Source: Haliotis rufescens (Eukaryota). Taken from it: a stretch of 64,000 nucleotides of DNA. This document shows positions 1 to 64,000 of this stretch, one piece after another (the first letter of the stretch is position 1; each line of letters starts with the position of its first letter). The position numbers were made by a program, and so were the translations under genes. A model generated the notes under the pieces. It was not told where the DNA came from, did not search any database, and was given only the letters and a program-made list of their open reading frames with translations. The stretch is taken from the NCBI RefSeq assembly GCF_023055435.1, contig NW_025964372.1:53940001-54004000 (forward strand), given 5' to 3'.

Positions 1-198
1 CCTTATAGCGAATGGGACTTCTCCCAGGAACCGCTGCCTAGTGAAACCCACCAGAACTTTCCGTAGAATGTGACTCCCAAACACTGCAGCCTTCTGCGCA
101 TTGGTGTCAAAAGGGACAGAAAAATTCAATATAAAAATGATTTCATTGGATTCATCAAAAAGGACAAGATCGCGTTTATTGGCCTGGATACGTCTGAG

Positions 199-390
199 GT
201 AGACTAACATTTAGTCTCTGAAATCTTATATTACACAATATCCTTCTTGACTCTAAACATAAAAAAATTCCCTATGCTGATTTCAGAATATAGCTAGCTT
301 GAGCTGGCTAGACTTGCTTTTGTATGCATTTCTAGATTATTATTTTTTCATAAAATAAATATATTCCACGGTCATGGTGCAGGACTACGT
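199..390 (+). repeat. Old dispersed repeat, copy A (related to 8356-8530)
   Basis: Collinear blocks shared with 8356-8530: tagactaaca(t/c)ttagtc, ctagacttgc, attcca..gtcat(g/a)gtgcaggacta. Confidence 0.55.
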
Positions 391-540
391 CTGAGGCTGT
401 ATACGGGCCTATTCCAAAGAAATTTGTATTTATCATTTTCCATGACGCGCTCGAAATATTCCGGGTCGTACCATGGATGGACTTCTGTGTCAAAACCACA
501 AGCATGGCGAAGACGGTGATAAAATGATCGAGCCAATCCA

Positions 541-712
541 NNNNNNNNNNNNNNNNNNNNNNNNNNNNNNNNNNNNNNNNNNNNNNNNNNNNNNNNNNNN
601 NNNNNNNNNNNNNNNNNNNNNNNNNNNNNNNNNNNNNNNNNNNNNNNNNNNNNNNNNNNNNNNNNNNNNNNNNNNNNNNNNNNNNNNNNNNNNNNNNNNN
701 NNNNNNNNNNNN
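541..712. other. Assembly gap (N run)
   Basis: Run of N. Confidence 1.
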
Positions 713-834
713 ATGCCAGATTATTACATTGAGGTGATGAAGTGGGGTTTGCACTTCTACCAGTTGTCTGTTGGTGGCTGTGTTTCCGCCAACAAACAAC
801 ACATGCATCACCTCAGAAAACCCGAGAGATAGCT

Positions 835-4338
<3,504 letters not shown>

Positions 4339-5205
4339 TTACTCGTAAATACATTCAATGTAGAACTAATGAAACGTGGAACCCACATATAACTTATCTC
4401 ATACAACTTTGGAAACAACTGAGTTGTTTAAGAAATGTAATTGCGAGGCATGATTAGATGCAATAATCATAAAGCTTTCAGTCGAACCCACCACACAAGG
4501 ATGTTTTTGTTCCTCCCAAATTTAGTTCCGACCAGGAAAAAGTATCAAGATTAAATACATAAAACTGCAGTGACAAGTTCCCGTTGGCAGGAACAAGTGC
4601 TTGGGTGTGTTAATGAGCGATGTTCCCGTGTATTGTTAATGTCCAACATGGAAAACAGGGAAACTAATACATGCAAATCCAACACGAATAAACATTATCT
4701 AAAAGAAAAACAAAAGAATATGATGAAAAAAGAAAGTATGAAACAAACCCCGATAGTTAATTAATGATAAATACAAATGTGAAAACATGTAATTATGACA
4801 CAAACGGATAGAATTCAGAGCCCCAAACGCCACCGAAATCTGAAGTACTGCTGCACGAGAATTCCAAGAAATTATACAAAAAAGGCAGTCGCCAGGGAAT
4901 ACCACGGTAGTAGGGTTGAAGTATCCTGAAGACTTAACAGAAAAGGAAAAAGCAAATAAAATCTGCTAACAGAGACATGTATAATGTATAAACAAAACAT
5001 TTTTCTAATGAATTTGGTTTGGGTTTTTTAAAATGTCAATAGGAATTTTCACACATAAAGTATTTGGAAAAACTATATTGCAAGTATGTGTTCCAAATAT
5101 ATATATATATACAAAAATGAGGTAAATGTTCACTCGGTGTACATATGATATATAATAAAATAATAAAGTCCACGTTAGTCCATCATCTTCTTTATATCAG
5201 TTTCA

Positions 5206-5246
5206 TACAAAGTACTTTCGCTGTCTCATGACAGCTCTTCAGTGTT
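5206..5246 (-). ncRNA. Minimal type I hammerhead ribozyme motif (sense to BarH pre-mRNA)
   Basis: Minus strand reads AACA-CTGAAGA-GCTGTC(ATGA)GACAGC-GAAA-GTAC-TT^TGTA. Stem I is 3 bp, NUH=CUU. Confidence 0.7.
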
Positions 5247-5272
5247 ACTGACATTGACATATCACTGTCAGT

Positions 5273-5313
5273 TACACTGAAGAGCTGTCATGAGACAGCG
5301 AAAGTACTATGTA
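5273..5313 (+). ncRNA. Minimal type I hammerhead ribozyme motif
   Basis: TACA-CTGAAGA-GCTGTC(ATGA)GACAGC-GAAA-GTAC-TA^TGTA: stem I TACA/TGTA, core CUGANGA, 6-bp stem II closed by G-C, GAAA, palindromic mini-stem III (AGTACT), NUH=CUA. Confidence 0.8.
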
Positions 5314-5390
5314 TGAAACTGATATAAAGAAGATGATGGACTAACGTGGACTTTATTATTTTATTATATATATATATGCAAGTATGTGTT

Positions 5391-5392
<2 letters not shown>

Positions 5393-5437
<45 letters not shown>

Positions 5438-5735
5438 ATATGTGTATGGATCTATGTGCATGGATATGTGTGTATATGTATTTATTTGTATGCTTGTGTG
5501 TATATTTATATTATTTGTATGTATTCATGTGTGTGTGTGTATGTATGTATGTGTCTATATATATATATAATTTTATGTATTTATATGTGTATTTAGATGT
5601 ATGTATATTATATATCATTTGCATGTATTAATGTGTATGTATATGTGTGTGTATTTATGAATATGTACAAAAACTACTCCGAGTCATCCTATTACTGCTG
5701 TTACTATGTCAAGACGTGTGTGTGTGTGTGTGTCT
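5393..5735. repeat. (TA)n microsatellite and degenerate TA/TG low-complexity tract
   Basis: Pure (TA)n ~5393-5434, then mixed tatg/tgtg and (GT)n ~5716-5732. Confidence 0.9.
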
Positions 5736-5772
5736 GTATTTACGTGTATTACTTAAATACCTTTTAGAAACG

Positions 5773-6978
5773 GACAGACAGACAGTTTATTAAGTGAGAA
5801 GGCCATATGCCCATAATACAGACACAATGGTTGATTGCCTGAACTACGCATGCCAAAATGGAAATTTAATAGTGTATATATTGCAACTGTGTTGTTTTAT
5901 AGATATTTAGGTATTGTGTTCACGCCCAAACTTGTTTGGACTAAGGCACTAAATACTCCTGCTGCACAGAGTAACAAGGCCATTATGACATTATATAGAT
6001 ATCAAAAGAAAGTTGGTAATATACCCTGTCAAGATTTATTTAAGATATTTGATGCTATGATTGTGCCTATTGTCTGTTACGGTGCAGAAGTATGGGGCAT
6101 CTCATATTGTAAAATTATTGAAGACGTACAGAATAAAATGTGTAAATGGTTTCTAAATACAGGTAAAACAACAAACAATGCAATGGTTTTAGGAGAGTGC
6201 GGAAGAGCCCCTCTCCAACTTGTGTATACCGCAGGGCCATCAAGTATTGGTGCAGGCTACTGCGTTTGGACGAGCACAGACTGCCTCGCCAATGCTATTT
6301 AATGCTCAAATCACTGGACCATTCTGGTCGCACCACATGGGCTACTCACATTAAGAACATCTTGTTTAAATTAGATTTTGGATATGTATGGTTAACACAA
6401 GCTGTTGGCAATGTGATGATATTTATTCATCTTTTTAAGCAAAGATTATCTGATAACCTTCAACAATCATGGTGTAGTTCTATCAATAGTATATCTGATA
6501 CCTTTTATTATTAACATTTTAAATCCATGTTAAATGTGGAAAAATATCTTACACTCCCCATACCAATACATCTGAGAATATGTATGACTCGTTTCAGATG
6601 TAGCAAGTTTAAACTTGCAATTGACTTGGGGAGATACACAAATGTCCCATACACTGAACGATTATGTAAATATTGCATAGAAAATGGTATATCTTTTATT
6701 GACGATGAATTTCATGTTTTACTTGAGCGTTATTCAGCCCTAAGAAATATGTATCTTAAACAGTATATCACGTTTCAAACTGTAACATCTTTTACTGAAA
6801 TTATTTCATCAGAAAACTTTGATGTTGTATATAACACATGTTTATATCTATATAAAGTCCAATGGCGAAGAGAAACTTAAATCGATTACTTCCTTGGCAT
6901 GCGTAGTTCATGCAATCAACCATTGTCTGTATTATGGGCCTATGGCCTTCTTACTGAATAAACTGTCTGTCTGTCTGT
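5773..6978 (+). mobile_element. 5'-truncated RTEX-like non-LTR retrotransposon relic with inverted copy of its own 3' end at the 5' side
   Basis: Frameshifted ORFs 5857-6880 with YRYLG, PIVCYGAEVWG, MVLGECGR, TRFRCSKFKLAIDLGRY..ERLCKYC..DDEFHVLL (LINE RT C-terminus). Tail aataaa(ctgt)n. 5773-5856 is the reverse complement of 6894-6978. Flanks cttttagaaacg / cttttaaaaacg. Confidence 0.85.
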
Positions 6979-7019
6979 CTTTTAAAAACGTCCTGTGTGT
7001 CTATAGGCCGCCTTGTTTC

Positions 7020-7532
7020 GGACGTTCATACTTCATAAACAAATGCATGTCATATAGTCAGACGTTCACACTTCATAAACAAATGCATGTTATATAGTCA
7101 GACGTTCATACTTCATAAACAAATGCATGTCATAAAGTCAGACGTTCATACTTCATTAACAAATGCATGTCATATAGTCAGACGTTCTTACTTCATAAAC
7201 AAATGCATGTCATATAGTCAGACGTTCATACTTCATAAACAAATGCATGTTATATAGTCAGACGTTCTTACTTCATAAACAAATGCATGTCATAAAGTCT
7301 GAGGTTCATACTTCATACACAAATGCATGTCATATAGTCAGACGTTCTTACTTCATAAACAAATGCATGTCATATAGTCAGACGTTCATACTTCATAAAC
7401 AAATGCATGTCATATAGTCAGACGTTCATATTTCATAAACAAATGCATGTCATATAGTCAGACGTTCCAACTTCATAAACAAATGCATGTCATATAGTCA
7501 GACGTTCATACTTCATAAACAAATGCATGTCA
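7020..7532. repeat. 40-bp minisatellite, ~13 copies
   Basis: Unit gacgttcatacttcataaacaaatgcatgtcatatagtca. Confidence 0.97.
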
Positions 7533-8355
7533 GTGTTTGGATGCCAGCACTGTATTCACTGATGACAATTCAACACTTTAAAAGCATAAAGTTGACGATA
7601 ACAACATAAAGTGGTCTAATCACACATGGGAGTCACACGATAATGTTTGGGGTTCAGCACCAAGATGTTCGTATGAAGATACCGACAGCTAGATTGTTCA
7701 TGTAAGTCTCACCTCGTTACAATAACTATGAAGTAACGAAACACATATAACTATTGAGTTACAATTGTAACGAGCCACTCTTAACAGGGTTACAAGCGAC
7801 TGATATGAATACAAGTTAATACAGATACAGGAATGAACGTCCTGTGTACGCATCACTAATATTGGTCAAGTTATTTTGTATGGAGACTAGATATTTGGTT
7901 AAGCTTCATCTGCAGAACTAGATATTTTTTCGAATTAAAACTTTGAGCCCAAATATTTTATCTTGCGACAAGGTCTTTTTTATGGCCAACCATGTCTTTG
8001 GTTTTCAACAATCAGAAGCAAAATTTTATTTTCAGGCATTTTCTGGGACGATATTTGTTTTTCGTTAACATTTAATGATTTATTAGAGAAATAATTTGCA
8101 ACTGGTTCGGGTGAACAAAAATCTTGATTCCGATAACTGAAGTTTGGTCTGAATAGGACAAACAATTATAGAATATATGGCTCCTTCTAAAATATGGTGA
8201 TCGCAACATTTAAGGATCATTTCACAATGTACGTTTCCGAGTACAATCGTCTTCTGGTCCGGGAGTGCCACAACGTGGAGTTGTACATTGAATCTAAGTA
8301 CTTTCAAATTTGCTGTTAGTTCTCAATTTATTCAGTTTATTTTTTTTCAAATTCC

Positions 8356-8530
8356 TAGACTAACACTTAGTCAATGAAAACACTTGTCTTTTATTTAGTT
8401 ATTTTCTTCGAAAGAACCTTTCTCCTTCTGCTGTTTTATCAAGCAAACTAGACTAGGATAGTTTGATCTAGACTTGCCTAAAAAAGATTGCCTAAAAAAT
8501 ATAAATTCCAAAGTCATAGTGCAGGACTAT
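8356..8530 (+). repeat. Old dispersed repeat, copy B (related to 199-390)
   Basis: Same collinear blocks as 199-390. Confidence 0.55.
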
Positions 8531-8796
8531 CACATTCCTTGCAGTAGCTAATATATGTTTCAGGTTTTGAAATCTTAATATGATACATAAAATATAGTAA
8601 ATCGAAGCAGTTGCTGAAATATTTGTTTGAGAGTGTTTCAAGACATACATTTGTTTCTGACAAATGAGGACACATTATTCTTTCCAGTATTTTCGGAAAA
8701 GATTATTTTTTATAAAAATCCAAAAAGAAAGATATCTCAATTACAGCTAGAGGTTCTACTTCGCGTATGCAATGCCGACTTCCGCACACGTTCTTC

Positions 8797-11700
8797 CCTG
8801 CTGTCGTGTTGTGTTTACTGGACACTACTGTCGTGTTGTGTTTACTGGACACTACTGTCGTGTTGTGTTTACTGGACCCTACTGTCGTGTTGTGTTTACT
8901 GGACACTTCTGTCGTGTTGTGTTTACTGGACACTACTGTCGTGTTGTGTTTACTGGACACTACTGTCGTGTTGTGTTTACTGGACACTACTGTCGTGTTG
9001 TGTTTACTGGACACTACTGTCGTGTTGTGTTTACTGGACCCTACTGTCGTGTTGTGTTTACTGGACCCTACTGTCGTGTTGTGTTTACTGGACACTACTG
9101 TCGTGTTGTGTTTACTGGACACTACTGTCGTGTTGTGTTTACTGGACACTACTGTCGTGTTGTGTTTACTGGACATTACTGTCGTGTTGTGTTTACTGGA
9201 CACTACTGTCGTGTTGTGTTTACTGGACACTACTGTCGTGTTGTGTTTACTGGACACTACTGTCGTGTTGTGTTTACTGGACACTACTGTCGTGTTGTGT
9301 TTACTGGACACTACTGTCGTCTAGTGTTTACTGGACCCTACTGTCGTCTAGTGTTTACTGGACACTACTGTCGTGTTGTGTTTACTGGACACTACTGTCG
9401 TGTTGTGTTTACTGGACACTACTGTCGTGTTGTGTTTACTGGACACTTCTGTCGTGTTGTGTTTACTGGACACTACTGTCGTGTTGTGTTTACTGGACAC
9501 TTCTGTCGTGTTGTGTTTACTGGACACTACTGTCGTCTAGTGTTTACTGGACACTACTGTCGTCTAGTGTTTACTGGACACTACTGTCGTGTTGTGTTTA
9601 CTGGACCCTACTGTCGTGTTGTGTTTACTGGACACTACTGTCGTGTTGTGTTTACTGGACACTACTGTCGTGTTGTGTTTACTGGACACTTCTGTCGTGT
9701 TGTGTTTACTGGACACTACTGTCGTGTTGTGTTTACTGGACACTTCTGTCGTGTTGTGTTTACTGGACACTACTGTCGTCTAGTGTTTACTGGACACTAC
9801 TGTCGTCTAGTGTTTACTGGACACTACTGTCGTGTTGTGTTTACTGGACCCTACTGTCGTGTTGTGTTTACTGGACACTACTGTCGTGTTGTGTTTACTG
9901 GACACTACTGTCGTGTTGTGTTTACTGGACACTACTGTCGTCTAGTGTTTACTGGACCCTACTGTCGTGTTGTGTTTACTGGACACTACTGTCGTGTTGT
10001 GTTTACTGGACACTACTGTCGTGTTGTGTTTACTGGACACTACTGTCGTGTTGTGTTTACTGGACACTACTGTCGTGTTGTGTTTACTGGACACTACTGT
10101 CGTGTTGTGATTACTGGACACTACTGTCGTCTAGTGTTTACTGGACACTACTGTCGTGTTGTGTTTACTGGACACTACTGTCGTGTTGTGTTTACTGGAC
10201 ACTACTGTCGTGTTGTGTTTACTGGACACTACTGTCGTGTTGTGTTTACTGGACACTACTGTCGTGTTGTGTTTACTGGACACTACTGTCGTGTTGTGAT
10301 TACTGGACACTACTGTCGTCTAGTGTTTACTGGACACTACTGTCGTGTTGTGTTTACTGGACCCTACTGTCGTCTAGTGTTTACTGGACACTACTGTCGT
10401 GTTGTGTTTACTGGACACTACTGTCGTGTTGTGTTTACTGGACACTACTGTCGTCTAGTGTTTACTGGACACTACTGTCGTCTAGTGTTTACTGGACCCT
10501 ACTGTCGTGTTGTGTTTACTGGACCCTACTGTCGTGTTGTGTTTACTGGACACTACTGTCGTGTTGTGTTTACTGGACACTACTGTCGTGTTGTGTTTAC
10601 TGGACACTACTGTCGTGTTGTGTTTACTGGGCACTACTGTCGTGTTGTGTTTACTGGACACTACTGTCGTGTTGTGTTTACTGGACCCTACTGTCGTGTT
10701 GTGTTTACTGGACACTACTGTCGTCTAGTGTTTACTGGACACTACTGTCGTGTTGTGTTTACTGGACACTACTGTCGTGTTGTGTTTACTGGACACTACT
10801 GTCGTGTTGTGTTTACTGGACACTACTGTCGTGTTGTGTTTACTGGGCACTACTGTCGTGTTGTGTTTACTGGACACTACTGTCGTGTTGTGTTTACTGG
10901 ACCCTACTGTCGTGTTGTGTTTACTGGACACTACTGTCGTCTAGTGTTTACTGGACACTACTGTCGTGTTGTGTTTACTGGACACTACTGTCGTGTTGTG
11001 TTTACTGGACACTACTGTCGTCTAGTGTTTACTGGACACTACTGTCGTGTTGTGTTTACTGGACACTACTGTCGTGTTGTGTTTACTGGACACTACTGTC
11101 GTCTAGTGTTTACTGGACACTACTGTCGTGTTGTGTTTACTGGACCCTACTGTCGTGTTGTGTTTACTGGACACTACTGTCGTGTTGTGTTTACTGGACA
11201 CTACTGTCGTCTAGTGTTTACTGGACACTACTGTCGTCTAGTGTTTACTGGACACTACTGTCGTGTTGTGTTTACTGGACACTACTGTCGTCTAGTGTTT
11301 ACTGGACACTACTGTCGTCTAGTGTTTACTGGACACTACTGTCGTGTTGTGTTTACTGGACACTTCTGTCGTCTAGTGGTTACTGGACACTACTGTCGTG
11401 TTGTGTTTACTGGACCCTACTGTCGTGTTGTGTTTACTGGACACTACTGTCGTCTAGTGTTTACTGGACACTTCTGTCGTCTAGTGTTTACTGGACACTA
11501 CTGTCGTCTAGTGTTTACTGGACCCTACTGTCGTGTTGTGTTTACTGGACACTTCTGTCGTGTTGTGTTTACTGGACACTACTGTCGTGTTGTGTTTACT
11601 GGACACTACTGTCGTGTTGTGTTTACTGGACACTACTGTCGTGTTGTGTTTACTGGACACTTCTGTCGTGTTGTGTTTACTGGACACTACTGTCGTCTAG

Positions 11701-12788
11701 TGGTTACTGGACCCTACTGTCGTGTTGTGTTTACTGGACACTTCTGTCGTGTTGTGTTTACTGGACACTACTGTCGTCTAGTGGTTACTGGACACTACTG
11801 TCGTGTTGTGTTTACTGGACCCTACTGTCGTGTTGTGTTTACTGGACACTACTGTCGTGTTGTGTTTACTGGACACTACTGTCGTGTTGTGTTTACTGGG
11901 CCCTACTGTCGTGTTGTGTTTACTGGACACTACTGTCGTGTTGTGTTTACTGGACACTACTGTCGTCTAGTGTTTACTGGACCCTACTGTCGTGTTGTGT
12001 TTACTGGACACTACTGTCGTGTTGTGTTTACTGGACACTACTGTCGTGTTGTGTTTACTGGACACTACTGTCGTGTTGTGTTTACTGGACACTACTGTCG
12101 TGTTGTGTTTACTGGACACTACTGTCGTGTTGTGTTTACTGGACACTACTGTCGTCTAGTGTTTACTGGACACTACTGTCGTGTTGTGTTTACTGGACAC
12201 TACTGTCGTGTTGTGTTTACTGGACACTACTGTCGTCTAGTGTTTACTGGACACTACTGTCGTGTTGTGTTTACTGGACCCTACTGTCGTGTTGTGTTTA
12301 CTGGACACTACTGTCGTGTTGTGTTTACTGGACACTACTGTCGTGTTGTGTTTACTGGACACTACTGTCGTGTTGTGTTTACTGGACACTACTGTCGTCT
12401 AGTGTTTACTGGACACTACTGTCGTGTTGTGTTTACTGGACCCTACTGTCGTCTAGTGTTTACTGGACACTACTGTCGTGTTGTGTTTACTGGACACTAC
12501 TGTCGTGTTGTGTTTACTGGACACTACTGTCGTGTTGTGTTTACTGGACACTACTGTCGTGTTGTGTTTACTGGACACTACTGTCGTGTTGTGTTTACTG
12601 GACACTACTGTCGTGTTGTGTTTACTGGACACTACTGTCGTCTAGTGGTTACTGGACCCTACTGTCGTGTTGTGTTTACTGGACACTACTGTCGTGTTGT
12701 GTTTACTGGACACTACTGTCGTGTTGTGTTTACTGGACACTACTGTCGTGTTGTGATTACTGGACACTACTGTCGTCTAGTGGTTACT
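8797..12788. repeat. 27-bp minisatellite, ~148 copies
   Basis: Unit ctactgtcgtgttgtgtttactggaca with few recurring variants (ctag, ccct, cttc). Confidence 0.98.
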
Positions 12789-13944
12789 AAACTCTTTTGT
12801 CGCTTTGCGCTAATGCTAATATTAGCAATTGTACAAGTGGCTATGAAGGCAGTAAACGCATAAGAACTTGTCTGTTTATAGTCTCATTATTGTACGGCCC
12901 CTAATTGGTGTGGTTGTAACGCCAAGCAGATCCACCAGTCACACCTGAAGACGACACCTGTCCAGTAATTAACACACCTGTGAGAGACCGTGTCCAGGTA
13001 AAGGATCCCTGTGTTGTCATCGAGGCACACAACGCAGCACAACGGGGGGAGGGGGGACGTCTTTCACCACAAAGAGATTCACGGATTATCGGGTTTGGGC
13101 GATTAGCTGCACACCGTGTGGCGAGTCGATCTGCAGTGACTTCTTTCAACTGTTCTCGTACTTCTACTCAACTTATCTGATTTCATCGTTGTAGATGGCG
13201 TGGATAGCGAGTCAAAGGCGGGAGGGTAGTTAAAGACAGCATTTAACGCGCTGACAAAACGTTTTACACAGATCCTATTACATGTTTAGGAGGTAATAGA
13301 CATTTAAATTTAGAAAGATAACAGGTTTCGAGTTCTATCCTATTTTCATGCACGTTAGCGACCGGTGGAGAGTGGAGAGTTTGGAGCCGTGCTGTCTTGT
13401 CTTCCAGATAACACTTAACTAAACTCATTGTGCTGGCTGTAGTCGACTATATCTACCCGCATCTCTCGTGTCGTCAGCAATTAGAGGACTTGAGAACAAA
13501 GACTCACACACTGTCTTCACTTACAGCCCGCCAGGACTTCACACGGACAATAAGGAAGACTTAGTGAAAATTGTTGACATTTCTGAGGAAAGTGAGTCAA
13601 CGCAAGTGATATGGTATGTCATGGTCAAAACCTTATCAGACATATCAATAGTATTATTTGGAACAATCAGTAAGAATTAGCGATACTTATAAGGAAAACG
13701 CGAGGTCATTTGTCCGACATCCTTGTTGATGAGCCCCGTCCGACCCGCCCATGTAGACCACGACCAGCACGGGATTCCGTCATTGTCAGAACTAAATCAT
13801 GCATGTGCACACGTCACTGGCCTTCTCCCGTCAACAGGGGATATCCTTCCGCATGCAAATTAAACACCCTTATTGATCGACTTACGACATATGACGTATG
13901 GAGAATTTGTATACTGTGGAAATTGCATCACAAGTTATGAAAAG

Positions 13945-14662
13945 GTGGAGAAACTAGTACCCATCTCATCACACGGTATCAATATATGGAGAAACAAGTA
14001 CCCATCTCATCACACGGTATTAATATGTGGAGAAACAAGCACCAATCTCATCACACGGTATCAATATGTGGAGAAACAAGTACCAATCTCATCACACGGT
14101 ATTGATATGTGGAGAAACAAGTACCAATCTCATCACACGGTATCAATATGTGGAGAAAGAAGCACCCATCTCATCACACGGTATCAATATGTGGAGAAAC
14201 AAGCACCCATCTCATCACACGGTATTAATATGTGGAGAAACAAGCACCCATCTCATCACACGGTATTAATATGTGGAGAAAGAAGCACCCATCTCATCAC
14301 ACGGTATCAATATGTGGAGAAACAAGTACCAATCTCATCACACGGTATTAATATGTGGAGAAACAAGCACCCATCTCATCACACGGTATTAATATGTGGA
14401 GAAACAAGCACCCATCTCATCACGCGGTATCAATATGTGGAGAAAGAAGCACCCATCTCATCACACGGTATCAATATGTGGAGAAACAAGTACCAATCTC
14501 ATCACACGGTATCAATATGTGGAGAAACAAGTACCCATCTCATCACACGGTATCAATATGTGGAGAAACAAGCACCCATCTCATCACACGGTATCAATAT
14601 GTGGAGAAAGAAGTACCAATACCATCACACGGTATCAATATGTGGAGAAACAAGTACCAACA
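13945..14662. repeat. 41-bp minisatellite, ~17 copies
   Basis: Unit gtggagaaacaagtacccatctcatcacacggtatcaatat. Confidence 0.97.
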
Positions 14663-15170
14663 TCAATTAAGTTGTCAGTATCTGGACAAGCGCGCTTCAA
14701 ACATTGTACAAGCTTACAAAACTATAACGCAACACACTGAGTAGGATAATTAAAGCCGACATGCACGAGCGTGGTCTCCATCAATCATTTGAAAAGGTGC
14801 ATGTTTGGGTAGAACCCAAACCAGTGGCTGTGGGGTCCGGCGTCCCCCTATGTTGGGCCCAGCTATATACGGTCTTTCTAAATTTTGCCATAAAATAGGT
14901 GACCAGATCTAATGTTACAGGTGGAACATTGTTGCGGACCCGTGCGGGGAATGTGGAAGGGGTATCTGCCGTGCAAGGGGGCATTTGGTGGTAGAAAGTA
15001 TTTCTGCAGATACAATCAGCTGGCGGTTACCAATACATTTCTCTGTCACACTGACGGAGGGAAAGATGGCGTTGATAAGCCCTGGAATCATGCCCCAACC
15101 GTCTCCTCCCCCACCCACCTCGCCAACAGTATTCCAAGGGCATAAGATGCTACCCTAACCCCTCGCCCAA

Positions 15171-15174
<4 letters not shown>

Positions 15175-15204
<30 letters not shown>

Positions 15205-15222
15205 ACACACACACACACACAC
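15175..15222. repeat. Poly-C tract followed by (CA)n
   Basis: ~29 C then (AC)n. Confidence 0.9.
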
Positions 15223-15884
15223 TCCCACCCCAACCCTATCTTATCCACAGTAACAACAAGGACACCATCACACCCGCCCTGCTGCTCAATTCCTCACCAC
15301 AACTCTCAATTCGCATTCACCCGCCCAATCCCATATCGCTGTGCCTCCAGTCCTGACCCCCACCCCTATCCCCACCCCTATCCCCACCCCTGCCGCTCCC
15401 GGGGGTGGTGTTGTACGCATTGACTGACCACCCAGCCTGGCGACGTAGAGGAGTCCGCCACAGCGCCGCGGCCGGTCGCGGGTAGCAGGTTCTACCCGGG
15501 GGTGCGAGGTGACCCTCCCGGGTACGTATCGGGTTGAGGGGGATCAGCCACACCGGCGCGATGTTGGCTTGTGTGATATGTGCCCGCTCCGCACGCTATA
15601 GATCAGTTAGAATTGGCTTTCCTCAACAACTGCTCGGCGATTTGTCAACTTACAGGGTCGTTTGACTTGAATATCGACAATCATTTCCTCGAGTTGGCAA
15701 CTTAGGATCTGTCGACAAATAACGAGGAAATGGTATGTTGGCATGCGGGGGCAAAGACATACCTCGGTGTGTGGGGTGGGGGAGCGCTGGCTTCAGGTCA
15801 GGATGAAGAAAAGGAAACCTCTGTAAATTAGATGTTTTTCATTTGTTGTAGCAGAGACCATATAATAGATGATATGGTACCTGG

Positions 15885-16031
15885 NNNNNNNNNNNNNNNN
15901 NNNNNNNNNNNNNNNNNNNNNNNNNNNNNNNNNNNNNNNNNNNNNNNNNNNNNNNNNNNNNNNNNNNNNNNNNNNNNNNNNNNNNNNNNNNNNNNNNNNN
16001 NNNNNNNNNNNNNNNNNNNNNNNNNNNNNNN
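15885..16031. other. Assembly gap (N run)
   Basis: Run of N. Confidence 1.
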
Positions 16032-17049
16032 TTTTTTTATTTTTATGTTTATTTATATACCAGTATTTGCAACATATCTAGTCCACCGGCCCCTATCCTA
16101 CGCCAAACCATTTATTGAAAATAACTCCCAAAATAACGCAGTCTCAAAGTGGGTAAGTTTTTGCAAAGTTTATGAAATGTTCATTAATTGACTGATACGG
16201 TCATCCGTGTGGTGTCGTCATCTTCAGCAACGACGAACATCGTCATGCCGCCGCCATCAACCACCCGACGGCATCAGGCAGTCAAGTAGAAAAACAGTTG
16301 CACACCCGCAGTTAAAATCCACCACTGCATTGCTGATCAAAGCGGGATTCTACAGGAATTCTTTAATAATTAATTTTAACCGGTATACAAATATTGCCGT
16401 GTGAAACTAGCCGTTGTTTTGCAGTTGTATGGCAGTACTTGGAGATCACCTATATAGCGTAGTTCCCTGACGGAGCGGGCCTGACTTCTTCACAATGACA
16501 TGCACATTAAACTTAGATGGCGTGGATATGGCTGAATGGAGAGTTTTATCTAAGGTTTAAGGAGTGTAAATAATTTATACGTTCATCATCGGAAACTGGT
16601 ATTACGTTAAATGTATGTTAAAAATGTTCTTTGTTACTGCGCGGCGCTGCCGATTTGCCTGTGTGAGAAGTGTCTTGTAGGACGCCCGACACAGTCGCCA
16701 TAGAGTTTGGATGCATTCATCACCGTTATATCACGCGCTCCGCTGAGAATATGGAAGCATACTCCGACAGGCCATATCCACTTAATGCTTAAATAATACA
16801 CACAGTGTGTGAGCCGCGGACTGACACACACACACCGCCATGCTCACCCACACAATTGCCGAGCGCCGAGAACGGAAAAGAATGGAAACTTTGCAACCGT
16901 ATACAATTTTGATTTTAAAGAATAATGTTTTGTACATGCATGGATTGGGTAGTGTTATTGACTACATTGCTACATTCATCAGTGGAAGCAAGCAGGTACA
17001 GACAATCGGTTTGCCTCTGGAGGGGAGACGGTTATCTGTTGTTTGCTTG

Positions 17050-17262
17050 TTTGTAAAAAAGTATTCTTTCTTGACATAAAAATATATTCCTGTTATAAGA
17101 TTATATTTGTATAAAATATTCTTTCTTGACATAAAAATATATTCCTGTTATAAGTATATATTTGTATAAAATAGTCTTTCTTGACATAAAAATATATTCC
17201 TGTTATAAGTATATATTTGTATAAAATATTCTTTTTTGACATAAAAATATATTTCTGTTATA
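17050..17262. repeat. 55-bp tandem repeat, ~4 copies
   Basis: tttgtataaaatattctttcttgacataaaaatatattcctgttataagtatata recurring every 55 bp. Confidence 0.9.
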
Positions 17263-17492
17263 ATTTGGCAATTACCGCTGCGACGGGCGTTAAAGTTCAG
17301 GTGGGTACTAATTTATCTTCAAATAAATACGCATTTGGTGATGGTAAATTAATTCTATTATTTCTTGCTTCTTTTGTTCATTATATCTTGGTTTTTTTTA
17401 TTTTTCATTTGAACACATATTTCAACGCGTCAGATCTGAGGAAGGTTCTAGAAGACCTGGAGTTGATGTGCCCGACAGTTCCGCGACGTCCG

Positions 17493-17565
17493 CCCCGGCA
17501 TTGGTACAGACCCCGGCATTGGTACAGACCCCGGCATTGGTACAGACCCCGGCATTGGTACAGAC
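17493..17565. repeat. 18-bp tandem repeat, 4 copies
   Basis: ccccggcattggtacaga x4. Confidence 0.95.
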
Positions 17566-18936
17566 TTATACACAGCGGAGCGGGAAGGAAAGCAGATTGT
17601 TGTCAACTGTCAAATACTCATCGATATGCAATAATATGAATAGTATCTAAGCTTAGGACTAGTTTTAAAATAATTTTAAGAAGAGATTGTTTAACAGAAA
17701 AATGAGAATAATACAAGAAAAGTATTAGTACCTGTATGAAAATAATCCTATGTAAAATCCCACGGGTTGAAACGTTGCCTGCATTTCCATGCTGTTTCTT
17801 CTTAAGTGACGGGTGAATAATGACATGATTTGCTATCATTAAAATACAACATTTAGCAGAAACTCGGCCGTGTTTTATATAACAAAGAATTATGGGGCCA
17901 ATACAACTACTACAAAAATATACAAACAAAGGCTTTATATAACATCTTCGTACAATATTCTACAGTTATTGAAAATATTCCGTTAACAATTGCTTTGTTT
18001 GCAACATAGAACTGGTCTGGATTTATTATTCAAGGAACACATATTAAGAAAGTGAAGCTTGTATGAGTTGCCGCAAGATGGGTGGGCCAGCCTGGATCTT
18101 ACAAACACAACTTCATAGCTGATCATTAATTAATAATTTTAAAATTAATAAAGCTCATAAATATATATGGAATGTAATAATTAAAATTGATCAAAATGTA
18201 GTCTTTGACTCCCATGTTGGAGGAACATGAACAGGCAAGCACCTTCTGTATTCTGTGTAAGCGGGGAAATGACGGACCCAGAAGTAGCCCTGGCACATTG
18301 TTTACAAATATTAAAGAAGTAGTTATCCATAAAAAAGTGTCCTGTCTTCATCACCAATTCATAGCCTAATTATTTAAATTTTTTCCGATGTGTTAGTTTT
18401 TTGGTGAAAATTTGATTTGTGATTACAGATTTGTTTTCCCTTTTCAGACCTTACACGAGTGAAGCTGTTTGCCTGATAGGCAAGTCTCCTCGGGCTCGGT
18501 GAGATTACTCCGCAGATGTGACAGTTGTTGTTAGTGCATAATCATATCACTGAATCACACGACGACAAGCCGTGGTGATGTACCTGGGTCGTCTGTTGAC
18601 GGGTGGACGGGTGTGGCGGGGTGTGTGTGTGTGTGGAGGAAACCTGGATATGTTCAGGATTCTCTACAAGGAGCGCGGGCTGCGAGGTGTCAGAGAGTGT
18701 GGCTAACTGGTATAAAACGCTACTTGTTTCGAATTCTTTATATGGACCACGGCCTGCCTAATTTAATTATATATATATATTTTTGTCAAATAGTGCGTCC
18801 AAACAAAATTACCAGTGTACAGCTGCTGCTGTTGGCTCTCTTATCCACTTTCATCCCTGTGTCAGGATGTATGGGGATGCTGTACGTGTATAACTATCGT
18901 ACTTCTCTATGGGTATAGCTATCGGCGTATACTTAC

Positions 18937-19279
18937 AATCACTAAGTTTGTCGTCGTTCTCGTCGTCCCCCGGTTGTGTGACGAAGTAGTCTGGGTGTGG
19001 TAGTTCTGCCGGGGGGTCGGGCCGGTGCCGGTAGAGAGGGTTCACGGAGGGGAACACTGGGTCGGACCTGTGCGGGCCTCTGTCCGACAGAATGTCTGAT
19101 ATAAGAAATGAGGGTTTGCTGTGGGGTGGCGAATATTTGACACCACCCCTCGGTGACTCTCTGTCCTCAGAGTTATCTGCCCCTGAAGTTGTTGAAGGAC
19201 TTTCGCATTTATCATTTCCAACAACGTCGCCCTCACTGTCGCTGTGGTTGAAGGCGACACTTGACTTGGAGTCGGACAT
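18937..19279 (-). CDS. BarH: BarH-like homeobox gene, coding exon 1 (N-terminus with eh1/FIL Groucho-interaction motif)
   Basis: ATG at 19279 with an in-frame TAA five codons upstream. Encodes Ser/acidic-rich MSDSKSS...KPSFLISDILSDR (eh1/FIL motif FxIxxIL). Ends GAT T|GTAAGT (consensus donor 18936-18931, phase 1). T plus exon-2 CA gives TCA, keeping frame with the homeodomain exon. Confidence 0.9.
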
Positions 19280-19559
19280 GTCGGATGTAAATTACAAACT
19301 CCAGTAGATGTAGAATGTCCGCGAGGGTCGAGTGTAAATGGGTGGGGGTGAAGGTGGCCAGTACTTTTGTTCAAAGAACACACAACCCAAACTGTGGTTC
19401 CAAGAAATACAGAAATCTCTCAATTCCAAATGTTGTCTCAATGTTGTGACAATCTTTCCCACAGTTCCAGGCGACCGTCATCCGTCTGTGACTCGGTTGT
19501 AAGACGACTTCATTCCATCCAGAAACACAAGTTTGGATAATCAGACTTAATCAGCTATC

Positions 19560-19930
19560 AACCAACCACTGCCGTTCAGTTTATCCTGTCTTGTTGCTAT
19601 AATGAGCCAGGACGATGCGAGTCCTATTGGGCGGCACTCTCGCTACTTACTGGCGCAGATTGTCACAGTTCGCGGGAATCAATACTCTTCAGCACCGATC
19701 ACTGCAATTTCGATTTGTTTGCAAATTATCTCGACTATGCGCGTCGAGCGGTGGGACATCTATCATGCTTCAGCGTGTTATTCGCTCCGACCTGTCCATG
19801 TGTGTCAGTAACAACTGTATTGACACGCATTCAGCCAATCATCCGCCAGGAGGTGTGGCTTACTGAGTGCAGTGGGCGGGGCAAGTGTGTATTGACAAAC
19901 GCGTGGAGCGAGGCGGGGATACGTTCGCTC
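19560..19930 (-). promoter_or_regulatory. Candidate BarH proximal promoter (CCAAT and GC boxes)
   Basis: CpG-rich unique DNA upstream of the ATG. Minus-strand CCAAT next to GGGCGG at ~19624-19635, AGCCAATCA 19833-19841, GGGCGGGG 19874-19881, GAGGCGGGG ~19910. TSS not determinable. Confidence 0.5.
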
Positions 19931-21364
19931 TCGTTTGTCGAAGTAGGAGGGAAGTCGTCGTGTTCGACGTAATCATAAACATTATTCCCTACGACTGATC
20001 TGCCGACAACACGACAGCTCGGAAACACCAGCACATTAGCGCACAAAGTGTCCTCCATGTTGGTCTGTCCCAGTAAATGACTCAAGTGCGAAACAATGGC
20101 GAATGTTGGGAGAGGCCAGTTGGAGATGGAGATGTATGACGCTTGGCGCCTGTCTCCTTAGGCACACTCAACTCACACGCACACGCACACGCACACGCAC
20201 ACGCACATTGCAGCAGCAAATTATTGATGCAGGTTTTGCCGAGAAGATAAACCACTATTTTAATTATTTTAATAGTTGCATTATTCGTTCATCTATGATG
20301 TCCACACAGGGCTGAGCCATTCCTGTTGTAGCAATGTCTTCGTAACTGACCATGTTGGCGTTACTGCGGAGTCCAATACATTTTGTCACTTACACCGTGG
20401 GCTGCTGCCCTGCTCAGCACTGACGCGAGTCTACAATCAGCGCTACCACAAAACCCATCCTCTCCAGCGGTCAACATGTCTACAAGGGTCACTTCTCTTT
20501 CTTCCATGAGCCATAATATTAATGTCGTCAAAAGCTACCCGTTATCTAATGTGGAGGAAATGTACGCGAGTTATATCGAAGTCATTATGCCTAAATGAAA
20601 TGAAACACCAGGAATTATGAAGTGCCGCTTTATGCGTACAGACCACGAACACCAGGGCCCAGTTGCACAAAGGATATAAGCCCTACGACTGTCATGAGCC
20701 TGTGTTAAAGTATTGGAGTACGATCATCTTGGCCCTAAGACAGCGTTGTGCTGGGTCCTGGTTGTACACTGATGCGTCTTCTTGCTTGCAACTGTCACCG
20801 TTGTGGCTGCCTCCTGTATCTCCATCACTTGAACTCTTTGTTAACAGCCCCTAAACAACACAAAGTGCTGAAAAAACCATGTTGGTGATGGCATAAGGCA
20901 GTGATTAATAAATAATTTGCCATAATCAAAACACATACAAATTGCCCGCGTCCCGAGTTGAGACTCGTGACGGATCAATATCGCAGTCCCCAATGTGTGC
21001 TGCAGTGTGTGAAATATGCATGGCATCTTCCTGACTGGATGCATGGCTGTCACTGTGGTATATAGTCCTCAACGTCTTTGAAGAAACAATGGGAAACTGT
21101 TTAATTGACTTGGACACACTGGAACATTGTGTATGGAATATTGTGTATGGCGGAATGAAACCCGTCTTCCCATCTCGTCTGCGTTGTTCCAGTATTGACG
21201 AAACACCCGATACCAACAAATGGCACTGTACGTCATAACGGCGTAGAAACCAAACTCCCCACCCTCCCCAAACTCCCCACCCTCGTCTCTCTCTACCCTG
21301 ATACAATCCCATCTTCTTTTCGTCCATCAACTCACCCTCCTATCACGAACGCACCCTCATAGCT

Positions 21365-22712
21365 CTACTCCACCCCACCCGCTCACTCACTTTCCCCCTA
21401 CTCCCCACCACACCCCGTGCAACTCCCCACCACACCGCCATGCAATTCCACTTTCCCCACCTCCCCACCACACCGCCATGCAATTCCACTTTCCCCCTTA
21501 TCCCCACTCCACCCCGTGCAATTCCACTTTCCCCCTTATCCCCACTCCACCCCGTGCAACTCCACTTTCCCCCTACTCCCCACCACACCGCCATGCAATT
21601 CCACTTTCCCCACCTCCCCACCACACCGCCATGCAATTCCACTTTCCCAACCTCCTCACCACACCGCCATGCAATTCCACTTTTCCCACCTCCCCACCAC
21701 ACCCCGTTCAACTCCACTTCCCCACCCCGTTCAACTCCACTTCCCCACTTCCCCACCACACCCCGTACAACTCCACTTTCCCCACCTCCTCACCACACCG
21801 CCATGCAATTCCACTTTCCCCACCTCCTCACCACACCGCCATGCAATTCCACTTTCCCCACCTCCTCACCACACCGCCATGCAATTCCACTTTCCCCACC
21901 TCCTCACCACACCGCCATGCAATTCCACTTTCCCCACCTCCCCACCACACCCCCATGCAACTCCTCTTCCCCACCTCCCCACCACACCCCGTACAACTCC
22001 ACTTCCCCACCTCCCCACCCCGTACAACTCCACTTTCCTTAACCTCCCCACGCCACCTAGCGCAAACCCACTTTCCCCCAACCTCCCGACCCGTGAGAGA
22101 TTCCGGGGTAGAATAGGTCTTCAGCAACCCATGCTTGTCGTAAAAGGCGACTAACGGGATCGGCTGGTCAGGCTCGCTGACTTGGTTGATGCAGGTCATC
22201 GTATCCTAATTACGTGGATCGATGCTCATGATATTAATCACTGTATTGTCAGGTCCAGACTCGATTATTAACAGACCGCCGTCATATAGCTTGAATATTG
22301 CTGAGTGAGGGGTAAAACAACAAACCAACAACCAAACCAACCTCCCCACCCCACCCCACCCCACACAGTGCAACTCCACTTTCCTCCAACATCCCCACCC
22401 CACCCCATGCAACTCCACTTTCCCTAATCTCCCCACCCCACCTAGCGCAACTCCACTTTCCCTAACCTCCCCACCCCGTGCAACTCAACTTTCCCCATCT
22501 CCCCACCACATCCTGTGCAACTCCCTTTTTCCGAACCTCCCCACCCCGTACAGCTCCACTTTCCCCACCTCCTCACCACACCGCCATGCAATTCCACTTT
22601 CCCTAACCTACCCACCCCACCCCGTGCAACTCCACCCATACCCCTCTCTCCACCCCCCCACCCCCCAGCCCCACCCCACCCCCCACCCCCTCTACCCAAC
22701 CCTACCTCCACC
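21365..22712. repeat. Degenerate C-rich ~38-bp minisatellite interrupted by a SINE-like element
   Basis: Unit ccaccacaccgccatgcaattccactttccccacctcc on both sides of 22089-22340. Confidence 0.9.
22089..22340 (+). mobile_element. SINE-like interspersed repeat
   Basis: Unique-complexity insert in a C-rich array. 3' end (gaatattgctgagtg..gtaaaac plus (caaac)n tail) matches the 3' ends of the tRNA-SINEs at 37836 and 54800. 5' part recurs at 46030-46090. Confidence 0.75.
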
Positions 22713-22959
22713 CTGTAATTCCCACCATTTGTGTAATTTCACCCAGTGTATAATCAGCTGTATAAATTAAAAAAAATGGAAGTTTAAATCATCAGAACAA
22801 TTTCCCAAACTGATCTTAGAACAAAGGCGATCTTGTCTCTTATTTGTTAACTAAGGTAAGACTTATGGCAATGGTCGCTTTGTAGAACGGGAAGTGCAGA
22901 AATTCTGCTGAAATTGATGAGGCTGGGATAGACTTTCCCGGCGACTTACTTAACATCAA

Positions 22960-25900
22960 ACGGATCCACCCCAGACCACACAAATCCACCTCCCACGACA
23001 CTTACATCCACCTCCCACCACACAAAGATCAACCAAGCACCACACACAAATCCACCTCCCACCACAAACAAATCCCCCTCCCACCACAAACAAATCCCCC
23101 TCCCACCACAAACAAATCCACCTCCCACCACACACAAATCCACCTCCCACCACACACAAACCCACCTCCCACCAAAAACAAATCCACCTCCCACCACACA
23201 CAAATCCACCTCCCACCACACACAAATCCACCTCCTACCACACACAAACCCATCTCCCACCACAAACAAATCCACCTCCCACCACACACAAATCCACCTC
23301 CCACCACACACAAATCCACATCCTACCAGACACAGACATCTCCCTCCACACAAATCCACCTGTCACCGCACAAATCCACCTCCAACCACACAAACCCACC
23401 TCCCATCACACACAGATCCATCTCCTACCACACACAAATCCACCTCCCACCACACATAAATCCACCTCCTACCACACACAAACCCACCTCCCACAACAAA
23501 CAAATCCACCTCCCACCACACACAAATCCACCTCCCACCACACACAAACCCACCTCCCACCACAAACAAATCCACCTCCCACCACACACAAATCCACCTC
23601 CCACCACAAACAAATCCACCTCCTACCACACACAAACCCATCTCCCACCACAAACAAATCCACCTCCCACCACACACAAATCCACCTCCCACCACACACA
23701 AATCCATCTCCTACCAGACACAGACATCTCCCTCCACACAAATCCACCTGTCACCGCACAAATCCATCTCCAACCACACAAACCCACCTCCCACCACAAA
23801 CAAATCCACCTCCCACCACACACAAACTCACCTCCCACCACAAACAAATCCACCTCCCACCACACACAAATCCACCTCCCACCACACACAAATCCATCTC
23901 CTACCAGACACAGACATCTCCCTCCACACAAATCCACCTGTCACCGCACAAATCCACCTCCAACCACACAAACCCACCTCCCACCACACACAGATCCATC
24001 TCCTACCGCACACGGATCCACCTCCCACCACACACAGATCCATCTCCTACCGCACACGGATCCATCTCCCACCACACAGAGATACATCTCCCACCACACA
24101 CAAATCCATCTCCTACCGCACACACATCCATCTCCCACCACAGAGACCCATCTCCAACCAGACACAGATGCATCTCCCACCACAAACAGATGCATCTCCC
24201 ACCACACACAGATGCACCTCCCACCACAAACAGATGCATCTCCCACCACAAACAGATGCATCTCCCACCACAGAGACCCATCTCCAACCAGACACAGATG
24301 CATCTCCCACCACACACAGATGCATCTCCCACCACACACAGATGCATCTCCCACCACACACAGATGCATCTCCCACCACAAACAGATGCATCTCCCACCA
24401 CACACAGATGCATCTCCCACCACAAACAGATGCATCTCCCACCACACACAGATGCATCTCCCACCACAAACAGATGCATCTCCCACCACACACAGATGCA
24501 TCTCCCACCACACACAGATGCATCTCCCACCACACACAGATGCACCTCCCACCACACACAGATGCATCTCCCACCACAAACAGATGCATCTCCCACCACA
24601 CACAGATGCATCTCCCACCACAAACAGATGCATCTCCCACCACACACAGATGCATCTCCCACCACACACAGATGCATCTCCCACCACAAACAGATCCATC
24701 TCCCACCACACACAGATCCATCTCCCACCATACACATCCATCACCCACCACACACAGATCCATCTCCCACCACAAACATATGCATCTCCCACAAAACACA
24801 GATGCATCTCCCAACACACAGATCCATCTCCCAACACACAGATCCATCTCCAACCATACACAGATGCATCTCCCACCACACACATCCATCTCCCACCACA
24901 CACAGATGCATCTCCCACCATACACAGATGCATCTCCCACCACACAGATGCATCTCCCACCACACACAGATGCATCTCCCACCACACACAGATGCATCTC
25001 CCACCACACAGATGCATCTCCCACCACACAGATGCATCTACCACCACGCAGATGCATCTCCCACCACACACAGATGCATCTCCCACCACACACAGATGCA
25101 TCTCCCACCACACACAGATGCATCTCCCACCACACAGATGCATCTCCCACCACACAGATGCATCTCCCACCACACACAGATGCATCTCCCACCACACAGA
25201 TGCATCTCCCACCACACAGATGCATCTCCCACCACACAGATGCCTATCCCACCACACAGATGCATCTGCCACCATACACAGATGCATCTCCCACCACACA
25301 CAGATGCATCTCCCACCACACACAGATGCATCTCCCACCACACACAGATGCATCTCCCACCACACACAGATGCATCTCCCACCACACAGATGCATCTCCC
25401 ACCACACACAGATCCATCTCCCACCACACAGATGCATCTCCCACCACACAGATGCATCTCCCACCACACAGATGCATCTCCCACCACACACAGATGCATC
25501 TCCCACCACACACAGATGCATCTCCCACCACACACAGATGCATCTCCCACCACACACAGATGCATCTCCCACCACACAGATGCATCTCCCACCACACACA
25601 GATCCATCTCCCACCACACAGATGCCTATCCCACCACACAGATGCATCTGCCACCATACACAGATGCATCTCCCACCATACACAGATGCATCTCCCACCA
25701 CACAGATGCATCTCCCACCACACACAGATGCATCTCCCACCACACACAGATGCATCTCCCACCACACAGATGCATCTCCCACCACACACAGATGCATCTC
25801 CCACCACACAGATGCATCTCCCACCACACACAGATGCATCTCCCACCACACAGATGCATCTCCCACCACACACAGATGCATCTCCCACCACACACAGATG

Positions 25901-28340
25901 CATCTCCCACCACACAGATGCATCTCCCACCACACATATGCATCTCCCACCACACACAGATGCATCTCCCACCACACAGATGCATCTCCCACCACACACA
26001 GATGCATCTCCAACCATACACATCCATCTCCCGCCACACAGATGTATCTACCACCACAAACATATGCATCTCCCACCAAACACAGATGCATCTCCCACCA
26101 CACAGATCCATATCCCACCTCACAGATGCCTATCCCACCACAAACAGATCCATCTGCCACCACACAGATCCATCTGCCACCACAAACATCCATCTCCCAC
26201 CACACAGTTCCATCTCCCACCACACACAGTTGCATCTCCCACCACACACAGATCCACCTCCCACCAAACACAAATCTACCTCCCACCACACACAGATCCA
26301 TCTCCCACCACCCAAATCCACCTCCCACCACACACAGATCCATCTCCCACCACCCAAATCCACCTCCCACCACACACAGATATATCTCCCACCACCCAAA
26401 TCCACCTCCCACCACACACTAACCCGACTCCGTCCACAAACAGATCCATCTCCCACCACACACAAATCCACCTACCACCACAATGAGATACATCTCCCAC
26501 CACACAAATCAATCTCCCACAGATGCATCTCCCACCATACACACATCCATCTCCCACAGTACACAAATGCACCTCCCACCACACAAATCCACCCCACAGA
26601 TGCATCTCCCACCATACACACATCCATCTCCCACAGTACACAAATGCACCTCCCACCACACAAATCCACCACACAGATGCATCTCCCACCAGACACACAG
26701 ATCCATCTCCCATCACACACATCCATCTCCCACCAGACACACATCCATCTCCCACCACACAGATCCATCTCCCACCAGACACATCCATCTCCCACCACAC
26801 ACATCAATCTCCCACCACACACATCCATCTCCAACCGCACACATCCATCTCCCACCACACACAGTTGTATCTCCCACCACACACACCCATCTCCCACCAC
26901 ACACATCCATCACCCACCACACCCATCCATCTCCCACCACACACATCCATCTCCCACCACACAGATCCATCTCAGACCACACACATCCATCTCCCACCAC
27001 ACACAGATGCATCTCCCACCACACAGATGCATCTCCCACCACACACAAATCCACCCCACAGATCCATCTCCCACCACACAGATCCACCTCCCACCACACA
27101 AACCCACCTTCACCACACGGATCCACCTCCCACCACACAAACCCACCTCACGGATCCACCTCCCACCACACAAACCCACCTCCACCACACAGATCCATCT
27201 CCCACCACACAAACCCACCTTCACCACACGGATCCACCTCCCACCACACAAACCCACCTCACGGATCCACCTCCCACCACACAAACCCACCTCCACCACA
27301 CAGATCCACCTCCCACCACACAAACCCACCTTCACCGCACGGATCCACCTCCCACCACACAAACCCACTTCCCCCCACACAAACCCACCTCCACCACACA
27401 GATCCAACTCCCACTTCACAAACCCACCTCCCACCACACAAACCAACCTCCCACCACACAAACCCACCTCCACCACACGGATCCACCTCCCACCACACAA
27501 ACCCACTTCCCCCCACACAAACCCACCCCCACCACACAAATCCACCTCCCACTACACAAACCCACCTCCACCACACAGATCCACCTCCCACTACACAAAC
27601 CCACCTCCACCACACAAACCCACCTCCACCACACAGATCCACCTCCCACCACACAAACCAACCTCCACCCCACGGATCCACCTCCCACCACACAAACCCA
27701 CCTCCCACCACACAAATCCACCTCCACCACACAAACCCACCTCCACCACACGGATCCACCTCCCACCACACAAACCAACCTCCCACCACACGGATCCACC
27801 TCCCACCACACAAACCCACCTCCACCACACAGATCCACCTCCCACCACACAAACCCTTCTCCCACCACACGGATCCACCTCCCACCACACAAACCCACCT
27901 CCACCACACAGATCTACCTCCACCACACAGATCCACCTCCTACCACACAAACCCACCTCCACCACACAGATCCACCTCCACCACACAGATCCACCTCCCA
28001 CCACACAAACCCACCTCCACCACACAGATCCACCTCCCACCACACAGATCCACCTCCCACCACACAAACCCACCTCCACCACACAGATCCACCTCCCACC
28101 ACACAAACCCACCTCCACCACACGGATCCACCTCCCACCACACAAACCCACCTCCCACCACACAAATCCACCTCCACCACACAAACCCACCTCCCACCGC
28201 ACACAGATCCACCTCCCACCACACAAATCCACCTCCACCACACAAACCCACCTCCCACCACACAAACCCACCTCCCACCGCACACAGATCCAACCTCACC
28301 TCACAAACCCACCTCCCACCACACACAAATTCACCTCCCA
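22960..28340. repeat. C/A-rich 20-22-bp minisatellite (~5.4 kb)
   Basis: Units acaaatccacctcccaccacac grading into acagatgcatctcccaccacac and back. Confidence 0.95.
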
Positions 28341-28971
28341 ACACCGATATACCACCTCAACAATACTGAGGCACACATCTTACGCTCGAGGTAACAGTCC
28401 CTGTTTCGAGGATGTTACAGAAGAGTGTTATCCTGACGACTTCCACGCCTGGTTTGTGTTTGGAGGAACCTGATGGGAGACAATGAGAGGTGGTGCCCAG
28501 CCGAGCAGCCCCACGACAACACGGGGACTGCCTCACCAGTTAAATGCTCTTTCTTTGTACAAAATAATTACATTTTCATTGAGTCCTGTGCTTACGTTAG
28601 GGGTTGCGCGGCGTGAGAGGGTGATTGTGAACCGTTACGGGCCAATCTGCTGCATGGCCCCAGGCTTTCGGCTCAAGCGCTCATGCCATTCTTTCCTCTC
28701 GCTAAATCCAAATTTCATACAGTGAGCAGCCCTTTAGATGAGGTTAATCTTTTATTGAAATGCCAATCAAGGGCGATGAGATGTGTTGCGAGGACACAGG
28801 CAAGAGCTTAGTATCAATACCAACGACTTTTCATGGGCGGATTGCATTGACTGTCTGTATCTCTTTGTCACAAGTAAACATGATCACACTGACAACTCAG
28901 TCAGTCGTGGGAGGGACTCTCACATATGTGGAGGGGGTGATTGTGGCGGGATGGGGGCGGAGATGGTAGGA

Positions 28972-29722
28972 CGAGAGTGGGGTGACGGGACTGGGGTGAC
29001 AATGACGGGATGAGAGTGGGGTGACGGGACTGGGGTGACAGTGACGGTATGAGAGTGGGGTGACGGGACTGGGGTGACAATGACGGGATGAGAGTGGGGT
29101 GACGGGACTGGGGTGACAGTGACGGTATGAGAGTGGGCGGACGGGACTGGGGTGACAGTGACGGTATGAGAGTGGGGTGACGGGACTGGGGTGACAGTGA
29201 CGGTATGAGAGTGGGGTGACGGGACTGGGGTGACAGTGTCGGGAGGAGAGTGGGGTGACGGGACTGGGGTGACAGTGACGGGATGAGAGTGGGGTGACGG
29301 GACTGGGGTGACAGTGACGGTATGAGAGTGGGCGGACAGGACTGGGGTGACAGTGACGGTATGAGAGTGGGGTGACGGGACTGGGGTGACAGTGACGGTA
29401 TGAGAGTGGGGTGACGGGACTGGGGTGACAGTGTCGGGAGGAGAGTGGGGTGACGGGACTGGGGTGACAGTGACGGGATGAGAGTTGGGTGACGGGACTG
29501 GGGTGACAGTGACGGTATGAGAGTGGGCGGACGGGACTGGGGTGACAGTGACGGTATGAGAGTGGGGTGACGGGACTGGGGTGACAGTGACGGTATGAGA
29601 GTGGGGTGACGGGACTGGGGTGACAGTGTCGGGAGGAGAGTGGGGTGACGGGACTGGGGTGACAGTGACGGGATGAGAGTGGGTTGACGGGACTGGGGTG
29701 ACAGTGTCGGGATGAGAGTGAG
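28972..29722. repeat. 39-bp G-rich minisatellite, ~19 copies
   Basis: Unit gagagtggggtgacgggactggggtgacagtgacggtat. Confidence 0.95.
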
Positions 29723-31895
29723 AGTGACGGGATCAAACTGAGCGTCACGCCATCAGGGTGACGGTGTCGGGATGAGAGTGGGGTGATGGGATGAGAATGA
29801 GGATAGCAAGGTGAGGGTGAGGGTGACGGGATGATGCTGAGAGTGACAGGATGAGAGTGATGATCACGGAATGAGAGTAAAAGTTGACAGGATGAAACTG
29901 AGAATAACGGGGTGAGAGTGAGGGTGACGGGATGAGAATGAGGATAGCAAGATGAGGGTGAGGGTTACGGGATGAGAGTGAGAGTGACGGGATGATGCTG
30001 AGAGTTACTTGGTCAGAGTGATGGTCACGGAATAAGAGTAAGAGTGACAGGATGAAGGTGAGGATAACGGGGTGAGAGTAAGGTGACGGGATGAGAGTGG
30101 AGGTGACGGGATCAGAGTAAGAGTGGCATGGTCAGAGGGAGGATGACGGGATGAGGGTGTGAGTGAGAGTGACAGGAAGAGAGTGGGGCAACGGGATGTG
30201 AGTGAGAGTGACAGGAAGAGAGTGGAGGTGACGGGATGAGAGTGAGAGTGACGGGATGAGAGTGAGAGTGACAGGAAGAAAGTGGAGGTGACGGGATGAG
30301 AGTGAGAGTGACGGGATGAGAGTGAGAGTGACAGGAAGAGAGTGGAGGTGACGGGATGAGAGTGAGAGTTGCGGGATGAGAGTGAGAGTGACAGGAAGAG
30401 AGTGGAGGTGACGGGATGAGAGTGAGAGTTGCGGGATGAGAGTGAGAGTGACAGGAAGAGAGTGAGAGTGACGGGATGAGAGTGAGAGTGACGGGATGAG
30501 AGTGAGAGTGACAGGAAGAGAGTGGAGGTGACGGGATGAGAGTGAGAGTTGCGGGATGAGAGTGAGAGTGACAGGAAGAGAGTGGAGGTGACGGGATGAG
30601 AGTGAGAGTGACGGGATGAGAGTGAGAGTGACAGGAAGAGAGTGGAGGTGACGGGATGAGAGTGAGAGTTACGGGATGAGAGTGAGAGTGACAGGAAGAG
30701 AGTGGAGGTGACAGGATGAGAGTGAGAGTGACGGGATGAGAGTGAGAGTGACAGGAAGAGAGTGGAGGTGACGGGATGAGAGTGAGAGTTACGGGATGAG
30801 AGTGGAGGTGACGGGATAAGAGTGAGAGTTACGGGATGAGAGTGAGAGTTACGGGATGAGAGTGAGAGTGACAGGAAGAGAGTGGAGGTGACAGGATGAG
30901 AGTGAGAGTTGCGGGATGAGAGTGAGAGTGACAGGGAGAGAGTGGAGGTGACGGGATGAGAGTGAGAGTGATGGGATGAGAGTGAGAGTGACAGAATGAG
31001 AGTGGAGGTGACGGGATAAGAGTGAGGATGACAGAATGAGAGTGGAGGTGACGGGATAAGAGTGAGGATGACGGGAAGAGAGTGGAGGTGAGGGGATGAG
31101 AGTAAGAATGACAGGAAGAGATTGGTGGTGACGGGATGAGAGTGATAGTGACAGGAAGAGAGTGGAGGTGACGGGATGAGAGTGAGAGTGACGGGATGAG
31201 AGTGGAGGTGACGGGATGAGAGTGAGAGTGATGGGATGAGAGTGAGAGTGACAGAATGAGAGTGGAGGTGACGGGATAAGAGTGAGGATGACAGAATGAG
31301 AGTGGAGGTGACGGGATAAGAGTGAGGATGACGGGAAGAGAGTGGAGGTGAGGGGATGAGAGTAAGAATGACAGGAAGAGATTGGTGGTGACGGGATGAG
31401 AGTGATAGTGACAGGAAGAGAGTGGAGGTGACGGGATGAGAGTGAGAGTGACGGGATGAGAGTGAGAGTGACGGGAAGAAAGTGGAGGTGAGGGGATGAG
31501 AGTGAGAGTGACAGGAAGAGATTGGTGGTGACGGGATGAGAGTGATAGTGACAGGAAGAGAGTGGAGGTGACGGGATGAGAGTGAGAGTGACGGGATGAG
31601 AGTGAGAGTGGCGAAATGAGAGTGGAGGTGACGGGATAAGAGTGAGCATGACAGGATGGAGTGAGGATGACGGGAAGAGATTGGTTGTGACGGGATGAGA
31701 GTGAGAGTGACGAAATGAGAGTTGGAGTGACGGGATAAGAGTGAGCATGACAGGATGGGAGTGAGGATGACGGGAAGAGATCGGTTGTGACGGGGTGAGA
31801 GTGAGAGTGACGAAATGAGAGTGGAGGTGACGGGATAAGAGTGAGGATGACAGGTTTGGAGTGAGGATGGCGGGAAGAGAGTGGAGGTGGCGGGA
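29723..31895. repeat. 20-bp purine-rich minisatellite with 60-bp higher-order period
   Basis: acgggatgagagtgagagtg / acaggaagagagtggaggtg. The 60-bp period is visible in aligned lines 30241-30720. Confidence 0.95.
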
Positions 31896-31899
31896 TCAG

Positions 31900-33222
31900 A
31901 ATGGGTTGGGTGAGGGGATGGGGTGAGGGGATGGGGTGAGGGGATGGGTGAGGGTTGGGTGAGGGGATGGAGTGAGGGGATGGGGTGAGGGGATGGGGTG
32001 AGGGGATGGGGTGAGGGGATGGGTGAGGGGATGGAATGAGGGGTTGGGTGAGGGGATGGAGTGAGGGGATGGGGTGAGGGGATGGAGTGAGGGGTTGGGT
32101 GAGGGGATGGGGTGAGGGTTGGGTGAGGGGATGGGGTGAGGGGATGGGGTGAGGGGATGGAGTGGGGGGATGGATTGAGGGGATGGAGTGAGGGGATGGG
32201 ATAAGGGGATGGGGTGAGGGGATGGGGTGAGGGGATGGAGTGAGGGGATGGAGTGAGGGGATGGGGTGAGGGGATGGGATAAGGGGATGGAGTGAGGGGA
32301 TGGAGTGAGGGGATGGAGTGAGGGGATGGGGTGAGGGGATGGGGTGAGGGGATTGGGTGAGGGGATTGGGTGAGGGGATGGAGTGAGAGGATGGGGTGAG
32401 GGGATGGAGTGAGGGGATGGGGTGAGGGGATGGAGTGAGGGGATGGAGTGAGGGGATGGAGTGAGGGGATGGAGTGAGGGGATGGGGTGAGGGGATGGGG
32501 TAAGGGGATGGAGCGAGGGGATAGGGTGAGGGGATGGAGTGAGGGGATGGGGTGAGGGGATGGGGTGAGGGGATGGGGTGAGGGGATGGGGTGAGGGGAA
32601 GGGATGAGGGGATGGAGTGAGGGGATGGAGTGAGGGGATGGAGTGAGGGGATGGAGTGAGGGGATGGAGTGAGGGGATGGAGTGAGGGGATGGAGTGAGG
32701 GGATGGGGTAAGGGGATGGAGCGAGGGGATAGGGTGAGGGGATGGAGCGAGGGGATGGGGTGAGGGGATGGAGTGAGGGGATGGGGTGAGGGGATGGGGT
32801 GAGGGGAAGGGATGAGGGGATGGAGTGAGGGGATGGAGTGAGGGGATGGAGTGAGGGGATGGAGTGAGGGGATGGAGTGAGGGGATGGAGTGAGGGGATG
32901 GGGTAAGGGGATGGAGCGAGGGGATGGGGTGAGGGGGATGAGTGAGGGGGGTTGGTGAGAGGAGGGCATGAGGGGTTGGGGGAGAGGTGGAGTAAGGGGC
33001 TTGGGTGAGGGGGGTGTGTGAGAGATCGAGATGAGGGAATGTGTAAGGGGATGGGGTAAGGGGATGGAGCGAGGGGATGGGGTGAGAGGGATGAGTGAGG
33101 GGGGTTGGTGATAGGAGGGCATGAGGGGTTGGGGGAGAGGTGGAGTAAGGGGCTTGGGTGAGGGGTGTGTGAGAGATCGAGATGAGGGAGTGTGTGAGGG
33201 GATGGAGTGAGGGGATGGGGTG
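31900..33222. repeat. 14-bp G-rich minisatellite
   Basis: Unit gtgaggggatgg(a/g)g. Confidence 0.95.
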
Positions 33223-33637
33223 AGCAGCGTTGGATACCTCTTAGCGGGAGTAGATGGAGGTGTACCGTGTGTGTCTCCCCCCTCCCCTCCACAGCACCAG
33301 GTGACCTCCATAACGTTGTGTCACGGGGTCAAGGAGTGCAAGCGTCACGCTTCCCCCAAGGAACTGCGGCCAGTGAATATACCCTCATCTACAAGCCTGG
33401 TTTTGCCTGGTTTTCATGAAGTGACGAGCGTGATCAGCCATGCAGGTGAGAAGATTGTGGCGTTGAGGCTGGATTATATACCAATAAGCCCCTTCTGGGT
33501 GGTCACACGCGGTCGGACTCTGGACGCAGGTGGACACACCATGCCTCGCACTGACCACAATTCCTTGGTGCCATTGTAAAAAGCGATCTTAGCGCTCAGG
33601 TTGTTTTGTACAACGGCACCCTTGTCTATAACACACT

Positions 33638-34765
33638 CAATCAGAGTGATTAATATCATAGCTATATAAGGATCTACCAACAATCAGAGTGATGAATATC
33701 ATAGCTATATAAGCGTCTACCAACAATCAGAGTGACGAATATCATAGCTATATAAGCATCTACCAACAATCAGAGTGACGAATATCATAGCTATATAAGC
33801 GTCTACCAACAATCAGAGTGATGAATATCATAGCTATATAACCATCTACCAACAATCAGAGTGACGAATATCATAGCTATATAAGCATCTACCAACAATC
33901 AGAGTGATGAATATCATAGCTATATAACCATGTACCAACAATCAGAGTGACGAATATCATAGCTATATAAGCGTCTACCAACAATCAGAGTGAAGAATAT
34001 CATAGCTATATAAGCGTCTACTAACAATCAGAGTGATTAATATCATAGCTATATTAGCATCTACCAACAATCAGAGTGATTAATATCATAGCTATATAAG
34101 CGTCTACCAACAATCAGAGTGGCGAATATCATAGCTATATAAGCATCTACCAACAATCAGAGTGATTAATATCATAGCTATATTAGCATCTACCAACAAT
34201 CAGAGTGATTAATATCATAGCTATATAAGAGTCTACCAACAATCAGAGTGATTAATATCATAGCTATATAAGCATCTACCAACAATCAGAGTGATTAATA
34301 TCATAGCTATATAAGCGTCTACCAACAATCAGAGTGATTAATATCATAGCTATATAAGCGTCTACCAACAATCAGAGTGATTAATATCATAGCTATATTA
34401 GCATCTACCAACAATCAGAGTGATTAATATCATAGCTATATAAGCATCTACCAACAACCAGAGTGATTAATATCATAGCTATATAAGCGTCTACCAACAA
34501 TCAGAGTGATTAATATCATAGCTATATAAGCGTCTATCAACAATCAGAGTGATTAATATCATAGCTATATAAGCGTCTACCAACAATCAGAGTGATTAAT
34601 ATCATAGCTATATAAGCGTCTACCAACAATCAGAGTGATTAATATCATAGCTATATAAGCATCTACCAACAACCAGAGTGATTAATATCATAGCTATATA
34701 AGCGTCTACCAACAACCAGAGTGAGGAATATCATAGCTGTACGGGTCTACCAATAATCAGTGTGA
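33638..34765. repeat. 43-bp minisatellite, ~26 copies
   Basis: Unit atcagagtgattaatatcatagctatataagcgtctaccaaca. Confidence 0.97.
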
Positions 34766-35969
34766 CAAATGGTATAAGTTGACCAATCCGTTCTGTACCG
34801 TAAGCTGCCTGCAGTAATATCCTTTAATCATGACATTGATTCTAACACCTGGAGGTGGTGGATCAGCGCAGATTCTGGCCGGCCCTTTAATTGTCCACTA
34901 ACAGATGACGTCATTTTTTACGTGGCACGAGATTGCCATTTAGCACGTGCATTTGTCCATCAGACCACGCGCTATTACCCGCCAGTATATGTGGACACCT
35001 TGTAATGTGGACAGTGAGGCGCCGGTAATGTCCTAATGTAAGTCAATAACTGTACATAGTGTAGCCATTAGAACCAGACTGCACCTCTCTATGAGGAGAC
35101 ATTGCAGCAGCTCTGGGCGAACGCCGTCATTAAGTTAGTAGGGATACCAACTAATCTGGCGGAAAATTCCAATAATAGTCCTACTGCCGCGTCAGTCAGT
35201 GGCCTGGTATTTTGTCTTGCATCTTTAAAACTGTTTAAAAGTGTTGTGTATTGTGTGGGGCTGGTTGCATCCCCCATGGGTCCCTGTCCGTTATACACTT
35301 GGCTTACCATCCATTGTTGCCTCATAGAAATCGAATCGATGTCACATCGCCCATATGAAATATTAACCTTCCTATGATCACTAACTAAAGCTCTTTTGTA
35401 TCGTCTAATCGGTCTCGGATATTCCATGCCATTCACACGTCCGATCGCGAGAAGAGCCTAGATTGCGTCTAAACACTGCAGCGTTCCACGTGGCATGATA
35501 TGAATAGCGGCATAAATGATTGGTGTGCACGGAGTGATAACAGTGTTTAGTGTCGTCCCTCGTTGACTGAGCTTACGATTAAACTTTAAACACCGCTAGT
35601 GGGGATGTCGACAGTCCTTGGTGTCCCCGGATGTAGACAAATGACGGACCGAGGTGACCTCACTGTGCTGCATATTGCATGACTGTAGGGACGCGCAGAA
35701 TGTCTCCCGAGACTTGGATTGAAATTTAAACGCTTGATCATTTTACCGTGACGTGAACAATTAGCAGCTGTCTTCATGGTAACAATTGTGACGCGTGCGC
35801 AACGCCTCCTAACAACTGTCATAGGTGTCTGTGTACACATAGAATGTGTCTGACATTTAGTCAGATTATGCCTCACAACTAACGAGTACGAGATCGCACA
35901 GCTACACCCTGCTAAGTCACTGTGCTTGTAGGAACAACCAGCTTTAATAAAGAGTAGGTAGATCAACAA

Positions 35970-37830
35970 TGCTATATCTGTGAGAAGGTAGGTACACCCT
36001 GCTACATATGTGAGAAGGTAGGTACACCCTGCTACATATGTGAGAAGGTAGGTACACCCTGCTACATATGTGAGTAGATAGGTACACCCTGCTACATCAA
36101 TGAGTAGGTAGGTACACCATGCTACATCAATGAGTAGGTAGATACAGCCTGCTACATCAATGAGTAGGTAGGTACACCCTGCTACATCAATGAGTAGGTA
36201 GGTACACCCTGCTACATCAATGAGTAGGTAGGTACACCCTGCTACATCAATGAGTAGGTAGGTACACCCTGCTACATCAATGAGTAGGTAGGTACACCCT
36301 GCTACATCAATGAGTAGGTAGGTACACCCTGCTACATATGTGAGTAGATAGGTACACCCTGCTACATCAATGAGTAGGTAGGTACACCCTGCTACATCAA
36401 TGAGTAGGTAGGTACACCCTGCTACATCAATGAGTAGGTAGGTACACCCTGCTACATCAATGAGTAGGTAGGTACACCCTGCTACATCAATGAGTAGGTA
36501 GGTACACCCTGCTACATCAATGAGTAGGTAGGTACACCCTGCTACATCAATGAGTAGATAGGTACACCCTGCTACATCAATGAGTAGGTAGGTACACCCT
36601 TCTACATCAATGAGTAGGTAGATACAGCCTGCTACATAAATGAGTAGATAGGTACACCCTGCTACATCAATGAGTAGGTAGGTACACCCTGCTACATCAA
36701 TGAGTAGGTAGGTACACCCTGCTACATTAATGAGTAGGTATATACACCCTGCTACATATATGAGTAGCTCGGTACACCCTGCTACATTAGGAGTAGGTAG
36801 ATACACCTTGCTTCATTAGGAGGAGGTAGGTACGCCCTGCTACATTAGGAGGAGGTAGGTACGCCCTGCTACACTAGGAGTAGGTAGGTATACCTTGCTA
36901 CATTAGGAGTATGTAGGTATACCTTGATATATTAGGAGTACGTAGACAAACCCTACTACATTTGGAGTAGGTAGGTACACCCTGCTACATTAGGAGTATG
37001 TAGGTATACCTCGCTACATTAGGAGTACGTAGACAAACTCTACTACATTAGGAGTAGGTAGGTACACCCTACTACATTTGGAGTAGGTAGGTACACCCTG
37101 CTACATTAGGAGTATGTAGGTATACCTCGCTACATTAGGAGTACGTAGACAAACCCTACTACATTAGGAGTAGGTAGGTACACCCTGCTACACTAGGAGT
37201 AGGTAGGTACACCCTGCTACACTAGGAGTAGGTAGGTATACCTTGCTACACTAGGAGTACGTAGACAAACCCTACTACATTTGGAGTAGGTAGGTACACC
37301 CTGCTACACTAGGAGTAGGTAGGTACACCCTGCTAAACTAGGAGTAGGTAGGTACACCCTGCTACATTAGGAGTAGGTAGGTACACCGTACTACATTTGG
37401 AGTAGGTAGGTACACCCTACTACATTTGGAGTAGGTAGGTACACCCTGCTACACTAGGAGTAGGTAGACAAACCCTACTACATTTGGAGTAGGAAGGTAC
37501 ACCCTGCTACATTAGGAGGAGGTAGGTACACCCTGCTACACTAGGAGTAGGTAGGTACACCCTGCTACACTAGGAGTAGGTAGGTACACCCTGCTACACT
37601 AGGAGTAGGTAGATACACCCTACTACACTAGGAGTAGGTAGGTACACCCTGCTACACTAGGAGTAGGTAGGTACACCCTGCTACACTAGGAGTAGGTAGG
37701 TACACCCTGCTACACTAGGAGTAGGTAGGTATACCCTGCTCCATTAGGAGGAGGTAGGTACACCCTGCTACACTAGGAGTAGGTAGGTATACCCTGCTAC
37801 ACTAGGAGTAGGTAGGTATACCCTGCTACA
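35970..37830. repeat. 30-bp minisatellite switching to a 29-bp variant at ~36790
   Basis: gctacatcaatgagtaggtaggtacaccct, then gctacactaggagtaggtaggtacaccct. Confidence 0.96.
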
Positions 37831-37835
37831 TCACT

Positions 37836-38005
37836 GAGGAGGCATTTGGTTATCCTAGTGATCAATGCGTTTTCTCGTAACCCAAAGGCCCCGTGTTCGA
37901 TTCCCCAAATGTGAACAATGTATGAAGCCTTTTTCTGGTGTCCTTCATCGTAATATATCTGGAATATTGCTAAAGGCGACGCAAGACCACTCACTCACTC
38001 ACTCA
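37836..38005 (+). mobile_element. Diverged tRNA-derived SINE
   Basis: Degenerate A box (tatcctagtg), B box (gtgttcgattcc), body collinear with the SINE at 54800-54955, (CACT)n tail. Confidence 0.8.
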
Positions 38006-38939
38006 CATCCCAGAGGAGATACACCCTGCCTGCTTCAAGAGGAGTAGTCTCCCCTGTCTAGGTGCCTGAAAGTGGTCAAGGGAGGCTGTCGGAGTGGCTG
38101 ATGCAGGAGTGGCTGATGCAGGAGGGGGAGTGACGGTGGTCTGCATGCAGAGGACGGGAGCACTTAGATGATCTCATCTCGTCTCCTTAAGGTATTACAG
38201 ATCTTTTGTCTTGTTAATTGCGGGGCAAATACCTTCTGTATGGATTAATTACCGCCACAGGATACAGAAGCTGAGCGAATCTTAAATCTCTCGGAGGCAA
38301 AGAGTCGGCATTCAGGGATGAATCGGCAGAGGAAGTTGTCTAAATAGCTCCACACTTTGACTGTGACTCGCCGGAAATTGAAGCGAAATGGCGCGGAAAG
38401 AGGGAGCAATGGCCTCGCATGCCGCAAACCAATAGAAAAGTTTGGAAATGGGCAAATAGCGCAATTTGGTTGCAAATTCGCAGTCAACGTTTGGGTGAGT
38501 AAAACCTGTATCAAATGAAGTGGCCATCACACTAAAGATTATTCAACAAAAAGTGAATAAAAAAAAGAAGGTTTTAACAGACGTTTGGATTATTTAGTTT
38601 TAAGCATCATTGTTTTTTTAAGATTTTTTACACCGTTCCATGACAGGCTTTAATTTTTTTGACAATTTATTTGAAAATATTCTCGTCAAACTGTAATAAA
38701 AACTGCCGGCATTGTCTACTCTACTGTCAGCAAGGGAATGAACGCACACAGACTTGGGGGATATTTCCGGTTGGGAGAATACAAGGGAAATATGTATCAT
38801 ATTCAACTGGAAATTCGAAGTGTTATCTGTCACAGAGAAGCTGTAAAGTCATAAAATAAAATTATATGCGAAGAAGTTCTTAATTACATCACGAACCTGT
38901 TTTGCCGCAGTAGAAGGGAGGGGGAGGGTCGGGAAGGAG

Positions 38940-40005
38940 ATTGATGGACGAGAGGAGTGCAAGAGGGACAGAGAGACGAGGGGAGTTGAAGGGGTAAAAA
39001 GGGGATAGAGAGACGAGGTGAGAGGACGAGTGCAAGAGGGATAGAGAGACGAGGGGAGTTGAAGGGGGAAGAGGGGGTAGAGAGATGGGATTCGGCGATG
39101 AGGCGAGGGAAAGTACAAAGAGGGGATAGAGAGACGAGGGGAGTTGAAGGGGGGAAGGGGGGTAGAGAGATGGGATTCGGTGATGAGGCGAGGGAAAGTA
39201 CAAAGAGGGGATAGAGAGACGAGGGGAGTTGAAGGGGGGAAGAGGGGGTAGAGAGATGGGATTAGGAGACGAGGTGAGAGGACGAGTGCAAGAGGGGATA
39301 GAGAGACGAGACGAGGGAAAGAGTGCAAGAGGGGATAGAGAGACAAGACGAGGGAAAGAGTGCAAGATGGGATAGAGAGACGAGGCGAGGGGAAGAGTAA
39401 AAGAGGGGATAGAGAGACGAGGTGGGAGGACGAGTACAAGAGGGGATAGAGAGACGAGGTGAGAGGACGAGTGCAAGAGGGGATAGAGAGACGAGGTGAG
39501 AGGACGAGTACAAGAGGGGATAGAGAGACGAGGTGAGAGGACGAGTGCAAGAGGGGATAGAGAGACGAGGTGAGGGAAAGAGTACAAGAGGGGATAGAGA
39601 GACGAGACGAGGGAAAGAGTACAAGAGGGGATAGAGAGACGAGACGAGGGAAAGAGTACAAGAGGGGATAGAGAGACGAGACGAGGGAAAGAGTGCAAGA
39701 GGGGATAGAGAGACGAGGTGAGAGGACGAGTGCAAGAGGGGATAGAGAGACGAGGTGAGGGAAAGAGTACAAGAGGAGATAGAGAGACGAGGTGAGAGGA
39801 CGAGTGCAAGAGGGGATAGAGAGACGAGGCGAGGGAAAGATACAAGAGGGGATAGAGAGACGAGACGAGGGAAAGATACAAGAGGGGATAGAGAGACGAG
39901 GCGAGGGAAAGATACAAGAGGGGATAGAGAGACGAGGCGAGGGAAAGATACAAGAGGGGATAGAGAGACGAGACGAGGGAAAGATACAAGAGGGGATAGA
40001 GAGAT
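38940..40005. repeat. Purine-rich ~36-39-bp minisatellite
   Basis: Unit like gagagacgaggtgagaggacgagtgcaagaggggata. Confidence 0.93.
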
Positions 40006-40129
40006 GGGGTGATTGTAAGAGGGGAAGAGGTGAGACCCGAGGCAGGACAGTACACTGAATAATAATCACAAACATTGTTACCTCTCTGTAGAAAACTTCT
40101 GTTGAAATTAAAACAGCAATAGTTGTGTT

Positions 40130-42462
40130 GTCATATATGAAATAGACAACATCAGTTTTATAATGCCCGTAAAAAGTACAAACATTGTAGAAAATGGACA
40201 GAGAAGAAATATACGGAGGATTTACTAAACAAACTTGAAACTTTGTCTTCAAGACACCCACAGGAATACTGGAGACTTGTCAGGGAAATCACTGAAAATA
40301 ACGTTGATGAAAAACAAGGTGACATATCTACTGAGGAGTGGGAAAATCACTTCACTACGCTAAATTGCGACGTACCAGATAGCACAGAATTTCATTGTAA
40401 TATCTCAGAATCCCTATTAAATCAGGACACAAGAGAAAATAAACTAGAAGATAAACCTGGAATATGTAATTCTCAAATAACAGCCTCAGAACATTACACT
40501 GCCGTGAAGAAATTAAAACGTGGCAAATCTGGTGGCCCAGATTTGATTCTGAATGAAATGATTTGTAATTCTGTTACTTTATTGGCCGACCACTACCTGA
40601 AGTTATTTAATATGATTTTGGATAGCGGTATATTCCCATCACAGTGGAGAACATCCTACATTGTTCCAATATACAAGAAGGGGGATGTTGACGATGTTAA
40701 TAACTACAGAGGGATTGCCCTCGGAAGCTGCCTATTATCAACTCGCGAATCATATCGCACATGGAATCATCCAAGTTGTTTGATAAGAGACAGACTGGCT
40801 TTAGAAAAGATTTTAGAACATCTGATAACATCTTCATACTGCGGACTCTGATTCAGAAATATAAGAAGTCTAAGAAGAAATTGTATGCTTGCTTTGTTGA
40901 TTTTAGTAAAGCTTTTGACACTGTGTGGAGAAATGGTCTAAGACACAAGCTACTAAATAACACCATAAATGGGAAAATCTATAATCTACTTGATAATATA
41001 TACTCTACACTCTATTATGCTGTGAAAACTCAAGAAGGCTCCAGTACCCCAATTTGTTCTAATATTGGTGTCAAGCAAGGATGTGTCTGCAGCCCTACCC
41101 TCTTCAGTATCTACGTAAATGACCTACAGGATTACCTCATGTCAGACAATTCTAACAATGCCCCCTACTAAATGATAAGACCCTAACCCACTTACTATTT
41201 GCTGATGACCTTGTACTATTTTCATGCTCTGCTCGTGGTCTGCAAAACAGTCTTAACAGCCTACAGACCTTCACTGAACATTGGAAACTTAAAGTTAACT
41301 TATCGAAAACTAAAATAATTGTATTTGGGAGCTCCTCAAAAGAACATAAACTTCAATTTAAATTGGGCCATCAAATCGTTGAGGTAGTGGACTCCTACTC
41401 CTATCGTGGAGTAGTACTAATGAGGACTGGATCTTTTAAGGCCGCTGTCAATACACTGAGAGGAAAGGCCATGCGAGCATGGTATAAGATCAAAAGTTCA
41501 CTGAAATCAACTTCTCATCTCCCAGCAGACATTCTCATTCGCTTGTATAATGTCTTAATTGTACCCATTGCGTCATATGGAGCCGAGGTATGGGGCTGCA
41601 GTCTTCTAAGACCCTGCCATGAAATGTATCATAACTGGTCAAAACAACTATGTAATGAGATCACTATCAAAATAGCAAAACAGATTCGGAGTACCAAAAA
41701 AGTCGAGTAATATTGGATGCCTCAGTGAATTAGGAATGTACCCTCTTACTTTACAAATATATATGTCCATGTTTAGATATTACCAGCGCCTGAGAGGCTT
41801 GGAAGGTGACAGGCTCTTATTCGATGCGTACGAGGAGGATATTCTCTTGACCTCACAAAAAATATCCTGGACATCCTCGATCAAATAGATGATGGCACAC
41901 CTACTTCCCAAATCCAACAGTGAAAATGCCCCTTGCTCAAAATTCTATGAAGCTCTTCAAACAAAATTTAGAAATATATTTCTCATTGAATGTGACCAAG
42001 TAAACACTGATAACTCCCACAAACTTAGGAATTTGGGACTTATTACAGATAAATTTGAACTTAAGAAGTATGTCTCAGCTGTAAAGTGTAAAGATCATAG
42101 ATTAGCTTTAACCAAATTAAGACTCAGTTGCCATAATCTGGAGATTGAAAGAGGCCGATAAATTATGTAACCTAAATAAGATAGAAGATGAGAAACACTT
42201 CCTTTTGTACTGTCCAAATTATCAGAACGAAAGGCAGATACTTCTTCGAACACTAGACCTCCAAATCTGCCAAAATGATAATAAAATCCTAGCAAATATC
42301 CTGAACCCCTGTCCAGAAAGTGCAAAATATGTTTCACAAACTATCTCCGACATGTTTATTAAAAGAACCTCTCTTATAGACAACATCAAGTCATGACCTT
42401 ATGATTATTATGTCTTATCTGTACAGTATCAGCAACATTAAAGTACACGCTGCCAGCCACCT

Positions 42463-42508
<46 letters not shown>

Positions 42509-42680
42509 GTTTATACACTATGAATGAAATAATATGTAATATTTATATATATAATGTACATTATTTTTATCTACCTTTCATGTTGATAGTTATATTTATT
42601 CCATATGTAGATAGTTTGTACCCTGCCCTACGAGGGTGTTCCGTACAATAAAAATTCTTGATTCTTGATTCTTGATTCTA
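40130..42680 (+). mobile_element. 5'-truncated RTEX-like LINE, reverse-transcriptase pseudogene
   Basis: Frameshifted ORFs with LKRGKSGGPDLILNEM, IVPIYKKGD..NNYRGIAL, QTGFRK, CFVDFSKAFDTVW, GVKQGCVCSPTLFSIYVNDL, LLFADDL (~41195), YGAEVWG, TKLRLSCHNLEIERGR, EDEKHFLLYCP. Tail aataaaaa(ttcttga)n at ~42647-42680. Confidence 0.92.
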
Positions 42681-43289
42681 TATGCTGACACACACGAAGA
42701 GAGAAAGGCAGTGGGAAATGGAAGAGGGGGAAAGTGAGTAAGGTGATTAGGAGAGAGAGAGAGAGATAGGGAGGAAATGGTAGAAGAAAGAAAGACGGAG
42801 GGGAAATGGTAGAAGGAAGTGACTGTCTCTGTGTTTTACAAACTGTCACGGCTTAGCTCGTGTTATGAGATCACTAGGGGAAGTCCCGTCTGACATCTTA
42901 ATGCGCAGAATCGGATAACTGCGAAATGTGTTGAAACTCACACCTTGCTCGCTGAGGGTAGCCGGCAGGTCACGTGATGGCGGTGTTGGGTTGCAGGGCG
43001 CACTGAGCGGTGCGGCGGTGGAGGGGTGGTCACTGGACTGCGAAAAGAACTGATAATGATGAGGAAATTGGAAGAGTGGAAAGAGTGGCATGTGTCCGTG
43101 ACAAATAGGACACTCGGAAACGCGGGAAAAAGACGCACATGGCCAAGGTTGCAGCCTGCAGCCTCCCGGAAGTGACGTCAGTGACGTGACAGCGTCTCAT
43201 AACTGAAGCATCCGAATCGAGTTGGCATCACATTTGACTACTGCCTACTGGCGGATGAAATATCTACTCACTTTGCAGCGGTATATATT

Positions 43290-43385
43290 CACGGAGTGAG
43301 TGAGTTTGTTTCCACGTACAATGGTGTTGTGATTTCACGGCGTGTCATCTTGAAATGGGACGTTAACGTGATTCAAGTTCCAGAA
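43290..43385 (-). mobile_element. Highly degenerate SINE 3' fragment
   Basis: gagtgagtgag tail and tttcacggcg..gaaatggg similar to the SINE at 54800. Confidence 0.35.
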
Positions 43386-43539
43386 GTTGAATCCTTTGTT
43401 GAAAACCACGAGTATGTATATGATGTTTGCAGCCTAAGGGTCAAAACCCAGGAAAGGATCGACTGGTACCCTATTATTAATACACATGGGTTCTCATTTG
43501 CGCAAAATACAGACAGCTTGTACCATTTGGATGCAACAC

Positions 43540-44945
43540 ATACTGCCTATTGCAGGAATTGCCTATTGAGCTTGTACTAGTTCCATGACACACATACAAA
43601 CTATTGCAGGACTTTCCCATTGAGCTTGTACTCGTTCCATGACACACATACAAACTATTGCAGGACTTTCCCATTGAGCTTGTTCCAGTTGCATGACACA
43701 CATACAAACTATTGCAGGACTTTCCCATTGAGCTTGTACTCGTTCCATGACACACATACAAACTATTGCAGGACTTTCCCATTGAGTTTGTACTAGTTGC
43801 ATGACACACATACAAACTATTGCAGGACTTTCCCATTGAGCTTGTACTAGTTCCATGACACACATACAAACTATTGCAGGACTTTCCCATTGAGCTTGTA
43901 CTAGTTCCATGACACACATACACACTATTACAGGACTTTCCCATTGAGATTGTACCAGCTGCATGACACACATACAAACTATTACAGGACCTTCCCATTG
44001 AGCTTGTACTAGTTCCATGACACACATACAAACTATTACAGGACCTTCCCATTGAGATTGTACCAGTTGCATGACACACATACAAACTATTGCAGGAACT
44101 GCCCATTGCTCTTGTACCAGTTGGATTACACACATAAAAACAACTGCATGAACTGCCCATTGAGTTTGTACCAGTTGCATGACACACATGCAAACTATTG
44201 CAGGAACTGCCCATTACCCTTTTACCAGTTGCATGAAATACATACAAACTATTGCGGGACTTTCCCATGGAGCTTGTACCAGTTGCATGACACACATACA
44301 AACTATTGTAGGAATTGTCCATTGAGTTTGTTCCCGTTGAATGACACACATACAAACTATTGCAGGAACTGCTCATTGCTCTTGTACCAGTTGCATGACA
44401 CACATACAAACTGTTGCAGGACTTTCCCATTGAGCTTGTACCAGTTGCATGACACAAATGGAAACTATTGCAGGACTTTCCCATTGAGCTTGTACCAGTT
44501 GCATGACACACATACAAACTATTGCAGGACTTTCCCATTGAGCTTGTACCAGTTGCATGACACACATACAAACTATTGCAGGACTTTCCCATTGAGCTTG
44601 TACCAGTTGCATGACACACATACAAACTATAGCAGGAACTGTCCATTGAGTTTGTACCAGTTGCATGACACACATGCAAACTATTGCAGGTACTGCCCAT
44701 AGCTCTTGTACCAGTTGCACGACACACATACAAACCATTGCAGGAACTGCCCATTGAGTTTGTACCAGTTGCATGACACACATACAAACTATTGCAGGAA
44801 CTGCCCATTGAGTTTGTACCAGTTGCATGACACACATACAAACTATTGCAGGAATTGCCCATTGAGCTTGTACCAGTTGCATGACACACATACAAACTAT
44901 TGCAGGAATTGCCCATTGATCTTGTACCAGTTGCATGACATACAA
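43540..44945. repeat. 54-bp minisatellite, ~26 copies
   Basis: Unit ccattgagcttgtaccagttgcatgacacacatacaaactattgcaggactttc. Confidence 0.96.
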
Positions 44946-45370
44946 GCAGACCATTGCAACGTTGGAACGTTTGTGTAATGTATGTAGTTCTCCCGCGGAG
45001 GGTGACGAGTTTCATCACCTATTCAGATGTGAAGCTCTTCTCCAGTGGCGGTCTATGTACATTCCTTAAGATCTCTCCGAAAGGCCGAATATTTATCAAT
45101 TGAAAAAAGTATCTATCCAGTATTAGGTTAAAGATATGACAAACTTGTCCACATTCATCAATACCAATATCTTTTGAAATGTTGAAGCTCTTAAAAACTT
45201 GTGTGAGAGTCTTGTCACTTTAATTTTGTCATAATTAATTGTAACTTCTAATCTCTATATGTATTTGCACAATATTCCTGCCATCTTGATATTATTATAT
45301 ATGAATTTATATTATAATTATTTCGCATGTACCACCGTTGGTGAGTCTTTCTGAGAATAAACTGAACTGA
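44941..45370 (+). mobile_element. RTEX-like LINE 3'-end fragment
   Basis: Reads YKQTIATLERLCNVCSSPAEGDEFHHLFRCE, the same CxxC..DEFH..C motif as the other two LINEs. Tail gaataaactgaactga at ~45355-45370. Confidence 0.75.
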
Positions 45371-46029
45371 GCTGGCTCTTGACTGGGCGATACATGCCAT
45401 ACCTGCTTGTGACAACTCACATGCGTCGTACTTTAGCACTTTAGTTGTGGCTGAGCGTGTCGTTAATAGTTTGCACTTACAGATAGCAACTAATTACACG
45501 TTTGCTCATCTTGAAACACAAGTATTGTTATCACGTGTGTGTTGTCCCACTGCCTATCTGTCTAAGTACACGATGGATACCGTAACCTGCATCTCGCGTT
45601 TCAGACTTACAACTACAAAAATGTCACTTTTTATTCCCATCGGTTTTGGTTTCCGACTTTAAAGAGAGAGCATAAAAGGTAATTGTTGTTGTGTAGATGG
45701 TAATCTGCCTTCTTTAGTACTGAATAAAATTACCTTAAATTGTTTCTAAAGGACCAACTCGACGTTAGTCAAAGCAGTTAGCGTTAAAACAGCAAATCGA
45801 TTAGGATAACATCAGCTATGACAGGTGGTGAAGATATGGTCTGCTAGATGACGTGATTGTCTTGGGAAGCATTGCCGCTTGAAGCCAGATCCGATACCAC
45901 TCCACAAACTCCTTACATACTGATACCCGCTCTCACATCTTGTACACATAATATACATTCACATTTCAAAACACGAATTATTCGATCGTACTTCATTCTT
46001 TATACATAGTATTTCATGCTTTATACCTG

Positions 46030-46090
46030 TGACAATCCGGGTTAGAATAGATCTTGAGCAACCTATGCTTTTCGTAAGTGGCGACTAAAT
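46030..46090 (+). mobile_element. Fragment of the SINE-like repeat seen at 22089
   Basis: ccgggttagaatagatcttgagcaacctatgcttttcgtaagtggcgactaa matches 22102-22155. Confidence 0.7.
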
Positions 46091-46111
46091 GCTTATTTCC
46101 ATCAAAATTCA

Positions 46112-47757
46112 TGCATCATTCTTCATACTGTACACATCTGTCTTCATACTGTACACATCTGTCTTCATGCTGTACACATCTGTCTTCATACTGTACACAT
46201 CTGTCTTCATACTGTACACATCTGTCTTCATACTCTTCACATCTGTCTTCATACTGTACACATCTATCTTCATACTGTATACATCTGCCTTCATACTGTA
46301 TACATCTGTCTTCATACTGTACACATCTGTCTTCATGCTGTACACATCTGCCTTCATACTGTATACATCTGTCTTCATACTGTACACATCTGTCTTCATA
46401 CTGTACACATTTATCTTCATATTGTATACATCTGTCTTCATACTGTACACATCTGTCTTCATACTGCATACATCTGTCTTCATACTGTACACATCTGTCT
46501 TCATGCTGTACACATCTATTTTCATACTGTACACATCTGTCTTCATACTGTACACATCTGTCTTCATACTGTACACATCTATCTTCATACTGTATACATC
46601 TATCTTCATACTGTACACATCTGTCTTCACACTGTACACATCTGCCTTCATACTCTTCACATCTGTCTTCATACTGTACACATCTGCCTTCATACTGTAT
46701 ACATCTGTCTCCATACTGTACACATCTGTCTTCATACTGTACACATCTGTCTTCATACTGTATACATCTGTCTTCATACTGTATACATCTGTCTTCATGC
46801 TGTACACATCTGTCTTCATACTGTATACATCTGTCTTCATGCTGTACACATCTGTCTTCATACTGTATACATCTGTCTTCATGCTGTACAGATCTGTCTT
46901 CATGCTGTACACATCTACCTTCATACTGTACACATCTATCTTCATACTGTACACATCTGTCTCCATACTGTACACATCTGTCTTCATACTGTACACATCT
47001 GTCTTCATACTGTACACATCTGTCTTCATGCTGTACACATCTGTCTTCATACTGTACACATCTGTCTTCATACTGTACACATCTGTCTTCATACTCTTCA
47101 CATCTGTCTTCATACTGTACACATCTATCTTCATACTGTATACATCTGCCTTCATACTGTATACATCTGTCTTCATACTGTACACATCTGTCTTCATGCT
47201 TTACACATCTGCCTTCATACTGTATACATCTGTCTTCATACTGTACACATCTGTCTTCATACTGTACACATCTATCTTCATGCTGTACACATCTGTCTTC
47301 ATACTGTATACATCTGTCTTCATGCTGTATACATCTGCCTTCATACTGTATACATCTGTCTTCATACTGTATACATCTGTCTTCATACTGTACACATCTG
47401 TCTTCATACTGTACACATCTGCCTTCATGCTGTCCACATCTGTCCTCATACTGTATACATCTGTCTTCATACTGTACACATCTATCTTCATACTGTACAC
47501 ATCTATCTTCATACTGTACGCATCTGTCTTCATACTGTACACATCTGTCTTCATACTGTACACATCTGTCTTCATACTGTACGCATCTGTCTTCATACTG
47601 TACACATCTGTCTTCAAACTGTATACATCTATCTTCATCCTGTACACAACTGTCTTCATGCTGTATACATCTGTCTTCATACTGTACACATCTGTCTTCA
47701 TACTGTATACATCTGTCTTCATACTGTACACATCTGCCTTCATACTGTACACATCTA
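46112..47757. repeat. 21-bp minisatellite, ~78 copies
   Basis: Unit catctgtcttcatactgtaca. Confidence 0.97.
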
Positions 47758-47759
47758 GC

Positions 47760-49622
47760 TTGTTTCGTACCTAATGTTCCAGCATCACAGCTTGTTTCGT
47801 AACTAATGTACCAGCATCACAGCTTGTTTCGTTCCTAATGTACAAGCATCACAACCTGTTTCTTACATCGTGTTCCAGCATCATCTCTTGTTTCTTACAT
47901 CGTGTTCTAGCATCACACCTTGTTTCTTACATCGTGTTCTAGCATCACACCTTGTTCCTTACATCGTGTTCTAGCATCACACCTTGTTTCTCACATCGTG
48001 TTCTAGCATCACACCTTGTTTCTTACATCATGTTCTAGCATCACACCTTGTTTCTTACATCGTGTTCTAGCATCACACCTTGTTTCTTACATCGTGTCTC
48101 AGCATCACAGCTTGTTTCGTACCTAATGTACCAGCATCACCCCTTGTTTCTTACACCGTGTTCTAGCATCACACCTTGTTTCTTACACCGTGTTCCAGCA
48201 TCACACCTTGTTTCTTACATCGTGTTCCAGCATCACACCTTGTTTCTTACATCGTGTTCTAGCATCACACCTTGTTTCTTACTTCGTCTTCTAGCATCAC
48301 ACCTTGTTTCTTGCATCGTGTCCCAGCATCACAGCTTGTTTCGTACCTAATTTACCAGCATCACCCCTTGTTTCTTACACCGTGTTCTAGCATCACACCT
48401 TGTTTCTTACATCGTGTTCTAGCATCACACCTTGTTTTTTGCATCGTGTTCCAGCATCACACCTTGTTTCTTACATCATGTTCTAGCATCACAGCTTGTT
48501 TCTTTCATCGTGTTGTAGCATCACACCTTGTTTCTTACATCGTGTTCTAGCATCATAGCTTGTTTCGTACATCGTGTTCTAGGATCACACCTTGTTTCTT
48601 ACATCGTGTCCCAGCATCACAGCTTGTTTCTTACATCGTGTTCTAGCATCACACCTTGTTTCTTACATCGTGTTCTAGCATCACAGCTGGTTTCTTTCAT
48701 CGTGTTGTAGCATCACATCTTGTTTCTTACATCGTGTTCTAGCATCACACCTTGTTTCGTACATCGTGTTCTAGCATCACACCTTGTTTCTTACATCGTG
48801 TTCTAGCATCACACCTTGTTTCGTACATCGTGTTCTAGCATCACACCTTGTTTCGTACATCGTGTTCCAGCATCACACCTTGTTTCTTACATCGTGTTCT
48901 AGCATCACCCCTTCTTTCTTACATCGTGTTCTACCATCACACCTTGTTTCTTACATCGTGTTCCAGCATCATCTCTTGTTTCTTACATCGTGTTCTAGCA
49001 TCACATCTTGTTTCTTACATCGTGTTCTAGCATCACATCTTGTTTCTTACATCGTGTTCTAGCATCACATCTTGTTTCTTACATCGTGTTCTAGCATCAC
49101 ACCTTGTTTCTTACATCGTGTTCTAGCATCACACCTTGTTTCTTACATCGTGTTCTAGCATTACACCTTGTTTCTTACATCGTGTTCTAGCATCACACCT
49201 TGTTTCTTACATCGTGTTCTAGGATCACACCTTGTTTCTTACATCGTGATCTAGCATCATCCCTTGTTTCTTACATCGTGTTTTAGCATCACATCTTGTT
49301 TCTTACATCGTGTTCTAGCATCACACCTTGTTTCTTACATCGTGTTCTAGCATCACACCTTGTTTCTTACATCGTGTTCTAGCATCACATCTTGTTTCTT
49401 ACATCGTGTTCTAGCATCACACCTTGTTTCGTACATCGTGTTCTAGCATCATCCCTTGTTTTGTACATCGTGTTCTAGCATCACACCTTGTTTCTTACAT
49501 CGTGTTCTAGCATTACACCTTGTTTCTTACATCGTGTTCTAGCATCACATCTTGTTTCTTACATCGTGTTCCAGCATCACACCTTGTTTCGTACATCGTG
49601 TTCTAGCATCACACCTTGTTTT
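47760..49622. repeat. 32-bp minisatellite, ~58 copies
   Basis: Unit catcacaccttgtttcttacatcgtgttctag. Confidence 0.97.
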
Positions 49623-49664
49623 TGTGCATAGTTCATTCGTGGTTGTATGAACTTTCTTTCAATC

Positions 49665-51770
49665 AGTGGTTGTTTCAACTTACATTCAGACCGTGGTGTA
49701 GGGCGTCCTGTGGTTGTATATCTACATTCAGACCGTGGTGTAGGGCGTCCTGTGGTTGTATCTCTACATTCAGCCCGTGGTGTAGGGCGTCCTATGGTTG
49801 TATCTCTACATTCAGCCCGCGGTGTAGGGCGTCTTGTGGTTGTATCTCTACATTCAGCCCGTGGTGTAGGGCGTCCTGTGGTTGTATCTCTACATTCAGC
49901 CCGTGGTGTAGGGCGTCCTGTGGTTGTATCTCTACATTCAGCCTGTGGTGTAGGGCGTCCTGTGGTTGTATCTCTACATTCAGACCGTGGTGTAGGGCGT
50001 CCTGTGGTTGTATCTCTACATTCAGCCCGTGATGTAGGGCGTCCTGTGGTTGTATCTCTACGTTCAGCCCGTGGTGTAGGGCGTCCTGTGGTTGTATCTC
50101 TACATTCAGCCCGTTGTGTAGGGCGTCCTGTGGTTGTATCTCTACATTCAGCCCGTGGTGTAGGGGGTGCTGTGGTTGTATCTCTACATTCAGCCCGTGG
50201 TGTAGGGCGTCCTGTGGTTGTATCTCTACATTCAGCCCGTGGTGTAGGGCGTCCTGTGGTTGTATCTCTACATTCAGACCGTGGTGAAGGGCGTCCTGTG
50301 GTTGTATCTCTACATTCAGCCCGTGATGTAGGGCGTCCTGTGGTTGTATATCTACATTCAGCCCGTGGTGTAGGGCGTCCTGTGGTTGTATCTCTACATT
50401 CAGCCCGTGGTGTAGGGCGTCCTGTGGTTGTATCTCTACATTCAGACCGTGGTCTAGGGCGTCCTGTGGTTGTATCTCTACATTCAGCCCGTGGTTGTAT
50501 CTCTACACTCAGCCCGTGGTGTAGGACGTGCTGTGGTTGTATCTCTACATTCAGCCCGTGGTGTAGGGCGTCCTGTTGTTTTATCTCTACATTCAGCCCG
50601 TGGTGTAGGACGTCGTGTGGTTGTATCTCTACATTCAGCCCGTGGTGTAGGGCGTCCTGTGGTTGTATCTCTACATTCAGCCCGTGGTGTAGGGCGTCCT
50701 GTTGTTTTATCTCTACATTCAGACCGTGGTGTAGGACGTCGTGTGGTTGTATCTCTACATTCAGCCCGTGGTGTAGGGCGTCCTGTGGTTGTATCTCTAC
50801 ATTCAGCCCGTGGTGTAGGGCGTCCTGTGGTTGTATCTCTACATTCAGACCATGGTGTAGGGCGTCCTGTGGTTGTATCTCTATACTCAGACCGTGGTGT
50901 AGGATGTCGTGTGGTTGTATCAACTTACATTCAGCCCGTGGTGTAGGACGTCCTGTGGTTGCATGTCTACATTCAGCCCGTGGTGAAGGGCGTCCTGTGG
51001 TTGTATCTTTACACTCAGCCCGTGGTGTAGGGCGTCCTGTGGTTGTATCTCTACACTCAGCCCTTGGTGTAGGGCGTCCTGTGGTTGTATCTCTACATTC
51101 AGACCGTGGTGTAGGGCGTCCTGTGGTTGTATCTCTACATTCAGACCGTGGTGTAGGGCGTCCTGTGGTTGTATCTCTACATTCAGACCGTGGTGTAGGG
51201 AGTGCTGTGGTTGTATCTCTACATTCAGACCGTGGTGTAGGGCGTCCTGTGGTTGTATCTCTACATTCAGACCGTGGTGTAGGGCGTCCTGTGGTTGTAT
51301 CTCTACATTCAGACCGTGGTGTAGGGCGTCCTGTGGTTGTATCTCTACACTCAGCCCGTGGTTGTATCTCTACACTCAGCCCGTGGTGTAGGGCGTCCTA
51401 TGGTTGTATCTCTACATTTAGCCCGTGGTTGTATCTCTACACTCAGCCCGTGGTGTAGGGCGTCCTGTGGTTGTATCTCTACATTCAGCCCGTGGTGTAG
51501 GGCGTCCTGTGGTTGTATCTCTACATTCAGACCGTGGTGTAGGGAGTGCTGTGGTTGTATCTCTACATTCAGCCCGTGGTGTAGGGCGTCCTGTGGTTGT
51601 ATCTCTACATTCAGCCCGTGGTGTAGGGCGTCCTGTGGTTGTATCTCTACATTCAGCCCGTGGTGTAGGGCGTCCTGTGGTTGTATCTCTACATTCAGCC
51701 CGTGGTGTAGGGCGTCCTGTGGTTGTATCTCTACATTCAGCCCGTGGTGTAGGACGTCTTGTGGTTGTAC
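49665..51770. repeat. 42-bp minisatellite, ~50 copies
   Basis: Unit cattcagcccgtggtgtagggcgtcctgtggttgtatctcta. Confidence 0.97.
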
Positions 51771-53274
51771 AATAGCCGTACAGAGACTGCATCCTTGGCG
51801 GGTGGGAACGATTTACTTAATAACAAATCTCTTTGAGGCTTTTGTTTAGGTAATTTGATAAATTACCTCGTTCTAGTTGATTCAAGCCGACTGATTCCAA
51901 GATAAGATTGATATTTTAGTTAAGCAACACACCTGGGTGTAAACTATCTGTTATCATCTTTACGCTCGCTTACATCTGAATGCTCGCCCATCATAACTGT
52001 TCTGAGCCTAAAAGCCGGTATTTACGTTCACACGATACTGCTGCATAAATCATATGTGAGTAATTGATTGTTGTGTCAATATTCATTCGGCGCTATGAAC
52101 TCTGTTTAATTTTATGAAAGAAATCTATCAGAAATTATGACCTGCATTACAACACCCGATATTAATTCTTATCGTAAATTCTTGGAGATTTGCATTCACC
52201 AACACTATACAAGTAATTGCCATCAATTATATACGTTTAGTAAGTTGGTGTTATCTCCGGCCCAGGTCTGCCATGATGCTGTATGCGATATACAAACAAT
52301 ATAGGGCTTATTTACACCAGGAGGAATACTAAGTTCCAAAAGAAACGTACTTCTCATGTCGTATCTTCCGATCTTATTGATATCCAATAAAAGTGATCTA
52401 TTTGCGCAACAAAATGCACAGCGCTAGAATAACATGTCGTCGGCAAACACAGTGCGTCGGTTGTCAACGGCTGATGTCAGGTGGCGACGTCCATACTGTA
52501 GGATGTGCGTTTTTTTGGAATTAAGTACATATTGAAGTGTTGCACAGACGTAGCTATTACTTCATTCACAACCTGGATAGGTGGCTGCAAACATACAGAT
52601 AACTTGGTGAAATTATGGAACTCGTTTATTTGGGCTGTTTCTGTTGTCAAACATCCCATATAGCATTGTCTATATAGCCTATATTCATATATAGCATATA
52701 GCATTACATATATTATCGCAAAGAACATTATATAAAACACCCAACAGAAAATCGTATAGACTAAAAAATAGATAATCGTATAGACCATAATATAGATCAT
52801 CAAACAGAACATCTCAGAGACAAAAAATCGATCATTGTATAGAACATTGTACACATCACCAAATGGAACATCGCATAGAGCAGTATATATATGGCATTAT
52901 ATGAATAATCGTATAGAGCAGTATGTAGAGCATATAGATCATCGAATAAAACATTACATATAAAACACCCAATAGTACATCTCATATACCACAAAATAGA
53001 TAGTCGTATAGGACATAATATAGATGACCATACAGAACATCGCATTAAAGCAAACACATAGATCTTCGTATAGAACATTGTACACTCTTCAAAAAAAGGA
53101 ACGCACTTAAAAAATAAGGATATTTATTAAGCGGATGTAAACGTATCTACGCAGAATATGCGTGAACACAATCAAATGAAATTAGACACAGTGATCGACA
53201 AAAGCATTGTCGTCATTGCCAGCATTAATTCGGTTCAGTCATTGCACATGTGTAGCCACAAGGGGGCGTCATGG

Positions 53275-54281
53275 TCAGTACCTGGTCACACCACCTCTTG
53301 CAGCCGTCACTGCTCGACACCTCCTTGGCATAGATTGCATAAGTCTTCGAATTTTTTCGTGGGGAATTCTTCGCCATTCCTCCTGTAAGGCGTTGGTGAG
53401 TTGTGCCAGTGTGTGGGGACGCTGGTGACGTTGACGGACGCGTCGATCAAGTTCGTCCCACAAATTTCAATCGGGTTGAGATCAGGCGATATGGACGGCC
53501 ATGCAAGGACATTGATGTTCTCATTAACAAGGAAATTAACTGTTGCACGTGCTCAGTAGGGGCGGACGTTGTCATGTATGAACAGCTCCCTCTGGCGGTC
53601 CAAAGTTCGGAGGAGGTGAGGACGCAGAATTTGGTCTACGTATCGGTTTGCTGTAAGATTGCCCTCGACAACCACTAACTGTGATCTACCCGTGTAGGAT
53701 ATGGCTCCCTACACCTTGACGCTCCCGCCACCAACTCGGTCCACCTGTCGAACGCAGTTCGGCGCAAAACGTTCATGTCGACGTCGGTTTACACGTTGTC
53801 TTCTATCCAGTCGTTGAAGAAGAAAACGTGACTCATCGCTGAACCAAACGCGTCGCCAGTTCCTGAGATCCCATGCCTGTACGCTGTTGCACCACCGGAC
53901 ACGTCGTTGACGGTGTAGACGTCGCAAGACAGGTCCAACTTTTGGTCGTCTCGCTCGAATTCCCACTTCCCTCAGACGATTTCTGATGGTTTGGTCGGAA
54001 ATTCTTCGCTTTCCAGGCACTTGTCCTGCAGTGTTCGTTGCTGTAACAAATCGATTCCGAAGGTGATGCAACCGGATGTACCGATCCTGAGCAGGGGTGG
54101 TCACTCTTGGTCTTCCACTTCTGGGATGATCTTGAGTCGAATTAGTGCAGGTATTTCGATCCCATAGTCGAGATATGGTGCTTTGGTGAACGTTGAAGTG
54201 TCCTGCAACGGCAGACTGGGAATCCCCTGCTTCCAAACGTCAAATGGCAATATTTCAGTCAGCTGCAGTTAATCTTGGCAT
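53275..54281 (-). pseudogene. Tc1 transposase pseudogene
   Basis: MPRLTAAD*NIAI*RLEAGDSQSAVAGHFNVHQSTISRL..RSGRPRVTT (HTH, GRPR), WFSDESRF (D1), SPDLNPIE (E), WDELDRRVR..RGGVTRY. Contains stops and frameshifts. Confidence 0.92.
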
Positions 54282-54799
54282 TTTTCGGTCTCCGTTCACG
54301 TCAGAAAATTCGTAATGAACTGATGAATTTTGTACGGTCTTTTATAGTCAGTGTCTCTACTCTTGTTTTCAACATTTTGCACGTGCATTGTGCTGAAAAC
54401 TTTTTCTGAAAGCAATTTCTGTCCATCTTTTGCATTTTTGCTGATAAACGTTTACAAAAAACATTTTTGAGATGTGTTTGCGCGCAATGCACAACAAACA
54501 TGACATGATTAACGGGAATCAAACATAAGAATTGTCTTTATGACGATTGCTGGGAAAAAATCTAAAGTACTGTCGGAAATGCTAGAAAAACTGCTTTTTG
54601 CCTGTTAAAAAGGGATATAATTTTTCACAGACTGTTGTTATTGAAATACTGAGTAACTACCGATCGCCCTACCTGTGGTTTGAAGTATTTCAGGCACAAG
54701 GAGTCCATCGACAAGTGTACAGGAGACAAATTCGAACGAAAACAGGAAGTTCACTTTTATTCTAAGTCCAATGATGGCATTCTGAAACGGACTATAGAA

Positions 54800-54955
54800 T
54801 GAGTATAGTTTTACGCCGCTTTTAGCAATATTCCAGCAATATCACGGCGGGAGACACCAGAAATGGGCTTCACACATTGTACCCATGTCGGGAATCGAAC
54901 CCGGGTCTTCGGCGTGACGAGCGAACGCTTTAACCACTAGGCTACCCGACCGCCC
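54800..54955 (-). mobile_element. Intact tRNA-derived SINE with 17-bp TSD
   Basis: GGGCGGTCGGGTAGCCTAGTGGTTAAAGCG..GGGTTCGATTCCC (A and B boxes). TSD TGAAACGGACTATAGAA at 54783-54799 and 54956-54972. Confidence 0.93.
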
Positions 54956-55369
54956 TGAAACGGACTATAGAAATATGTGCACGTGACTCCGTTACAATGA
55001 TAATAATGTAGTCGTCATTAAACATCTACTCCACACACAAAAATCATTTTGAGAAAATTCAAGATGTGCATCTTCTAAAATGACAAAATGACGCTGCGTT
55101 TTTTGTGTTAACATTGCTCCCATGACGCATGTTACATTACACGTGCATAGCCATAACCAAGGTACACGATATGGAATCTGTACTTGGAAATGCATAAAGT
55201 TCTTTACACTTTAGAGAGATAGAGGGAAACCATTTATTAATTTAGCTAGGGTGAATTACCGAACTGCCCAAGCTATGGTGTTTTCAATTCATACCATCAA
55301 GTCTACGGTATGATAAGAAAACAAAACAGGTATAGGGGTGGTCTCAAAAACAAAACTTTGGCGTAAAAT

Positions 55370-56190
55370 GATATTAGACAGCTTTGATACAGGGTGATTA
55401 GGCGTATAGTGTACAAGCTTTATGAACAGAAGGTAGCCCTGACTTGTAGAAGAATTTGGGAGGAATTCACTATTGCTCTCCAAAAGATGGGATTTCGATA
55501 CACTGCGCGTGGCGATGACCGAGCACTTTTCAGGGGAAAACATTCCATCCTGTCAATGTGGTCACATTATCTCCGAACCATTCATAACTATCACAGTCAG
55601 GGCGTCCAGATAATTTACCTTGATGAATCATTCCACTGACTACATGTGGCTATCGGCAGATGGACAAAAAGTACCCATGGTACCATCAAGTAAAGGTAAT
55701 CGTGTCATGGTTTTGCACGCTGCAACCCATGATATGGGGCTTATTGATGGATGTTTTCGAGGCGAAAAAGAATACTGGTAATTTTCATAAGGAAATTATA
55801 GGTGATGTGTTCATAGACTGGTGGGAACTTCAGCTATTGCCCATTTTAAAAAAACGTCAGTGTGATTGTCATGGATAACGTCAGTTAATATAACGTCTGG
55901 GAATCAGATACTGTCGCCCAAACCATGATAAGTCTGAAGGCGACCATACAGGAATATATGACATTGGTCGACTTCAGACCATATGAAACGAAAGTTCTAC
56001 TTATGGAGAAAATTCGGTTGAATAAGAAATCAGTAAGGTACAATACATATGTGCTGGCGGCACAACACGGTTACGTTGTCTTACGTACGGCATTCAGACA
56101 TTGTGAGCTCAACCCTGTTGTGTCTATCTTGGCTAAATGTACAGGGTTCGTGGCAAGACATAACACAACATTCAAAAGTACAGATTCATA
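55370..56190 (+). pseudogene. IS630/Tc1/mariner-superfamily transposase relic with ~81-aa D..E spacing (DD82E/Sailor-like)
   Basis: LDSFD..VIRRIVY, LQKMGFRY, IIYLDES (D1), KGNRVMVLHA, VIVMDNVS (D2 at 55874), VLRTAFRHCELNPVV..GFVARHNTTFK. Stops and frameshifts present; the E position is GTG. Confidence 0.75.
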
Positions 56191-57834
56191 TACGTCATCA
56201 GCGGAGATAAATGCTACCTCAAAAAAAACATCTGTAGAACAACAAATACTTCTGGATTCCAAAACCGCAACCCTCCAATACTTATCCCGTTTCATAGCTC
56301 TTAACTAGTCCATCATGTTTCCAAGCAAATATAATGCAGTACATATCCTAAATTGCTACCTCGTCAACGCATGTCAATTAAGTACAATAACAGCAATATT
56401 TTGAGACCACACCCAACTCGGTGACATTTGCACCTGGGAGAATGCACGGGACTGTATGAGGTCATCACTTCAGGACAGGTGTTAGGTAATTACCTCAGGT
56501 TATAGGCCATTTCATACATACATGACAACACACGAATTATTTTATTTATAAGTTTATCATCATTTTACCTGTAAAAGTACATTTTAATGGTAATCACAGT
56601 GTCAGTTAGGACAGGCTAAATTAGGGCAATTCGCGTTATTTTGAAATATGCTCTTTTTATGGACATATGACTCGTATTTATAAATGAAGCCAGAAAAGCA
56701 GTTTTCTAGCATTCCCGACAGTTCTATAATCGGAATTCTCAAAGCACCTATGCGTTTCTTTTTTTTAAGAGTGTACATATCACCAAATGGAACATCGCAT
56801 AGAGCCAGACATATATCGCATTACATGAATAATCTTATAGAGCAGTATTTAGAGCATATAGATCATCGAATAAAATATTACATAAAACACTTAATAGAAC
56901 ATTGTACAGAAAGTCGTATAGAGCAGTATATTTAACATAACATAGGACATAGGAAACAAGACTATATATAGCACCAAATAGAAAATCGCACAAAGCATTA
57001 TCTATAGCTTTACAAATATCATTGCCAAGGGCATTATATAGAACACCACAAAGAACATCATGTAGATCACCACATAGAACGTTATAAAGAGCACGATGTA
57101 GACGTCGTATAGAACTTCATGTACATATTAATTAAGAACATCGCATAGAGTACTAAACAGACCATTGCCTACTGTATCTGTGGCGAGATGAATGAGGCTT
57201 AACAGGGAACTCGGGAGTATTTCACTTATAGAAGGACGTGCATACACGTGAGAGTGGCTGTTTGTACTAGTCACAAAATATAGGCCTGAGATACCATGCC
57301 GCAGTTTATCGGGGATACCTAACTCAGGCACATCATACTCCGAGCCGGCCAGGCTGCAAGTGCCATCTTTTACCGTCTCGGATACAGAGCATCCTACTGT
57401 GTATAAGTGATCGACCATTTAATATTCTGAGGGAGGGGGCATGGGACTTTATGGCAAAAAGTAAATTGTCCCCGTCAATTCTTGAAAAGAATAGTTATGC
57501 CCCAGACTATTGAAAACAAGAGAAATTTCCTACCACAAAAATTACAGTGTTGCAAGGTGGTTTTCTTTAAAACAAATATATTTCAGGCTCATAGTTTTCA
57601 AAAAAGGAAAATGTCTTGTTTTGTAGGTGTTACTGCAATAAAATATCTAATCTCGATACAAAATCCCTTCAGAGCATCGAATAGAGAATACTTTAGAAAC
57701 GGGAATGTATCATTACATAGAATTTTATAACGGCTTTCTTTTAGGGCCTCATGTCGAGCATCTCATTTCATGGAGTATCGCACACGGTCGTATAGTAGTT
57801 TAGGTCACAGAACATTATAGAGAACACCGGAACT

Positions 57835-58650
57835 TGCAGCTGACGGGCCTTTCAAGACAGGAGATATATATCTTGTTCCCAGCTGATGGGTCCTCAAAGA
57901 CAGGAGATATATGTCCTCGACCCAGCTGATGGGTGCTCAAAGACAGGAGATATATGTCCTCAACCCAGCTGAAGGGTCCTCAAAGACAGGAGATATATGT
58001 CCTCAACACAGCTGATGGGTGTTCAAAGACAGGAGATGTATATCCTCAACCCAGCTGATGGGTCCTCAAAGACAGGAGATGTATATCCTCAACCCAGCTG
58101 ATGGATCCTCAAAGACAGGAGATATATGTCCTAAACCCAGCTGATGGGTGCTCAAAGACAGGAGATATATGTCCTCAACCCAGCTGATGGGTGCTCAAAG
58201 ACAGGATATATATATCCTCAACCCAGCTGATGGGTCCTCAAAGACAGGAGATATATGTCCTCAACCCAGCTGATGGGTCCTCAAAGACAGGAGATGTATA
58301 TCCTCAACCCAGCTGATGGATCCTCAAAGACAGGAGATATATGTCCTCAACACAGCTGATGGGTGCTCAAAGACAGGAGATATATGTCCTCAACCCAGCT
58401 GATGGGTCCTCAAAGACAGGAGATGTATATCCTCAACCCAGCTGATGGGTGCTCAAAGACAGGAGATGTATGTCCTCAACCCAGCTGATGGGTCCTCAAA
58501 GACAGGATATGTATATCCTCAACCCAGCAGATGGGTCCTCAAAGACAGGATATGTATATCCTCAACCCAGCTGATGGGTGCTCAAAGACAGGAGATGTAT
58601 GTCCTCAACCCAGCTGAGGAGTCCTCAAAGACAGGTGATATATGTCTTAA
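57835..58650. repeat. 43-bp minisatellite, ~19 copies
   Basis: Unit cccagctgatgggtcctcaaagacaggagatatatgtcctcaa. Confidence 0.96.
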
Positions 58651-60117
58651 TCCCTGCTCTGTCATCAGGGAATGGAACTGTCTCGGGTAATAGAACCTCC
58701 GGTTGATGAAGCTATGACGTACTGCAAAGTTCAAGTTGCAGCTGTTCATATCACTTGCTAAAATAATACACAACCACTAGATGACATCTACTGCAATATA
58801 TAGATGTACATTATGAAAAGTAATATGTTGAATTAAGAATGTAGATTGAGGTCCCGTGTCTTCAGAAGAGCCCAATGACGCCATATATATAAATATCTCA
58901 TTCTATAGCTAATAATTAAATCTCTTTTATGAAATGTCTGTGGACCTCGCAATATATTGCACATTTTGTATGTCTCAGTATCGATGGTGTCACCCACACT
59001 ACACCCGACTAAATGGACCAATTGTTATTAAGTCGACCAGTTTGACGGAGTTTTAAAGACATATAATTGAAAATCTTGTCACTTATTTCCATCGTTTCCT
59101 TCAGGGTAGTGGGCACCGTGAGCAGCAGGTCGGCGAGCACTGAGTCCCCTAGTCGCAATTACTGATGGCAAAGTCCGCTCAATGAGATTAGCTACTTCAC
59201 GCTTCCACATCTTGCCGCGCAACCACACAACGTTTTCTCCGTATTTTAATCTGCGCAGCCCTCCATGTCGTATGATAATTGATGAATATAGTAGACTTTA
59301 CGTGTAAAGGTGGGCCTAATACCCCATGAAAGGCTTTCAGTATTATGGAGTGGTGAAGTCAGTGTAGAAATAAAGACGGGGACACGAAGAAGAGAGGTCT
59401 TTGTGTAACCACCAGCTCTCTGTAGGCGAGCCATTCAGCCTTTTGCAGGACTTACACCGTTCAGCTCAAAGGTATCAATAGACGGGGGTCATTCGTTTTC
59501 CAATTTGCTCCTCCAATAGCGAGAGTCTGAGCAAAGCCCAACAAAACCGTTTGTCCCCAGTAATAAATATTATAATGATATGAACCGGATAAACCCGTGT
59601 AGGGTGGTGGTGAAAAGTGTGACCTCTGGTGTACTCGCGTCGTAATATGTCCTGCTCCGAGAGACTGACATACCAACTCCGCTATTCGTTAAAACATATT
59701 GACCGGACGTCAACAAAGCTCCTTGCTTTATGTCACAAAAGTCAATTTCCCCAACTCCTCCATCTGCAGACGTTTCCAATGAAAGTCGTGGTGGATTATT
59801 ACTCTCACCAATTTCTATTGTGCTATTATTGTGCCCTGTTGTTGTCAACAAAGCAGCAATCCAATACCTAGATGTCTCTTCAGGGCTCATTGTGCACCGC
59901 TACAAGTCTGTTATTAGCTTTACATATGTCGCAGCTCTGTGCCCGCTCTGTTTAATGTCGACTAATGCCGCGATTCATCGCTCGACATCAAGTACCGTCA
60001 GCTATTTAATATGTGTTTTACAACGCAGACCTGCCTAGGGGCGGGGTAAATCTGTAAGCCACGTGTTGAAACCACGCCCCTTTCTCCTCAGAGGACGCTC
60101 CGCCTGTAGAGAATATA

Positions 60118-60245
60118 TATTGCCTACACTATTTGTTACATGTAACACACAACGTCCCCCCTTTGCGGTCAATATTGCCTACACTATTGTTACATGTAAC
60201 ACACAACGCCCCCCCTTTGCAGTCAATATTGCCTACACTATTGTT
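60118..60245. repeat. ~55-bp tandem duplication, ~2.4 copies
   Basis: tattgcctacactatt(t)gttacatgtaacacacaacg.ccccctttgc.gtcaa repeated. Confidence 0.88.
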
Positions 60246-60334
60246 ATTTTGTCCACATTGTTCTTATCTTCTTATTCTGGTTGATGACACACATGTGTAC
60301 ACTGACAACAAATGATTATATTCCCTACATATCT

Positions 60335-63300
60335 TATGCATATTCCGTATTGATATACATAGTCCCTCCATCTGTTGTACACATTCCATATTGATATAAA
60401 TAGTCCCTCCATCTGTGATACATATCCCGTATTGATATACATAGTCCCTCCATCTGCTGTATATATATCATATTGATATACATAGTCCCTCCATCTGTGA
60501 TACATATCCCGTATTGATATACATTGTCCCTCCGTCTGTTGTACATATTCCTTTTTGATATACATATTCACTCCATCTGTTGTACATATATCGTATTGAT
60601 ATACATATTCACTCCATCTGTTGTACATATTCCGTTTTGATATACATATTTCCTCCATCTGTTGTACAAAGTCCGTACTGATAATTCATTCATTATACAT
60701 ATTCCCTCCATCTGTTATACATATTCCGTATTGACATACATATTCCCTCGATCTGTTGTACATATTCCGTATTAATATACATATTCCCTCCATCTGTTGT
60801 ACATATTCCGTATCAATATACATATTCCCTCCATCTGTTGTACATATTCCGTATTGATATACACATTCCCTCCATCTGTTGTACATACACCGTATTCATA
60901 TACATATACGCTCCACCTGTTGCACATATTCCGTATTGATATACATATTCCATATATCTGTTGTACATATTCCGTATTAATATACATATTCCCTCCATCT
61001 GTTGTACATATTCCGTATTAATATACATATTCCCTCCATCTGTTATACATATTCCGTATTGACATACATATTCCCTCCATCTGTTGTACATATTCCGTAT
61101 CAATATACATATTCCCTCCATCTGTTGTACATATTCCGTATTGACATACATATTCCCTCCATCTGTTGCACATATTCCGTATTGATATACATATACGCTC
61201 CATCTGTTATACATATTCCGTATCAATATACATATTCCCTCCATCTGTTGTACATATTCCGTATCAATATACATATTCTATACATCTGTTGTACATATTC
61301 CACACACATGTTTTACATATTCCGTATTGACATACATATTCCCTCCATCTGTTGTACATATTCCGTATCAATATACATATACGCTCCATCTGTTATACAT
61401 ATTCCGTATCAATATACATATTCCCTCCATCTGTTGTACATATTCCGTATCAATATACATATTCCCTCCATCTGTTATACATATTCCGTATCAATATACA
61501 TATTCCCTCCATCTGTTGTACATATTCCGTATCAATATACATATACGCTCCATCTGTTGTACATATTTCGTATTAATATACATATTCCCTCCATCTGTTG
61601 CACATATTCCGTATTGATATACATATTCCCTCCATCTGTTGTACATATTCCTCATTGATATACATATTCCCTCCATCTGTTGTACATATTCCGTATTAAT
61701 ATACATATTCCCTCCATCTGTTATACATATTCCGTATTGACATACATATTCCCTCCATCTGTTGTACATATTCCGTATCAATATACATATACGCTCCATC
61801 TGTTGTACATATTTCGTATTAATATACATATTCCCTCCATCTGTTGCACATATTCCGTATTGATATACATATTCCCTCCATCTGTTGTACATATTCCTCA
61901 TTGATATACATATTCCCTCCATCTGTTGTACATATTCCGTATTAATATACATATTCCCTCCATCTGTTGTACATATTCCGTATTGATATACATATTCCCT
62001 CCATCTGTTGTACATATTCCGTATTAATATACATATTCCCTCCATCTGTTGTACATATTCCGTATTGATATACATATTCCCTCCATCTGTTGTACATATT
62101 CCGTATTGATATACATATTCCCTCCATCTGTTGCACATATTCCGTATTGATATACATATTCCATATATCTGTTGTACATATTCCGTATTGATATACATAT
62201 TCCCTCCATCTGTTGTACATATTCCGTATTGATATACATATTCCCTCCATCTGTTGTACATATTCCGCATTGATATACATATTCCCTCCATCTGTTGTAC
62301 ATATTCCGTATTAATATACATATTCCCTCCATCTGTTGTACATATTCCGTATTGATATACATATTCCCTCCATCTGTTGTACATATTCCGTATTGATATA
62401 CATATTCCCTCCATCTGTTGTACATATTCCGCATTGATATACATATTCCCTCCATCTGTTGTACATACACCGTATTCATATACATATACGCTCCACCTGT
62501 TGCACATATTCCGTATTGATATACATATTCCATACACCTGTTGTACATATTCCGCATTGATATACATATTCTATACACCTGTTGTACATATTCCGTATTG
62601 ATATACATATTTCCTCCATCTGTTGTACAAAGTCCGTACTGATAATTCATTCATTATACATATTCCCTCCATCTGTTGTACATATTCCGCATTGATATAC
62701 ATATTCCATATATCTGTTGTACATATTGAGTATTAATATACACATTCCCTTCATCTGTTGTACATATTCCGTATCAATATACATATTCCCTCCATCTGTT
62801 GTACATATTCCGTATTGATATACATATTTCCTCCATCTGTTGTACAAAGTCCGTACTGATAATTCATTCATTATACATATTCCCTCCATCTGTTGTACAT
62901 ATTCCGCATTGATATACATATTCCCTTCATCTGTTGTACATATTCCGTATTGATATACATATTCCCTCCATCTGTTGTACATATTCCGTATTGATATACA
63001 TATTCCCTCCATCTGTTGTACATATTCCGTATTAATATACATATTCCCTCCATCTGTTGTACATATTCCGTATTAATATACATATTCCCTCCATCTGTTG
63101 TACATATTCCGCATTGATATACATATTCCATACATCCGTTGTACATACACCGTTTTCATATACATATACGCTCCACCTGTTGTACATATTCTGTTTTGAT
63201 ATACATATTCCATATATCTGTTGTACATATATTCCGTATTGATATACATATTCCATACATCTGTTGTACATATTCCGTATTGATATACATATTCCCTCCA

Positions 63301-63990
63301 TCTGTTGTACATAAACCGTATTGATATACATATTCCACACACATGTTGTACATATTCCTCATTGATATACATATTCCCTCAATCTGTTGTACATATTCCG
63401 CATTGATATACATATACGCTCCATCTGTTGTACATATTTCGTATTGATATACATATTCCCTCCATCTGTTGTACATATTCCGCATTGATATAAATATTCC
63501 ATACATCTGTTGTTTATATTCCGCATTGATATACATATTCTATACATCTGTTGTATATATTCCGGATTGATATACATATTCTATACATCTGTTGTACATA
63601 TTCCGTATTGATATACATATTCCCTCAATCTGTTGTACATATTCCGCATTGATATACATATACGCTCCATCTGTTGTACATATTTCGTATTGATATACAT
63701 ATTCCCTCCATCTGCTGTACATATTCCGCATTGATATACATATTCCATACATCTGTTGTACATATTCCGTATTAATAAACATATTCCCTCCATCTGTTGT
63801 ACATATTCCGCATTGATATACATATTCCATACATCTGTTGTACATATTCCGTATTGATATACATATTCCCTCCATCTGTTATACATATTCCGTAATGATA
63901 TACATATTCCCTCCATCTGTTGTACATATTCCGCATTGATATACATATTCTATACATCTGTTGTTCATGTATCGTATTGATATCATACAT
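60335..63990. repeat. 41-bp minisatellite (dimer of ~20-bp subunits), ~89 copies
   Basis: Unit catattccctccatctgttgtacatattccgtattgatata. The variant aaagtccgtactgataattcattcatt recurs at ~60668, 62628 and 62846. Confidence 0.97.
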
Positions 63991-64000
63991 ATCCCATGCA

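What the first reader, a model, noticed from the sequence alone, without database searches (positions are those of the whole stretch)
5079..5393. Palindromic twin-hammerhead element inside the BarH intron
Seen: a 224-bp almost loop-less palindrome (centre 5259/5260, ~4 mismatches). Each arm encodes a full hammerhead core (CUGAAGA, 6-bp stem II, GAAA, palindromic AGUACU mini-stem III, UH, stem I), so either strand's transcript contains one ribozyme plus its antisense. It is bracketed by a 17-bp direct repeat and (TA)n. Established: minimal type I hammerheads with palindromic stem III typify Penelope-like element pseudo-LTRs and retrozymes, and tend to cleave as dimers. Inference: a non-autonomous fold-back ribozyme element. 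In BarH pre-mRNA it would either form a ~110-bp dsRNA (ADAR/Dicer substrate) that masks the ribozyme or, on refolding, cleave the intron. On both strands the antisense arm is transcribed before the ribozyme, favouring self-inhibition. The arm mismatches include the cleavage nucleotide (CUA vs CUU) and stem I.
Basis: partly seen in the sequence, partly recalled or inferred. Interest (0 to 1): 0.85.

Follow-up and report, generated by a model that had tools for sequence, protein, structure and literature searches.

The report
Back-to-back Penelope retroelement stubs with hammerheads
The 224-bp palindrome is real, but it is an ordinary by-product of a young Penelope-like retrotransposon: two very short, back-to-back copies of the element's 3' end, each carrying its small hammerhead ribozyme motif, dropped into a (TA)n tract in a BarH intron.

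Summary
Arms 5148-5257 and 5262-5371 are 97% complementary. Each carries a complete minimal type-I hammerhead motif, and a 17-bp direct repeat plus (TA)n brackets the whole.

It is not a separate fold-back element. The arm is the last ~110 nt of an abundant, ~99% uniform repeat. Full-length copies of that repeat encode reverse transcriptase plus a C-terminal GIY-YIG endonuclease between 269-nt pseudo-LTRs, which makes it a Penelope-like element (PLE).

Genome-wide, the exact hammerhead core occurs 361 times. In 100 sampled cores, 19 pairs are inverted with 3' ends outward, against 2 in the opposite orientation. The inner junctions vary. Every insertion sits in (TA)n. In 14 of 15 pairs exactly one end carries a 36-nt "tail". 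All of these are published PLE signatures.

The window copy is therefore most likely a doubly 5'-truncated insertion primed on both strands, with a readable target-site duplication.

In BarH pre-mRNA it should fold into a ~110-bp hairpin (-181 kcal/mol) that masks the weakened sense ribozyme, so no function is expected. Cleavage, expression and read support could not be tested. The scan has noted similar inserts elsewhere in this genome.

The parts
5074..5111 (.). Left copy of the target-site duplication: short TA run, the unique 17-mer TGCAAGTATGTGTTCCA (5079-5095), then a 16-nt TA run.
   Evidence: Direct repeat family D5; shared 17-mer in both flanks.
5112..5147 (-). 36-nt PLE 'tail', present on this side only. 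It has 2 substitutions against the family consensus.
   Evidence: The same 36 nt follow one end of 14 of 15 inverted pairs, and in a full-length copy they follow the 5' pseudo-LTR arm. The tail is described in PMC8557442 and PMC11167929.
5148..5262 (-). Left arm: the last ~113 nt of the PLE (end of the pseudo-LTR) in minus orientation. Hammerhead motif at 5254-5192, core CUGAAGA 5242-5236, U17 at 5210, helix I weakened by U2.4 to A. This is the copy in sense within BarH pre-mRNA.
   Evidence: (93.4 bits against the family model).
5259..5262 (.). Head-to-head junction of the two truncated copies, at a self-complementary ATAT that is also present in the element consensus upstream of the hammerhead.
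   Evidence: Window sequence compared with the consensus 3' UTR of full-length copies.
5262..5371 (+). Right arm: the last ~110 nt of the PLE in plus orientation, tail-less. Its hammerhead motif at 5265-5327 (A17 at 5309) matches the family consensus except at 5265, the first position, which lies near the palindrome centre and outside the helices.
   Evidence: 96.9 bits.
5372..5434 (.). Right copy of the target-site duplication (TA run, the 17-mer at 5377-5393) and the remaining (TA)n microsatellite target.
4075..4317 (-). Host context: Bar-class homeobox exon (…[12 protein letters not shown]…TWYQNRR then a splice donor), about 830 nt downstream of the insert in gene orientation.
   Evidence: An eh1-motif ORF taken as exon 1 lies near 19108 on the minus strand, which places the insert in a ~14.7-kb intron.

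Best explanation
The palindrome is a dead-on-arrival insertion of a young Penelope-like retroelement (PLE: reverse transcriptase plus C-terminal GIY-YIG endonuclease, with a CX4CX2C linker of the kind described for Neptune and Nematis PLEs). Its pseudo-LTR ends in a minimal type-I hammerhead.

Inferred mechanism:
1. The element's endonuclease nicked both DNA strands in two TA tracts about 20-38 bp apart, either side of a unique 17-bp island.
2. Each exposed 3'-OH primed reverse transcription of element RNA. One started at the UAUAUAU just upstream of the 36-nt tail (the tail-less right end). The other started at the UAUAUA just downstream of it (the tailed left end).
3. Both cDNAs stopped about 110 nt in, just past the hammerhead, and were joined head to head at an ATAT.
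4. Repair of the staggered cut duplicated the target.

Shown: family membership, orientation, tail, target and duplication. Inferred: the order of events and priming on both strands.

Today the insert most likely does nothing selected. In BarH pre-mRNA the antisense of the right arm is transcribed first and pairs with the left arm into a ~110-bp hairpin. That hairpin hides a single, helix-I-weakened hammerhead which would in any case need a partner copy to form helix III. The intron is then spliced out and degraded.
For: - The arm is a repeat: 644 first-look candidates, 40 scored, 38 of them at 99-100% identity and the rest at 96-98%. The exact 32-nt hammerhead core occurs 361 times with up to 2 mismatches, against 0 for the reversed control.
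- Full-length copies carry a 765-789-aa open frame with RVT_1 and GIY-YIG domains between 269-nt direct repeats that end in the arm.
- Among the first 100 cores listed there are 19 (-)(+) pairs within 5 kb, against 2 (+)(-) and 2 (+)(+). Close spacings are 44, 49, 49, 50, 55, 85, 89 and 90; the window's is 66.
- Arm lengths in 14 resolved pairs are mostly unequal.
- All ends abut (TA)n, and 14 of 15 pairs carry exactly one 36-nt tail.
- Published PLE traits match. Inverted 5'-truncated copies, a 30-40-bp tail at one end and a microsatellite target: PMC8557442. Both strands cleaved and extended in vitro, with the tail lying between two RT start sites: PMC11167929. Minimal hammerheads in pseudo-LTRs, including pairs 100-700 bp apart on opposite strands: PMC4209133.
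- Folding: the right-arm monomer's minimum-energy structure is the hammerhead fold (-16.3 kcal/mol). The homodimer's is the double hammerhead with a 6-bp intermolecular helix III (-39.4). The whole insert folds as a hairpin at -181 kcal/mol.
- A second, sequence-related hammerhead family in the 3' regions of related PLE copies keeps the fold through changes on both sides: 3 helix I pairs, 5 helix II pairs and the centre of helix III.
Against: - No Rfam hammerhead model matches.
- Within the family there is too little variation for covariation, and the between-family support rests on only two lineages found with a descriptor that itself demands pairing.
- No cleavage, RNA or read data could be obtained.
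- The near-equal arm lengths here (about 113 and 110), in L004 (248/243) and in L018 (676/660) could instead reflect snap-back copying of one cDNA.
- The window copy differs from the consensus at about 6 of 256 positions, so it is not among the youngest copies.
Confidence: 0.88

Rival explanations
1. Same element and same target, but the palindrome arose by snap-back. One target-primed cDNA (tail plus arm) folded back at the ATAT and was copied on itself, and the second end was resolved by TATATAT/(TA)n microhomology. Under this reading there were not two independently primed cDNAs.
For: The arms are almost equal in length here, in L004 (248/243) and in L018 (676/660). The centre is a self-complementary ATAT.
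Against: Most pairs are clearly asymmetric (209/517, 213/176, 1030/215, 2464/869, 2981/387, 1081/2943). A snap-back copy should also carry the tail on both sides, yet 14 of 15 pairs have exactly one. The purified PLE protein extends both strands in vitro (PMC11167929). Inner ends cluster about 97-124 nt from the 3' end in many short pairs, so equal lengths can arise from a shared stop zone.
Confidence: 0.15
2. A distinct non-autonomous fold-back ribozyme element: a palindromic unit that is itself transcribed and mobilised as a family.
For: Short twin-hammerhead palindromes recur in the genome: at least 8 close pairs among 100 sampled cores. Non-autonomous PLE derivatives are known (PMC8557442; bioRxiv 10.64898/2026.07.22.740005).
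Against: Core-to-core spacings differ between copies (44 to 90, then 181 up to 3281). The junctions I could read (window, L014, L022, L023) are all different. The arms contain nothing beyond the autonomous element's 3' end. A palindromic RNA would be a poor template and would hide its own 3' recognition region.
Confidence: 0.04
3. An exapted intronic regulator of BarH: a ribozyme that cuts the pre-mRNA, or a hairpin that feeds ADAR or Dicer.
For: A very stable ~110-bp hairpin is predicted. The insert lies in the sense-transcribed intron about 830 nt upstream of the homeobox exon.
Against: The sequence is 97-99% identical to hundreds of dispersed copies, so it is recent and unselected. The hammerhead that is in sense for BarH has a broken helix I pair, and its minimum-energy fold is not the hammerhead. 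Published PLE hammerheads cleave poorly even as dimers (PMC4209133). A purified PLE showed no dependence of integration on its hammerhead, and no RNA ends were found at the cleavage site (PMC11167929).
Confidence: 0.05
4. An assembly artefact: a chimeric fold-back long read built into the contig.
For: Read support could not be checked. PLE inverted structures are known to trouble assemblies (PMC8557442).
Against: The insert has a clean target-site duplication, a tail on one side only, and three arm mismatches. The same architecture recurs at many loci and is the published norm for PLEs.
Confidence: 0.03

Closest known systems
Minimal type-I hammerheads of Penelope-like element pseudo-LTRs (Cervera & de la Pena 2014, PMC4209133; dimer cleavage by Lunse et al. 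2017, as cited in PMC6765202)
   Same: CUGANGA and GAAA boxes, the G10.1-C11.1 pair, a long (6-bp) helix II, a palindromic 15.2-16.2 stretch that can only form a real helix III between two copies, a position at the end of the pseudo-LTR, hundreds of genomic copies mostly on truncated elements, and pairs close together on opposite strands.
   Different: There is no extra nucleotide between A9 and G10.1. Helix I is long (4 bp, a 4-nt bulge, then 7 bp) rather than 4-5 bp. The family is almost invariant, like the D. virilis case, rather than highly variable. No activity data.
Canonical PLE insertion architecture: pseudo-LTRs, an adjacent inverted 5'-truncated copy, a 30-40-bp tail at one end, a microsatellite or AT-rich target (Craig et al. 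2021, PMC8557442; Frangieh et al. 2024, PMC11167929)
   Same: All four features are present in this family. The window copy is the extreme case in which both copies are cut down to ~110 nt.
   Different: Here both alternative start points flanking the tail are UAUAUA tracts that match the (TA)n target. [quoted passage not shown] Clade assignment (Neptune- or Nematis-like, from the CX4CX2C linker) was not tested by phylogeny.
L1 twin priming
   Same: A second priming event on the other DNA strand during target-primed reverse transcription produces an inverted segment inside one target-site duplication.
   Different: L1 twin priming uses internal priming on one RNA, so only one outward end is the element's 3' end. 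Here both outward ends are 3' ends, which fits an enzyme that cuts and extends both strands.
Animal non-LTR retrozymes (Cervera & de la Pena 2020, PMC7229834; Li et al. 2026 preprint 10.64898/2026.07.22.740005)
   Same: Type-I hammerheads; proposed derivation from PLE pseudo-LTRs; abundant in bivalves.
   Different: Retrozymes are head-to-tail tandem units of about 170-400 nt that give circular RNAs. This insert is head-to-head, has one unit per strand, and would fold on itself.
MITEs and fold-back DNA transposons
   Same: Long inverted arms, a short or absent loop, flanking direct repeats.
   Different: The arms are the 3' end of a retroelement. The inner ends vary from copy to copy. A one-sided 36-nt extension is present. 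The duplication is long and of variable length rather than fixed.

Membership tests
Hammerhead ribozyme, type I (minimal/PLE form) | Conserved core C3-U4-G5-A6-N7-G8-A9 and G12-A13-A14, an A15.1-U16.1 pair, and H17 at the cleavage site | tested here: met
   Both arms read CUGAAGA … GAA-A-GUAC-U-(A or U). H17 is A at 5309 and U at 5210.
Hammerhead ribozyme, type I (minimal/PLE form) | Helix II closed by G10.1-C11.1, and helix I pairing the sequence 5' of C3 with the sequence 3' of H17 | tested here: met
   Helix II is 6 bp (GCUGUC/GACAGC). Helix I is 4 bp plus 7 bp across a UGAA bulge in the right arm, whose minimum-energy fold is the hammerhead. In the left arm the proximal helix I drops to 3 bp and the minimum-energy fold is a different structure.
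Hammerhead ribozyme, type I (minimal/PLE form) | Helix III: a short palindromic 15.2-16.2 stretch that forms a full helix only between two copies | tested here: met
   AGUACU is self-complementary. The RNAcofold homodimer minimum-energy structure is the domain-swapped double hammerhead at -39.4 kcal/mol, against 2 x -16.3 for two monomers.
Hammerhead ribozyme, type I (minimal/PLE form) | Match to curated covariance models (Rfam hammerhead families) | tested here: not met
   No hammerhead hit at gathering score, at E<=10 on 5000-5500, or on one arm alone. PMC4209133 reports that earlier descriptors missed these minimal forms.
Hammerhead ribozyme, type I (minimal/PLE form) | Compensatory base changes that keep the helices among relatives | tested here: inconclusive
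   Within the family there is almost no variation. Against a second related family, both sides changed in 3 helix I pairs, 5 helix II pairs and the centre of helix III, with the CAGUUA/AAACUG flanks conserved. This rests on only two lineages, found with a pairing-based filter.
Hammerhead ribozyme, type I (minimal/PLE form) | Site-specific self-cleavage | not testable with these tools
   Needs transcription of a single arm, a tandem dimer and the full palindrome.
Penelope-like element (endonuclease-positive, C-terminal GIY-YIG) | A single ORF with a PLE-type reverse transcriptase followed by a GIY-YIG endonuclease | tested here: met
   This holds for full-length family members, not for the window copy. 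RVT_1 and GIY-YIG are found in 717-765-aa ORFs. Five copies have a 785-789-aa open frame without stops. The sequence shows a CX4CX2C linker and cysteines within the GIY-YIG core region. 1993 homologues reach E<=1e-10, and the named ones come from bivalves.
Penelope-like element (endonuclease-positive, C-terminal GIY-YIG) | Pseudo-LTRs (partial tandem) that carry the hammerhead | tested here: met
   In L031 a 269-nt direct repeat flanks the ORF, and each repeat ends in the 110-nt arm.
Penelope-like element (endonuclease-positive, C-terminal GIY-YIG) | Frequent inverted 5'-truncated copy; a 30-40-bp tail at only one end; an AT-rich or microsatellite target with a variable duplication | tested here: met
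   19 (-)(+) pairs against 2 (+)(-) pairs. The 36-nt tail is on exactly one end in 14 of 15 pairs. All ends abut (TA)n. The window's duplication has a 17-bp unique part plus TA runs.
Non-LTR retrozyme | Head-to-tail tandem units of about 170-400 nt, each with a hammerhead, expressed as circular RNA | tested here: not met
   The two units are head to head. There are no tandem units in the window: the family model finds only these two hits in 64 kb. RNA was not testable.
MITE / fold-back DNA transposon | Fixed terminal inverted repeats, a fixed-length duplication, and uniform copies derived from a DNA transposon | tested here: not met
   The inner boundaries and arm lengths differ from copy to copy, and the arms equal a retroelement's 3' end.

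The most novel reading that the evidence does not exclude
In this family the two alternative reverse-transcription start points, either side of the 36-nt tail, are both UAUAUA tracts complementary to the (TA)n target, and nearly every two-ended insertion uses one of each. The short palindromes would then be natural records of an ordered, two-strand, microhomology-guided priming reaction by a dimeric PLE enzyme. Their inner ends, clustered about 97-124 nt from the 3' end, would mark a shared stop: either the 5' end of pseudo-LTR-initiated RNA or a block just past the hammerhead. That would give a genomic read-out for a step of PLE integration that is still unresolved.
Probability: 0.25. Interest if true: 0.45.

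Novelty: new member of a known kind. Interest (0 to 1): 0.2.

Why it matters
Mainly as annotation. Palindromic 'twin hammerheads' in this genome should be read as truncated Penelope-like insertions, not as a new ribozyme element or a regulator of BarH.

The window copy is a clean teaching example. Most PLE insertions in microsatellites hide their target-site duplication, but here a unique 17-bp island between two TA tracts makes it readable. The one-tail-per-insertion rule is also seen clearly in this family.

A ~110-bp perfect hairpin in a developmental gene's intron is a plausible editing or small-RNA substrate. There is no evidence that this matters.

Tried and rejected
- Rfam scans of the whole window, the 501-nt region and a single arm gave no hammerhead. 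The only hits were spurious miRNA-hairpin matches to the palindrome.
- A covariance model built from family 1 (R1) finds family-1 copies only. The second hammerhead family scored 12.4 bits (E about 0.5) even with filters off, though it was aligned in the expected structure. Pair counts on the family-1 alignment show no useful covariation. A MAFFT alignment of the two families was misaligned.
I did not resend it, so read laying was not used and there is no read or RNA evidence.
Copy statistics after that rest on listed coordinates only.
- Target-site duplications could not be read in most other copies because both flanks are (TA)n.
- Rejected readings: DNA-transposon MITE, retrozyme, replicating fold-back family, assembly artefact, BarH regulator (see the rival explanations).

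Full report
**Observation.** The repeat finder reports inverted arms at 5148-5257 and 5262-5371: 110 nt, 97% complementary, 4 nt apart. It also reports a direct repeat family with copies at 5079-5118 and 5377-5416, whose unique part is the 17-mer TGCAAGTATGTGTTCCA. As RNA the insert folds into a single hairpin of -181 kcal/mol, z = -29.6 against shuffles.

Each arm reads, 5' to 3' on its own strand: CAGUUACA, CUGAAGA, GCUGUC-AUGA-GACAGC, GAA, AGUACU, H, then UGUA-UGAA-ACUG. This has every conserved hammerhead position, a 6-bp helix II closed by G10.1-C11.1, a self-complementary AGUACU in place of helix III, and a helix I of 4 + 7 bp across a 4-nt bulge. The arm differences are A17 versus U17, one helix I position, and one position near the centre.

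**What it belongs to.** The arm is not unique. The window's own genome (1.33 Gb) gave 644 first-look candidates for the 110-nt arm. Of the 40 scored, 38 were 99-100% identical and the rest 96-98%. The exact 32-nt hammerhead core occurs 361 times with up to 2 mismatches, against 0 for the reversed control.

Long copies carry a 765-789-aa open frame with reverse-transcriptase and GIY-YIG domains. A CX4CX2C linker sits ahead of the GIY-YIG motif. In locus L031 this ORF lies between two 269-nt direct repeats, each ending in the arm. This is a Penelope-like element (PLE) with pseudo-LTRs.

Its protein has about 2,000 homologues at E<=1e-10, at up to 54% identity. The named ones come from bivalves, or from bivalve-associated 'symbiont' records. 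This suggests, weakly, that the host is a mollusc.

**Architecture of the family.** Three regularities emerge.
- Inverted pairs always have their 3' ends outward. Among the first 100 cores listed there are 19 (-)(+) pairs within 5 kb, against 2 (+)(-) and 2 (+)(+).
- Arm lengths vary and are mostly unequal, for example 209/517, 213/176, 1030/215, 2464/869, 2981/387 and 1081/2943. One arm (L023, 63 nt) lacks the hammerhead altogether. Close-pair spacings of 44-90 nt show many short palindromes with different centres.
- Every outer end abuts (TA)n, and ends come in two forms. One stops at …TTATTATATAT. The other continues for 36 more nt (TACATGTACACC…CATTTTTG) before the TA tract. In 14 of 15 pairs exactly one end has this extension. 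L014 is the exception, and L022 was left out because one outer end is truncated. In the full-length copy the 36 nt follow the 5' pseudo-LTR arm and lead into the body.

**Match to the literature.** These are published PLE traits.
- Craig et al. 2021 (PMC8557442) describe partial tandems forming pseudo-LTRs, an adjacent inverted 5'-truncated copy, a 30-40-bp tail often present at only one end, and microsatellite targets that obscure the duplication.
- Frangieh et al. 2024 (PMC11167929) showed that a purified PLE protein cleaves and extends both DNA strands, and that the tail is the stretch between two adjacent reverse-transcription start sites.
- Cervera and de la Pena 2014 (PMC4209133) found minimal hammerheads in PLE pseudo-LTRs, mostly on truncated copies, including pairs 100-700 bp apart on opposite strands. 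These act as dimers, and poorly at that.

**The window copy.** The parts, in order:
- 5074-5111: left copy of the target duplication
- 5112-5147: tail, in minus orientation
- 5148-5262: about 113 nt of the element's 3' end, minus orientation
- 5259-5262: junction at an ATAT
- 5262-5371: about 110 nt of the 3' end, plus orientation, tail-less
- 5372 onward: right copy of the duplication, then the rest of the (TA)n tract

The duplication is readable here because the two nicks fell in TA runs either side of a unique 17-bp island.

I infer nicking of both strands, priming on both, early termination just past the hammerhead, and head-to-head joining. Snap-back copying of a single cDNA is a minority alternative for this near-symmetric copy.

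The copy differs from the consensus at about 6 of 256 positions, so it is somewhat older than the bulk of the family.

**Is the hammerhead genuine?** Rfam models do not detect it, and the family is too uniform for covariation. Three lines of evidence support it.
- The complete core is present.
- The right arm's minimum-energy fold is the hammerhead, and its homodimer's minimum-energy fold is the classical double hammerhead.
- A second abundant family lies in the 3' regions of related PLE copies: CAGUUAUGGC, CUGAUGA, GACUCG…CGAGUU, GAA, AGCGCU, A, GCC…ACUG. The loose pattern that picks it up gave 314 hits against 12 in the control; this family made up most of the listed hits. It keeps all three helices through changes on both sides, while the flanks stay alike.

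I accept it as a PLE-type minimal hammerhead motif. Its activity is untested.

**Host context and consequence.** A Bar-class homeobox exon lies on the minus strand at 4075-4317. An eh1-motif (FLISDIL) ORF that I take as exon 1 lies near 19108 on the same strand. The insert therefore sits in a ~14.7-kb intron, about 830 nt upstream of the homeobox exon.

BarH pre-mRNA would contain first the antisense of the right arm and then the left-arm hammerhead. That hammerhead has a broken helix I pair and a non-hammerhead minimum-energy fold. The hairpin should dominate. A role in BarH regulation is unsupported.

**Limits.**
There is therefore no read support for the fold-back and no expression, editing or cleavage evidence.
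- After I sent no typed letters of the homeobox exon to any search tool. The whole window was, however, passed by reference to the local family-model search.

**Earlier notes in the scan.** This genome has 74 notes that mention hammerheads. They include palindromic double-hammerhead inserts at other loci, and a follow-up that tied a hammerhead minisatellite to an abundant Penelope-type element. This kind of insert has therefore been seen before on other DNA of the same genome.

**Verdict.** It is a new member of a well-described kind: a truncated, inverted PLE insertion. Interest is low.

Noticed in passing
window 8627-12863: A ~4.2-kb minisatellite with a roughly 27-bp period (it reads as endless …LLSCCVYWT… in one frame) inside the same BarH intron.
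   Followed up: no
window 5393-5760: A long compound (TA)n/(TG)n/(TATG)n microsatellite directly right of the insert. It is the kind of tract this PLE family targets.
   Followed up: partly
window 5835-6880 (+): ORF fragments that look like the C-terminal part of a non-LTR (LINE) reverse transcriptase. An earlier scan note (s1-805739) describes this as a LINE insertion with two outward-facing 3' ends in one duplication, which would be the same two-ended geometry as the PLE insert next to it.
   Followed up: no
window 54880-54951 (-): A tRNA-like hit just above Rfam's gathering score (30.1 bits against 29). It could be a tRNA gene or a tRNA-derived SINE head.
   Followed up: no
L031:2407-3321 and 3318-5615: In a full-length PLE copy a 304-aa ORF overlaps the start of the RT-EN frame by 4 nt, in another frame. 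This could be a frameshift, a retained intron or a separate ORF1. It has no Pfam match.
   Followed up: partly
L032 flanks (G000:C334, around 38190700 and 38194900): The unique sequences just outside the two (TA)n flanks of this PLE pair are reverse complements of each other (GCATCGATCCACGCAAT / ATTGCGTGGATCGATGC). The inversion may therefore extend into host DNA, or the target may itself have been a palindrome.
   Followed up: no
L018, L025, L033, L036 flanks: Several insertions share similar flanking sequence beyond the TA tract (…ACAGCA(A/T)A…, …GTTCGTTATAA…). This suggests the PLE often lands in the (TA)n tract of another repeat family.
   Followed up: no
L037:1-330 region (3' UTR of the PLE; ref 1-93): The pseudo-LTR holds an internal ~93-nt inverted segment rich in TGACGTCA (CRE-like palindromes) upstream of the hammerhead. 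It may be a promoter element.
   Followed up: no
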